Source: Leidyana gryllorum EB-2025a
Lineage: Eukaryota; Protista; Apicomplexa
Direction: 5' to 3'
Assembly (NCBI GenBank): GCA_048772705.1
Contig: JBLWGC010000159.1
Coordinates: 62,001-126,000, forward strand
DNA length: 64,000 bases
In this document: piece by piece, positions 1 through 64,000 of the stretch
Position numbering within the stretch: the first letter of the stretch is position 1
Layout of the letters: each line of letters opens with the position of its first letter
Notes under the pieces: model-generated
Told to the model about the DNA's origin: nothing
Seen by the model: only the letters and a program-made list of their open reading frames with translations
Databases searched by the model: none
Translations under genes and position numbers: made by a program

Positions 1-200
1 GGTGCCCACACGCTCGTCAGTAGTCTCAGTGTGAGCCTGGAGCTTCTGATCGACCCGTTGGAGCTTCTGGTCGACCCGTCCGTCAGTTGACTCAGTGTGA
101 GCTTGAAGGATGGTGCCCACACGCTCGTCAGTCGACTCAGTGTGAGCCTGGAGCTTCTGGTCGACCCGTCCGTCAGTTGACTGAGTGTGAGCCCGGAGCT
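1..200. repeat. Imperfect ~45-nt coding tandem repeat
   Basis: Recurrent units such as cagtgtgagcctggagcttctggtcgacccgtccgtcagttgact and ggtgcccacacgctcgtcagt. Confidence 0.85.
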
Positions 201-1377
201 TGTTGTCCAACATGTGCCCAGCCTTATTGTGAGCTTGGAGGAGGCTGCCTATACGTTCGTCTACGGCATTTATGTGAGCTTTAAGCTTGTCGATCCGCTC
301 GTCAGCAGACGACCTGTGGATTGCAATGATCGCGTTCAGATGCTCATCATTGATGTCAGTGTGAACTTGTCGGTCACCACAGGCTTGTCTGCATGTTCGA
401 GAGATTGTCTCGGGCTGAAGCGACAATTGATTGAGTGTACAGTGAATATTATCAACCACGGGCTCTGCGACAGCCTGAGCCTCGTCCTGGTCCTGGAACC
501 CATTTTCAGGTTGCCTGTTTTCATTGAGTTGGTCAATGTGCGGGAGGATGTCCTTGTCCACCTCTCGTTTATCCCCTATCTGGGCGGAGAAGAGACCATT
601 CTGGCTCACTGGCTCCGTCTTCACCAGTCCTTGCACCTCCCCGACGGAAGTCCTCGATCGTGCACCAGCGATCTCGGCTGTTCCCTTGCTCAGCCCTTCT
701 AGCCTGTCAGTGTCGGCATTCACACTGCTGGGCTGTAGTCCAATCATCTCATCGGGCGTCGATTGCGCTTCGATCACGGACCGCTCTATTGAGGGGAGAG
801 AGCCATTGTACATGGGAAATGAGGTTGACATCCCATTGGGTCGCATTAGTAATCCATCGTCGGCGGAGAGTTCACAGTGCACTTCCGACGAGGACGTTGG
901 GTCGCTGTCGGACTGTGTAATCATGTTGTTTGTCAGACCACCGCTCGGATTCTCGTCTTGTGTGGTGAGATGAGAAGGCTGCTGGTCATTTTGACTCAGA
1001 CCATTTGGATATAGCCGTATCAGCTCTTCTGACGTGACAAAGTGCCATTTGAAGTACTTTGAGTCCTTGATGGAAAGTCCGTTTTTTGGAGTAGTCTCAG
1101 GGATGATTGGCCACGAATCACTCGCATCGGAGAGGGTGTTCCCGATACCCGCTGCCTCCAACTCGTGGTCTGTATCCACAATCAGTACAGTCCGGGGAAA
1201 GAAGGCTTCCTCCCGAGAAACAAAGTGTCGATCAAGGTATTCGCGTAGTACGTCACATCCTCGTGAGACAGCAGTCCTCAGACTCATCAATGGTACTCCA
1301 CCGTCCTCCAGAAACTGAAGCCGGGCTTCGTTATCTCCTTGAACTGTTCTTATCCGTCTAAGGGCTTGGTTTTGCAT
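1..1377 (-). CDS. Hypothetical protein with 15-aa coiled-coil-like tandem repeats (3' end runs off the window; upstream exons to about 2456 are possible)
   Basis: Stop-free frame from ATG 1377 (MQNQALRRIRTVQGD...) to base 1, missing from the ORF track because it has no stop in the window. Ends in repeats QAHTESTDERVGTIL / QAHTESTDGRVDQKL. Confidence 0.7.
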   Translation of the reverse strand, partial: MQNQALRRIRTVQGDNEARLQFLEDGGVPLMSLRTAVSRGCDVLREYLDRHFVSREEAFFPRTVLIVDTDHELEAAGIGNTLSDASDSWPIIPETTPKNGLSIKDSKYFKWHFVTSEELIRLYPNGLSQNDQQPSHLTTQDENPSGGLTNNMITQSDSDPTSSSEVHCELSADDGLLMRPNGMSTSFPMYNGSLPSIERSVIEAQSTPDEMIGLQPSSVNADTDRLEGLSKGTAEIAGARSRTSVGEVQGLVKTEPVSQNGLFSAQIGDKREVDKDILPHIDQLNENRQPENGFQDQDEAQAVAEPVVDNIHCTLNQLSLQPETISRTCRQACGDRQVHTDINDEHLNAIIAIHRSSADERIDKLKAHINAVDERIGSLLQAHNKAGHMLDNKLRAHTQSTDGRVDQKLQAHTESTDERVGTILQAHTESTDGRVDQKLQRVDQKLQAHTETTDERVGT

Positions 1378-2537
1378 TATCGCCCCGTCCGTCACGCCGT
1401 GCAGCACGCCTATCTCATATGGACGGACCATTGTGATGGGGGGTGTTCAAATGTATATCGCTTAGATGTCCGATACTTTTTGACTTTCCCTTCAGGGTGA
1501 CCCCCGGGGTCTCTAGGGTTGAGGGGATGTGGAGTGCCGCTTCGGCTCAACACACATTTATCCCTCGAGGAATACATTCTAACACGGGCGACAGATCTGG
1601 TGTACTTATGTACCCACAAACACTGACGGATCTGCAAGCGGAGCGGCAGACATGGGGATCACGAAAAAAGAGCGCGTCTTGGCTATAGAGGCCCAACGTC
1701 AGTGCATCTCCCCCACCACGTCTCGCTCCCAAGCTTTGTCCAGGGGCGGCCGACAACACATCTCGTCTCTCATCCTCCCAGAGAACTCCTCCCCCTCCGG
1801 ACGGACGGACGGACTGACTGGCATACACGCTGCAGAAAGAGATCCACAGTTCCGAGTCGCTCAGGTCCAACCCCAGCCAGATCCGCTCATATTCGCTCAA
1901 AGCACCGCCCAGTTGATCAACTCACGTGTCCAAGCTCTCTCACAGTGGGCCACACGGAAAGCGAGCCCACATTTCGAAGAAGTTGACACTCCAATTTCCA
2001 CCTCCATGAGACAATAGATGTCCACCCCTCTATCAGTCGTCGCAGGTGATCGATCCATCGGCCATTGTTTTGTAGTGACCAACCCGTGGAGCAAAAAAGA
2101 CAGTGCTGGGGGTCCACAGAACGGTGTGTAGAGTGAGTCGTTCAGAAGAGTTGGGTAATGTGACTCGTGACTCAACTTGCATTCTTTATCACCCAAATGC
2201 TCGTGGTGGCACAGTACGACCGCAGTGCCGTACTCACTTGGTGCCTTGAATTCCTGAGTACCAGATCTCTTGAAGCTACGTTACAAATTGTGACCAAAGC
2301 CAATAGGAAAGCGTAGCAGAGAGCGTTTATAGCAGTCGGGCGGGATGCAAGAAGGCCACAAATCGCAACTTCGGACACGATGCCCGTCACCGGTGCGGCG
2401 ATCGAAAGTGGTTTGGCAGTGAGGGCCCCCGAAGCCGACTGGGTTGGCCAATACATCCAGACATTCGCGAACAAACCGGTTGCAGGGTTCCCTCCCCCAC
2501 TGGATGTTGACAAGTCCTTTGGTGTACAACGTAAATT

Positions 2538-3513
2538 ATGGGGGATTGCGTCTTGTTGGGCGAGGTTGGAGATCCCGGGTAAGTAGATGACTGTTTCACA
2601 ACATCTGTGACTTGAGAGTAGATGGTATATCCAAGGCTTACTGGGTATTGTTAGTTTCTCCTCCCTCGTAGCGAAACGTTATTGGGTAAGTTTTATTGAC
2701 GAGGTGTCACCAGCGGGTACCGTGATCAGGACCGCCCCCGTCGAACATGGAGTGTTTGGGGAATGGACGCCGCCAAACAGGCGATAGGCGCCTTATTTGC
2801 CCACTCGCGTAAGGCAGACCAGAGATTGTGAGAGCAACTGCATTCAAATAGTCAACATGGCTTTCGCGTCTGTTCAAGCCGTGGTGCTGGAGGGTGACGC
2901 TTGCGAATGGTATTGGCTGAACATTATGTTAGATACGTCAGCTGGAGTGGCCATCTGCTACTTTGCTTTACAGATGCTGTTAAGTAGCATGGTGGTCCAA
3001 AATCACCTGGGAGGCTCCGTAGCTAAGGTACATACGACTGATGTGTCCGATGGCGAGACCGTTTGCAGTATGGATATTATGGAGAGCCCCCCCAATTGCG
3101 GCTTTGGCTGAATCAAATGCTACTCTGGTTGGTTGTGATACTGATAATGAAGATGGCAGTGCTGGCGATCATGATAGTTTTCCAACACCTTCTAATCTGG
3201 ATTGCCCAGGTGTTTCTGTAAGCCACACACACGTCTCCTGTCGTTTAAAAGGTTATTGATTGTTGATAGTGCGAAGGTGGATAAGAGACCGGTGCTCAAG
3301 CTGGCTGTGGTGATGATTTTGACTCCAGTTGTGATGAATTCTTTACAATACTGGTTGACTGATAACTTCTTGCAACACAAGCACAGAGGGAACGACGACG
3401 ATCTACTCCCACTGAGGTCCCCGAGTGTTGTTTCGACCACAGCTGACTCACCGACCAGCATGACAGCCGATATATCAAAATCTCGTCTGTTTGCGTATCC
3501 GTTTGTGGCCTAG
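2538..3513 (+). CDS. STIMATE/TMEM110-like (vacuolar membrane protein family), multi-exon
   Basis: Spliced reading MGDCVLLGEVGDPGWYIQGLLGIVSFSSLVAKRYW...RPRRTWSVWGMDAAKQAIGALFAH...GDACEWYWLNIMLDT...YGEPP...KLAVVMILTPVVMNSLQYWLTDNFL matches family motifs (DxSKQ, CxWY, YGxPP, PxxxNxxQxWxxDxxL). Confidence 0.85.
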
Positions 3514-5263
3514 TATGATCGCGCGGGTGCTTCGGCCCCACTCAATAGTGCATTGAGACTAGCCAATGTCGCCATTGCTTCCACTCGAGCAGCTTCTGCC
3601 TCGGCTCGGAAGTTTGCCCGGTTACGGTGCCGCTTGCGTGGTGGTTCGGCAGGTACCACAGCGGCGGCTGATGACGGTTCTGCGTCTTCCGCTTCCAGAT
3701 CAATGGCAGCGGGGCGCCAAGACGATCGCAATGACTCGGGATACAACTGCAAATTAATTTTGTAGTCCACCTTCCGGCTTTCCTCGCTCACTCACCATCT
3801 TGAGTGTGTTCAGTGTCACAGTCTCAACGCGACCGTGGGAGCTGTCGAGCGATCCACTTCCTGTTGCCGTCCCCTGATGTTCGAGAAGTTTCCCTAGTGC
3901 CTGTTTATATGCCCGAAATACAAGCTTCTTCTCCCCCCTCCCTAACTGATCCAACGGTTTTGCTGTTGCTTGGAAGATAATGAGGGCACAGGGCAAAGAG
4001 GCAGGCGAACTCAAGAGACCGCTTAACTGTTCCAAGTCTTTTTCCAATCGCAGCGACAACTCATAGGTACGCATGAAAGACTCGCATCCTCTCCAAGCTT
4101 CAATATCGTCCACGACCATAGAGGCTGCCAGTCTGTCGAGGAAAGCGTTAAAGAATGTTCACACTGGACAAGTCTTACTTTGCCAGTTCGGCTGCAGCCC
4201 AGGATTGGTCCAGTCGCTTGGATGTGGGTTTCATGAGTCGCTTGCGACATCGCCTTTGTGAATCGATGGCAGATCTCGAAGCTGCTCTTGCACTGATGGC
4301 AGCAGCAGTCGCGGCGGCTTCAGCTTCTTCTGTGCCACTCAGATGGACAACCTGTTGAGATCCGACCGCGTTTATAAAGCTGGATAAGATTGATTGGGCG
4401 ATCTTGGACCCAAAGTGCTCATTCAGTCGGTTCGGAAAGGCAATACTCTTCTCAATATCGCACAGCTGACGATTGATAAATTCCCATGAAGCCGTGATGT
4501 TGCTGATGAACGGGTCTCGCACAAAACTTCCTCCACATATTACAGCTCGCTGTAGATCCACAGACATCAACTTGTGAAGTATTGGAAGTCCCAGGCGCAA
4601 ATGTTTGTCCCTATTGAGCACCTCATAAGTAGTCCGCAACTCTTCGATCAGCCTTCGATCAACCGAAGTCGGAAGCGCCCAACTCGTGCAGCACCATTTA
4701 CACGCGTGGGCACACGCTCCTCCTCCTCCCCCTGGAGAGGCCTTCTGTTGATCGGTAGTGGTGGTGGTTCCCGTCAAAACTTCTCCTCCCCGTAACTGCA
4801 AAAACTGAACCCCACGGGAGCATTGGCCGCAAAAGTCGCATGATAACCCAAATGAGCGCTCAAAGTATGCTTCCCGAGCGCTCAGTTTTAGAATACTTGG
4901 GTCCACTGATGGTTTCCATTTCATTATTTGACATTCTGTACTTGAAGAAGCGGCCGCCCCCTCGCCCGCTTCCAAGCTGCCAGTCGTCTGAGTGGTGGCC
5001 TGACTGTCCCACAGGGACGGGGACGAGGACGTCGGAGGGACCGCTCCAGCTCTCATCAAGGCGGAGTCAGGAGTAGACTCTTCTTTGTCTCGGTGCTCTC
5101 GGAACCCCCAGAGGAGCGTTCGGTAAATGGACTCGACATAATCGTAATGTTGGGAAGGGCGGAGCGCTAAAGCCACATAGCGCATTTCAATAGGATAGAG
5201 GAAGCGACACAGCGAGAATCCAAATACCTCCGGGGGCAGATTCCGTAGCCTTCTGCTCATCAC
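3510..5263 (-). CDS. Hypothetical protein with N-terminal F-box-like motif, 3 exons
   Basis: ORFs 4175-5263, 3754-4119 and 3510-3791 join through GTAAGA..ACAG and GTGAGT..GCAG introns. The N-terminus LRNLPPEVFGFSLCRFL resembles an F-box. Confidence 0.55.
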
Positions 5264-5323
5264 AGTAAGTAAAACATTAAGTTGATAGTGGACGTCAATA
5301 TTGGCTGGTAAAAAAAGCAGGTT

Positions 5324-6247
5324 TTAGAAGCCACTTTGTTCAACTGCACCTAACCAAACCTCACGAATGTGACTCTCTGCCTTCCAGGATTCATTCAGCA
5401 TAGTGATCAGTCCATCAAGTTGTGCATCGGCTTCCACCTCTTCCTTCTGTTCAGGCTCTTGGCCGCCGCTCGTCGTTGATGCTGCTGGGCCTCCCGCTCG
5501 GCGCCGTAGTGGTGACAGATTAGATACGCTTCCTGTTTCTATTGCTTCATTCAGAGCAGTCAAATATTGATTACTCGCATCAACAGTGGCTTTGAGACGA
5601 TCTTCAACGCGATCAAAGAAGTATGACAGGGATAGACCTGGCGACTGTCGAGCTTGTGGTGAGGGGGGCTGTGGTGCGGTTGGCATCTCAGACTCTTCGC
5701 CTGCCGGATCCTCGGCTGGTGGGGCCGCTTCTGGCTCCTCCGCAGGAGTGACCGTCGGGTTGGAGACAGGGACTGAAGAAGTCTTGGGCAGATCATGTCG
5801 TGAGGGGGGTCGTGAACTGACCCCAGGCATACATTTAGACTGTCTATATGGAATCATCCCCCTTCGATTGGCACCAAAGCCGTCGGGCTCCCCAGAGTCG
5901 GGCAGGCCTCGCTTCTCTTTGGCAGCATCGAGCGCTGCCCACAAACTGTGCCGGGCGGCTGGCTTGGCTGGGAGTGCAGACCGTCCACCACCATACGGAG
6001 AGGGGTCATCCAGACCACTCATATCAGTGGCCTTTGCTGCTGTCTCACCCACAAGTCCTGTCCCGGAAATCTGGCTGATCTCTTTCGATAGAGGGGAAGA
6101 CAGAGGTTGAGGTTTGGTGCTGGGTCGAACGCAGTGAGTGTCCTGGAGTACGGGCAGAGGCCTCATATTCCAGGGCGTATTGAACTCGTCGATTTTGACT
6201 TTCAACCCGGCAATGGAAGACAAGACATCCGCAGTTCGACTCATTAT
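5324..6247 (-). CDS. Hypothetical protein, Pro/Ser/Glu-rich with helical C-terminus
   Basis: 330-aa ORF (5324-6316); probable start at MSRTADVLSS (about 6247). Confidence 0.6.
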   Translation of the reverse strand: MMSRTADVLSSIAGLKVKIDEFNTPWNMRPLPVLQDTHCVRPSTKPQPLSSPLSKEISQISGTGLVGETAAKATDMSGLDDPSPYGGGRSALPAKPAARHSLWAALDAAKEKRGLPDSGEPDGFGANRRGMIPYRQSKCMPGVSSRPPSRHDLPKTSSVPVSNPTVTPAEEPEAAPPAEDPAGEESEMPTAPQPPSPQARQSPGLSLSYFFDRVEDRLKATVDASNQYLTALNEAIETGSVSNLSPLRRRAGGPAASTTSGGQEPEQKEEVEADAQLDGLITMLNESWKAESHIREVWLGAVEQSGF

Positions 6248-6407
6248 TCTGAAGCAGCAAAGTGTCAGCGTGGGGAGGAGGTATGGGTAGAAACACTTAC
6301 TCCACGGTAGAATCATTCGTCATACTTAGACGCTGTTTATACAGCTGATAGATAGCGAGACGGGCCTCCTCAACATTAGTGGGTACCACAACTTGCTGCA
6401 AACAATA

Positions 6408-9118
6408 TTAAATGATACTCGACTCGGATCGGATGGGTTGAGCACTTACGGTTTCCGCCAAGGAGTCGGAGGTATTGACAATGAGTTCTGCTTCGCGGTG
6501 CAATTTGATCAGATTCTCGGTGGTCTCAGTGATTCGTTGCTCCATAGCCTCGTCGTCGTCCCCAACTCTCTGTTCCAAGCCCTCAACGGTGGCCCGCAAG
6601 GTTTCAGCAGCTTCCAGAGCTGTTTGTGTTGGGGGCAGGATGCTTATCAGACAGTCTACCCGGGAGACGTGGTCGTCGACCTGTCGAAGCACTTCCAGGA
6701 AGTTCTGATAGGGGGGGGCATTGGGTAACTCCTTTTCGAGTGCGTTGAAAATATCTCGGCGGCGCAAATCTTCACTGGATGGGGGTGTCGAAGGAGCGGC
6801 CGCCGGGACGCCTGGACGGCCAACTTTGAGCGGTGGAATACCAAATTCTACCATTAATCGCCGGTCAATGTCACTGAGACCCCTATATGGGTCATCTGGG
6901 TCGTCTTCAGCCCCCTCGGACTCCGAAATAGGATCAGTGGATGTGCCAACCTCCACTTTGGGAGGACCAGCAGCAGCGGCGGCAGCAGCAGCAGTGTTTT
7001 GCAGATTCGCTGCTTCGTCTTCCACGCTATCCGATTCTCCGTGTATAACAAACTCCTTTGGCTTCTGTTCGTCATTAGTAGTCACCGGCTGCGAGGCCGG
7101 CTGCGAGGTCGTGGGTACTGCTTCGGTCGCGAGCTGGGCACCCGACGACTGTGTGGCCGAGGCTGCGGCGTCAGTGGCTGAGGCTGCGGCGTCAGTGGCC
7201 GAGGCTGCGGCGTCAGTGGCCGAGGCTGCGGCGTCCGTTGTTGTCTGTGCACCCTGGGCTGTCTCTTCTGGGACGCTGGCAAGGGTGACCTTGGGGCCGC
7301 CATGAATGGGCGTCGGGCTGAGTGGCGTCATTCCTGCTGTGGCCATGGAGGTGTCTGCCTTCTCGATGATGAGAGTGGTGAATCGCCCGCCCCCCTCATC
7401 GGAACCATAGGAATCCGTATTGGAGACTGACGAAGTCTGTACGGCCTCTTCCGCTGCCGTCCAAGGCCCTCCACCAATCACAGGGCCCGGCAACAATGGT
7501 CCAGGGGCCAGTTCGGGAGATTCTCCACCTTGCGGACCGTTGACAACGGACGGGAGCTCCTGATCGCCAGTCTTCGGGTACTCAGCGAGGAGGTTACCAT
7601 CGCCATTGGGTGTCTTGAAATCGATCATCACTTTGCTGCTGCACGGGGACCGGGAATAGGGTGATGTTTCGAGATAGTACTTGAGTCGCTCATCCCACGC
7701 CTCGTTCATAACTCTCATGACTTCTTGCAGACGATGTTCCGAGCACTCCTCCAGGATTTTCCACGTTTTGACTTTCTGATCTGATTGCCACGCGGCCACC
7801 ACTCCTCTGTCCTTCAGACCCATGGCGTACAGAGGTTTAAGGAATTGTCTGGATACTGAAGTGGCCGGTAAGTAGCACAGATATCGGAAGACTGCTAGCT
7901 CACAGTCCCCAAGGGCACTCTCGTAGAACAACACGTCGTCCTCGGGCAACAGCGTGATCTCGTCGTCCAGCTCGAATATGAGAGCGTTGGGGTCCTCGTG
8001 CTGCGGAGATCGCTTTGTGCGTATCACACAAAGCATCTGATTAACAGCTGTGGCGATCATGAAGCCTCCAGGCCAAGATGCGATTAGCATTCGCATCATG
8101 AGAATAGGAGCCTCTGCGCCCTCGGGTATGCAGTCACTTTCCGCTACGAGCTGAAAAGACGACAATGAAAAGCATTGGCCTGCGGATAAACTCTCACCAG
8201 TTGGGGGCTATTGAAAACCACCTTGGCCTTGGTTTTGCCAGAGATGTCCAAGACCATGAATTTGCTGTTCATGTTCTTCACCGACGGGGTTCCCTTCTGT
8301 ATCAGAGCCAAAAGGTGTCCATTGTCATCACCCCCCAGCCAATAAGTGGACACGATCGTGTCATTGGCCGCGGCCACGTGAAGTCGCCGGGAGAGCTGTA
8401 GATTCGTGTCATACAGCTCAATGTAATGTCCACAGCAACTAATCAGAAGCGCCTCTCCATTCACAACGCCGAACGCTGGCATCGACGTCAATCGCAGTTC
8501 TATTTGACATTCACATTTCTGATCCTTCATTTTCCGTACTCTCAGAGTCAAGGGAGCTGCGACTTTCGGGTCGTAACTGTTATTGACGTCCTCCACCACA
8601 TAATGCTCTTCTCCCAGAGTATCATCACCCCATAATATATCAAGAACGTTCGTAGCCTTATATGCAGGCCAAGCTCGAGTAACAGTGAGGTCCCCTTTCG
8701 AGTAGTCCGACTCGCTGAACACATACACTTTAACCTGATCCTTCAGGACGAGGGCGAGAGCAATTCCATTTGTATATACGGCTTCGCCTCGACAACATAT
8801 GTCCGCATCATCATCCTCACAGTCGTCGTTGTAGATTGGGAGTTGGTACGTATCTGCCTCTTGGATAACAGCATCGCACTCCTGACCGTTCAGCTGACTC
8901 TGGCAGCACCAGAATGGCCGCGAGCCTTCCACATCGGCAAGCCAAATCACGTAATGCCCGTCGGGCGTGGCGCACACCGTTTGCTTCGGGTACGAAATGG
9001 GCGTGATCCGGGTTTTACTTTTTGAGAGCGTAACATCTGCAATGATTCGTAATACACGTGTTCACACATCGCTCTTTCTGACCTCCCACTACTTACAGTC
9101 GACCACACAATCCTTCAT
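6408..9118 (-). CDS. Hypothetical protein: putative beta-propeller N-terminus, low-complexity linker, C-terminal coiled coil; 3 exons
   Basis: Micro first exon MKDCVVD, then ORFs 8144-8977 and 6408-8165 joined in frame by a GTGAGA..TTTCAG intron. Confidence 0.6.
7153..7236. repeat. 21-nt coding tandem repeat x4 (TDAAASA)
   Basis: gtggccgaggctgcggcgtca repeated four times. Confidence 0.9.
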
Positions 9119-9161
9119 CCTTCCCAACCAGGCCGTTCCAGGGGTAAAAAAGCTCCATTTT

Positions 9162-9581
9162 TTACTGGTGAGAACTCAGGTAGTCGGTCAAAGCTCTACG
9201 GGCAGGGCCTACTGCATCGCCCTTAGGACTGCACGTAGAGAATATAGAGTCATACAACAACATTGGGTCCTCGAAAGATATGAGTTTCTCGAAATCTTGG
9301 CGGAATCGCTCATCGAAAAATAGCGTGTCACGGTGAACACGCGTGAAGCCTTCGAACAATGTGTCCAGCTCCTTCAGCCCCGCGTGTGTCGCACGGTAAA
9401 CTAATTTCTTCACTTCTGTATCAATGGCGGCGGCTGTCCCCACTTCCCGCCCCCCCATGGGAGCAGCAGCAACATCACCACCAGCAAAGGCAGCATAGGA
9501 TCGACCTCGACTAACGCGTCTCGGAACGGATGAATAGGCCCACACTGGACATGAAGGAACAGTGTTTTTTGTAATTACCAT
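9162..9581 (-). CDS. SDHAF2: Succinate dehydrogenase assembly factor 2 (Sdh5/SdhE family)
   Basis: KKLVYRATHAGLKELDTLFEGF...FEKLISFEDPMLL matches the Sdh5 pattern KRLxYRxxxRGxxExDxxL...LL..D. The Arg-rich N-terminus (RRVSRGRSY/A) resembles a mitochondrial presequence. Confidence 0.8.
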   Translation of the reverse strand: MVITKNTVPSCPVWAYSSVPRRVSRGRSYAAFAGGDVAAAPMGGREVGTAAAIDTEVKKLVYRATHAGLKELDTLFEGFTRVHRDTLFFDERFRQDFEKLISFEDPMLLYDSIFSTCSPKGDAVGPARRALTDYLSSHQ

Positions 9582-9640
9582 CTAGCGAGGTGGTTGTGAG
9601 TTATTTTCTTTCCTCCAGGCCTTTTTATTGATCACCAGAC

Positions 9641-10770
9641 ATGCTCGCCCGCACTGTGGCCGCGGCTGGCGGATCTAAAACACCCTTGATCAAGCTGATT
9701 AAGGGCATACGGTCTTCTTCTTCTTCTACTGCTCAATCTACAAAGGCTGCACAGAAGTTCACCATATTTCGATATAATCCTGAAATTGCTCAAGCGCCCC
9801 ATTTCGAGTCCTTCGATCTCACGCTCAAAGAATGCGGTCCCATGGTCTTAGACGCCTTGATCAAGATCAAGAACGAAAACGACTCGACGTTGTCGTTCAG
9901 ACGCAGTTGTCGCGAGGGGATCTGCGGTAGCTGCGCGATGAATATCAACGGGAAGAATGGGTTAGCTTGCTTGACCCCCATAGACACTGAACGCGATGGT
10001 ACGCCAAACACTAATCCCCTCTCGCCCAGCCCAATCATAATTGCCTCAGAAGTGACAATCCGTCCATTGCCTCACATGTTCGTACTGCGCGATCTGGTTC
10101 CCGACATGACTAACTTTTACCAAAACTACATGGCCATACAGCCATGGCTCCAACGCGACAATAAGTCGGTACGTTATCATCACCTCTTAACCGACATTCA
10201 TCATCATTATCGCGTTGCCACAGAAGGAACAAACAACAGAAAGTCTGCAAAGCATTGAGGATCGCAAAAAGTTGGATGGAATGTATGAGGTGCGTGCCCC
10301 ATCATCACGAGGTGTCGTATTCTATACATTTGTGTAATCAGTGTATTCTGTGCGCCTGCTGTTCTACCTCATGCCCGTCACAATGGTGGCACCCCGAGAC
10401 TTATCTGGGGCCCCAAGCGCTCCTGGCGGTATGTCGAAGTTTCTTGTTCTATCTTCAACCACACACGCCACACGCGCGCGCAGGCCTATCGCTGGGTGGC
10501 CGATAGCAGAGACGAGCATAAGGAAGATCGTTTGGCTTATCTTAATGATACGATGCGATTGTACAGATGCCACAACATTGGCAATTGTACTAACTGTTGT
10601 CCAAAGAGTGAGCACTTCTGTTGTGTAGGGCCTGCTGAGCACCTTTCCATCCAGATCTAAAACCACATGAAGCTATCGAGAATCTGAAGCAAGAGATAGC
10701 ACAGCTCGCCGATCCGGATGACTGGGACGAACGAAGAGCTGCGCGAGCAACTTCTGTAGATAAAAAATAG
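9641..10770 (+). CDS. SDHB: Succinate dehydrogenase iron-sulfur subunit, multi-exon
   Basis: [59 protein letters not shown]; mitochondrial presequence. Confidence 0.98.
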
Positions 10771-10801
10771 AGATATAGTAGTCAAAATAGAACTATCCCC
10801 A

Positions 10802-13800
10802 ATGTGGCCATTCTCGGCTAGAAAGGAGGGGAGTTGTAGTAGAGTGGCTAGTGCTCAACCGAATACAAGTCGGCGGCGAGATCCTCCGCTAACGGCGAGA
10901 AGTTTTCCCAAGTTCCTGCAAGCCACCTCAACTACCGCAGATGAAGCTCAGCAATTACAATTGAGTCCGGTACGCGTGCGAACGCTCAAGAAGATCTTGC
11001 ATTTCCATGCCAATCGATACACAATACTGAGAGACTATGAGTAAGGGTATTGTTGTCAGCTATGATCGAGACATCCTATTTTGTCGATCCCCAGTATCTT
11101 TGTGGTGTCATGGGATGTCTTCAATTTACCGGAGCCACCAGATGATATTACTCCTCTTTTGCCGCCCGAAGAATGGCCAGAACCCGATATTGTCGCCATA
11201 GGCTTACAGCGATGTCCTTTCCAGGTTGCCCCATTGTGGTCGAGTGTGGTGGCGAGGTCGATTTACAGGTATTCACCTGCTTTCAAGCCAGTCAGCCCCG
11301 AAGCTCCTTTCGATGAGACCTCTGGAAGTTTGGTTCTGGTGTTCTTGAGGGCAGAGTTACTCCCCTATGTGCACGGGTACGCCAGTCGAGTAATCCCCGG
11401 ATTGGCGACTGGTGTGCGTTTCGATTTCCAGCAGGCCAGCGTAGCTTTCGTCTGCGCCAAATCAATGCAAGAGGACGAGACGTTCACCTTTACTTCCCTC
11501 GATCCTCTCCAAGGACTCGAGTTGGATCAAGTGACTTCCCACGACTATGTCAATCTCGAGGCTCGAATGGCATTCGAGGCGGCTGCCCGACAGCGGTTCG
11601 CCAGCCTTGTTGACCAGTGAGTGGAACTATTGTGAAGTGCTGGATTTTCTCTCTTCCCATTCGCAATAACTTTCTTCTTCTCCCTTCACAGGTTGTGGTT
11701 TGACGTCCGGGGACGTCGGCATCCGCTGGGGTCCCATGCGCTGTGTGTGTTTCTCGGACTCAAGGACGCCGAAGGTCGCGCTTGCCGAGAAGAGAAGCTG
11801 TTGAAAGCCATATTTGTTGCGGCCAGACGACCTGACGTCGTGGCTTCGAGGAGCACATTGGACAGCTCGAATCCTTATGCCACTTTGGACCGGCACAGTC
11901 TCGACGTCCGTTACAGCAGACGGGTGCTGACATGTCCCAAGTCGACATCCAAGTTTGGAACTCTGACTTCTTTACCCAATATTGGCTATCGGGGTCGAGT
12001 AGATATTCTCAAGGCGGGAGTGATGCGGCTGGTTCTGGAGCTGCTCGATGAGAGCGGTGTTGCTACTCCGAGCGAAGCTGCGCCTGAATTGGCTCTCCTC
12101 CGTAGCTCTCTGCCCACGGCCAACCCGAGTGAACTGAAAGATCTGTACTCCAGCGTGTGGCGCATTCTCCGTAATGCTGGCAGCGCTGAGCTCCCGAGCA
12201 TCAATTTGCATCCCCAGATGATCAAGATTGAGGAGCCGCTTCGGCCTTGGGTGCCCTATACATTGAAGTTCAAAATTGTCAACGACTCTGCGAATCATCT
12301 TCCTGCCGCATTCCAGATCTATTGTTTGTCGGACAGCGGAACTTGTGTAGTCCCGCTGGGACGTCATTCGTTCCTTCACCAGGCACTGTCGAGCCGCAAG
12401 CGTCAGACACGTGAGATAGCGCTGGCAGCTGGTGACGCAATTCCGCGCGACTCCGCTTCCCATTCAACGAGTGTTCGAGAACCCGCCGCAGTAAAGCGCC
12501 ACACGAGCCCCACATCCACCCATCAAAGCACTATGAGTTCAGTGGCTGACATACAGAAGAAGATGAGTAATCTCAAAAAGCTGACCACCAAGCGGGGCGC
12601 GGGCGCTGGAGGGAAGGGCAAACAGAAAGGCGGACTCACCGGATTGCTCACGATGGGAATGGGAAAGAGTAAGAAGAGCAGTAAACAGAAGTTATTGGCG
12701 GCTGATGAGTCTCCCAGTACAGCGCAAGGGTTACTATCCGCCGACTCTGGTTGGGAGATCTCTTCTCCTCCTCCTGCTGGGCGGAGTCGAGTCAGTACCT
12801 CGAGTGCAATGTCCTCCGGTACAGCAGCAGCAGCCCCGCTCTCGGCAGCAGAATCTCACCACAATCAGCTCTCTGTGGCTCCAGATGAAACAGGCGGCCG
12901 ATCTCAAACACCCCCGGCTCCCATGAGAGCGGCGACCAATCCCGAAGGGGCTGTGGCGTTTGGTGGCATCCCATCCACTCCGGCCAAACAGAACGCTCGA
13001 GCACCGCTTCCTTTCAGCTTGACAAAGTGAGAGCGTGAATTCGGGAGGTTCCACTGACTTTACACTTTTCTTCCCTTCCCTGACAGGTGGATGTTGGTCG
13101 ACCCCCTGGAGGGAGTGGTGCTGGGCGGGAACGAGCTCGAGATCCGCGTCACCATAATGATTCAGGAGGGATTCGAGAGCAACTTGACGGTGAGATTGGG
13201 TCTACGGTGACTGATTCGACGGTTCATTGGCTTTTTCAGGACTTGGCGCCCGTGATTTTGGTGGTTAGAGTGGACGACAGCAATCGGGACTTCTTCTTAC
13301 ACATTGAGCCCAGTTACATAGAGGCTTCCCTCAATGGTCTCGGGCCGGTGCAACTGTTGGAGCTCAAAGATGCACCGGTGCAAAGCCCTCAGAAACCGCT
13401 TTCGGCCCGTCTGATCCCACGTGAGTCCCAAAGGTTGAAAGAGATCCGTAGTTACACCGCGTCTCTTTCTCCAGCGGATTTCGATAGGGCGGCGAAGGGT
13501 GCGCGGCGAACGAGTTTCACCTCACCAAAACGACAAGCTATCGGGGGCAAAGAACAGCTCCCGTTACCCAAGGAGCTGTGGTCGCTGCTCAGTTTCGTCC
13601 ACTTGAGGCTAATTTACGATCTCGACCCTCATCATCCTGATCTACCGCCTGCGTGGCGCAATGTCACTGACATTGAGTCACCGTGGGTGTGTTTACCAAT
13701 GGTCCTCCAGAGGGCGGCACGGGGCTGGGAATCCTTACCACCCCAGCAGAGGCAGGATTTGGCCGTGATCACTAAATGTTTAGAAACTCACACTCAAATC

Positions 13801-14409
13801 CCGCCGTCGGTGTCTGTGGAGGCCGCTTTGAGAGTGAGTTGCGCGCTCTACTTGATACGTCCCCCTTTCTCCCCTCCCCATCAGGCAATCGAGAAGTGGG
13901 CAATGAGTTTACCGGTACCTCTGGTACCGCGTGAATATGTGACCGAAGTTCATGATGAGACGGAGAGTGTGACGAGCAACGACGAAAAGTTGCATCTGAT
14001 TTGTCGAGCTGCTCTGTTGAGTCTGCCAACGATTGGAGTGAGTCTGATGAGTTTGGCGATTGGTAATTTGAGAGTGTTGCAGCGGAATGTATTGATGTGC
14101 CTTGGAGCTGTCTTGCGAGAGCTTATTGTATTTCACGCTCTGACAGTCGACATTATGGTGCCGCCTGCCGCCCAAGTGATGACGATGAATCCAGCGACCC
14201 ACGTTCCCTCTTTTCGTCAATTCGCTTCTCCCAACAAGTGCGAAGAAGTACTGAAAGCTTTGCTGGGCCCCAAGAGAGAGCCCTTGGTCCTCAGACATAG
14301 AGCAGTACTCTTTGACGCACTGACGCAGTGGGTATCCCGCTTTGTCACCCGTGATACCCCGGGAGAACTATCATTTCCATTTATTAGACACTTCCTGGTC
14401 ATGGCATAG
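10802..14409 (+). CDS. OCRL/INPP5B-like protein (degenerate inositol 5-phosphatase + ASH + RhoGAP-like), multi-exon
   Basis: IFVVSWDV, PDIVAIGLQ and ASVAFVCA (5-phosphatase fold); ILVVRVDDSNRDFFLHIEPSY (end of ASH); LPKELWSLL (start of OCRL RhoGAP-like domain). Confidence 0.7.
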
Positions 14410-17400
14410 ACCCATCGTCTGGACCCTTGGCCCCACCTCCCACGACAGCACCCCTGAGCAGCATGAAAGGAAGGCCCAATCTCCCGTCTATCTCCCATCT
14501 CTTGCGCCCCGGATTCTCAACAGAATCCACCTTCTTGAAAGACACGTGATCCCCCTGGAGCGACGGAAACCGGGCGTATAATTCACCAAGCTTCCCTCCC
14601 ATCTCCTGTCAGATTACAAACACACACACATCATGTCGCTCGCCGCACACAAGTCAGTATCCTTACCTCGGCTACCTTACAGTCTCTCCTGAAGCGCACA
14701 GCGCTCTCCATCTCGTCTTCAGCGATCACCTCCACCACCGCCTCTTCCTCGTTGTCGTGCTCCTCGGCCTGTAGATGCTTCTTCGAGACAACGGCGCGGA
14801 GTTTCTCGCGATCAACGGGCGGCGCGGGCGGATGACTGGGCGGCGGGGGCGGAGCTGCTGGCACTCCGGACAGCACTGCTCCAATATTCTGAAAAGCTGC
14901 CAGGAGACCGGGGGGCAGCTGAGGGGGAGCCACCACCGGCGCTGGCGGTGGGGGTGGAGGTGCGGGCGTAACGGGTGGTTCAACTTGGGAGGAGGACGCG
15001 GGTGACGGCGTGAGCTGCCCCCGCCGGACTCGAACTTGGCCCAAAGCCAACGCTTGGCGTTTCTGTACCTCGGATCCCGCATCCGGCAAATCTCGCCACA
15101 ATCCCAGAGATCGTTCTGGAAGAGATATCACAGTGATTGCTGGATTCTTCGGACTCAACAAGTCTTTCAAGTCATTCAAACTTGCGGTTTTGTATCCCAC
15201 TGATTTGAACCCAAACGTCAATTTGCCTCCACACGGTGACACATCTTCCGCCATCCGAACTATCCGACTGCAAATTGATGTTAGACCGCACGTTTCATTC
15301 ACAATCACAACTCACGTCGGTTTGAGAGTGTATTGCATCATGTGCTCCACAGCCGCGTGCTCTTGCGCCACCTGCGCTGTCTCTTCCTCATTGTATAACT
15401 TTTGAGTTTTAGTGTGCACCTCGAGGGGAACTGCTTCAGCCACGACAGTCACCAACTCTTCGTTCTGCTCATAGGGCCCCATGGCCGATACCAACTCGTC
15501 AGCCAGAGTGACCTCATTGAGAAGTCCGTCGGCGGTCTCTTCTTTCCGTCGATTCCGAAGACTCGGTGTACTGCCGGATATCTCGTTGCCCGTGCCGAGG
15601 GCACTCGGCGAGCACCCCGACTCGAAGAAGGCACCCAATGACGTTTTGAGATCTTTGAGAGCGCGAGGCTCCTCATCTGGCAGAGTCTCCGAGTCCGCTT
15701 CCAGACGATGAGTGGTGTCCAAGTCCGACATGGCAGTCGGCGAGTGAGCCAAGTTCCCCAGCTGCAAATCCTTGGTGACCCCGGAGCAGAAGAGCTGATG
15801 CAGCTGTGCTTCTCGTGAATTAGGGGACAACAGCGCGACTCGCCGGTTACGCGTGAAAACCGACTCCCCCTGCAGCAGTTTGTGGGCAAACGAGGGAGCG
15901 CTCGGAGGCGTGAAGAACACCACCGAGCTGTCTCGATCAGCTGCAAAGTACTTCTCGAATATCGTTCGGGAGGCGCCAAAGTCCAGAGACGCTGGAGTTG
16001 CCAAAGTCATATATTGGCCATGCCGATGCTGTTCTCTGTAGTTGGCAAACGCTTCTTCATCCTGAAGCAGATGGATTCTCGCTTTCTCGGTCTTCTTTCC
16101 CATTCCCGCTGACTCCCCCCCTTTCAAACCGTCCAGGAGACTCCCAATGAGATACACTTTGTCCTTCACGAACGCTTCCCGAACGTCGTTCGCCATGGAA
16201 TCGAGCAGCAGCCTCAACGAGGTACTGAGGGTATGTGCCAATGGGGTGACAATCGCGATACTGAGCCTTTCACGGACTCCCGGGACATTGAGGGAGGCCA
16301 AATCCAATACGAGAAGGAACGCGAGGAGATCTGGAGGATTAGTGGGGGTGAAGTGGACGTTTTTGACGTGACGTGTTGAAAACTTACCAGACACATCGAG
16401 CGGAACCAGCACTCGCGAACAGGGAGCGGTCGGTTTGAGCCAGGTGTGTGTGATCAGATTGACCAGCATATCCTCCGAGGGGGATGGAGAGGGCGGGACT
16501 CCAGTGGAGTTCAAGACGAGAGCGTGCGTAAGACCGTCACAGCGAGCGAGTACGGCGTCAGGGTTGAGTGGTTGAGCCATGCGGGCTGGGAAGGATTGCT
16601 TTGTATTGAGAGAAGGGTGGCCGAGGAGGACACAGGACCGGAAATCCTCTTCAGACCCCGTGCTCATGTACCATAGGACGTTATCCAAGCGACCACCTCC
16701 TGGCATTGGGCATAATTTGAGAGTTTCGTCTGACTCGACTTGCAAGTCATCGATCAAAATGCTGTGAGACTCATGGAAAGCCAGTGTCTTGAGTGTCCCA
16801 ACAGGAGAGAAGATCAAGTCGAAGAAGGCGGGGGTCAAACAGGATGATATGTGACCTCGAGAAGACAACTTGGAGTCAAACTCCGACTGGTAGCCTGTGA
16901 CGCCCATATACCATCTCTGGTCCAGAGCGGCTCGTAGTGGATGATCGACGGAGCTGAGAGTCTCTTGAGCCTCCAGGCGCAGCATACGAGCTGTCGAGCT
17001 GGCCAAGACGAGGAGGGGCAGATGGGGGTTGGGTGGTACAATGCTATCGACCCATTTGCGTGTCTGGCCGGTGAGGTCCTCCTCTTCCGGTCTCCCTCGC
17101 CACCATAAGCCCAGCAGATTGTCGAGGACGGTACGGTGGTGTACTCGCAGGCCGAGTAGTGCGTTGAGTGCCGGTGCCGATCTCAAACTTCCATAGAAAA
17201 TACCCAAGAAGTATATTCTCGGAATACTTGAGGCTGTGGCAATGATTAGCCGGGTGTTATTTAGAAAGCTTGAGAAGAGAGAGAGTTTTACTCAGGGGTT
17301 GAGAGGTCACCAAGTACTTACTCCTCATTGAAAAGGTTCAAAGTACCTGTTTTATGGAAGGTGGAGGTTGGTGGAACATCATTCAGGATGAAGTCAGGGT

Positions 17401-17572
17401 CTACTGCGCCATCTATAACTATGTAGAAGAACCCCGCTCGTGCCCTCTCCGACTTGACGTCTGCTGTGAGGTTTCGCTCGTACGAAAAGCGACACACAGT
17501 CCCATGAACGTGCTCAGAGGGGACTTGGAGGTATGACTTGAGGGGCGCATACTCCAGCGTCACATTCGACAT
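14399..17572 (-). CDS. CPSF2: CPSF100-like inactive metallo-beta-lactamase/beta-CASP protein, multi-exon
   Basis: Exon MSNVTLEY...NLFNE splices (GTAAGT..CAAG) in frame into ORF 15312-17207. TLATPASLDFGASRTIF...SSVVFF matches the CPSF2 beta-CASP segment, and C-terminal WEIDGRLGLPFMLLRGAV resembles CPSF100_C. No HxHxDH motif. INTS9 is not excluded. Confidence 0.65.
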
Positions 17573-17588
17573 CACTTTTTTCTGACTT

Positions 17589-18825
17589 TTAGTAACCACT
17601 GGAGTCTGACACAAAGCTCGTCTCCGAAGTCGATGAAGCCGATGACAGATATGGCCGAGTGAAATCGGCACTCTTTAAGCGCCGTTGCTTTTCGAATTTG
17701 CGCCGAACTCTCGGGTGCACATCGCGAGGGAAAGTTGAACTCCTGTCAGGAGGTGCCTTCTTAGCCGCGGTAGCCAATTCCGAAATACCCGCCATCCGAG
17801 GGACGTTCATCATCTCTCCTCCATACGCCGGCTCGGGCTGTTCAGCCGGGATTGTTGCTGATGGCGGGCCGCCGTCTCCACCTGGGTACCGCAGACCCGC
17901 CATTCCGAGCCCAATGGCACTGGCGTACGGGTTAAACTTCTGCTGGATGCGTCCGTGATTCGTGGTTTGGAACTTCTCAATGTCCACCTGCACCTCCAGA
18001 GGCAACTCCACCACCGGTCCGCTCGGAGTGCCCAACTCACAAGCCGCCTTCAATAACGCATGACCCTTAAGGTCATTCACACCCAGCGGTATGATACAAA
18101 CTTCGCAACCTGAGCTCAATCCGTGAGCCTTGAGTGGCAGTAATACAGAGTTCGGAGTATCTTTGTCCTTCATCAGTGTGATGGAACAGGGCAGCAACTG
18201 GCGCGGGTTGTGTAATTGGAACATTCGCACGTGGTTTGGCGGGAGATCCAGCAGCCGGCACACTCGAGTTTGCAGATACAGAAGCGGAGCCTCCAACGAG
18301 AGGTCCACAGCCAGTGTCATTCCTGTGGGAACCACCTTTGATGCGCAGTCTCACTCCTCCTGGGACTCACCTATCCTCGCCTGGTCGATACTCGTTGCGA
18401 CCAAACGATGTACAATTATTGCACCGTGGTAGAACGCCGAGGGGTTCTGAATAGTGGGCGGAGCGTCTCGCGTATCTGCAAGTTCAAGAGTGATTTTGAG
18501 TGTCTGGAAACTCCCAACGTACTCTGTACGGAGTGAATCAGCTCGGCCTCGAACACAGCTCGCTCGAGATGGGCGACCACAATTGGGTGTAAAATGTCAC
18601 CGAGAGTCCCGGAAGTCAAAGCAGTTCGCAAGGCATCGTATCGACGTATATAGTTGTTGTACAGAACCACTTTGAGAGCACAGTGTTCACTTGAATTCAA
18701 TTCCATAGCGTGAGCGGCATGTCCGATCACCCAGTCCACCATGTCATCTTCTTCTGGGTCTTCCGGTGGCACATGGCAACACGGGTTCAGAGTGACAGGG
18801 TGACTTCGCGCTCCAACATTGACAT
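17589..18825 (-). CDS. Hypothetical protein with possible ubiquitin-like domain (5' exon structure uncertain)
   Basis: TLAVDLSLEAPLLYLQTRVCRLLDLPPNHVRMF...PLKAHGLSSGCEVCI resembles a beta-grasp Ubl pattern; the upstream ORF 18416-18907 is probably an exon. Confidence 0.45.
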
Positions 18826-18955
18826 GGCCGTGGGCGTGCCAACAGCCCCTCTGGCAGTTAGGTCGACTGTACATTGTGCATGCCCAACTTGTGAATTCAA
18901 GGTGCACTCTGAACTATTGATGAGGTGGCAGCTGTGGTTGCATATCCGACACCTG

Positions 18956-20589
18956 TCAAACACTCGTGTCTCCAACGGTCGTGAGAGTGTCGCTCACCAT
19001 AAGCAGCTCCAGCAACATATTCTGGAGATAGCCTCGAACTTCACGGCTCTCAGCGCTCATCTCGCCCTGTTTGCTGGGCCCGCTTCTTTGATCGTCCTGC
19101 AGCGTGTACCGCAGAGCCTCTGTAAGTGTCTTGCGGACAGGCATCACGCACGCGCGCACGGCCGCTGGCCCAAGCGCCCGAGCGCCGAGGACTGTGCCGA
19201 TCAGAGTGGTGATGGGCAGCCACCACTGCTGAAGAGTCGCCAAGTAGACTTCGGCCACTGTAGTGAAACAGCTGGGTGAACCGGTCTCGGTTGTGACTCT
19301 TTCCACAACGTGAGCCAATATGTTCGCCGCCCCCTGACGAATATTCATAGATTCACTGATCGCCTGCGGAGACGATCCACCAATCAGTGGAGTCATCAGA
19401 CAAGTCAATAAACAGTGTAAGATTTGATGGATCTGAGAAGGGGGTATGAGGGGGAAGCGGTCGGGCCCGGTCGGAAGACTTACGTATGGGTTGAGGTTTA
19501 TGCGGGGATTGGATGTCATCGCCTTGGCGACCTGTAGCAGAGTCATCACGGCTTCGCAAGTTCCATTGGGGAGGAGCTTGGCAATCTACGTGTACAAAGT
19601 TCAATCATGTTGACCGGTCTGTTCGCAAGCCCATGGCCTACCTCATTGCAAGCCAGAGTCAGAATATATGGCACCAACTTGGCCGGAGTTGGACCATCGC
19701 TCAAGCTGCGCAGGATTTTATCCAAGGCCAGTTTATCATGGGCACGTTCGCTATCACTGAGAGGGTGCTCTTGCGGGAATGAGTGGCTCACAGCCGTCAG
19801 TACAACGCTTGCTACGCGTTCCAAATACAGTCGCTGTTCCTCAGACAGACTTTGCTCCAACCCTCTCGGAATGCACAATATATTCCCGCCGCCTCCATTC
19901 CGATGCTGGTCAGATGTGCTGTCGAAGATCACGGACATAAAGAAGCCCTTTTGCTTCTGAACATCCACATAATCCCTTTTGAACTTGTCCGCATCGGTAT
20001 ACCGCCAGGCAGGCTGGTGCATTGCCGTTGACTTGGTCGACCGAGCCTTGTTCCCCGGCGCTACCAGTTGACCATTTATTGTCAACCAGTTCACATTCTA
20101 CACGATCGCGCTGTAGCACACACTGTTGCCGAACTGCACACTCACCAAAGACGGTACGGACGGAGGAATTATACAGTTTGATGTGGAGACAACGTCATCA
20201 CATCGCACAATACTCCGTGTGTCCGCACTCAGCTGCAATGCGGTGTTGGGCAGCTCACCCCAGTTCAGTATTGCAGCTGCTGTCTGGACACTGATGGCGT
20301 CAATTATTAACTTGGAGTTCCTCCGGTTGTTCGAACGCCGAGCAACCCGAGCGGCTTCCTCCACAAGTGTCCGTAATTTGTACTCCACTCCCACTGTCAA
20401 TATCTCCCACACGTTCGGTTCGAACATTTCCAAGTCGTACCCCTCTGCATCAGCAAGACGTGGAAGTAGGTGAGCCCCGAAAGGAGCTTCCGGTGGCTCA
20501 GTTGGGTCCTCCTCTGGTCTGTCGGTATCCTGTTTGGGTCTCTTGGGGGTGGGTAGGTTGCTTTTAGGCAAGAAGTGTTTGAGTGGCAT
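18956..20589 (-). CDS. TAF6: TFIID subunit 6, 3 exons
   Basis: Histone fold VEYKLRTLVEEAARVARRS; NWLTING; SLSEEQRLYLERV; LRSLSDGPTPAKLVPYI; AMTSNPRINLNPYIHQIL. Confidence 0.85.
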
Positions 20590-20619
20590 AAGTTCAAATT
20601 TTGCTGAATTATAGATGGC

Positions 20620-23600
20620 ATGAATCGAAGCCCAAAGGACTCGATTCGGCTGTCTCAAGTAGTCCCTGAGTTAGGGAACGCAGCTTTGGCGGGCCTACTC
20701 CATGACCCCGAGAAGCGCGTGGTAATCACGGAGGAAGAAGTTGCTGAAGCTTTGGTCACTCTCGTCCGGCAACGCAATGGCGGGGATATCGAGCCTTTCG
20801 TGGACACGATAGCCCAGTTCCATCCCGTGTTCGCATGGACTACTGTGTTTGACATGTTTGGACGGGTCGTTGGCGACCGTTCACGTGGTGAAGCTATTCT
20901 TTTCGATGACGACGCTTGGTCACGGCTCCTGCGTGCCTGGCAGCGGGCTGCCTTGCAACTGGAGCGTGTGCAAAAGCTGGCTGGCTCGGCCAACGCCGAA
21001 GAATTCCTCAGCAAACCGCTTCCACCAGTCGAAGACCTCCATCCACGGGACAGAAGAATGTTCCCCCTCACAGTGCTGCCTGCACGTCCAGACTACCGGT
21101 TACTTACGTCGCTGGTGACATTCATCCTAGCGCATGACCAGCACCATGGTTCTACGCTCATCCCTCAAACCTTGCTGAAAGCTCCTCCGAGTACCAACTT
21201 GTTGGAGTTGGCCCACTCGTTATTCTATACTCACGGCCCAGCGGTTTTCGACCAGCACCAGATCGATTTGATGACCTTCCTTGGCCGTAGGCTTGCAGCC
21301 CCCAAAGAAGGTCCGGTCTTTTTGGTGAAGATTGGCGGGTTCCTGCACGAGAAGCTCACAGCTTTGATGAATATCTACCTGGCGGCTGCACAAGGACGGG
21401 ATGTTGTCCAGGGTATTGACGGCAAAACTACTCTCATACTGGATGCACCCAAAACTATGGTTTACTTCAATGCTCTGTTCGCCTACGCCGACGCTATGCA
21501 ACGCGACTGCGCGGGAACCCCTTTTTGTGAACCGCGTGTGCTGGCTCATTTCGAGCGTCTCCGTCTCATGGCTGTGGAAGTTTACCGAGAAGAGGCCCAG
21601 AAAGCCGGGCTCGACCATCGAAGTTTCACAAGTTATATGCCATCGGCTCCCCAGCAGCCGGCGAAGTCCCCCACACCTATGCCGCAGTCGAATGCAAGTG
21701 GCCCGCAACAAGCAGAGGGAGGTCAGGCTCCGACGCACGCTCAGAACTTGGAAGCGCAGGAAGATCATTACTTTGGGTGTTTCTACCGTCGAGAGATGTC
21801 TGCGACTCAATTGGTGGAGCTGCTGGAGAGTTTGGCAGCGTGTCCTAGTCACACGCCTGAGGCGGAGCTGTTGGCAAGGATGCTTCGCACGCTTTTCACA
21901 GAGTGTCGACACTTCCCAAAGTATCCTCCAGCCGAGTTGCATCGGACAGCGGATTTCTTCGGCAAACTGATCAGAAGCGAAATCTTGTTGAAGAGGCCTG
22001 AATTACAGCGACTGGCTATCCGATGTGTGGTTGAGGCCGTTCGGAAGGACCCGTCTACCAATATCTTCCGGTTTGGGTTGGTGGCATTACAACAGTTCAT
22101 TGACATAGCGCCGTGCTCACCCGCCTTTATTACGAGTCTGACGAAAATTCAAGGTTTGCGTGAATACTTTCCGTCATTGGTTGCCTGGGCTGAGAAGTGT
22201 CTAACTCTCATGCCTCCTCAGATGCGTATTCTGTCGCTGGTTGACGTGAATACATTGATCCAAAGTATCGCTCCGAATCAGCTGCCTTCGACTCACAATG
22301 TTTTGATCATTCCCCCGGCTCTGCAGTTGGTGCCGACGCCGGGACCGCATCCGACTGGGCCGCCTAACCAGCCCGTGCCCCATGGCGCTCCGATGGGCGC
22401 TTTTGGGAACGTGTCGCCTCCAGACGGCAAGCGGACTGATCAGGAACATCAAGTGAAGTTACAGGGATTCGGATTAGGGCAAGTTGAGAATCTGATGGAG
22501 GATCCACAGGTCACAGCACAGATTGTCGTGCCTCCGGATCCGGTCCGTAACCGCGTGGCACAAATCTTCAACTCGATCGTGTTGGCGAATGTGCAACAGA
22601 AGGCTGCGGAGCTCGCGAGCATTCTGCAACCCGACTGGCTGCCGTGGCTGGCGTATTACATTGTCAAAACGAGAGCGAGCAAGGAGCCTAACCACCACGA
22701 TCTCTACAGTCAGTTGGCTGATCATATGGGATCTCCCAAAATGATCGAGATGTTGACCAATGTCACGTATGATTGCATCAACATTCTGCTGAAATATGTC
22801 AGCTCTGCTCGGGAAGCGACTTCATACCGAACCGTTCTCAAATCTTTGGGAAGCTGGTTGGGTTTGTTGACCTTAGCACGAGACCGGCCGCTCAAGTCCA
22901 AGAGCTTTGACGTCAAACATCTGATCTATGATGCATACGAACGTGGCAATCTCATCGCTGTGGTGCCTCTCGCATGTGCCCTTCTCGATCAAATCAAGAG
23001 CTCCCGCATCTTCAAGTTGCCCAATCCCTGGACACTCAGTTGTCTGTTGTGCTTGGGATGTCTATACACGATGCCCAATCTCAAGCAGACCATCTGCTTT
23101 GAAATCGAGCTCTTGTGTCAGCATCTCGGACTCGATCTGGAACCCTTCTTGCATCAGCAACCCAACCTCTTCCAGAGTCTGGAACCGCCTCTCGACTCTC
23201 CCGACTTCCAACTCGGTCGAAGTGCTTCCAATCTACAGGTCGAGGCTCCTCAACCGCCACAAGTCCAGGGCCAAGCCCAACGTGTGCAGCAAGTTGTTCA
23301 ACAACAACAACACCAACAACACCAGCAGCAAGTCCAGCCTTTGGGCGCAAAACCGGCACGTCAGCCACAGCCTGGTGGAGGTCCCGTTGCAAATTTGAGT
23401 GGATGGCCCAATACCGATCAGAAGCTTCTGAGTCAGCCTGGTAGCCAGCTCCTCAATGCTTTGCGGAACACTGTTGTCATCAGTCGGTCGCTGGCTCTCT
23501 TCGAGAAGCATCCTGACCTGCGAATCGCTGTTCCCATCGCTATTGAACGCGCTGTCCGGGATTTGGTGTGTGTCATCTCTGAACGAGCAGTCATTTTGGC

Positions 23601-26600
23601 CGTTGGAACCACCGTCGAATTGGTCCTGAAGGACTTTTGTCTGGAAACCGAAGAAGTGCTCGTCAAACGGGCAGCTCAGCTTATGGCTGCTTCTCTCGGA
23701 GGGAGCATTGTGATGGTCACTGGAAGGTCGCCTCTGCGTCTCGCTATTGTTCAGAACCTCAAGGAGTTGATTAAGGTTGAAGACGCAGGAGGAGAGGACT
23801 TCTTGGATCAGACAATCCAAGTCGTCGCGGCCGATAACTTGGGAATCGCCTCGATGCTCATTGAGCAAGTCGTCGTCGACCAAGCGGTTCAGGGTGTTCA
23901 GGAGGCCTTGGCTTCTCACCTCGTGGCCCGCCGCTCAGACAAACCAGGAATCCTGCGAGCGGACCCCAACTTCGCAGAGCCCAACAGCAGATGGCCAGCA
24001 GCGCTCCCACCGTCTCTGAAAATCTCACCCTTCCTCGATGCGAGACAGCTCCAAGTCTACAGAGACTTTGCTCAACTCGGCCCCCTGAGGCGGATGCAAG
24101 AGACTCCCACTGCCCGTGTCAAGGAGGAATCCGTGTCAGCGCCGAGCGAAGACACCAAACATCCCCTGAGTCCGCTCCCGGCGGCGACGCCCTATCTGTC
24201 ACCGCAGAAGGCATTGGGAACCGAAGCGAGCTTTGCAGCGATCGACTTTGCCGTGGCTGCGCTCAAAGAGGGTGTAAAGGAGTTGGTCTTCGCTCCCCTG
24301 GCAACAGGGAATGGAGAGCCTATTTCTCCCGAGGGTACTCTGGAGCCGGCAGTCAAACTGCCCGAAACTGCCAACGCTGCCTTGAAAACTTTGGCCGCCC
24401 TTCCGTCCAGCCACGACATATTCACCCAAATCGAACGAGTTGTCCGACTCGTCCAATTCAGCGAGGATCAGGTATGTTCAGCTCATTTCAGTTGCTCAAC
24501 ACTCTTCTCCCCTCAGGAATCGGTCGCACACTCCACGGCACGAAGACTGCTACGGTCTATTTATGACGCCGCGAATCGGGCAGTTCAACAGGCCAACGAC
24601 GCTGACGTCGATGTCTCGGCTATCTACCTGGAAGCCTTTGTCTCTTTGCTCAAACGCTTTGATGACCTTCAGTTGGTGCATAAGCTGCCAGAAGTCGTCA
24701 GCATCTGGTTGGTCAGCTCCTCCTACCGGTCAACCGCGGGTGGGCCCGAGTCGCTCGACTTCACCAAGTTTGCTCCGGCGGTGGCGTCACACGCTCTGCT
24801 GGTGTTGTCAACGGCTGCAAAATATGGCTTGATTGACGTAACCATCATAGACAACGACTTTGTTGGACTCTTGGTGAATCAAGCCTTGGAGCAGAGCGGC
24901 CGTAGCACTCAACGCACACCCGCTCTAGCAGCAGCGGTCCACACAACTGTGCAATTCGCAGCGCAAGTCCTCTACATCCTGGCAATTGACCTCTCTGTTG
25001 TGAAGGATCCGGTAAACCAGATGAAGACAACTGTTCAAGCGTTGGAAGAGTTCAACGCCCGGACAGAAACAGATGAGACTCTGCGAGAATCCGGACTGCT
25101 GGAGGTGGGAACGCCAATGGGAAGAGCTCTCAATGGCAACGGCTCTGAACGAAGAACCCTGCAAGAGACTGTTGAGTATGTCTTGAAACGTGTGAAAGAC
25201 GAGAAGCGGTCACGGGAGGGTGTCGGCCGGTGTCTAACAATCCAAGACCTGCTCAAGTTCAAAGCTGCTCATGGTGACCGGCGGGGACGACAGGTGGTAA
25301 CAGCTCTTAGTCGACCAGTACCTGATCCAAATGTGAATGTGCCTGTTGGAGAACCCGGCGCATTGGTTAGAGCAATGGAAAATAAGGAACTGGTGCCTGG
25401 CCCAGGGATGGAGGCTGCTTTCACGTAAGTGCCATTGGGTGTTGGTGGGTGACCAATATACTCTCTCAGACAATGTATTGATGCTCTGTGCCGAAACCAA
25501 ACCAGAAGTACTTAGTCGATTGTTGCATGTGTGGCATAGCAAATTTCTGGTGGTGGGAATAGACAGATAGTGATGTCGTCGTTTGAGACTCCCTTACCCT
25601 ACTATAAAGTTGCGACCTCCAACAAAGGCGAAGCCTATAGCGCGTTTGCTCAAGAAGTGCAGAAACTGGTAGAGCTACAACCCCAAACCCCGGGCTTCGA
25701 TGATGTCAAGAATTCATATATCTTGCGCAAATGCCTCCAGGCCCTCATCGTCAACATTCATGACTCTGCATCCAGTTCAATAGCTATGCAGGAGCACTGT
25801 CATCTGTTCATCACTCTCTTGCACTGCTTCTGCAGTGGGCAAAAGGCGGTCACTGACCCTGATACCATCACCACCTTTGCCTTGGCTCTATTGGTGAGCC
25901 CAATGATCATTACAAATCTCTGGTTAGCTATTGCTCTTCTTCTTCAACCTTAGGAGGTCAATCCCAAGAGAGTGCCTGCCTTCGCCTTTGGGTACCTCCG
26001 GGTACTGGGCACACCCATCTTCATCCCTGCACTCGTTCGCCGCACACGCGGATGGAACCTGCTGCAGCGTCTGTTAATCCAACTTTTGAGCTTCTTGGGC
26101 CATCTCAGTGCATACCAGTCTGAGAAAGACGCCTTTGAGGTCTTCAACACTGGTAAGTCGTGTCTCTCTCACACACACACACATCCTAATGTGGAATTCT
26201 TTGCCACCCAACAGCTGTACTGCGACTATTGTTGGTCATAATTCATGACTTCTCTGCGTTCTTGTGCGATTTTTGCTCCACTTTGGTCGCCACCCTACCT
26301 AATCATTGTGTTCAAGTACGAAATCTGATCTTATCTGCGTATCCGTCGGCGAATAAGCTGCCTGACCCAACAAAAGTTGACTTGAGAGTACGTCCCTTTC
26401 TCATTCACTACGCCATTCGCCTTTCCTTTCCGCTCTCAGCGTGCCATAGATGCACAGTGGGTACAAACGCCAAAAGTGGTTGAAGATTGGTCCAGCCGCT
26501 TGTTCGCTGACGGCTGTTTTGAAGCACTTCAGACCTTCTATGAGTGAGAACAGGCATCAACACTCTCTCCTGAATGAGACCTATGGCTATTTCCATGCAG

Positions 26601-27224
26601 GACAGGTGATGAAGGCAAGTTGAGTCAAGTGCGTCAATCTTTGTTATTGTTGCCGGTGAATTTAGCGGCACTGGGTCCCGAACATGAGGTCTCACGTCAA
26701 ACCATACTTGCGGAGGGTACCAAGTATGACCGGGGATTAATTCATGCTCTTATTATGGATTTGATGATGAATGCCGACCTAGAGTTGGTCACCGCAGACT
26801 GGAGTGTTGTTAAAGGAACAGTGAGTCCTGAACAGTCTGTTGTCAAAGTGATGGCCTTTCCGCGATGCGCAGATCCCCAAGAATGCTGCTATCAAGGTTA
26901 TACTGTATCTGTTGGACAACCTCGATCGAGAAGGCCAAGATGTCATTATTCACGAGCTCTGTGATCAACTGAGATATCCAAACACACATACGATCCTAGC
27001 TGGACGGCTACTGTATTGGTTGAGTACCGTTGGAGCAGAGGCGCGTGCTCGTCGCGAATTGATTCAAAGGTGGGTAAAGAAACACACTGGGAGACGCGCA
27101 TCTACACACACATCTCAGACATTTGCGGTCGCGCACCACTGTTCATCGTCCACACCCATGGGGTGTGATGACGTTGGATCATTTGCTAAGAAGCTCGGAT
27201 GCCACAATCTCGTCGACAACTTGA
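20620..27224 (+). CDS. CNOT1: CCR4-NOT scaffold subunit 1, multi-exon
   Basis: ECRHFPKYPPAELHRTA, RASKEPNHHDLY, FKLPNPW, VQVRNLILSAYP, QLRYPNTHT, RPHPWG; poly-Q tract near 23290-23330. Confidence 0.97.
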
Positions 27225-27241
27225 GAGAGTGAGAGGCTTGG

Positions 27242-29320
27242 TCAGGCCATAAGGATGGCGTGGCCCTCTCCACCGCAGTTTTGGAGCCGAGTGGGCTGCG
27301 GACTGGAAAGACACCATTCGTACCAAACCTTCTGTTGTGCGGCAACTCGGCGCCACATGTGTACACTGGGTGCAAGAATGCGTACAGGATGAATGACCAA
27401 CAACATGCTACGTACCTGACGCGTTCTCCCTTTTTCACAAACACTGGAATCTCCAACGGAATGTATATAGGAAACCAACTGACCATGGCGGGAGACGCAG
27501 TGCGCGGCTCAATGCTGCATGTGACGTTCTGTACAGAATTGAATTAAGCTGTTTGGCTGGTCCGAGCAGTTGGCGACACTAACCTTTGACAGCTGGCAAT
27601 CGAAGTAGCCTGCGAACCCATGGCACATAGCGTCCTCTGCAGCAGTGAAGTTGAGCTGCTTGTAGCGGGCATTGTGCTCGTTATCATTCAGAGCCTGTCC
27701 CTTCAGGTCGGGATTTGGATGTACGAATTCAAAACATTGCTGAGATCGCTCTTCCGTGAAGCAGTAGTGGCTGAACAACTTGACAACATAACCAGTGGCG
27801 AGTGTTGCATCAATGTCCTGCGGAAGGCGACATTGAAGTTGGCTGTCGTCAGAAACGTACCACTGCTGCTCGGTGGCATCGAGGCGTGGAGATTGGCTCC
27901 AAGTACGATCGGTAGCTGGAAGGAATTGAGACCGCATCTGGCGCGAGGGCTCCTTCCACACCATCCAGGCATTCGGGTGAAAGTTCGTTGTCCCCAAACG
28001 AGCCGAGGAGTTCACTGATCTGTCGGTTTGTGGAGATGACAGGGAAGACTGAGGCGGGCTTACCAGTACGTCGACTTTGGCTGGGTATTGCCACTTTCTC
28101 ATATCAGTGTGTACCACTTTGACAAGACGCCAAAGGGGGTTTTTGTCATTTGCGACTCGATACCGTAGAGTCTTGACAGCATTCAGGTTCTTTTCAACAA
28201 TGGTCAACAATGTTTTGGAGCAGTCGAATTCAATTTCTTGGAGTACTCTCAAAAGTCTTCCCATTAAGGGTCCCCGGCCACCACCAACGAGGGCGAAGTG
28301 ATTCAAAGGTTTTCCCGCCTCCTGTCGCTCTTTGATCACTTCTCGAAAGGCCTCTTCATAGAGGTTGTACTTGATGGGATCAGCCTCGAAAACTTCGTAA
28401 GTCTCAGATTCCAAGTTATCCGCCAGAGGCTGGAGAGGCACCTGTAAGTGATCGCGCCAATCGATGGAGCCCTGTTCGGATTCCGGCAGCGGTGGGAGAG
28501 CTTTCCAGATATAGCGGTAGTAGTCGGAGGTGAGGGACGCGAAAGCCATTCCACGCTCATTATCCTCCACTTCCATGGATATGCGGGCCCCGCGGTCCAC
28601 TAATTGTTCCACTAAGCCACGGCAAATCCGCGGTAGAACTGGATTGCCCGACTCGTTAGTTAGCCACATGTCTTCTGGGGCGACCACTAGTCGCACCGGC
28701 TCTGTGATCCATCGATCGACTTCGGCCTCGCGCAGCCGAGGACCCGGACCAGCAGCGGAGTGGACTAAGCGGAGTGCCACCTGGATGTCATAGGAAGCGC
28801 CAAAGTGCTGTCGCAAGGAATTCCACCAATGCCAGCCGCTTTTAGCCACGCCGTCCTCTTTGTCAAAGTAAAAGACGGGTACTTCGACCAACAGGAGAAC
28901 GCTTTTCGTCAGAGACGCCTGGGCTTCCAGGAGGACACTCGCCAGGACAGCCGGGGGAATGTCAACGCGGTGCGTGAAGGCCGGCAACACAGCTGCCCAG
29001 GCCCCACAGTGTTGGATCCATTCGATTTGGAGTTTGAGACTGGTTATCGTGGCCGGTCCCGGACTCGGCTCAGTGACTCGCAAGGCCACTCCGTCGTGCC
29101 ATACACTCGAATCGAAGACTGTTGTGGATCCAGTGAGGGGCTCGAATTCTTCAGCAGCCTCGCGAGACGCTCCAGAGGCCTCGCCGGTAGCGACGGGCAG
29201 AATGACAAAGTCCATGTCCTTCTGTTGCAAGAAGGAGAACCAATCTCGCCATGTTCCTGGCTGGGCCTTCCTGAGAGCCACGCCAACACTTAGTCTGCCT
29301 CTGCTGGTCTTGAGAGGCAT
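27242..29320 (-). CDS. PRMT5: Protein arginine N-methyltransferase 5 (Skb1/Hsl7), multi-exon
   Basis: [65 protein letters not shown]. Confidence 0.97.
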
Positions 29321-29636
29321 TTTTTATTGTATGGGGGCTGAACGTTTTTTGAGGGCGCTGCGTTCAGGAGGGGGAGCCAGACTAGCTGTGGGCGGAGATC
29401 TGGGGGACCAGAGAGAGCGGAGGAGTTGCAAGAGGATTTCCACCAAAGAACATGTGGGGGTAGCAGAGTGCTCCGCCATGAGGAGTCGCGTTTCGGTCTG
29501 TGCGTCATTGAATCGTACCCGTCTGGTGTTGAGAGGCACAAAATCTGAACGCTGTGACACGATTCGACACTGTATGAGCGCCATGTGACCTAAGCATGCA
29601 GATCGCAGCGTGCTTCATGGTCATAAAAATTTGCGA

Positions 29637-31563
29637 ATGGCCACATGTGAGTGCGGAGGTAGAGAAGTCGTACGAAATGACGATCGAGGTGAGACGATAT
29701 GTACGAGTTGTGGCAAAGTCCTGAGCCATTCGGGCTTGGTGGACTCGGTGACCTTCATGAAAGGACAGTCGGGGGGTCAGTTTATCGATCGCGCGACTGG
29801 CAATACTCGGTCTGCTTTCATGAGTCGGTATGCCCACCGCGAATCACGAGAGATCGCGTTGTCCAAGGGACACATGAATCTCGAAAGAGTTGCCTGTAAG
29901 CTGATCAGAGGCTGCTGGGTCGGCAATCTATCTTTGCGTTTGCTGCAGATAAACTTAATATAAGCCCCCAAGTAGTGGAAGGGGCAAAACGAATATATTC
30001 TTCCGCCTTCAGCCGCAACTTCACGTCAGGACGCCCCAACTTCTACGTAGCGGCAGCCTGTCTCTATGCCACGTGCCGGACTAACAAGGCGCCTCAAATG
30101 CTGATTGATTTTAGCGATGCCTTATTGACACCGGTCCGAACGCTGGCTCGTGTTTACCACAAGCTGACTGAGGCACTGACTCTCAAAATCCAACCGTTGG
30201 ATCCGTCATTATTTATGGATAGATTTGCACGAGAAATGAATCTTGGAGGAGACGAACGCAAGGTGGCTGAAACGGGCGTTCGCTTAGTTCAGGCGATGCG
30301 ACGAGATTGGATTGCCACTGGTCGGAGGCCTTTAGGGCTGTGTGCAGCGGCTCTCTTAATCTCCACTCGGTTCCACGGCAACAAAGTAAACGCTGACGAC
30401 ATTAAAGATATATTCCGTGTTTCGTCGAGTACCATAGAGAAACGCCTGCAAGAATTCTCGCGTACTGCCGTCGCTGCTCTGCCAGCAAAAGACTTCGAGT
30501 CTACCGACTTGTCTGAGCTACCAGCAGCTGAGAGACCACCTTGTATGGAGAAGGTGACACGCAAACGCCCCCGTCTACTTCTCGCGCCTGAGCCCGAGTC
30601 TGAGGGAGTCGAGGACAAAGACTCGCCATCCACCACAACAAGCCGTGCTGGAGGCGTCCACAAAGTCTTGCGGAAAAAGAAATCTCAAACCACCCCCGAA
30701 GACGACACCGCCTCTGCCACCGCTGAAAAAGACATCGCCGAAGATGATGTGAGACTGGGTGAGGCGGTTGAAAAGACGGCACGTGTGTCTGAGTTCGCTG
30801 GAAAGTTCCCCCTGTCTCCACAGGCCAACAAGGTCTGCTCCAAGGTAAGTGGTGATCTATTGTTGAGTTCAGGAGGAAGACTGATCTTTTTCTGGTTGTG
30901 CAGTTGACCCAGCGTGCAGTGGCAACGGTTGCGACTGAGATGATTACGCAGATTGGCGAGGCCGCCGAGCGTGTTGAGTCGACGACGACTGCTGCTGCCG
31001 AGGAAGCAGCACCCAATTTGTCATTAGATCAGGTGATTTCGAGTGTAGGACAACAGGCGACTGGAATAGCTGAATTCATTGAACTGCAATTGGGACCCGC
31101 CATGCCAACAGAAGAAGATGGTGAAGAAGGAGCGCAGCCGCAAATCGGCGATTGTACACCGGCTGCACATTCCTTCGTGCCAGTACACGCTCAACCCGCT
31201 AATGCTAGTAGTAAGGACATTGAGGAAGACACATTCGCGGAGATGGACAAAGGGAGCGATATCAGCGATCTAGACGAAGACTTGACTCGCACCTATATTC
31301 TATCTGCTGCCGAGAAGCACGATAAAGAGCTCATTTGGGATGAGCTCAATAAAGATGTGATGCCTCTCGTGATAGAGCGGATGAAGGCTCGCAGAGCAAA
31401 ACGATCCACTCATACACCCAGCAAGCGCAAAAGAGGCCCCCCTGATCCCGCCCCTGATGCTCAAACCTCCATCCTTGGTACTCTCAAGATGTCAGAACAT
31501 CGAGTAAACCTCGATGTCATATCCGACCTCTTCGCCCCTTCTGCTTCGAACATTCTATCCTAG
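29637..31563 (+). CDS. BRF1: TFIIIB subunit BRF1 (TFIIB-related factor), multi-exon
   Basis: Zn ribbon CECGG...[12 protein letters not shown]; cyclin repeats [37 protein letters not shown]; BRF1 C-terminal block [21 protein letters not shown]. Confidence 0.93.
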
Positions 31564-31606
31564 TCGGTTGCATGCTTCAATCGTGACGAAAAATTTTGTA
31601 AACAAA

Positions 31607-32966
31607 ATGAATAGTGACCCCAAATCCAACGATTTCTACCGAAGACTGGGACTCAGTAGATCTGCTTCAGAAGATGAGATCCGCAAAGCCTACAGGAAGC
31701 TCGCACTGAAATGGCACCCTGACAAGAACCCCAAAGCCAGGGACGAGGCCACCGATAACTTCCGACTTGTGTCCGAGGCTTATGAGTGCCTCTCATCTCC
31801 CAAATCGCGGACATACTACGACAGTAAGCACCGCATGCGCCGAACACCCCGTTATAATACGAAAACACAGAACATGGAGTCCCACCGGGAGTTCAACCGA
31901 CAGAATCTGCACCCTCCACAGCCAACCCAAGTCGGCCTGGAAGGTCTGGATTCGAGTCTAGATTCCGTAGCCAACGTGGCCCCCCACACGCTGCGGGCTC
32001 ATTCTCTCATTTCCAACACACCCCAGGATTCGTCTCATTTACATTCCCGTCATCACCAATGGCCAGCTTCTTCACAGCCGACGATGCCTTCAAGGTGTTT
32101 GAAGAATTCTTTGGAGCGTAAGTCCTGTCTGCAAACACTGCCATCTCACTCATCTTATGCAGCCGGGATATATTCACCGATCTGGAAGAGGACGTATTTG
32201 GACTACCAGGACTCCGTCCAGCTTCCAGCATTGCTTCATTTAAGAGCCCGTTCTTCAATCCTCACAGACCGTTTTTCGAATCCTCGCCGATGGATGACTT
32301 GATGGATCAATTGGGATCAATGGATTTCGGGCGCAATTCTCATGCTACTATCCGCCACGCTGTCACGTCCAACTCTGGACACCCTTCTTCTACTTCAATG
32401 CGCCGCACGGTTACAGAAGTCGGAGGCAGACGCCTCATTCGCACAGAGACTACGACTACTGGTCCGAATGGTAAGGACAGCTCATAAAAACGTTTATTCT
32501 CTCCATAACCTGATGTGTTGCAGGACTGCAACGTAAAAGTGTAGTTGAATGCGAAGAGTCCAGCCCGCCTCAACCTCAACCTCCACTCGTGCACTCTCAC
32601 ACCACCCATTTCCAATCAACTGCGCCTCCAAGGAGACCACATAAAGCCTTCGCATCTGTCAGCCCTGAGACCAATCCTCAGGTTCAGAGGGTGCATCATC
32701 AACGGTCGCTCAGTGGCCATAACGACCCTCCCCGATCTCGACCACATCCTACACCAGACGGGACCTATTCATCGTACTGGGATCCACCTCGATACGCCGA
32801 TCCCCCGGTGCAGCTGAAACGGACCATGGCCACCGATCGGTTCTCAGGCCACTACCCATCCGCTTATAATCACCCCTGGTCTTCTCAAGAATCAGGCACT
32901 TCTTCAGAAGGAGCAATACCTCGGCCCAGTCCACTCGCCGAGGCAGTTCGCCGGAGGAGAGGATGA
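31607..32966 (+). CDS. DnaJ (J-domain) protein, DNAJB6-like, multi-exon
   Basis: DFYRRLGL...[18 protein letters not shown]...[12 protein letters not shown]; G/F segment [11 protein letters not shown]; 3' end approximate. Confidence 0.85.
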
Positions 32967-32977
32967 TGACCTGATTC

Positions 32978-33738
32978 TCATCGACCCACAGGTGGGTGCT
33001 GCAACCCATATTGGAATGTGGAGGGCGCCATTGGCATCATCACTCCAGTGGGAGGCATAACCGGAGTTATCATCTGTGGTGGAGGCTGAGAAAATGAGTT
33101 CTGAATCCATTGCGGCTGCGTCTGCGCAAGGTATCGCATAGCCTCCTGCTGTTGGCGCCAATTATCGAACATCCTGACGATTTATTCTGCAAATCCAAAT
33201 CCAACCCTTCTGGCCTTACCGTTCCATGAGAACGGGGTTAACTGGGGGTCCCTGTTGTAAAGCACCAGTGATCATGTCCGCGACTTGGTTGGGAGTTGTG
33301 GCCGCTGCGTAACTGTGGTCCACAAATGCTTGATTGGACCCTGTCGAGGACGTTGGTCGCTCTTTGAAGGCCGATACAAGTTCCTCCAGTGATGCAATTA
33401 GCTTATCTGGCACCCCTAACCCACTCCACTGCGAAAACTGTCAAACCTATTAATAGTCTAGTACCTTTTCTTTGTGGTCACGTAGGTAATCATCGCTACC
33501 GTGCTCTTCTTGAAATCGGGGGGCTGCTCTTATCTCATCGTGTAGGTGAGCAAGTTCCTCTCGTACTAAGTGTGATCTGGTGTAGCCTACTGACAGATAG
33601 CTCACTCGGTTCTAGGTGTTCTTGAATAGCTGCATCCAACTTGGGTCCTTCCAATACGCTGAATCGCGACTGCACTGGCAACGCTACAGCCTCTGATAGC
33701 CTGGCAAGGAGAAGAAGGCTGGTCAAGGCCTGCAGCAT
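32978..33738 (-). CDS. Hypothetical secreted protein with Pro/Gln/Met-rich C-terminus, multi-exon
   Basis: Signal-peptide-like MLQALTSLLLLARLSEAVA; ORFs 33216-33413 and 32978-33172 are joined by a GTAAGG..TCAG intron. Confidence 0.5.
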
Positions 33739-33775
33739 TGAAAAAAGTTTGTACACACACGTTTGCTCAAGCAGC

Positions 33776-35196
33776 ATGGCAGTACAGGAAGACGGTCGAC
33801 CTGCCATTGAAACCTTCTATGAGAATGATAATAAGCGTTTAGAAGCCTGGATTGGCAGGAAGAAGCAAGATTTGGCTCGACTTGAGACGCAGCGTAATGA
33901 ACTGAACGTCAAAGGTAAAGGTCGCAGTCAGTCGTAATCAACACACTCGGCTTAATCAGTTCGAGAGCTCCGAGATGAACTGCAGTACTTGTTGGAGCCT
34001 GCTTCGCATATCGGTGAAGTTGTAAAGGCTATGGGCAAGGATAAGGTGTTGGTCAAGGTACGTATTTGGGTATTGGGGGTAATTTGAAGCTGATGTGATT
34101 GTGCAGTTGAATCCTGAGGGGAAATATGTGGTGGATTTGGAGGATAACATAAACATCACAGACTGCACGCCTAACACCCGAGTTGCCTTGATGAATGACT
34201 CTTACAGACTTCATCGGATATTGCCGACCAAGGTCGATCCTTTGGTGTCATTGATGAAAGTGGAGAAAGTTCCCGATTCTACGTATGATATGGTTGGAGG
34301 TCTTGAGGACCAAGTTAAGGAAGTGAAAGAAGTTATCGAGCTTCCAATCAACCATCCTGAGCTATTTGACGCGCTCGGAATCACACAGCCTAAAGGGGTT
34401 TTGTTGTATGGGCCGCCGGGAACTGGCAAGACGCTTCTAGCTCGTGCAGTAGCCCACCATACGGACTGTACTTTCATCAGGTGAGTGTTGGTGTGCGTGA
34501 GCGGGTGCGAAGACTATTGTGGCAGGGTTTCTGGATCAGAGTTGGTTCAGAAGTACATTGGTGAGGGGTCGAGAATGGTCAGAGAGCTGTTTGTCATGGC
34601 TCGTGAGCACGCACCCTCGATTATATTTATGGATGAGATTGATTCAATTGGAAGTCAACGTGCTGATGGGAGTGATGGGAACGGGGATTCCGAGGTCCAG
34701 AGAACGATGATGGAGCTTCTGAACCAACTGGATGGATTTGAGTCTACTCAGAATATCAAGGTAAAGTTTGGGCGTTCGCTGCTCTGTGGAGTATATGGTG
34801 TTGTAGGTCATCATGTGCACGAACCGGATAGACGTTTTAGACGACGCGCTGCTGCGTCCAGGACGTATTGATCGGAAAATAGAGTTCCCTCATCCGAACG
34901 CCGACGCTCGCAAGGAGATTCTCAAGATTCACAGCCGCAAAATGAACTTAGTTCGAGGCATCGATCTGGGAAAGATTGCCGGAGAAATGAATGGAGCTTC
35001 TGGAGCTGAAGTGAAGGCCACTTGCACAGAAGCTGGAATGTTTGCCCTCAGGGAGCGGCGCGTTCACGTGAGTCAAGAGGATTTTGAAATGGCGGTGTCA
35101 AAGGTACGTTGTTTCTGGCCGTTTGATCCCATCTGTTGGCAGGTTATGCAACGTGATGCCCACAAGAACATGAGTTTGAAGAAGCTCTTCAAATAG
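33776..35196 (+). CDS. RPT6: 26S proteasome AAA-ATPase subunit RPT6 (PSMC5), multi-exon
   Basis: [61 protein letters not shown]-terminus [10 protein letters not shown]. Confidence 0.98.
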
Positions 35197-35271
35197 AGGG
35201 GAAGGCGGTTGTGTATGTTGAAAATAATATTTTGGTGCCACAGGGCGTGGCTTTAGCTAGCCTAGCCTAGA

Positions 35272-37478
35272 ATGGCACTCCTTCCCCATGATGGACACTC
35301 ATTCTTGAAACTAGTCACCCCTGGTCAAGAGGATTGGGACTTCCCCCTATATTTCACTGCCTTACACGGCAAACAAAAGCATACGCGGGTCGTGGATTGG
35401 GCTCCACTGGATCAGTCTCTCGTCCGAAGCACTTCAGACATTGTCGAACTCCCCAACGGGTGTACTCGTGCCTTCATCCTCAAGCATCTAACAGCTCGAT
35501 CGATCCCAGCCGCATTCCATGGACACATCAAAGATGCCCGCATGGTGCCAGGCGCCTCCACAGCGTCCCTCGACTCCCCGACGATGCCGCACTATTTCAT
35601 CAACAGTGGACCGGGAGCTGTTATCAGCATGACGATGTTCTCGCTATCAGCGAGCACAAGTCTCCTGGTTCTCTCGAAGAGCATGGTGGACATGGTGGCT
35701 GAAGGAGAGAACGCTGGTATATTACAATTCTGGCTGGTCCCCAAACCCTATGTCAGGGCACCGAGACCCCCCAGCCGCCCGAGCACAACCTCAGTGGACA
35801 CAAGTGTACGCAGTAGGAGTAGCCGCTCGAGCTCAGCTGTCCGAAAAAGGGCGCGTACCTCCACTGGAGGGAAGAGTGTCAGATTCACTCAGTCCGAGGG
35901 CTCCGAGAACGGAGACGCTGACTGTGGGGCCTCAGACGAAGACGAAATCGAACGGTCAGCGCCAGACAGCAGGAGGACGAGCAACGAAGAAGAGGAACAC
36001 GAAGATCAGGACACAGTGAACGAGAATTCGGACGATGACTATATGGTGGACGACGATGACGGGGGTACAACGGCATCGAATCGAACGCCTGTACTCCTAT
36101 CTATGTACGAAAGCGAGGTAAGCCAGAAGAACATCAATTCTCAAATCCAATCTAATCCTCTGCGCACAGTCCAACATTGTCAAGTGTACCTTCATTAAGG
36201 CAACCTTCCCTGTTGAGCATCCGTTGCTCATGACGCTGGATGCTCTCGGAAGTTTGCGAGTCCTCCGACTCACTGTCGACGAGGACAGTGCCTATGCGAC
36301 CTCGTTTGTGGTCGTTTATGAACGGCTCGTAGGGCAATCAGGGCACAAGTTCCTTTCTTGCGCGGGGGAATTCCAGAGGGGTGTCAAGGGGGGGTCTTTG
36401 ACTGCCATCTTGCTGCTGGGCACATCGGCCGGAAGTATGGTCAAAATCATTCTCCAATGTGACCCAGGAGAGGATATGGTATTGGAGTTGGGAGTGGACA
36501 GCATGAGTGTTAGCACCGAGGTAAGGAGTGCGCTGACTCTTTCTCTTCGTATCTTTGATCCCCGCAGCCTGTCACCGCGGCGGCTATCCTCCCGGGGTCC
36601 AAAGGCTATTTGGGGGCCGCTGGGAGTGCGACCGGAACATTGGCCGTCCTGGATACGAGAAGAGAATCCCCGAAAGTGGTAGAAATGGACTATACTTCCC
36701 GCATCATGAACGATGTCGCCGGGTGCGCGTTACCCGGATATATTCTGGCGGCTCAGAATTCAGCCATCATAATGTCGTTGGGCTTCATGGAGTCCAGCCA
36801 TCATACCTCCGGTCGACTGTGGCACCCAGACGTGAAAACGCGTACAAAGAAAGGCAGTCTCGAATGGAGTAGGATATTAGTTCCCCCTCACCGCCAGCGA
36901 CCTGTTATCAAGTCTCTCGATCACGTATGCACCTCTTGCGCTGCCATCTACGATCAGGCGCTGTGGACGTCCGACGACGGCTGGTAAGTGTACTCCAACT
37001 CTGAACTAAAAAGTGAGTATCACACCGTTACCGTAGCTGCTTGGTGGGCAACGTGCGGGATCTCGATCGCAAGTCGTATGCCACCACCGGTGTCTTCAGC
37101 TGGTCACTCATCGATCCAGTGGCCTCCTCGACCAATCAACCCCTTAACAAGACTGGCGACCTCACAGAAGCGAGCATACTGAACACAGCAAGACGGAACG
37201 TTGCCGTCAGATTCGGAATGGGGTCTCTAAGCGCTCGTGAGAAGGGCATCCATGTACTTGGGGGGCATTTTTACCATTTGAGCCAGTTTCTGGCAGACAA
37301 TGTAGCCTCTCTTCCGCAACCACTGGATGAAAACGAACTCCTCCCTGGAGCTTACGCAGTCCGACTAGGAGCTACAAGTGCAGTTGGAGGGAAAAAGCAC
37401 GATCTGATTGCATACAGTGGTTCTTTAGGTATTGTTCATGTCTTTCCGTCAATAACCTTCAGTCGGCTATCTGTATGA
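35272..37478 (+). CDS. Putative WD40-like protein, possibly TFIIIC subunit 2 (Tfc6/GTF3C2)-like, multi-exon
   Basis: Beta-strand-rich segments INSGPGAVISM, GILQFW and C-terminal LIAYSGSLGIVHV recall Tfc6; the family call is weak. Confidence 0.4.
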
Positions 37479-37500
37479 AAGCTCGTATGTTTGATTCGAA

Positions 37501-38518
37501 ATGGCCTCAATAGACGAATTATCCGACTACTGCATCACATCCAGACCAGCCCCAGACCTCACCATCAGACGACCATGTGTTTACTGTCTGAGAGCCCGAG
37601 CAGATCTTTCCCGGGTATTCTGCCTGCCACTAGCCGCGGCTGGCACTATCATTGCCACTTGTATGCTTGTTATCGGAAGTCTGGAAACCACCATGTGTTG
37701 CTATTTCCTCATTGATAGAGATGATCCAGTGGACGACGAGCTACTGGCCGTCTATCTCGGCATCGCCCTGTTTCGAGCTTTGTGCGGCCTAGGGACACTA
37801 CTCAGTCTCATTTTCGGCGCTCGTACGGCCTTTGCAGACTGGGCGAATACCGGTGAGTGTGAAGACTCGAATGTATGTTTGCGAATCTTGCTCCAGAATT
37901 CAACTGCTTGCACTGTGATATGCTATGGTAATCAATCGATTGGACCTTTACATATCTACTTTCATGCTATGCCCTGTCTTTTTATGCTACGCATCGGAGC
38001 ACACACCACACGCATCCTCTCATTCTTCAGGAATTATGGTCTCTTCGCTGGGCCTCCCCATCATCGCTTTCTTGTTCATATTTGACGCATATTCTAGCAG
38101 CGCCTATGCTGGGCGACTTTGGTGGAGGCACATGACAGCGGTGGCCAGTGCTTATTCATTGACTTATATGGCTATTGGGTATTGGCTTGCGAGTGTAATG
38201 ACATCTTGGAAAGCCGTGCGAACAGCAGGCGGATCAGGATGCGAATTTCGTAGTTACCGCGATCTGCGTCGCGCACCTCAACATTCCCCTCAAGGCCCCA
38301 CGATAATCGAATCGGAGCACATTGAGTTAAATGACTCAATGGAATCGGGTATGGGTCCTCAGCGCGTCTTCTCGATCCCGGAATTTCGTCCCCTCGACGG
38401 GCGCGCCCGACAATTGTGGAGGATCAAGCGCGATGACGATGAGGAAAGCGTGAGCCCCAAGATAGACAAGGATGTGTTTTCCACGAGCGGGCCGGCCGAT
38501 CAGGGAATGCCCGTTTAA
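37501..38518 (+). CDS. Hypothetical multi-pass membrane protein, multi-exon
   Basis: About four hydrophobic segments across ORFs 37501-38085 and 37925-38518. Confidence 0.55.
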
Positions 38519-38534
38519 GAATAGCGCTTGACAA

Positions 38535-40533
38535 ATGAATAGCTCAAAGGCGACTCTTTCCAGTCGGTCTCCGGACATGCGGACAACATTCCTAGGCAAG
38601 AAAGGACCTCGGCCGAATTCAGCTGATCCTCGTCCCAACAGTGTACACTCAACACAGATCTCGGACGACTTGTATCTGGCTCTCCCCCCTGCTTTCTTTC
38701 TACGTAAGACGTTTTTGGGGATAGCTGAGAGGGACGTTGACTCGTACCCTGAGGAGCATTGCTACTTGGACGAGGAAGTGCGGACAGAAGATGAGATTCT
38801 TTGCGCTTGTGGAGCTGCGCGATCCACCACGCCTCAGCGAGCGACGGCTCACGGCGGTATCTCTAAGGTCTATATTCGCTCACCATCACCTCAGAACGAA
38901 GGAGTAACCGAAACAATATCAAACCGGCCGTCAACGGGAGAAAGCAGCGTGTACTCGAGCTGCAACGAACGACAGAACCGGAAATCACCATCCATTTTAA
39001 CATCCCCAGGTCCACTGGCTGTTGAGCGAATAGCCGTGCACCAACACTCCATAACCCACAGTGCCGATGAGGCCTCGCCCAATAGACGTCTTGCCCGTTT
39101 CCTCAACGCCCAAACCCTGCGTACTGCTTCAAGCAAGAATGCACAGTCTCCCCCAGGCGAGGAAAGTACTCGGGAGGATTCGCCGAGACAGAGTGAGGAT
39201 CGTCCTCACGCTCCCACCCCTCTTCCCGAGTCTCGGCCTTCGCGACGCCGTGGCCGTCCCACCGAGTCCGTCAGTTCTGGCCGCCGCGTCGCCCTCCAGT
39301 CAAATCACACATTCACATCGAACGAGCCGGTTTCAAACGAAACCATGAATGAGGGTGCTCCTGAGCGCAAAGAGTCCAGTCTCGAGCATCTCAGACTGTC
39401 GATGGATGAAGAGTCAGTGCTCCAAAGAGGAGCTTCGAATTCAGATGCCGCTGAGCCCTCTCCACTCAACTACCGTTCCGCTTCGACTGATGTCATACGT
39501 GGCACCCAGAACGAACAGTCCTCTGGTTGTGGACGTATCTCGGCGCCGCCCACCCTTTGTATGGGAGGCGCACCACCCTCTAGCAGCCTCATATACGCTT
39601 CACCTGCTGCAGCACTTTCTCCGGCGGCAGGACTTCCGTCGTCCTCGCCTGCGGATGACGATTTGGCAGCACTTTTGCAGCAGAATCTGCGGGAAATCGA
39701 AGAAGAAGAGGCAGAGCAAGAAGCCGAAGCCCTCCGATTGGTCGAAGCCGCTGCTCGACCACCTTTGAATGTACCATCAAGTCCTCCAACCCCACCGCGC
39801 GACATTAATGCCGCTGCCATCCCTCCTGTGGATCAGGACGACCAGACTCCACACCACAATGAAGAGAACGACGAGATGGCAGTCGATCAACTTCAAGCAG
39901 TTATAACTCCAACTCCAGTTCATGCCGGATCAGACTGCATTATTGCTCAGGACGTTCAATCATCGCAACAGCATCCAAGCCCGTTGCCTAGACCTCTTCT
40001 ACCTGAAGAGGCGTTTGCTCGTCCATATACGCCGGTGCATAGTACTCCTCCCCCGATACCCCCAATTCCGCCCCCACAGGATAACAGCACCCGCGTGCGA
40101 CATCGTTCACCCGTTCAAATGCTTATGAGAAATATCGCTAAACGGCTCTTGCCTCGACCAGGATCGAAAACTGTCAATCAAATTCAAGGTGAAGCGAGAT
40201 CACCAACCGCATCATCGGCAGTCAATGCCTCGCCTCCCTCTACCGAAAACTGGACAGCTGATTCAGGCGGACCGCCACTTAAAGCAGTTGCCTCCGCACA
40301 AGCGCAACTGCAACCTACCCCCCCAGCTCGTGCCGCCGCACCTCAACGCAAATTATCGTATGTTTACTCTCTCTCTCTCCCAACTTTCACAACCGCAACC
40401 CTCTTCAGACACACTGCAGTGCCGGTTGCGGCAGTTGAAAGTACGCCAAGGCGACCTCCGAGTTTGCCACGTATGTGTTTGGCTCGATGTCAGCCTGAAG
40501 CTCTGCATCTTGATCGGTACGAGTGACTTACAC

Positions 40534-40630
<97 letters not shown>

Positions 40631-42537
40631 ATGCTGCCCAAGAGAGACACAAGCGCGCGATGTGGTCTCTTTCATCATACCGGAACTTACCGCAATCATC
40701 AGATCCACCAGAACGTTGAGTGATCAATCATCATCGGTTCCGTTCTGTGACTTACGTTGTCTTCCTCGACTGTTACCTCGTCCGTCTATGCCCGCGCGAA
40801 TACGGCAACGCGAATCTGCTCCGAAGCCTCCTCTGCCACGCAAAGTTTGGGCTCCTCCTTGTTCTTGCGCCGAGCATATGAACTATCCTCTCCCATCTCC
40901 ATCACCTCCGGGTCCTCCGCACTTGTGGCGCCCGACGCCTCCACCAATACCGAGTTGGCGGCAGCGACCTGTGAGTGGGGGGGTGACTAGTTCTGGTTCG
41001 TGCTGTTCCAGCCGTGGAGAAAGTTATGTGCCCCCTGCAAAGGTATGTTGCGATGAATAGGATTCTGAGGTCTCTGTTTGTCTGTCAGGGAGGAATGAGA
41101 ACGTTAGTTGGAGTATTCTCGGCTGTAGAGGATGCGGCGCTACAGAAGTACTTTAGTTGTCTTGAAGATCTCCGTCGTCAAGGCGATCCTTTGGCCGCTA
41201 CTCTGTCAGCAGCGTGTGCTCCTCCAGTGCCACCTTCTCACAGCGAGTCTAGCTCTGTTTGTGAAGGCGGCGGCCAGTGTGTGTGCAATCATAGTGGGGA
41301 GGACGAGGAGCCAGGCGCGATTTGGTTGGGGAGTCTGCTGGACGGTGCAACGCCACTGAGCCAGCGTTTGCGTCGACAGGTCAGCAATCGTCCGCCAACG
41401 CGGGCGGGCAGCCGCAAGGCAGTAGCCGAAGCCATAACTGAGGTCCGGAAAGGAGACACAAGCGAGAGTGCTTCGACGCGACGCCGCAGGGTGTCAACAC
41501 TGTCACCGGCCCCTCCAGCACCCCCTTCTCTGAGCCGCATGACCAGTTATCATACCCCCTGCAGTCACGCAACTGGAGGCGGGCGACGAGATGCATGGGA
41601 ACGCCGAGTTGCGGAGAAACGAATAAAGCGGTTCCTGAGACACGTTGTCATGAAGCGCCGCCTCAAGCGTATAAAGGAATTGAACGACTCTGCTCGTACG
41701 ATCCAACGATGGTACCGCAGTCGACTCGCTGCTCGACAGGATCGGGGTGCCATCGCCGAGTGTCGCACGGCCGGACGACTTCAGTTTTGGCCCCCCCTCG
41801 TCCCAAGCATTAACCGAGCCCGTGGGTTCAAAGAAGATAGCGCTACCAACGAAGAGGACGAAGATGAGGAGGACGACGACGACTTTGATGAGCAGATGTT
41901 AGAGGAAGAGGAGGAGTACACAGAAGAGGGGTACCCCGTGGAAGAAGAGAGCTATGAGACGGAGGAATCGTCGACAGCGAATGATTATCGTGAGTTGGTT
42001 CGTCGATATGCCTCTCCACGGCGGTACCGGACGGCAATGATGAGAAGAGACTATCACCGAGGGCTGGCTCACGATCATGAGTCAAGTACCGACAGTTGCC
42101 ACCACCACTATGAATGGATGCGTCGTGAATACCCCGTGGCTGCAGCGCCCTCCTGCTACCATTGGATGCGCCACAATCACTCAGGAGCGGCTGCGCATCA
42201 CCACCACCCGCTCCCGCCCCGGCGGACCGCGGGTGCCGCGGCCACGTACCTTTCGAAGCACCGGAAGGTCACCTACGCTCCTCCGACGTCGGCGGACGAG
42301 TCAGAGGAAGACGTTTGGAGAGGCGAGTCAAGTCTCTGTGCTGCCAGCATATACAACGGCCACCACCACATCGATTGTATGTGCGGCACCCGAGAGCCTC
42401 CGTTCGAACTCTGGCCGTACCCTCCTGACGAAGGCGCTTCGTCTGACGGGATTAGACGAGGAGGGGACCTGGGAAGACACACCAGGGCGCGTGTCAAGGT
42501 CACAATGGATCGTGCATCCAACAGAGTACTAAGATGA
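38535..42537 (+). CDS. Large low-complexity protein with IQ calmodulin-binding-like motif (could be two genes)
   Basis: ORFs 38535-40526, 40662-41060 and 41014-42537 are separated by GT-AG introns; SARTIQRWYRSRLAAR fits IQxxxRxxxxR. Confidence 0.55.
40536..40629. repeat. (AC)47 microsatellite, apparently intronic
   Basis: Perfect AC dinucleotide run downstream of donor GTATGT at 40471. Confidence 0.97.
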
Positions 42538-42644
42538 TAATGCTGCGGTTTGACTTTTTGCGTCCAGGATCATGACGCCCCGCTCGAGACGGCGTTCAGC
42601 GGCCTATCTGAGCACGGCACCTCGCTTATATCATTTTTTTGGTA

Positions 42645-44732
42645 ATGTCCATGGAGGCCGTGCAAACCTTCTTACACGGGGTAAGCAGCCACCCCCGAAG
42701 TAATGTGTAAACAACATTGCAGCCCGCTACCTCACAAACACTCAAGCAGTTGCTCGATGTTGTAAGTGTCTCTTGAAGTGTTTTGATTAAGATAGACTCT
42801 AGGTTCCAATCCGAGCAATTTGTGCAACGATAATCCATGCCGAAAGCACAGCACAGCGTTTGCAGTGTTCTGAAGCCCTCAATCGAGCCCTGGCAGTCGA
42901 CGGTTTCGGAGAAAAGTATGTTGTCTTGGCCACCTTGCGATACCTACGGAACCAATCCGATCCGGACCCCCGCGAATTACTCGAGTTTCTGCAACTCCTC
43001 GTAGCCCAAGAGAACGAAGAGATACGATACAATGTCTACAGTCGGATGCTCCCCGCCATGTGTGAGGCTGTTGCGGCCGCGAGCCTCATCGCGCCCTCAA
43101 ACAATGTTGAGATTGATTGGCTCCAAGTCGACCACGATTTAGTCCAAGCGATACTTCTCCCTCTCTTTGATTCGGAGGAGACCTTATTAGCTGAAATGGT
43201 CGCCCGCAGTATCCTGAGCGCTTTTGAAGGGCGCATCCTCACTATTCGTCTTGATGCCGAGGCCTTCGTTACCGCTTGGGGCCTGGACTTGGCCAATGCA
43301 CCGGACATCGAATGTCACCTCAAGGACTGGCGTCAAAAGAAGAGCACCGGCCGCTTAGGCCTCGAACTCACACAGCTGATCAATCAACTGGAAGTGCGTC
43401 TCAAGGGCGAGCTGGATTTGAAGGTAAGACGGTCGCAGACAGCTTTGACGAGGCATTACCATCGGCAACAGCAAAATCCGCGTCCATGGTACAATGCGGA
43501 CACCGTGCGCGTGCGCGCTGCAAGTCTCCTCATCAAATTGACTGATTGCACTCCGTGGCTACGGGAACGATGTTTGGAGCAAGGTGAGCTCATTTTCCAG
43601 TTTGCGGCGTTGAAGCGTTCCCGGCAGGATGGTATTCTGTCATCATGAAAGACATATTCTATTCCGATGACCTTTTGCTGAGGCTGAGTGCGGGTCAATT
43701 AATCATTGAAGAAATTGTCCACACGACAACTGGATTGGCATACATATTTCAACACGGCTGGCACAAGCGGCTGGCAGCGGATCTGCACTTGGATCAAGGT
43801 GGACAAGCTAGTGCAACTCTCCGCATGGCCCTGCTGCGTGTTTTGGCCAACATACTGGCAGACGTTCCTGAGAGCCGGGAAGATATATTGGATTCCAAAG
43901 ACAGCAGCTTCATGCGAATGGTAGCGGAGTCGTTCTACGCCTCGAAATCAGATCCAGACTATGACGTTCTGCGTACCACAGCCATCAGCTGTATTGGTTG
44001 TGTGGCCCACGCCCTGAACAAAGAAGGACTGGCTGCCTTGCGGATAGCCATCCCCAACTGGATGGATGAGGTGAGCGCAAGCCGGTCGGCTGAAAGATAA
44101 ATGCTCGTTATTGCAGATGGCGTGGTGCTTGAAGCACGGTTCGGAGTCTGAACTCTTGGCTTGTTTGGCAGCTCTTGTCCGAGTGTTTAAGATGGCCAAG
44201 GTTGACGAAGAGAACGCCCACGTATATGAGGAGGTTTTCGTTCCCCCAGTGAGTGACGGTTTTGCTCTCCCCACATTGGGGCTTGTCGGTCAGATCTTGA
44301 GCATCCTCGTTGAGAAGAGCTTTCCTTTGCAAGTCGAGCTCTCGTACCGTGTCCTACTGGAGATGCTGCAGAGCGGCATGCGAGCCACTCTGACAGCCTT
44401 CTGCCACCGCGACGACTTGCAGAAGCAGCTATTCGTCCCTCTGTACTCTGATCCCCCTTCTGTCAAGTATGCGAAACACGACTTTGTGTCCGTGGCTGTC
44501 AACGGGTTCTCGAAGGTGTTGGATGAGTGCGGTGAGTGGTCGCAGTGAAAGTGGTTTTCATTCCCTATTGCAGGTAACAATTTGGTCCGAGATGCATTCC
44601 GCGCTTATGCGAACGGGAACCCGTTTGTGCCCCCTCCGCAATACAAAGGTGAGAAAGATGAAGCTTTGGGTGGGCTGACTTTTTCACCGTTCAGATGACT
44701 CGGTGTTGGTGGCCGATAAGGCGGACTCTTAG
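42645..44732 (+). CDS. PSMD5: Proteasome base assembly chaperone S5b/Hsm3-like ARM/HEAT protein, multi-exon
   Basis: DTVRVRAASLLIKL, DGILSSMKDIFYSDDLLLRLSAGQLI...TTGLAYIFQHG and KYAKHDFV resemble PSMD5 segments. Confidence 0.7.
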
Positions 44733-44756
44733 GAATAAGGATCGACAATGTGGAAT

Positions 44757-44793
44757 TCTATCTATCTATCTGACTGACTGACTGACTGACTGA
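44757..44793. repeat. Compound tetranucleotide microsatellite (TCTA)3(CTGA)6
   Basis: Directly visible in the convergent spacer, abutting the tubulin stop codon. Confidence 0.9.
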
Positions 44794-46575
44794 TCACGGC
44801 CAAACGATCTTCACTTTGGTTCGTTTGGTGAAATCCTTCTCCGCTTTGGAGGCCTCTCCTTGTTCTTCATCCTCTGAAGATTCCTTTTCGTCCTCCCCGG
44901 TGGGAGATTTGTTCTCCATTTCTCTGAGGCCAAGAAGGTGGTCGAGGGCGTTGTATTGTTGTACAGTGCCAAGGAGCTTCTCGGACGAAAGCAAGAATTG
45001 GTCGAGGTCCACACCCATCTCCTCATATCTGTGAATGAAGGCCTTGCGACGCACGCTAAGATTGAATAGCTGCCTCAATTTGTCGAATTGCGCACTCATA
45101 GCCGTTGTTGCTCCAAAGAAGGCAGCTGACATGAGTAGATTGCGCTCAGGTACTCTGAATATGTGACTGTGAGTTCGCTTCGGTAGTCTTGCAATCCAAC
45201 TCTCCGTTAATTCTTGAACATTATGATGCTCTATGGCGATCGTTTGCCGAATCACCTCATCCCGCCCGACATCTGGACCTCTCCAAATGGTTAAAGCTTT
45301 GATGTATCTCCCCGTATAGGGATTGTATGTGGCAAACATATGCTGCGGATCGTACAGAGACCAACAGAGCTCCCGAATACTGGGCCGCCGGCGTCGCATT
45401 AAATCCGGATACGGCGGATTTGAATCCACCTTCGGGATATCGAGCGGCGCCTCTCGATGCCGCCGTCGCCGATCTTTGTCCTCTTCGACATTGTACGTAT
45501 TACTCGCTCTCGTCAGCATCTGGGTTCTGTCTAAATGGGTTGGGGTGAGCTGCCGCTCGATCCCCGGCCTTTCCATCTCCTTTTTGTTCAGTTTCAGTCC
45601 ATAACTCGGGGCCCCTTTCTCCAAAGACACGTTCTCCCGGATGCTGGTGAGCGGCGAGAATCCCCCGACAATGAAAGGCAGTTTTGGCGCGGGTGTCAGG
45701 ACTCGCGTGAGAGCCGGAATGTCCAGAGCTGAATAGGTGAGCTTCTTTCGGCGGCCCTTCTCGTTCTTCCCGTACGGATAGCGTGTGGGACACGTTAAGG
45801 AGCCGAGCAAACTCGCACCCAGATCGTCCAGCAGCTGATGTGTTCCGTCCGGAATGTTGAGCATGTTGAGACTGATGTCGAATAACGACTCGTTGTCAAT
45901 GAGGAGTGTCATATGGGCGTTTTCGGGCATCTCATTCAACGTGAATACGCTATTGAGAATCTCTAAGGGGCTATGCGATGACAGTGTGCTCGTGGGGGTC
46001 ATTCCGGGGATCGAGCACATGTTGACAATCGCCTGTTTGGGAGCGATGTCCTTTAGCAGACTGATGATCTCGGAGGCCACGCCGCCTCCAAAGCCCCCGG
46101 ACGTGCTGTGGGTGAGGAGAAAGGAGGTGGGGAAGTCACAGCGTTCCAGCTCAGCCCGTAGCGAGGGGATGAAGGCTCGCTGGGAGGCTGTCATTGACTG
46201 GCGAAAGTCGGCGACTGCTCTGTGCCAGATGCCCTGAGAAGACGGTTGTCGAGCGAAGTGGAGATTCTGGGGACGAAAAAGAGAGTTGAAGAGACTGTTG
46301 TCGTCAAAGGTGAACGTTGTGCTGGGATCCGAGTCGACAAAGATTGCGCGGGGGGTATAAATGGAGGAGGGCTGATCGATTTCGAGGAAAAACGGGACGA
46401 GGTTTGTGTGGGTGATGAGGAGGTCCTCGTCAGAGACTGGGCTGGAAGGAGATGTTTGGGGTTTAGTTGAGCGTCCATCGGGACCAATTGAGTGCTCAGA
46501 ACACAGTAATTTCCAGAATGACTGACCCAAGCCACATCCTGTGGATCCACAGTGAATGGAAACACATTCTCGCAT
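44794..46575 (-). CDS. Highly divergent tubulin-superfamily protein (593 aa, intronless)
   Basis: MRECVSIHCG, FWKLLCSEHSIGPDG, PRAIFVDSDP, ERCD, HSTSGGFGGG, IDNESLFDI, RRKAFIHRYEEMG; acidic tail. Confidence 0.92.
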   Translation of the reverse strand: MRECVSIHCGSTGCGLGQSFWKLLCSEHSIGPDGRSTKPQTSPSSPVSDEDLLITHTNLVPFFLEIDQPSSIYTPRAIFVDSDPSTTFTFDDNSLFNSLFRPQNLHFARQPSSQGIWHRAVADFRQSMTASQRAFIPSLRAELERCDFPTSFLLTHSTSGGFGGGVASEIISLLKDIAPKQAIVNMCSIPGMTPTSTLSSHSPLEILNSVFTLNEMPENAHMTLLIDNESLFDISLNMLNIPDGTHQLLDDLGASLLGSLTCPTRYPYGKNEKGRRKKLTYSALDIPALTRVLTPAPKLPFIVGGFSPLTSIRENVSLEKGAPSYGLKLNKKEMERPGIERQLTPTHLDRTQMLTRASNTYNVEEDKDRRRRHREAPLDIPKVDSNPPYPDLMRRRRPSIRELCWSLYDPQHMFATYNPYTGRYIKALTIWRGPDVGRDEVIRQTIAIEHHNVQELTESWIARLPKRTHSHIFRVPERNLLMSAAFFGATTAMSAQFDKLRQLFNLSVRRKAFIHRYEEMGVDLDQFLLSSEKLLGTVQQYNALDHLLGLREMENKSPTGEDEKESSEDEEQGEASKAEKDFTKRTKVKIVWP

Positions 46576-46609
46576 TTGCGGGATGGTGCGGATGATAGGT
46601 GCACAAAAA

Positions 46610-49096
46610 ATGCAGAGAAATAGATTGGTGTGGTTAGAGGATGGAAAGTGCGATTGGGGGTGCGGGCACGACCAGAGGGTGGCCATTGATGTCTTGACTG
46701 TCCACCGAGAGGTGGTGGTGGACTCTGAAGGGTGCCGGGTAACTCATCACAACGTCGAGTGTCAGCCGTCAGGCATAGATGCCAAGTGTGTCCATGACGC
46801 TTCGACCAAACTGAGACAGTTGAGTAGGAGATATGATGAGCGTAATATGATAAATAAAGAAGGAAGTGAGGTGACCTATTACGCCCGTCTCAATATCCCG
46901 CCGCTTCAAGCGGACGAAAAGATCCAAACGCGTCACCTACACACTAAGGTGCGCCAAAAGGCGCCCTCCTACAAGTCCACACAGTCAACCACGCCCCCCA
47001 GATCAGTGGGAGACACTGATCTCGATGGATCAGACTTGGAGGATCAAGATGACGCCATACCCGTTTTGCCAGTGTCTCCACGCTCCACCAAACGCCGCAA
47101 GCCCAGACGATTGTCGCCCTCCAACGGCACAACCAATATTCGAATAAACGCCTCTGCTGCCAACAATGCCCCTCACCAATCAGAGAACAACACTACTCTC
47201 TCGCCTCCGGCCTCACAAGAGCGTCCTGTCGCCACGGCCGCCGCCACCGCAGCTGCTACGGCCTCTCCGCCTCGAAGTTTCACCGAGACATACGAGTATG
47301 AATGTTCGGAGAGTTGCGATGCTCCCTTTGGACTTGACGGAGGACCCAATACGTTCAGGGACACGGACGACGTGGAATACTATTCAGCTCCTCGGCGACC
47401 GCTCAAGGTGTCTCTGGACCCATTGCCCCCGACACCCCCCCCGTTGTCGCAGACGACACCCCCTCAGTCGGTGTCTCCATGGCCTCATTCCGGCTTGGAG
47501 TCCGTGGGATCCCAATCAATTAGTACCTCAAAGATACCCGCGACATTACACAGCGCCTCGGATTATCCCTCCACCCAGTTCGCACAACCTGATTTGCACT
47601 CCTATGCAGCATCCCAGTCCACATTGAGACCCGACTGGGTACCCCAAAGGTCGACCATTGGTAATCCCATCACTCAGACGACCACAACCCCTGCGACCGT
47701 CACCGCCCCCTCTGAGCCGACCGCTGCCGACGTATTCTTGCGACGCCGTCAATTCGAGCCGACACCCAATGTGCCCCGATATACCACCACAAACACTATT
47801 ACGGGTACTCCGAATGTTCCGACTGCGCATATGGGCAGATCCACCGTGGGAGGGACCACTCTAATGCCGCCGCCCAGCATCAATTCTCTGTTCCACCCGT
47901 CAGCAACAGTGACTACCACCACGACTACAACGAGTGCCTATCCTCCACCATATGTTCCATCGCGCTTGCCACAGTATCACCGGACGAGCCCCCCTCACAA
48001 CGGTCAGACCCCCACATTACCTCCGCATCCACCCACACTCCCACCCACCCGGACGACAATCGGCACTACGGCTCCGATACCCACTTATTCTCGTCAGCCA
48101 CAACCCAATCTTTACCGTCCAGTACGAAGTCGGGTATTGCGAACGTCCGTCAGTCCGCTGTTGGACGTTCGCACCACCCCTCTGAATGGGAGACAGACTC
48201 CGCCTCCCCTGCTGATGACAAATGTGGATACGCCTATCAATAGCTACACACAGCCACAAGCGACTCCGGTGGCGGCGTCATCAGTATCTCATTCGCGCCA
48301 GACTGCGCACGGGCGACCTGAAAACCTCGTCATCAGGTACATATCGGCTCCAAGTCAACAGGCTGAGGAGGCGACCCCACGAACACGTCTACCACACACA
48401 TATGTTGGTAACCACACATTCTTGTCTCCTCGCTATGACAAGACCCTTCGCACCCCCTCGCGAGATAATACCTCCTCGAGACACCTCGACCACTCTGCTT
48501 TGCCAACCCGACCACCCAAATACTTCCCCCCAGGAGAAAACAGCCGAGTGACCCCCAACCCGTCTGTCTATGGTGGTGGGCCGGCGCAGCATCAGCAGCC
48601 ACAAAGGTCTTCCACAGTTTTCCCGCGTTACATCGAGGCTTCCCCTAATTCGGCTGTGCCACCGGCCGCCACAGGATCTTTCGTGGGACGACCCCAGGCG
48701 CAGGCGCAACATCACCACTGTGTGCCCCATCCCTCTCATCAGTATGAGCAATACCCGCTTCCACGAATTCATGGCGTTGAAGGATCAGCGACCCCGCAGC
48801 AGCCAAGAAATAATGTATTTCGACCGTGTCCGATTGTGCAACAGCCCCCCGCGGGAGGACTGGCGAGTATACCACCCCCCCGAATTGAGCAATACCACAC
48901 TGTGAGACCGCAAGCTCATGTTTTACACGCGGCGGCGGCTCCTGACCAGTATACAACCCCCCCGAGTCATGTTATCAAGGATCGCGGTACATCCGAGACC
49001 AGTAAGAATCCTCCTCCTTTAAGCGGCAGCGGATCTCCCCGAAGATTGCGTAGTCGCACACGAATCAAAAGCGCCAGAACAGTAAAGTTTCATTAA
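46610..49096 (+). CDS. Hypothetical Pro/Thr/Ser-rich protein with small globular N-terminal domain
   Basis: 846-codon ORF; likely start is aaaaaaATG at 46610 (MQRNRLVWLEDG). Confidence 0.65.
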   Translation: MQRNRLVWLEDGKCDWGCGHDQRVAIDVLTVHREVVVDSEGCRVTHHNVECQPSGIDAKCVHDASTKLRQLSRRYDERNMINKEGSEVTYYARLNIPPLQADEKIQTRHLHTKVRQKAPSYKSTQSTTPPRSVGDTDLDGSDLEDQDDAIPVLPVSPRSTKRRKPRRLSPSNGTTNIRINASAANNAPHQSENNTTLSPPASQERPVATAAATAAATASPPRSFTETYEYECSESCDAPFGLDGGPNTFRDTDDVEYYSAPRRPLKVSLDPLPPTPPPLSQTTPPQSVSPWPHSGLESVGSQSISTSKIPATLHSASDYPSTQFAQPDLHSYAASQSTLRPDWVPQRSTIGNPITQTTTTPATVTAPSEPTAADVFLRRRQFEPTPNVPRYTTTNTITGTPNVPTAHMGRSTVGGTTLMPPPSINSLFHPSATVTTTTTTTSAYPPPYVPSRLPQYHRTSPPHNGQTPTLPPHPPTLPPTRTTIGTTAPIPTYSRQPQPNLYRPVRSRVLRTSVSPLLDVRTTPLNGRQTPPPLLMTNVDTPINSYTQPQATPVAASSVSHSRQTAHGRPENLVIRYISAPSQQAEEATPRTRLPHTYVGNHTFLSPRYDKTLRTPSRDNTSSRHLDHSALPTRPPKYFPPGENSRVTPNPSVYGGGPAQHQQPQRSSTVFPRYIEASPNSAVPPAATGSFVGRPQAQAQHHHCVPHPSHQYEQYPLPRIHGVEGSATPQQPRNNVFRPCPIVQQPPAGGLASIPPPRIEQYHTVRPQAHVLHAAAAPDQYTTPPSHVIKDRGTSETSKNPPPLSGSGSPRRLRSRTRIKSARTVKFH

Positions 49097-49107
49097 TCAG
49101 TGTGTGT

Positions 49108-49455
49108 CTACCTGCGTCGTGGCCGCATTAATAACCGTTCAGTACCCCTTGGTGGAAGCCTTCCCTTCAGAGGGGACCTAAGATGTAATATAATGGCCAC
49201 ACACCCAAAAAGTATTGCCACACTCGCTATCGCCAGCCAGGATAAGACTACCAGCTGCTCTTGGTACCTTGCCATCGTCATAAACGGCCAGCCTTGAAGC
49301 ACCCCTCCAACAGTATTTATACCCGTCGCAACAACGGCACTCAACAATAAGTGCTTGAACTGTGCCGAAGGTTTCCCCAATCGCACCCCATCCGAAAAGA
49401 GAAAGCCGCCCCCTTTATTCAAGTTCGACCTCCGACCTTGAGGTGCCAATCGCAT
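49108..49455 (-). CDS. Small hypothetical protein with two transmembrane segments
   Basis: MRLAPQ...LLLSAVVATGINTVGGVL...LVVLSWLAIASVAILFGCVAIIL; exactly fills the gap between its neighbours. Confidence 0.5.
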   Translation of the reverse strand: MRLAPQGRRSNLNKGGGFLFSDGVRLGKPSAQFKHLLLSAVVATGINTVGGVLQGWPFMTMARYQEQLVVLSWLAIASVAILFGCVAIILHLRSPLKGRLPPRGTERLLMRPRRR

Positions 49456-49490
49456 TGACAGTTTTTTGCCCTTAATATATTTCCACCTCC

Positions 49491-51954
49491 TCAAGGCTCA
49501 TTTTGAAGTTGGGTACTAACAATATTATTGACTGGGGTGCTGGTACCATCATTGTTATCTTCGTCTTCACCAGACGAACACTCTGCTGGACTGAAAAGTC
49601 GCGACGAAAGGCTAGGCATGTCTGTTCCCATGTGACCGCCGCTAGTCCCCACAGGCGACGACGATGCGGAGGAACTCGGTAAACCACCAGACGACGACGT
49701 TCTCCGCAATCTCTTCCCATCTGACCCGCCTCCTCCAGACGACGGCCGCTTTCGTCCAGAGATCTCTTCATCATCCGTCCGAGGCTCGGTTCCTTCACTG
49801 ACGGCATCGTCATCGTTTCCAAACAGTGCAACCTGCAATTGTGCATTGTGCAAAGTGCATCTCGGATTGTGCATTATACATCGTGATTGTGCATCGTGGT
49901 GATCAGGGGGGATGAGATTGATGGGAGTGATAGGATTGAGGGGATTGATGGCATTGCCTCCAAGAGATACAAAATAGAAATAATCACTCACCGCTGCTGA
50001 TTCTTCCTCGAATGCGACAGTCTGGTCTTGAGTCATCGACGGGCGTCGCGGGGGTCCCCCTTCGTTATGGGTCTGTGGCGTGGGTAAGGTGGCCTCAGTG
50101 TACATGTAATATTCGTTCAATGCGCGAGGTGAGAACCGTTGATGGGTCGTGGGTATCGGGAAGGTCATCATGGCGCTTTGAGCTGCTTGTGCTGTGTTGT
50201 GCATCTCTTTGAATAGTGAACTGAGTCTCGTTGAGATATCATCGGCCAGAGTGGATCCCCGTTGTGCGTATTGGATGAACTGCTGCTCACGAGCTCGCAC
50301 TCCGTCTACTTGTGCTGTCAACTTGACGTGTTCCTGGCGCAGTGCGTTGATCTGTGCCTCGAGACGCGCATTAGTTTCCATAGCCAAATTGTATCGCTGG
50401 TCCAGAGTTCTAATGTGCGAGTCCGCGTCATCTGCCATTTCCTTCAATCGCTGCTTCTCTATTGCAGTTTCATTCAGTGTGACGTTGAGTCGTTCGATCT
50501 CTTCCCGGAACCGATTGGTCTCAGCAGCGTGTTGATCCAATTTGCTCTCCGCCTCGTCCAAGCGCGTTTGGGTGTCTGCGGCCTGTTTGATGGCCTGTTG
50601 ACGTTTGAGTTCCAGACGCTCGACCTCCTCCAATAAGCCATTACGTTCATTACACGCTTCGTCGCGTTCCTAAAAAGAGAGAGTGAATGAGATCCTCGCC
50701 ACACATTGACTCAGCAACAACCGGACTCACCCTTTGGGTATTGCTTAACTGAGAAGTGAGGCTGCTCGCCTTCTTTTGGGCGAGGCCGAGTTCAACTTCC
50801 AACTCGGAGATTCTCTCCAGCGCTTCACGTTTTTGTTGTTCCGATTTGCGATTCTCGCTAGAAGAGTTTTCAATCTCTGCAAGACGACCATTGGCTTTCC
50901 GTAAATCTGTCTCCAAGCGCGATACTGTGTTGCGCAATTTATCATTCTCATCTTCTAGCCGGCGGCAGTTGGCTGTTTGGAGATCTCGATCTTCACGTAA
51001 AGTGTGGGCCTCTTCGGTGGCTTTTTGATAACGGTTCCGCAGCAGATCGACCGAATCAGACTGCTGACGGGCGGTTTGAGGCGTCACTGATGCGTCCAGA
51101 TCGTAAACATGGCCCCCCGACATATGGTCAGAGGGAGCAGCATACGAACTCCGCGTCGCCGGAGACGCCTGTTGAAGCCCCGGTTCGCTCTTAACTAGTT
51201 TACGAGCTTCTTGAATTACAGCAGACCGCGGTCTGCCCTGCAAAATACGGACACAGCCGAGATCTTTGACAGGAAACGGCAGCGCAGTCAGATGGTGCAA
51301 CTGAAACCGAGGGTTCCGCTCGTGAAAAGGCGTCGTCAGAAATAATAAAGGCACAAAAGCGAACACAGGATGCACATTCGGATCGCCACTAGAGGTTTCT
51401 AGTCGGGGTCGCCCCAATGCGATCGATTGATTACTGTCCAAACTTGGCGCGATTGGGGTGAAAGCCGCCGAATGCCCAAATCCCTGAACTGTTCGCACAG
51501 ATAGATTGTGCAGTTGATCCTTAGGAATTCGTGTGTCACCATCAAAGCAGCCATTGGTACTCGTATCTCGGATGTACAAAGTCACATCAAGTTGATCACC
51601 ACGACCGAACACTTTGTTTCGATTTTCATTGGCGGTCGCTGTCGACGGGGTAGTCGTTACCACAACTCGCCATTGAATGCTTGCGTGGCTCGTCGAGATA
51701 GCTCGATCTTTCAATACTATATCACTGCTGGGCTTTCGGCCTATCAACAAACTTCCGGTGAACACCATACTCCCGTCGGCTCCTCCATGATCAAAGTAAG
51801 CTTCGTCAATGATATTCAGTAACCATAACCGACTTGGCCAGCCTCCAGGAGGAGCAGTAGCGGCCGTCTGTAATGACTGGTCCTCCGAACCAGGAACAGT
51901 CAACACACCAAGATGCACAGCCGTGAAGCTCTGACTCGATCTGAAGGATACCAT
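49491..51954 (-). CDS. FHA-domain coiled-coil protein, multi-exon
   Basis: FHA motifs LLIGRKPSSDIVL, ISTSHASI and IRDTSTNG; long heptad region; Ser/acidic tail with NLS-like RKRP..KRLRR. Confidence 0.85.
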
Positions 51955-51976
51955 TCACCCACTTTTTTGGGAAACT

Positions 51977-53389
51977 ATGAAATCCATCAATATATATGGC
52001 CACCGACCGAATCTCCATCCAGATGACGAGTATATACTCAGCTATCTACTCACCACCACGGCACAACAATCAGAATCACCATTTGTTATCCTAGATAAAC
52101 CAATCACAAATGACAAAGCCGAGATGCGAGCAGATTTACACAAGCTTCGTGCCCTCATGCTCGGCGGCTGTTGTGTCATCGGCGTATTCGTTGCCAGCCA
52201 TACCTGTATTTCTACCTCCTCAACCATACAAACTCACGTCAAACGAGTAACTGCCGAGATCAAACGTTTACACCAACCCCTCCTTACCCATATCTATACT
52301 GTCGAACGAGATATCAATGATCGATACGTTGCTACACCTCACACTCTGCAAGAAAATGCGGACGACAACACCTCTCTCCCAGCTTCAAGAGTTCAATTCA
52401 TTCGAAAACTACCTCACACTCTGTTCGTCGTCCGCCCGGCGAGCCATTTTCGACTCCTCCTCCATGGATCTAAATCTTCATTTGGAGCGGTCACAGTCAG
52501 CAAAGCCCAAAAACTCTGGCAGGGACTACTGACTGATCACCTGACAGAAACAAGCGAAACTTCTCATGTTCAAGTTCTCCAACACAACAACCCCGAAAAC
52601 ATGATTTGCCATCGCAATGTCACAAGTGACACGTCCTTCAACACGCTCATGCTGCGATGCCGCCGCGAACGGCGCCAATTGCTGACACTTCAAGGTTCAA
52701 TCATTCTCCATCCGACCCAGCAGCCAGTGGCTGAAGGGGAAATCCGAAATACATGGTGGGCCAATCTAGAGACAGCGAACACAGAAGCCGGAGATGAAGA
52801 CACTGTAACGCTGGACTTTCAAACCCTTCACACTCCCGCCGCCCTATGTTTCCCAGAGGACTCCCTAGCTTTTGCGCACAAGAAACTCAGGTCAGATCGC
52901 ATACGCACACTGGCGTACCGCTTGACTGCTTGCTGCAAACAGCTGAGCAGATCCTCTGTGCTACAGATCACGCAGGCAAGTGGTGTGATCAGGGTGGCAG
53001 GAGCTAGTCGTCGATTTGTCCCTGGAACTTCGGCCGGACTGGACAGGGTGTACGTTGGCATGTGGGAGCACGAGCTGTCCTTGGAGGCCTCCAAGCTGTG
53101 TCTCGATGAAGGCTTCTTCAAACCGATTCCTGCCGAGTATGAAGCTCAAGTACAGGAAGAAGAAGAAGCGCGTGCCGCAGAAGAGAAGATAGCCGCACGT
53201 CAAGCGAAGGAGAAGGAACAGCAAGCCGCGATGGACCGGGGGAAGAGAAAATTAAAGTTGACCGTAGCGTTTTTCCTCCTTAGTGTCTCAGTGTCCTCGC
53301 TGCTCCTACAATCGTCAATGGGTAGAATGAATTCACCATTCCTGTCATGGCTTGGTACTCAATTGTTTTCTCAACCACCCCGAATGTAA
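51977..53389 (+). CDS. ODR-4-like tail-anchored ER protein
   Basis: KLRALMLGGCCVIGVFV resembles ODR4 (RMLPGGxxVLGxF); C-terminal TM segment LTVAFFLLSVSVSSLLL. Confidence 0.6.
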   Translation: MKSINIYGHRPNLHPDDEYILSYLLTTTAQQSESPFVILDKPITNDKAEMRADLHKLRALMLGGCCVIGVFVASHTCISTSSTIQTHVKRVTAEIKRLHQPLLTHIYTVERDINDRYVATPHTLQENADDNTSLPASRVQFIRKLPHTLFVVRPASHFRLLLHGSKSSFGAVTVSKAQKLWQGLLTDHLTETSETSHVQVLQHNNPENMICHRNVTSDTSFNTLMLRCRRERRQLLTLQGSIILHPTQQPVAEGEIRNTWWANLETANTEAGDEDTVTLDFQTLHTPAALCFPEDSLAFAHKKLRSDRIRTLAYRLTACCKQLSRSSVLQITQASGVIRVAGASRRFVPGTSAGLDRVYVGMWEHELSLEASKLCLDEGFFKPIPAEYEAQVQEEEEARAAEEKIAARQAKEKEQQAAMDRGKRKLKLTVAFFLLSVSVSSLLLQSSMGRMNSPFLSWLGTQLFSQPPRM

Positions 53390-54236
53390 AGTGCGACATC
53401 ATCAATTCCCCAACTGGCAATGCACGGATCTTTCGCACCCAGAGTAGTTCCAAATTCTAAGGTCTAAGATGCGTGATCAAACACGATAGATCGGAAGTTT
53501 TCTCACCAAGTCAGTAGAATTGTGCTGTATGACGCCATCGAATAGTTGTGACAACTTGTCACCTGCCACATCACCACATTGGTTCACACCTTGCATGTAG
53601 CAGCGAGACTGATAGGCCTTTTCACACCATCGATAGTTGTGCGTGAAAATGTAGTTGCCATCAGCCTTCACCCAAAATACTTCGCCTTCCCACTGATCGA
53701 TGAAATGCGCGCGAAACGATATACGAAGTTGCTTGTGGGAGGGAAAGAAGTCTTCGTACTTCTTTCGAATGCTCAAAGAGGCGCCGAGTTTGCAGTGTCC
53801 TCCCAAAAAGATGTCGCTGTTGAGACCGCAGGATGAAAGACGCATTGGTTCCCATCCTGCGGGTGCGTCGTCGAACGTTGTCAGGTCAAGTAGCCACCAA
53901 TCGTTGTTAACAGCTTTTGTCAAGTCAATGTCCGATACTTCAAATTCTCCATCTATCTGTACAGCCTGCTCTGTCCCATTGACCCAAAGAAGACCTTGTC
54001 CTTCGCCTTCTCCGAGTGTCTTGTGACCAAGAACATGCCAAGTATTGGTTGCGTTGTTCCCTCTCAATTCAAAGTGGCCTGCAACGCGCGAGTAAACCTC
54101 GCACACATGGAGAGCACTCACTGTCATCTCTTGCTGCCATGAACAGTCGTGCCTGTCCGTCCTTATCATGCCTCACTACCACCTGCGCTGCCCGCGCGAC
54201 TTGGAGAAGGATTGTGCCGAAGAGAAGAACCCACAT
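53371..54236 (-). CDS. Secreted protein of the alveolate LGGxC...PxH...FIDxWxG...SWGI family (possibly crystalloid PH-like protein related), multi-exon
   Basis: Signal peptide MWVLLFGTILLQVARA; FLGGHCKLG, PSHKQLRISFRAHFIDQWEGE; last exon LEFGTTLGAKDPCIASWGIDDVALYIRGG*. Confidence 0.6.
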
Positions 54237-54238
54237 AT

Positions 54239-55198
54239 TCAGGACTGTGTGGTGTGTGCGCTCTGGCGTGTCTCCCAATCGATGATCTTCGTTCCTTTGC
54301 CAACGTACTCTTCCCGGACGTCCAACAACCCTGTGGAGCTTATAATGGGTGATCGTGCTAATCCACTCACAGTTTTCGTGATCTTGATGCGCTCGTTTCA
54401 AGTCGAAGAAATCGTATAGACTATCCGTTATACTTTTGGCCGGGAAGAAATCAGGGTTATTAATCCGCCGAATATATGTAGCATATTCGACGCTGAAGAA
54501 GCGCCTCTCTAGGTTCGCGGCCATGGTCGACTGCAAACAGCACGTAGACCCAAGTTCGATGCGCAGCGAGTAAGTTACTCACGTTCGCAAAACCCTCAGT
54601 CAGGAACTTGTCATCCACTGCAAAGTTTGCTTCCTTTACAGGAGTGCGAAGTCAGCTCACCGCTTCGGAGTTTCCGTTTTCGAACGACACAATAGTTGTC
54701 AAACAATCGTTCGACTTTACTTCTACTGTACCAGGGATCAGGAGATTGCCACCAGGCGTTAGTTTTACTGACAGATCGTATATCCGTGTAGTCAAGTGCG
54801 GAGCCTCCACTCACGAAGTTAATAGCTGGATCCCTATTTCAATATAGTAAGGATCAGGAGGTGGTAGCAATTCCGTCGTACGCTTCTCGGATTTTAACAA
54901 CTCATCTAGACCGGCTGTGACATTACTAGTGTACAATACAATATTTCAGTGCTCAAGTACCTTCAGTCAGCCAGCAAGGCGGGACTGGAAGAGCAATTTT
55001 CAGTTTGATGAGTTCTTCACTGATAAAGAATGGTAATCTAACCAAATCACCCGACTCATATGGCCCTATATCGTCCAACAAGGGGCATTTGGTGCGGGGG
55101 AAGTTGGTTTGGAAACATACATCGAGATCCGTAGCGATATTTGCGAGATAGAATTCCTCTGCAAACGTGAGAGGACGCGATGCTTCTGCTTTCCACAT
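54239..55198 (-). CDS. PSF2: GINS complex subunit 2, multi-exon
   Basis: EEFYLAN...DIGPYESGDLVRLPFFIS...PVPPCWLTE..LDELLKSEK...PPPDPYYIEIGIQLL aligns with GINS2 motifs. Confidence 0.85.
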
Positions 55199-55319
55199 CA
55201 GGTGCGGATGTCTGTCACACAGCAGTAGTGTTGATATCAATACTCTTTGAGTGTTTGTGAACGAAGACGAATCTGCTCTGCCAAGTTTTTTGACCCTGCT
55301 ACACACAGATCTCATAGAC

Positions 55320-57595
55320 TCAATAGCGAGCGCCATAGCCATGTCCGTCGCCATACCGGTTACCTCCGCCGAAACGCCTTTGGGCCCCATAACCACCGTA
55401 CCCTCTACCTCCATGGGACTTGGACCCACCTGAAGAGTAGGCTAGTTGCTGCAGCTCAGGCGGCACCGGTTGAGAAGCCTCCTGCATGATCTTTATTAGA
55501 TCACGAGCCAGTCTACCCTTATCTTGGGTGATGAAGGAGTAGGAGCGTCCATGAGCTCCTGCTCTGCCAGTACGTCCGATCCTATGAACGTAGTCTTCGA
55601 TCTGGCCCGGCATGTCGTAATTGATGACGTTCTTCACGTCCTTGACATCCAAACCCCTTGATGCCACGTCAGTGGCGATCATGACGGGATGTTTTCCGCT
55701 CTTGAATTGCTCCAACACATATTTCCTCTCCTCTTGTTCTTTGTCGCCGTGAATTCCCAAAGCCATGAAACCTTCTGTGCGTAATTCTTTCGTTAGAATG
55801 TCAGCATTCCGCTTGGTTTCCACAAAGATGATCGTCCTCGCGTTCTTGTCTTGCTCGAGAATCTGGTTCAGCAAATCGCGGATTCTTTGACGCTTTTGGA
55901 ACTCCTGAAAGATGACTCATTGAAATGGAACTATGAGGCAAACGATTGCACAAGAAGACAGCAGTAGCAACAAAGCCCTCCTCCACTGTTGGACAAGCAG
56001 TGAACCACACGATAGCCCAATACCTGCAGTGCCAACCACCAAGACCCACACAGCGAAATTAATCAACGTGTCTTGCTCACCACTCCCACTGAAAATGTGG
56101 GTTGGGCTGGAGGGATCATATATATTTCCAGCGGAAAGTGCACCCTAAGATCATCATCACCAGTCTACCACCGACCAGTTCAAGATAATAGAGTAGCAGA
56201 AGCGCCTCTCGAGGAAAAATTAGTGGCATCAGTCGCTGCCTGCCTGCCTGCTCCTTCACCATTTTGAGCTAGTCTTCCGCAAAAGGAGACAGACAACAGA
56301 AGAATGATACCAATTTTCCCTCGATTAGTACCAAGAAAAGGGCTAAGCCACCCAGTTCCTTCCCTCCAGCTTGAGCCAGGGTGCCATAACGCGGCAACAA
56401 CCGAAACCATTGAATAGGGTACTCGGTTGACACACAATTGAAGAAGGGCACAACCGAACAGCCAGAACACACACATGAACACATAAAATGCTTATTACCG
56501 TGACAACTTCAACGATCTGTTCCACATTGTGACTAGCCTTCAATTCCGTAGACCCTAAAGAAATTGATTGTAGCTGAGACAGAACAGCCCGAAACTCTTA
56601 CCGATGGTAACATGAACAGGGTCTTCTTTGCAGAGATCCCGTGCAAGCGCTTGGACTTCTTTAGGCCAAGTAGCAGAGAACATAAGTGTCTGTCGATCGG
56701 GTCTAATTTGACCAACAATCTTCTTGATCTGGGGTTCGAAACCCATATCCAACATTCGATCGGCCTCATCCAAAACCAAATATGTCACTCTCCGAAGGTT
56801 GATCACGTCCTTCTCCAGGAAGTCAATGAGCCGACCCGGGCAAGCAGCCACAATCTCGCAGCCGCCGCGCAGTTGATTGATTTGTTGACGTCTAGGTGCT
56901 CCTCCATAGGCAACTCCGGTTCGACACCGCAAAGCGAATTTAACGGCCTCTTCTTTGATCTGTTCGACCAATTCCCGAGTGGGTGCCAGGATAAGTGCGA
57001 TGGGACCATCATCAGGCCGGAGTCTATCCTGGGCCTCAATGTGGACCACCGCGGGTAACAGGAATGCGAGTGTCTTGCCGGATCCGGTCTCAGCAATTCC
57101 AATCATATCCCGTCCACTCAAAGCAATAGGCCATGCTTGAAGCTGAATAGGACTGGGTGACTGGAAGCCGGCCTTGTACAACCTCTGAACTGTTTCGGTA
57201 GTGAATCCAGCGTCATCGAACTTGCAGATGGGATTAGGAGCAGGCCCGCCTGCAACGATGACGATTTGGTGCTCTCTTCGTAGCCGATCGACTTCCTCTC
57301 TTGACATCTCAGCAACTCGTGGTGACTCGTGGTAGAAATCCTTGCGGAAAGGCGTTAACGGAACATTCTTCCAATCAATGGTCTTGCATCCGCTTCCAAA
57401 AGCCCTGTCGGAGTTCCGGGTACTGCTCGAACTTCCCCCGTAACCTCCGAATCCACGGCTGCCTCCACCATATCCTCCAGAAGAACCTCCATAACTCCGA
57501 CTAGGTGACCGGGTACGGTTATACGGAGACGTACCGTATCCCGCTTGCTGATAAGGTCCTGAGGGGCCGAAACTAGAGGCTGCGTAGCTCGACAT
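55320..57595 (-). CDS. DBP2: DEAD-box RNA helicase DBP2/DDX5 (p68), 3 coding exons
   Basis: [69 protein letters not shown]; RGG/GY-rich tails. Confidence 0.98.
55905..56498 (-). promoter_or_regulatory. Long (594 nt) structured intron of DBP2 with candidate 8-nt poison micro-exon (56081-56088)
   Basis: Donor ACG|GTAATA at 56498 and acceptor TTTCAG|GAG at 55905; several perfect inverted repeats; internal TTTTCAG|TGGGAGTG|GTGAGC. Confidence 0.6.
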
Positions 57596-57856
57596 CGCTT
57601 TCGCAGCTCCCAAAAAAAATAACCTAATTGTTTGTGCTCCTCTCGTGTCCCAAATTGCTCTGAGACACACGTTTTGCTACTACCTAATCAATGGCCACAA
57701 CGGTGCATACAGCCTCAGCCACTCGCTTTGTCGTATCCGCAGCCCAAAACTGCACGATATCTTGCGACCACAGATCGGGTGCAGCAGACTGCGTTCCCCA
57801 GGGTGCACGAGCGCGACTTTGCATTATATTCGTGATTCTGCTGATTGGTTTAATTT

Positions 57857-59107
57857 TTAAGGGGTTGCATTCAATCTTCTGGCATCAGCCGTGCTGTCCT
57901 CCGACTTTGGAGGTTCTGAAGCAGTGTGCGAGCAGTTTGAAGAGATCGACCGCACACTCAGCTTCTTCCACTTGTGAAAACCTCGTACAACCGACATGCC
58001 AAAGAAAACCTATCACAGCCAAGTCAGATATCGAAGGCGGGGGTGGACTCACTGGGTTGACTTCGCACATCACAGAAACATCTTCACCATCAAGGTTGAC
58101 CTTGTATCCTGACCCCACCAGATCACCAATGTAGTTTATGATTTCTACACGCTTCAAAGTCGAGTTATTGCGACTAGACCACCGCACTGCCCATCGCTCC
58201 GATTGAGCGTCACATGGTGTCGCATCAATAACCAGTTCTTCAATATAGTTCCCGTCAGTAGCTTGCGCGTTCGCCCCAGTAACATCACGATCCTGTCTGG
58301 TCCCAAGCTGTTCAAGAGCGGAGGAGTCGTTGGATTGCTGATTTCCAGGTTCGTCGCCAGCAGAGCTCTCTGGTGGCACATTCGCAGGCTGTTGATCGCC
58401 TGACTGGCAAGCTACTGGATCTGTTGACGTGGCACTATGACTTCTCTTGTCTTCTGGTGGCGAGTCGGCGAGTTCATGCTGAAGCGGATTTGAGTCCTTC
58501 GCCCCTAATGGGAAGTAGGCCGGTATCACTTGCTTGAGCAAACGGCGGGCTTCAACATGGAAAGGTTTGCAGACATAATCCACGGGAGTAAGCCGTTCTG
58601 CATAGCTGTTGGCGGCGATGTCATGGAGTAGGGTTGAGATTGCTCACGATAGTTTGACGGAGTCTGGGGCAGCTGACAACCGTTCGAATATCTCGTTGAC
58701 GAGGACTGAAGGCGGTCTGCTCGGGGCCTTTTTGAACCCCACGAAGCAAACGCCTTTGGCGAGTTCACATATTACGAAAGGGTCCGGTCCTTTGGCTTTA
58801 ATGGCAGATAACTCGGCGGCCATCGCATCTTCGAACGATTGTTCAGTACTTTGGGAGGGAGGAGGAGGATCAGACGCGGTGGCTCCTTCGCCCACCTGCT
58901 CCAGCAGGTTGATAACCTCGCGAGCTGCTTCTCTCCATTTGGCTGGAGCGGCTACTGTTATCACAATTCCCAGACAAAGGGACGAGTCGGTGGTTTGAAG
59001 TTTGCGGCGCTGTAACGATTTGTTCGATTGGTGAGTGTCCCAAAATGCGGTACCTTTAGAGTAGATTCGCGTGTGATTCGTGGCGGTCTCTTCTTATTGG
59101 AACCCAT
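57857..59107 (-). CDS. THUMP-domain protein (THUMPD1/Tan1-like, tRNA ac4C adaptor), multi-exon
   Basis: WAVRWSSRNNSTLKRVEII...YKVNLDGEDVSVMCEVNP-VFFGMSVVRGFHKWKKLSV; first exon MGSNKKRPP. Confidence 0.8.
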
Positions 59108-59130
59108 AATAACTTTTAGTTTTCCACCAG

Positions 59131-59397
59131 ATGTCTTTCGAAGCTGCAGCGAAATGGGTCCAGGACCCCAACAATGCGGGGGACTTCAAGCCTAGCAACA
59201 GCGACAAGCTCAAGATTTATGGTCTGTACAAGCAGGCAACTCAGGGTGATTGCAACACCAAACGCCCAATGGCGATCAACATGACTGAAGCTGCAAAATG
59301 GGATGCCTGGAACGCGTTGAAGGGCACTTCATCCGAGCAAGCCAAGACTGATTATGTAGCGCTAGTCAAGACATTGTGTCCTGGTGCTTCTTTCTGA
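59131..59397 (+). CDS. ACBP: Acyl-CoA-binding protein
   Basis: FEAAAKWV...KLKIYGLYKQATQGDCN...KWDAWNALKG.S.EQAK..YV. Confidence 0.97.
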   Translation: MSFEAAAKWVQDPNNAGDFKPSNSDKLKIYGLYKQATQGDCNTKRPMAINMTEAAKWDAWNALKGTSSEQAKTDYVALVKTLCPGASF

Positions 59398-59493
59398 TCA
59401 TTGTTGCGTTTCTATGCTCGCCTTATGACATCTTGCTGAGAATTCGGTGGTCTTCAACCAGTCATTTCGTTCTTCGCATGGAGAGATAAAATG

Positions 59494-60841
59494 TTAGTAA
59501 TCACTGCCTTGAGTACGTGGGGTGTCCACAGCCTCAGGCTTCTCTAAGATGCACACAAAAAGACCGCTAGTCTGCGAGAGTGCGGGATCGAAGAGACACG
59601 CGGATATGCCCGTGAGACCCTCGACTGTTATAGGGATCGCTGGCACTGCATTGCTCCCAGCCACAGGGGTACCGCTAGGACTGAGAGCAAAAGGCAGGCC
59701 TGGCGCTCTGACCGAGGGCTCTTCTTTGACAAAGGCCTCCACAACTGCTTGGTTCTGCGCGGGGCACAACGAACAAGTAGAATACACCAGTCTACCCCCC
59801 GGCCGCAATAACTGCCACCCAGAGCGCAGTAAACCCAGTTGGAGCTCAAACAGGCCCGCGAGGCGCTCCGGCTCCATCACCCGTCGCTCAAAAGTCTGGC
59901 GAAGGATGGTGGCTGGACGACAAGAGGACAAGCTACACTCACCTCCCACCCAAATTGTTTACCGTACTTCTTCACATGCCGCACTGATCCGTCGTGGGTA
60001 CATTCAGCCTGCATTATCAAAAACCCATGGGCTGGCTAGAACGTGGATAAGACTTACATCCACAAGCACTCGGTCGTACAGGTCGGGCAAAGCCAAGTCT
60101 ATACTGATTGAGGGAGCCTTGGGTCGCTGACGACGTCCCTTCGTCTTCGCGCCGGCATGGTGACGGTAGGTGGTGGGATCCAACGGTTTGAACTTTGTAC
60201 TGTCAGCCTGCATAGAGACTAGATGGGTTAAGATGAACATGCGGGACCCACCTCGAGCAAACAACAGTTGTTTACGTGATATAGTTTCGCCAGTTTACTG
60301 CAAACCCCCAACCGGGTGGCGCTGACATCCTGAAGGACATCCCTTCCACCGGGCATGGCACCAATTTGCACTCACCACGCCAACCACTACCTGGTTGGTA
60401 AGATCTGCTATAGCAAAGAGTTTGCTGCCCGGAGCGCAGCACAGGTCAAGGACATCATGGTGCTTCTCAACATTCAAGCACTCAACAGCAGCCAACGTGG
60501 CCGCATCGACCCCGTACAGCTCTCGGTTCCGATAGGCCGAGAGCTCTACAAGCCGTGTAGTCGCAGGCAGAGCAAAACAATTAAGGTGGCTGGGCAGCCA
60601 CGTCACTGGTTCGTAACTCGAGAGCGGAACGCTCGCATCGGGAGTCAAATCTGTCAAAGAATGTACCCCCGCCCGCGGATTGAGGCGCACGAATCTGCGA
60701 AAGCGTACCCGAATGGTGGCTAAGACGAGCTGTAGCTTACCTTTTGGCGGGAGTGAGCGCATAAGTCTCCTCCAGTTTCTCTGGCGCCACTCCAGACGAC
60801 TGGAGGTACTGGACGAAGGCGGCGGGTACGCTGTCCGTCAT
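59494..60841 (-). CDS. RNA cytosine-C5 methyltransferase (RsmB/NOP2/NSUN family), multi-exon
   Basis: [18 protein letters not shown]|AECTHDGS and [10 protein letters not shown] (both catalytic Cys present). Confidence 0.92.
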
Positions 60842-60890
60842 TGGCGGATTTTTTTAGATGGGCTTCGCATGAGCTTTTGAGGCAGAATTG

Positions 60891-62339
60891 ATGTGGGACC
60901 CGGCAGAGGCGCCTCCGCACCTGCGGGTCACTGACCTGCATGAGGAAATCGAGAAGTTAGCCCGAATCTTCGGCTCTGCGGCTCCAGCACTACAACCTCC
61001 TAACGTCCCCAGCCCCTTTGATGACCGGCGGGCCGATTATCTCGGATCGTCGGAGTGGACAGAGGTCCATCCTCCTCAAGGGGGCGGATGGGGAGAATCC
61101 GGGAACCTGCGAGAGACTGAACTGCTCCTGGCCATTAGCCGTTTACAGGTGCGTACCATTTTGTCACTCACCTCCTGCTACCCTACTTACTGTGCTGCGT
61201 GATGCTTACTTACATTGGGGAACGCGCATGTATCTCACCTTCCATCCGGGGCTGCGACACTAACGTCGCCCTTCGACCGGTTGGGCGGTACAACACTGTT
61301 TCTATGGCTTTGTGTATCTGTCAAAAGTATGTAAACCACAATGGTGTGTGGGCAGGGGGGGGTGTTGCTATGATGTTCGTGTCTCCCTGTGTGGTGGTCG
61401 TTCTCGCTCTTCTGAACTTAGCCCGCGGTGTGTACGTGCCACCAACCAACCAACCAACCAACCAACCCTTTGACCGACCAACCTGCCAACCACTCTGCCG
61501 CTCCACACTCTGTCACTCAACCAATCACTGTGCCACTCACTCACTCACTCCAGCCTTTTATGCGTGTGGTTACTACAATGATACTCAGAACATGATAACG
61601 GAGCGGAACCAGATAATAAATCAACTGCGACGCACGGTGGAAGATCAACAGCAAAAGATCGAAGTCTGCCAATTGAGCGAAAGCTACTTAAGGAAGAAGG
61701 TGGGGTTGTTGGATTATCTGATAGCGGTGGCAGCTGGAGAAATTGGAGGGCTCGTCTCATCCTGTGAAGCAGCGCTCGGCTACCGAGATTCCCTCTGCGC
61801 AGCAATCGTCACCACAGCAGCAGACTTCTCGCCCGGCTGATTGGGTGCCGTTCTCCCGCACCCAACAGAGGGGTCGATCCCAGAGTCCAAGTTCAGCGGC
61901 AGCTCGGACCTCCTCTCCCGTAATCAATTGCCCTCCCCCTCCCTTGAGCTTGAGCCGGACAGCATCAATGAGCGGATTTGAGGGTCCACTGACCGCTCGA
62001 GGCTCAAGCTCGAGCCCTGATTCCCTCCCACCAGTCAGACGGAGGTCTAGCTCAGCTGAACGAGTTCGGGAAGTAATGAAGAGTATTGGATTTCTGCAGA
62101 AGACTGAGGAGAAGAGGCGAGTGCGTCCTAGTGGCAGTGGTCAGCAGGCGCCCACGGATCAGCGGAGCATAGCGCGAGCTATCGCAATCGAGCGGTTGCG
62201 ACAGAAGTCGCTAAACTCTTCTTCACGCTCGTCGCCCGCGGCGACCGCGAACAGGCCAATGGACATAGACCACAGGATTGCCACCATACGAGAGCTCATT
62301 CTGCAGGCTCGTCGCCCTTCAACCTCTGACGTAGATTAG
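60891..62339 (+). CDS. Hypothetical coiled-coil, Ser/Arg-rich protein, multi-exon with one long intron
   Basis: MWDPAEAPP...RLQ|NMITERNQIINQLRRTVEDQQQKIE...; last exon is in ORF 61743-62339. Confidence 0.55.
61441..61550. repeat. (CCAA)n and (CACT)n simple repeats within an intron
   Basis: accaaccaaccaaccaaccaaccaac ... cactcactcactcactc. Confidence 0.85.
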
Positions 62340-62375
62340 AAAACTTTGGCCTTTTTTCGTCAGGGGTGCTGTTCC

Positions 62376-64000
62376 ATGAGGGTACGGCATCTACAGACGT
62401 ACCTGCAGAGCCAACGTCTCTTATGTACGGGTCGCACTGAGTCGTTGCGAGGGTTGGCGCTGGGTCTGGACGCAGCGTCATGGACACGAGGTCTCTTGGA
62501 GCTGAAAGACCCCTTTGCGGAGTTAATGGGGGGACTCCCATTGTGTGTCGATGCAGCTATTGACCGTCAACTTACCCGATTCGCTGAGCATGAGATCTTC
62601 CCCTACTTCTTCTTCCAGGGTGTGTCGCCGAACGGGCATTCGCTCTTTACCAAAATCGACTCCCGGGCCATTTCGGAAGCATGGACTCTATTGCTGGACA
62701 AGAACACATCTCAAGCTCACGCAAAGTTGGGGAGAATCGCTTCACGGTTGACTGCCGAGCTTGTCTGCTACCTCGCACGCTACCTTCGCGCTCGAGCCTT
62801 CGTGGCTGAGCCCGCTGGTCGATGCGAGCGGGCCCCGCGCCCAGTGAAGGTTCAACGTCGCCTGGCAGTCTTCCAATGCCCTTATCTCTGTTCCTCTCAG
62901 ATAGCTCACTTTGTACGCAACCACATCCTGGATGCGGTGTACGGCATCACTTCGTTCCTCCTTGTCGGGCTGCCTCGCGTCATCACAAACATTGACTTCG
63001 AGAAGGGCAAGTTTGACTGGGTGGAGAAAGATCAATTGTTGAGGGCTTGGGAGGTCACTGAACAACAGCTCGCGGACGCCTGCATTTTGGCGGGTACGGA
63101 GTATTGCCACACGCTTCCACACGTCAACATTCTCTCGCCCAAGTCTTTCTCCTTCGAAACCGCTCTCAGTCTCGCCAAGTCGGGCTCCCTCAATCAATAT
63201 CTCCAAGTGAGTAGTGCTGCAGCCCTTCCTCCCATTCTATCCCCATCAGTTCTTCCCACACGAGCCCGTTCGTCAAGAGTTCCGGCACCTTTACTCTCTC
63301 AGCCGAGCCGTACTGTACGTTTTGATCGCGATGCAAGGAAACGGTACCGTGGCTGCTCTGCCGCCGGGACCACCAGCCCCGGCTGAGGGACTGCCCCACC
63401 AGTCTTTAACGGGTGAACACGACCCCAACAAGGAGACCGCTGCAGGAGAAGCAATGCGTCGTCTCGAGACGAAATGTGCGAATACCGTCACTCTCTCCCC
63501 CGTTCCCCACGATTTGCGAGTAGTTAAAGGTTGGAGACTGCCTAACGCGGTCTTCCTTCTCATGCTGGAGGGTATTCTGTCACCAGACCTCGTGAAAGCG
63601 CTTGCGTATGGTGTCTGGCGGGACTTTGATTCCCCCATTGTCCTCCCAGAACAGTATGAGACCTTACTGGTGGTGAGTGATATTACCAGACGCCTCCTTC
63701 TCCCATCACCCCTCAGCAATGCCGTCATTATCGGCTGCTGGCGCTGGCACTCATAGCGCGACACCTACACCCGTCCTTCATCAAGCGACGAATCGTAAGT
63801 TCGAGCGCTGAGCCTACCAGCGCTTCATTCCTCCAACAACTCAGACCTTCGAGTATGTCGGCCGCAAATGTGAGGATCCTCTCATACTGTTGTCCAATTC
63901 CAACAATAATACCGAATGTCAATATGCCCCGGATATTCGACCAAGTAAGCCAGCCATCGCATCTTGGCCCGCCTTCACACATCTACTCCGCAGTTCTTCC
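62376..64000 (+). CDS. MKT1-like XPG/FEN1 PIN-domain protein (3' end beyond the window)
   Basis: MRVRHLQTYL...LALGLDAASW, PYFFFQG, QCPYLCSSQIAHF, LADACILAGTEYC, GWRLPNAVFLLMLEGILSP. Confidence 0.8.

What the first reader, a model, noticed from the sequence alone, without database searches (positions are those of the whole stretch)
55905..56498. Candidate helicase-sensing RNA switch: DBP2 intron with competing helices next to an 8-nt poison micro-exon
Seen: the intron is 594 nt, over 10x the local norm. In the pre-mRNA it contains TTTTCAG|TGGGAGTG|GTGAGC, i.e. an acceptor, 8 nt (56088-56081) and a typical donor. Inclusion shifts the frame to [14 protein letters not shown], truncating the helicase before its second RecA domain. 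That acceptor sits inside the hairpin CCCAC-ATTTTCA-GTGGG. Just upstream, TCCCTCCAGC (56115-56106) can pair either with distal GCTGGAGGGA (56370-56361, 10 bp perfect) or with local GCTGGA (56132-56127). A second helix, GCACCCT (56384-56378) with AGGGTGC (56146-56140), crosses the distal one, so the two are either a pseudoknot or alternative folds. Established: yeast DBP2 and mammalian DDX5 carry a large intron near ASRGL|DV, implicated in autoregulation in yeast. Here that site is intron-free and the long intron lies elsewhere, after QIVEVVT. Inference: an independently evolved feedback loop in which Dbp2 remodels its own intron to toggle the poison exon.
Basis: partly seen in the sequence, partly recalled or inferred. 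Interest (0 to 1): 0.82.

Follow-up and report, generated by a model that had tools for sequence, protein, structure and literature searches.

The report
Ancient oversized intron in DDX5 helicase gene
This is a real, normally spliced 594-base intron in a gregarine parasite's DDX5/DBP2-type RNA helicase gene; the proposed 8-base poison exon looks like chance, but an oversized, often unspliced intron sits at this exact spot from Vitrella to Plasmodium, which suggests a so far undescribed self-regulation device.

Summary
The stretch is a true GT..AG intron (56498..55905, minus strand) of a DDX5/DBP2-type DEAD-box helicase gene in a gregarine.

RNA contigs from a ~97% identical relative skip exactly these 594 nt. 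They show no micro-exon.

The micro-exon and the competing helices are not above chance:
- An acceptor-to-donor pair 12 nt or less apart arises in 20% of shuffles.
- A perfect helix of 10 bp or more arises in 10% of shuffles.
- 7-bp helices occur at the expected number.
- Orthologous introns lack such an exon.

What is above chance is the intron itself. The same phase-0 position carries an outsized intron in five other gregarine-like contigs (305 to at least 776 nt), Toxoplasma (1260), Plasmodium (1204) and Vitrella (1102). It is 4-12 times longer than neighbouring introns. Five transcriptomes hold unspliced forms that stop after RecA1.

The window's intron folds better than shuffles, on the sense strand only (z -3.1). 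A rod hairpin scores z -4.0.

Part of the intron differs from the relative three times less than synonymous sites do.

Best reading: a lineage-specific counterpart of the regulatory long introns of yeast DBP2 and plant DRH1. That function is inferred, not shown. The scan had noted this only on this same stretch.

The parts
55320..57595 (-). DDX5/DBP2-type DEAD-box helicase gene, ATG 57595 to stop 55320, 544 aa, Gly/Arg/Tyr-rich tails at both ends
   Evidence: Pfam DEAD (1.1e-49) on exon 1 and Helicase_C (7.1e-34) on exon 3. Best hits are named DDX5/DDX17/DBP2. The joined frame is open with a single terminal stop (local script).
56602..57595 (-). exon 1 (RecA1, through ..PVHVTIG)
   Evidence: Junction confirmed by RNA contigs.
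56555..56601 (-). intron 1, 47 nt, GTAAGA..TTTAG
   Evidence: Contigs of runs X1 and X2 skip 47 nt here.
56499..56554 (-). exon 2, 56 nt (..[18 protein letters not shown])
55905..56498 (-). intron 2, 594 nt, GTAATA..TTTCAG, phase 0, between RecA1 and RecA2; single copy in the genome
   Evidence: Contigs at depth 39-44 skip exactly 594 nt. There is no other copy in the 15.5 Mb assembly. Rfam gives nothing. Fold z -3.09.
55320..55904 (-). exon 3 (EFQKRQRI.., RecA2, RGG-like tail); contains ASRGLDV with no intron
56106..56370 (-). 265-nt structured domain closed by the perfect 10-bp helix GCUGGAGGGA/UCCCUCCAGC
   Evidence: Helix probability 0.98 in the ensemble and present in the MFE. A helix this long arises in 9.7% of shuffles.
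56200..56335 (-). rod-like hairpin, about 45 imperfect base pairs, many G-U pairs
   Evidence: MFE -53.1, z -3.96, 0 of 200 shuffles as good. The antisense strand scores z -0.87. Inverted repeat I1.
56102..56353 (-). intron piece present as a 252-nt low-depth contig in RNA run X1 of a ~97% identical relative
   Evidence: It has 9 differences in 252 nt (0.036) against 0.119 per synonymous site in the same gene, Fisher p 0.004.
56081..56088 (-). the proposed 8-nt micro-exon TGGGAGTG between a CAG and the only internal GTRAG of the intron; judged a chance decoy
   Evidence: It is absent from the RNA contigs.

Best explanation
The stretch is a genuine spliceosomal intron of the gregarine's DDX5/DBP2-type helicase gene. 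The main mRNA removes it exactly at 56498/55905. It occupies an old intron position: phase 0, after ..VEVV(T/S/Q) and before E-x-x-K, at the hinge between the two RecA domains. That position is shared with other gregarine-like contigs, Toxoplasma, Plasmodium and the chromerid Vitrella. At that position the intron is always several-fold to more than ten-fold longer than its neighbours, although its sequence is not conserved. It is repeatedly found unspliced in transcriptomes. The most likely function is a brake on the helicase's own expression. Slow or regulated removal of this intron yields transcripts that end shortly after RecA1 (here 52 extra codons, then a stop). This parallels the long introns of yeast DBP2 and plant DRH1. 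If a helicase-sensitive structure is involved in this genome, the best candidate is the 265-nt domain 56370-56106, made of the closing helix and the rod hairpin. The 8-nt 'micro-exon' and its small hairpins are not good candidates and are most likely decoys. Shown: the splice junctions, conservation of position and length, retention in other species, the in-silico structure, and reduced divergence of one intron piece. Inferred: the feedback itself and any sensing of the helicase.
For: Contigs of runs X1 and X2 skip exactly 594 and 47 nt. The same position carries a long intron elsewhere: L002 305 nt, L003 612 nt, L009 562 nt, L005 at least 359 nt, L008 at least 776 nt; Toxoplasma 1260 nt and P. 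vinckei 1204 nt, the latter the gene's only intron; Vitrella 1102 nt, with other gaps of about 150 nt or less. First-intron lengths for comparison are 47, 66, 104, 88 and 103 nt. There is no sequence similarity between the introns, so what persists is length and position. Truncated ORFs that read ..VEVxx then V plus junk plus a stop occur beside spliced isoforms in Polyplicarium, Digyalum oweni, TSA sets GHVS and GHVR, and Vitrella. The fold is sense-specific. Strong rod hairpins also occur in orthologous introns: L009 z -5.07, L008 z -7.50, L003 z -4.07. The intron piece differs from the close relative 3.3 times less than synonymous sites do. Precedents: the yeast DBP2 and S. pombe dbp2 introns (PMC4695336, citing Barta and Iggo 1995), and the plant DEAD hairpin in a long DRH1 intron (bioRxiv 10.64898/2026.01.23.701338). 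Perkinsus lacks this intron but has one outsized intron (about 674 nt against 47-62 nt) elsewhere in the same gene.
Against: There is no functional test. Gregarina niphandrodes has lost both introns and evidently manages without them. The sister contig L002 has no strong hairpin (best local z -1.6), and Toxoplasma and Plasmodium have none that stand out. Retained introns are common in transcriptome assemblies, and Digyalum also retains another intron of this gene. In the only RNA data for this lineage, intron signal is one contig at depth 2.3 against 39 for the mRNA, and none in the second run. The divergence test rests on that single low-depth contig. Rod-like MFE hairpins with 40 or more pairs occur in 2% of 130-nt windows here. 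No covariation could be tested.
Confidence: 0.45

Rival explanations
1. Dbp2 remodels competing helices or a pseudoknot next to the cryptic acceptor, so that the 8-nt exon 56088-56081 is included, shifts the frame and truncates the protein.
For: All motifs exist. GTGAGC at 56080 is the only internal GTRAG of the intron. Inclusion gives a stop after 14 codons (checked by hand). A plant relative does use a hairpin-hidden alternative 3' splice site in a long intron (bioRxiv 10.64898/2026.01.23.701338).
Against: The main RNA contigs join 56499 to 55904 directly. The pattern arises in 20-57% of shuffles. L002 and L003 have no such exon. The alternative helices have probability 0.002 or less and the acceptor hairpin 0.29. 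The 7-bp and 10-bp helices are within chance. By general knowledge, an 8-nt exon leaves almost no room for acceptor and donor recognition at the same time.
Confidence: 0.05
2. A neutral relic: an old intron that simply stayed long, with no role. Its structure and the unspliced transcripts are by-products.
For: There is no sequence conservation between lineages. G. niphandrodes lost it. Local z-scores are unremarkable in Toxoplasma, Plasmodium and L002. One background chunk of the window also reaches z -4.3.
Against: This genome's introns cluster at 40-49 nt. A neutral 594-nt intron should shrink there, yet the excess length is kept in nine lineages that share the position. The intron piece is 3.3 times less diverged than synonymous sites. 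The fold is sense-specific.
Confidence: 0.2
3. The intron hosts a small RNA. The rod hairpin 56335-56200 would be a Dicer substrate (an intronic miRNA- or siRNA-like precursor), or the intron would hold an unrecognised snoRNA.
For: The rod hairpin scores z -3.96, sense strand only. The genome encodes at least two Piwi-domain proteins and a protein with two RNase III domains. The only intron RNA seen covers the hairpin. Other long introns of this genome were noted as possible snoRNA hosts (unchecked notes).
Against: Rfam finds nothing here or in eight orthologous loci. The one CUGA lies upstream of the only C-box-like UGAUGA, so there is no C/D layout, and there is no convincing H/ACA layout. 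No shared k-mers indicate a conserved guide. L002 has no hairpin.
Confidence: 0.12
4. The structure is a splicing aid. Long-range pairing compacts an intron that is oversized for a spliceosome tuned to about 45-nt introns, like the zipper stems of yeast introns.
For: Whole-intron z is -2.3 to -3.7 in all four complete gregarine-type introns. In L008 and L009 the hairpin starts about 25 nt after the donor. Yeast RPL7B gives a precedent (PMC12311795 abstract).
Against: The path length from the donor to the branch region in the MFE is no shorter than in shuffles for the window, L003 and L009. This would explain the structure but not why the intron stays long.
Confidence: 0.12

Closest known systems
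Conserved long intron of yeast DBP2, S. pombe dbp2 and human DDX5 (Iggo 1991; Barta and Iggo 1995; Kilchert 2015, PMC4695336)
   Same: It is the same gene family. There is one outsized intron in an otherwise intron-poor or short-intron gene. Unspliced transcripts occur and are non-productive. The intron lies in or next to the helicase core.
   Different: The position differs. There the intron is at ASRGL|DV in RecA2; here that site is uninterrupted and the intron lies at the RecA1/RecA2 hinge. In yeasts the negative regulation is shown experimentally (helicase-dead mutant, Mmi1 and exosome decay). Here nothing is tested.
Plant DEAD motif in the long intron of DRH1/RH46 (bioRxiv 10.64898/2026.01.23.701338)
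   Same: Both are DDX5-like helicases with RGG tails that carry a long intron holding a stable hairpin. The non-coding variants (cassette exon, alternative 3' site, retention) all carry premature stops.
   Different: DEAD is a single 19-20 bp stem with a 3-5 nt loop, with covariation across land plants and a verified alternative 3' site at its base. Here the hairpin at the cryptic acceptor is 5 bp (p 0.29). The strong rod hairpin is 120 nt away from it. No alternative site is verified and no covariation is available.
Poison exons and detained introns of RNA-binding-protein genes
   Same: Retention, or inclusion of the 8 nt, would place a stop before RecA2.
   Different: No inclusion isoform is seen. 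The candidate exon is not conserved and is within chance.

Membership tests
DDX5/DBP2 subfamily of DEAD-box helicases (the host gene) | DEAD and Helicase_C domains with the full motif set | tested here: met
   Pfam PF00270 at 1.1e-49 and PF00271 at 7.1e-34. The motifs GSGKT, DEAD, SAT and HRIGRTGR are read in the ORFs.
DDX5/DBP2 subfamily of DEAD-box helicases (the host gene) | Closest relatives are DDX5/DDX17/DBP2 orthologs; Gly/Arg-rich tails | tested here: met
   Named hits (Babesia, Toxoplasma, Plasmodium DDX5/17, Perkinsus dbp2). The tree places it in a gregarine clade. The tails [19 protein letters not shown] and [19 protein letters not shown] are read.
Fungal/animal conserved DBP2/DDX5 intron | Intron interrupts the ASRGLD|V region of RecA2 | tested here: not met
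   Exon 3 reads through [14 protein letters not shown] without a break.
Fungal/animal conserved DBP2/DDX5 intron | Intron much longer than the genome norm | tested here: met
   594 nt against 47 nt for the neighbour and a 40-49 nt mode.
Fungal/animal conserved DBP2/DDX5 intron | Negative autoregulation that depends on the intron and on helicase activity | not testable with these tools
   This needs genetics. Only indirect support exists, from retention isoforms in relatives.
Plant DEAD helicase-sensing hairpin | Located in a long intron of a DDX5-like gene with an RGG tail | tested here: met
Plant DEAD helicase-sensing hairpin | 19-20 bp stem with a short loop that covers a used alternative 3' splice site | tested here: not met
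   The cryptic acceptor sits in a 5-bp hairpin of probability 0.29. The RNA contigs show no alternative site in use.
Plant DEAD helicase-sensing hairpin | Covariation supporting the stem across species | tested here: inconclusive
   The orthologous introns cannot be aligned. Only 4 substitutions are known in a close relative, which gives no power.
Poison micro-exon | Inclusion isoform present in RNA | tested here: inconclusive
   It is not in the assembled contigs of X1 and X2. Contigs drop rare variants, and the raw-read run X11 held no reads of this organism.
Poison micro-exon | Splice-site pair beyond chance and conserved in relatives | tested here: not met
   The pattern arises in 20-57% of shuffles. 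It is absent from L002, L003, L005 and L008.
Intron-hosted snoRNA | C/D or H/ACA boxes in the right order, or a covariance-model match | tested here: not met
MITE or other repeat insertion bounded by the 10-bp inverted repeat | Further copies in the genome | tested here: not met
   Only the intron itself matches in the 15.5 Mb assembly at E up to 10.

The most novel reading that the evidence does not exclude
Apicomplexans and chrompodellids carry their own helicase-sensing autoregulatory intron in DDX5/DBP2. It would have been fixed at the RecA1/RecA2 hinge before these lineages split. Structured RNA inside it (here the 265-nt domain with the rod hairpin; near-perfect hairpins just after the donor in L008 and L009) would be opened by the helicase to shift the balance between productive splicing and retention. 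This would be a third independent solution beside the fungal/animal and plant ones, and Perkinsus, with an outsized intron elsewhere in the gene, could be a fourth.
Probability: 0.25. Interest if true: 0.8.

Novelty: new variant of a known kind. Interest (0 to 1): 0.55.

Why it matters
DDX5/DBP2 helicases remodel RNA genome-wide, and their dosage is tightly controlled in yeast, humans and plants through a long intron in their own gene. The same gene keeps one outsized, retention-prone intron at a different, lineage-specific position from Vitrella through Plasmodium, Toxoplasma and gregarines. That points to recurrent evolution of one regulatory solution. It also gives a concrete, testable element in genetically tractable parasites: remove the intron, or over-express live versus dead helicase. 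It separates what is probably signal (position, length, a structured domain) from what is probably noise (the 8-nt exon, the short helices).

Tried and rejected
- Rfam at a permissive E-value on the window region and on eight related loci gave nothing relevant.
- A snoRNA box scan found no valid C/D or H/ACA layout.
- The repeat/MITE idea for the 10-bp inverted repeat failed because the intron is single copy.
- I looked for alignment or shared motifs among the orthologous introns. Only chance-level 9-11-mers turned up: TGTTCGGTT in three introns (p about 0.12), and an 11-mer over the cryptic donor shared with Toxoplasma but in an unrelated context.
- The 'zipper' test of donor-to-branch path length did not differ from shuffles.
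- The test of whether the relative's four central substitutions spare the structure had no power, since 33% of random sets are as mild.
- Ranking the rod hairpin by raw MFE within the window gave nothing extreme, because GC-rich windows dominate.
- Raw-read RNA run X11 and RNA run X7 held only other organisms' DEAD-motif sequence and nothing of this gene.
- Literature searches for an apicomplexan DDX5 intron found nothing.
- The coding position of the plant DRH1 intron could not be learned from the preprint text.

Full report
**Anatomy**

The finding lies in a minus-strand gene. The ATG is at 57595. Exon 1 runs to 56602, intron 1 is 56601-56555 (47 nt), and exon 2 is 56554-56499. Intron 2 is 56498-55905 (594 nt, GTAATA..TTTCAG, phase 0). 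Exon 3 runs from 55904 to the stop at 55320.

Exon 1 matches Pfam DEAD (1.1e-49) and exon 3 matches Helicase_C (7.1e-34). The closest named proteins are apicomplexan DDX5/DDX17/DBP2 orthologs. Both ends carry Gly/Arg/Tyr-rich tails. Earlier notes call the genome a gregarine-like apicomplexan of 15.5 Mb. The assembly size is confirmed. A protein tree puts the gene in a well-supported clade with Gregarina niphandrodes, Protomagalhaensia and 'Gregarina sp. Poly'.

Database searches were made exon by exon, by reference. The joined coding sequence was built only inside local scripts, for tblastn against loci already fetched and for codon counts.

**The observation**

Inclusion of the 8 nt would give [14 protein letters not shown]. 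The ASRGLDV site is intron-free. A crude ORF-bridging scan of the window shows a peak of candidate introns at 40-49 nt, so 594 nt is indeed more than ten times the norm. The literature part also holds. The DBP2/dbp2/DDX5 intron is conserved in position, and the yeast gene may be autoregulated through it (PMC4695336, citing Iggo 1991 and Barta and Iggo 1995).

**RNA evidence**

Two runs, X1 and X2, hold assembled contigs of 2.2-2.7 kb at depth 39-44. The contigs are about 97% identical to the gene and skip exactly 594 nt and 47 nt. All 14 listed exon differences are synonymous. The contigs therefore come from the mRNA of a very close relative or strain, spliced at the outer sites with no 8-nt insert.

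X1 also has one 252-nt contig at depth 2.3 lying wholly inside the intron (56102-56353), so the relative has the intron too. Contigs cannot exclude a rare isoform. The raw-read run I laid (X11) contained nothing of this organism. Micro-exon inclusion at a low level therefore remains untested.

**Chance**

- With a simple definition (a pyrimidine-rich YAG followed by GTRAG, GTAAN or GTTAGT), 57% of dinucleotide shuffles of the intron contain an internal exon candidate of 60 nt or less, and 20% one of 12 nt or less.
- A perfect inverted repeat of 10 bp or more appears in 9.7% of shuffles.
- Perfect 7-mers number 10 against 11.9 expected.
- In the partition function the distal 10-bp helix dominates (p 0.98). 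The local GCUGGA alternative has p 0.002, the 7-bp helix has p 0, and the 5-bp acceptor hairpin has p 0.29. The model is nested, so a pseudoknot cannot be scored.

The 'competing helices' are therefore not supported as a switch.

**What is not chance inside the intron**

- The whole intron folds better than shuffles on the sense strand only (z -3.09; sense -3.1 against antisense -0.27).
- Of 25 background 594-nt chunk-strands from the same window, one reached -3 (which timed out after printing these).
- The signal is concentrated in a rod-like hairpin at 56335-56200 (-53.1 kcal/mol, z -3.96, 0 of 200 shuffles). On the opposite strand it is unremarkable (z -0.87). This hairpin had been noted separately by the scan (s1-592492).
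- The 10-bp helix closes a 265-nt domain around the hairpin. The low-depth RNA contig covers almost exactly this domain.
- That piece differs from the relative at 9 of 252 positions (0.036), against 0.119 per synonymous site in the same gene (Fisher p 0.004). This is suggestive of constraint, but it rests on one thin contig.
- The four central substitutions leave the fold energy unchanged. Random sets do so in a third of trials, so this has no power.

**Relatives**

A word-based protein search with exon 1, followed by contig look-ups, gave genomic DNA for related genes. The same phase-0 position carries:

| Source | Intron at this position | First intron / other gaps |
|---|---|---|
| Window | 594 nt | 47 nt |
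| L002 (sister of the window's gene, 99/95 support) | 305 nt | 66 nt |
| L003 | 612 nt | 104 nt |
| L009 | 562 nt | none in the region |
| L005 | at least 359 nt (contig ends) | 88 nt |
| L008 | at least 776 nt (contig ends) | 103 nt |
| Toxoplasma gondii | 1260 nt | other gaps about 205 nt or less |
| Plasmodium vinckei | 1204 nt | the gene's only intron |
| Vitrella brassicaformis | 1102 nt | other gaps about 150 nt or less |

Gregarina niphandrodes has lost both introns. An unnamed more distant locus, L006/L007, has none at this site. Perkinsus olseni reads straight through the site but has a roughly 674-nt intron elsewhere in the gene, next to introns of 47-62 nt.

The introns share no sequence beyond chance and hit no Rfam family. 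What is conserved is the position and the excess length.

**Retention**

Several transcriptome-derived proteins end with ..VEVxx followed by V (the GT of the donor), some junk residues and a stop. These come from Polyplicarium, Digyalum oweni, TSA sets GHVS and GHVR, and Vitrella. Where the database has them, spliced full-length isoforms exist in the same assemblies. This shows that unspliced poly(A) RNA of this intron is common enough to be assembled in five species. Retention is not exclusive to this intron, because Digyalum also retains another one.

**Structure in relatives**

All four complete gregarine-type introns fold better than shuffles (z -2.3 to -3.7). In L003 and L009 the antisense strand does too. 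Long hairpins stand out in L009 (z -5.07), L008 (z -7.50) and L003 (z -4.07). In L008 and L009 they start about 25 nt after the donor. L002, Toxoplasma and Plasmodium have nothing comparable. A stable hairpin is therefore frequent in these introns but not universal.

**Interpretation**

The best-supported reading is an old, lineage-specific counterpart of the regulatory long introns known from yeast DBP2/dbp2 and from plant DRH1. In DRH1, a hairpin in a long intron senses the helicase and diverts splicing to non-coding forms. I put about 0.45 on a self-limiting role through inefficient or regulated removal. I put about 0.05 on the micro-exon switch as written.

The remaining weight goes to three rivals:
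- a neutral relic;
- a hosted small RNA, which stays open because the genome does encode Piwi-domain and double-RNase III proteins;
- structure that merely helps to splice an oversized intron; here the path-length test was uninformative.

I found no paper describing this apicomplexan intron, within the limits of the held library.

Noticed in passing
L009:1155-1285: A 130-nt hairpin (z -5.07) starts about 25 nt after the donor of the orthologous intron. Its 5' arm reads CUUACCUCU, like the 5' end of U1 snRNA. It pairs with AGAGGUAAGA, a consensus donor, in the 3' arm. The stem also encloses a 58-nt acceptor-to-donor candidate exon that is not a multiple of 3. It looks like a sequestered poison exon and is a better candidate than the one in the window.
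   Followed up: partly
L008:2015-2125: A nearly perfect hairpin of about 100 nt (-47.4 kcal/mol, z -7.50, MFE frequency 0.45) lies 27 nt after the donor of the orthologous intron in an unnamed AT-rich relative.
   Followed up: partly
G000:C121:208175-209125, C121:41751-42719, C43:450907-452273; G000:C216:125254-126984: The gregarine genome encodes two clear Piwi-domain (Argonaute-type) proteins and possibly a third. It also has one large ORF region with two RNase III domains (Dicer-like). An RNAi pathway is therefore probably present.
   Followed up: no
L004 (Gregarina niphandrodes KK211482.1, 3001-4683): The ortholog is a single uninterrupted ORF of 560 aa. Both introns shared by its relatives are gone, as expected after loss through a reverse-transcribed copy.
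   Followed up: partly
L013:1187-1860 (Perkinsus olseni): The dbp2 ortholog lacks the apicomplexan intron. It has one intron of about 674 nt after PYLQRG, while its neighbours are 47-62 nt. This is another outsized intron in the same gene at a third position.
   Followed up: partly
window 48001-48594, + strand: This background control chunk folded with z -4.26, and z -2.46 on the other strand. That is stronger than the intron under study.
   Followed up: no
window 56460-56452, L003:1707-1715, L002:3842-3850: The 9-mer TGTTCGGTT occurs in three orthologous introns, near the 5' end in two of them. It is within chance (p about 0.12).
   Followed up: yes
P0085 (Plasmodium yoelii, 338 aa) and P0021 (labelled Ixodes scapularis, 332 aa): These public protein models of this helicase stop near the position of the long intron. 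P0021 ends ..VILLQDFEK, just past it. P0085 was judged from its length and domains only. They are probably truncated annotations, and the tick entry is probably a parasite sequence.
   Followed up: no
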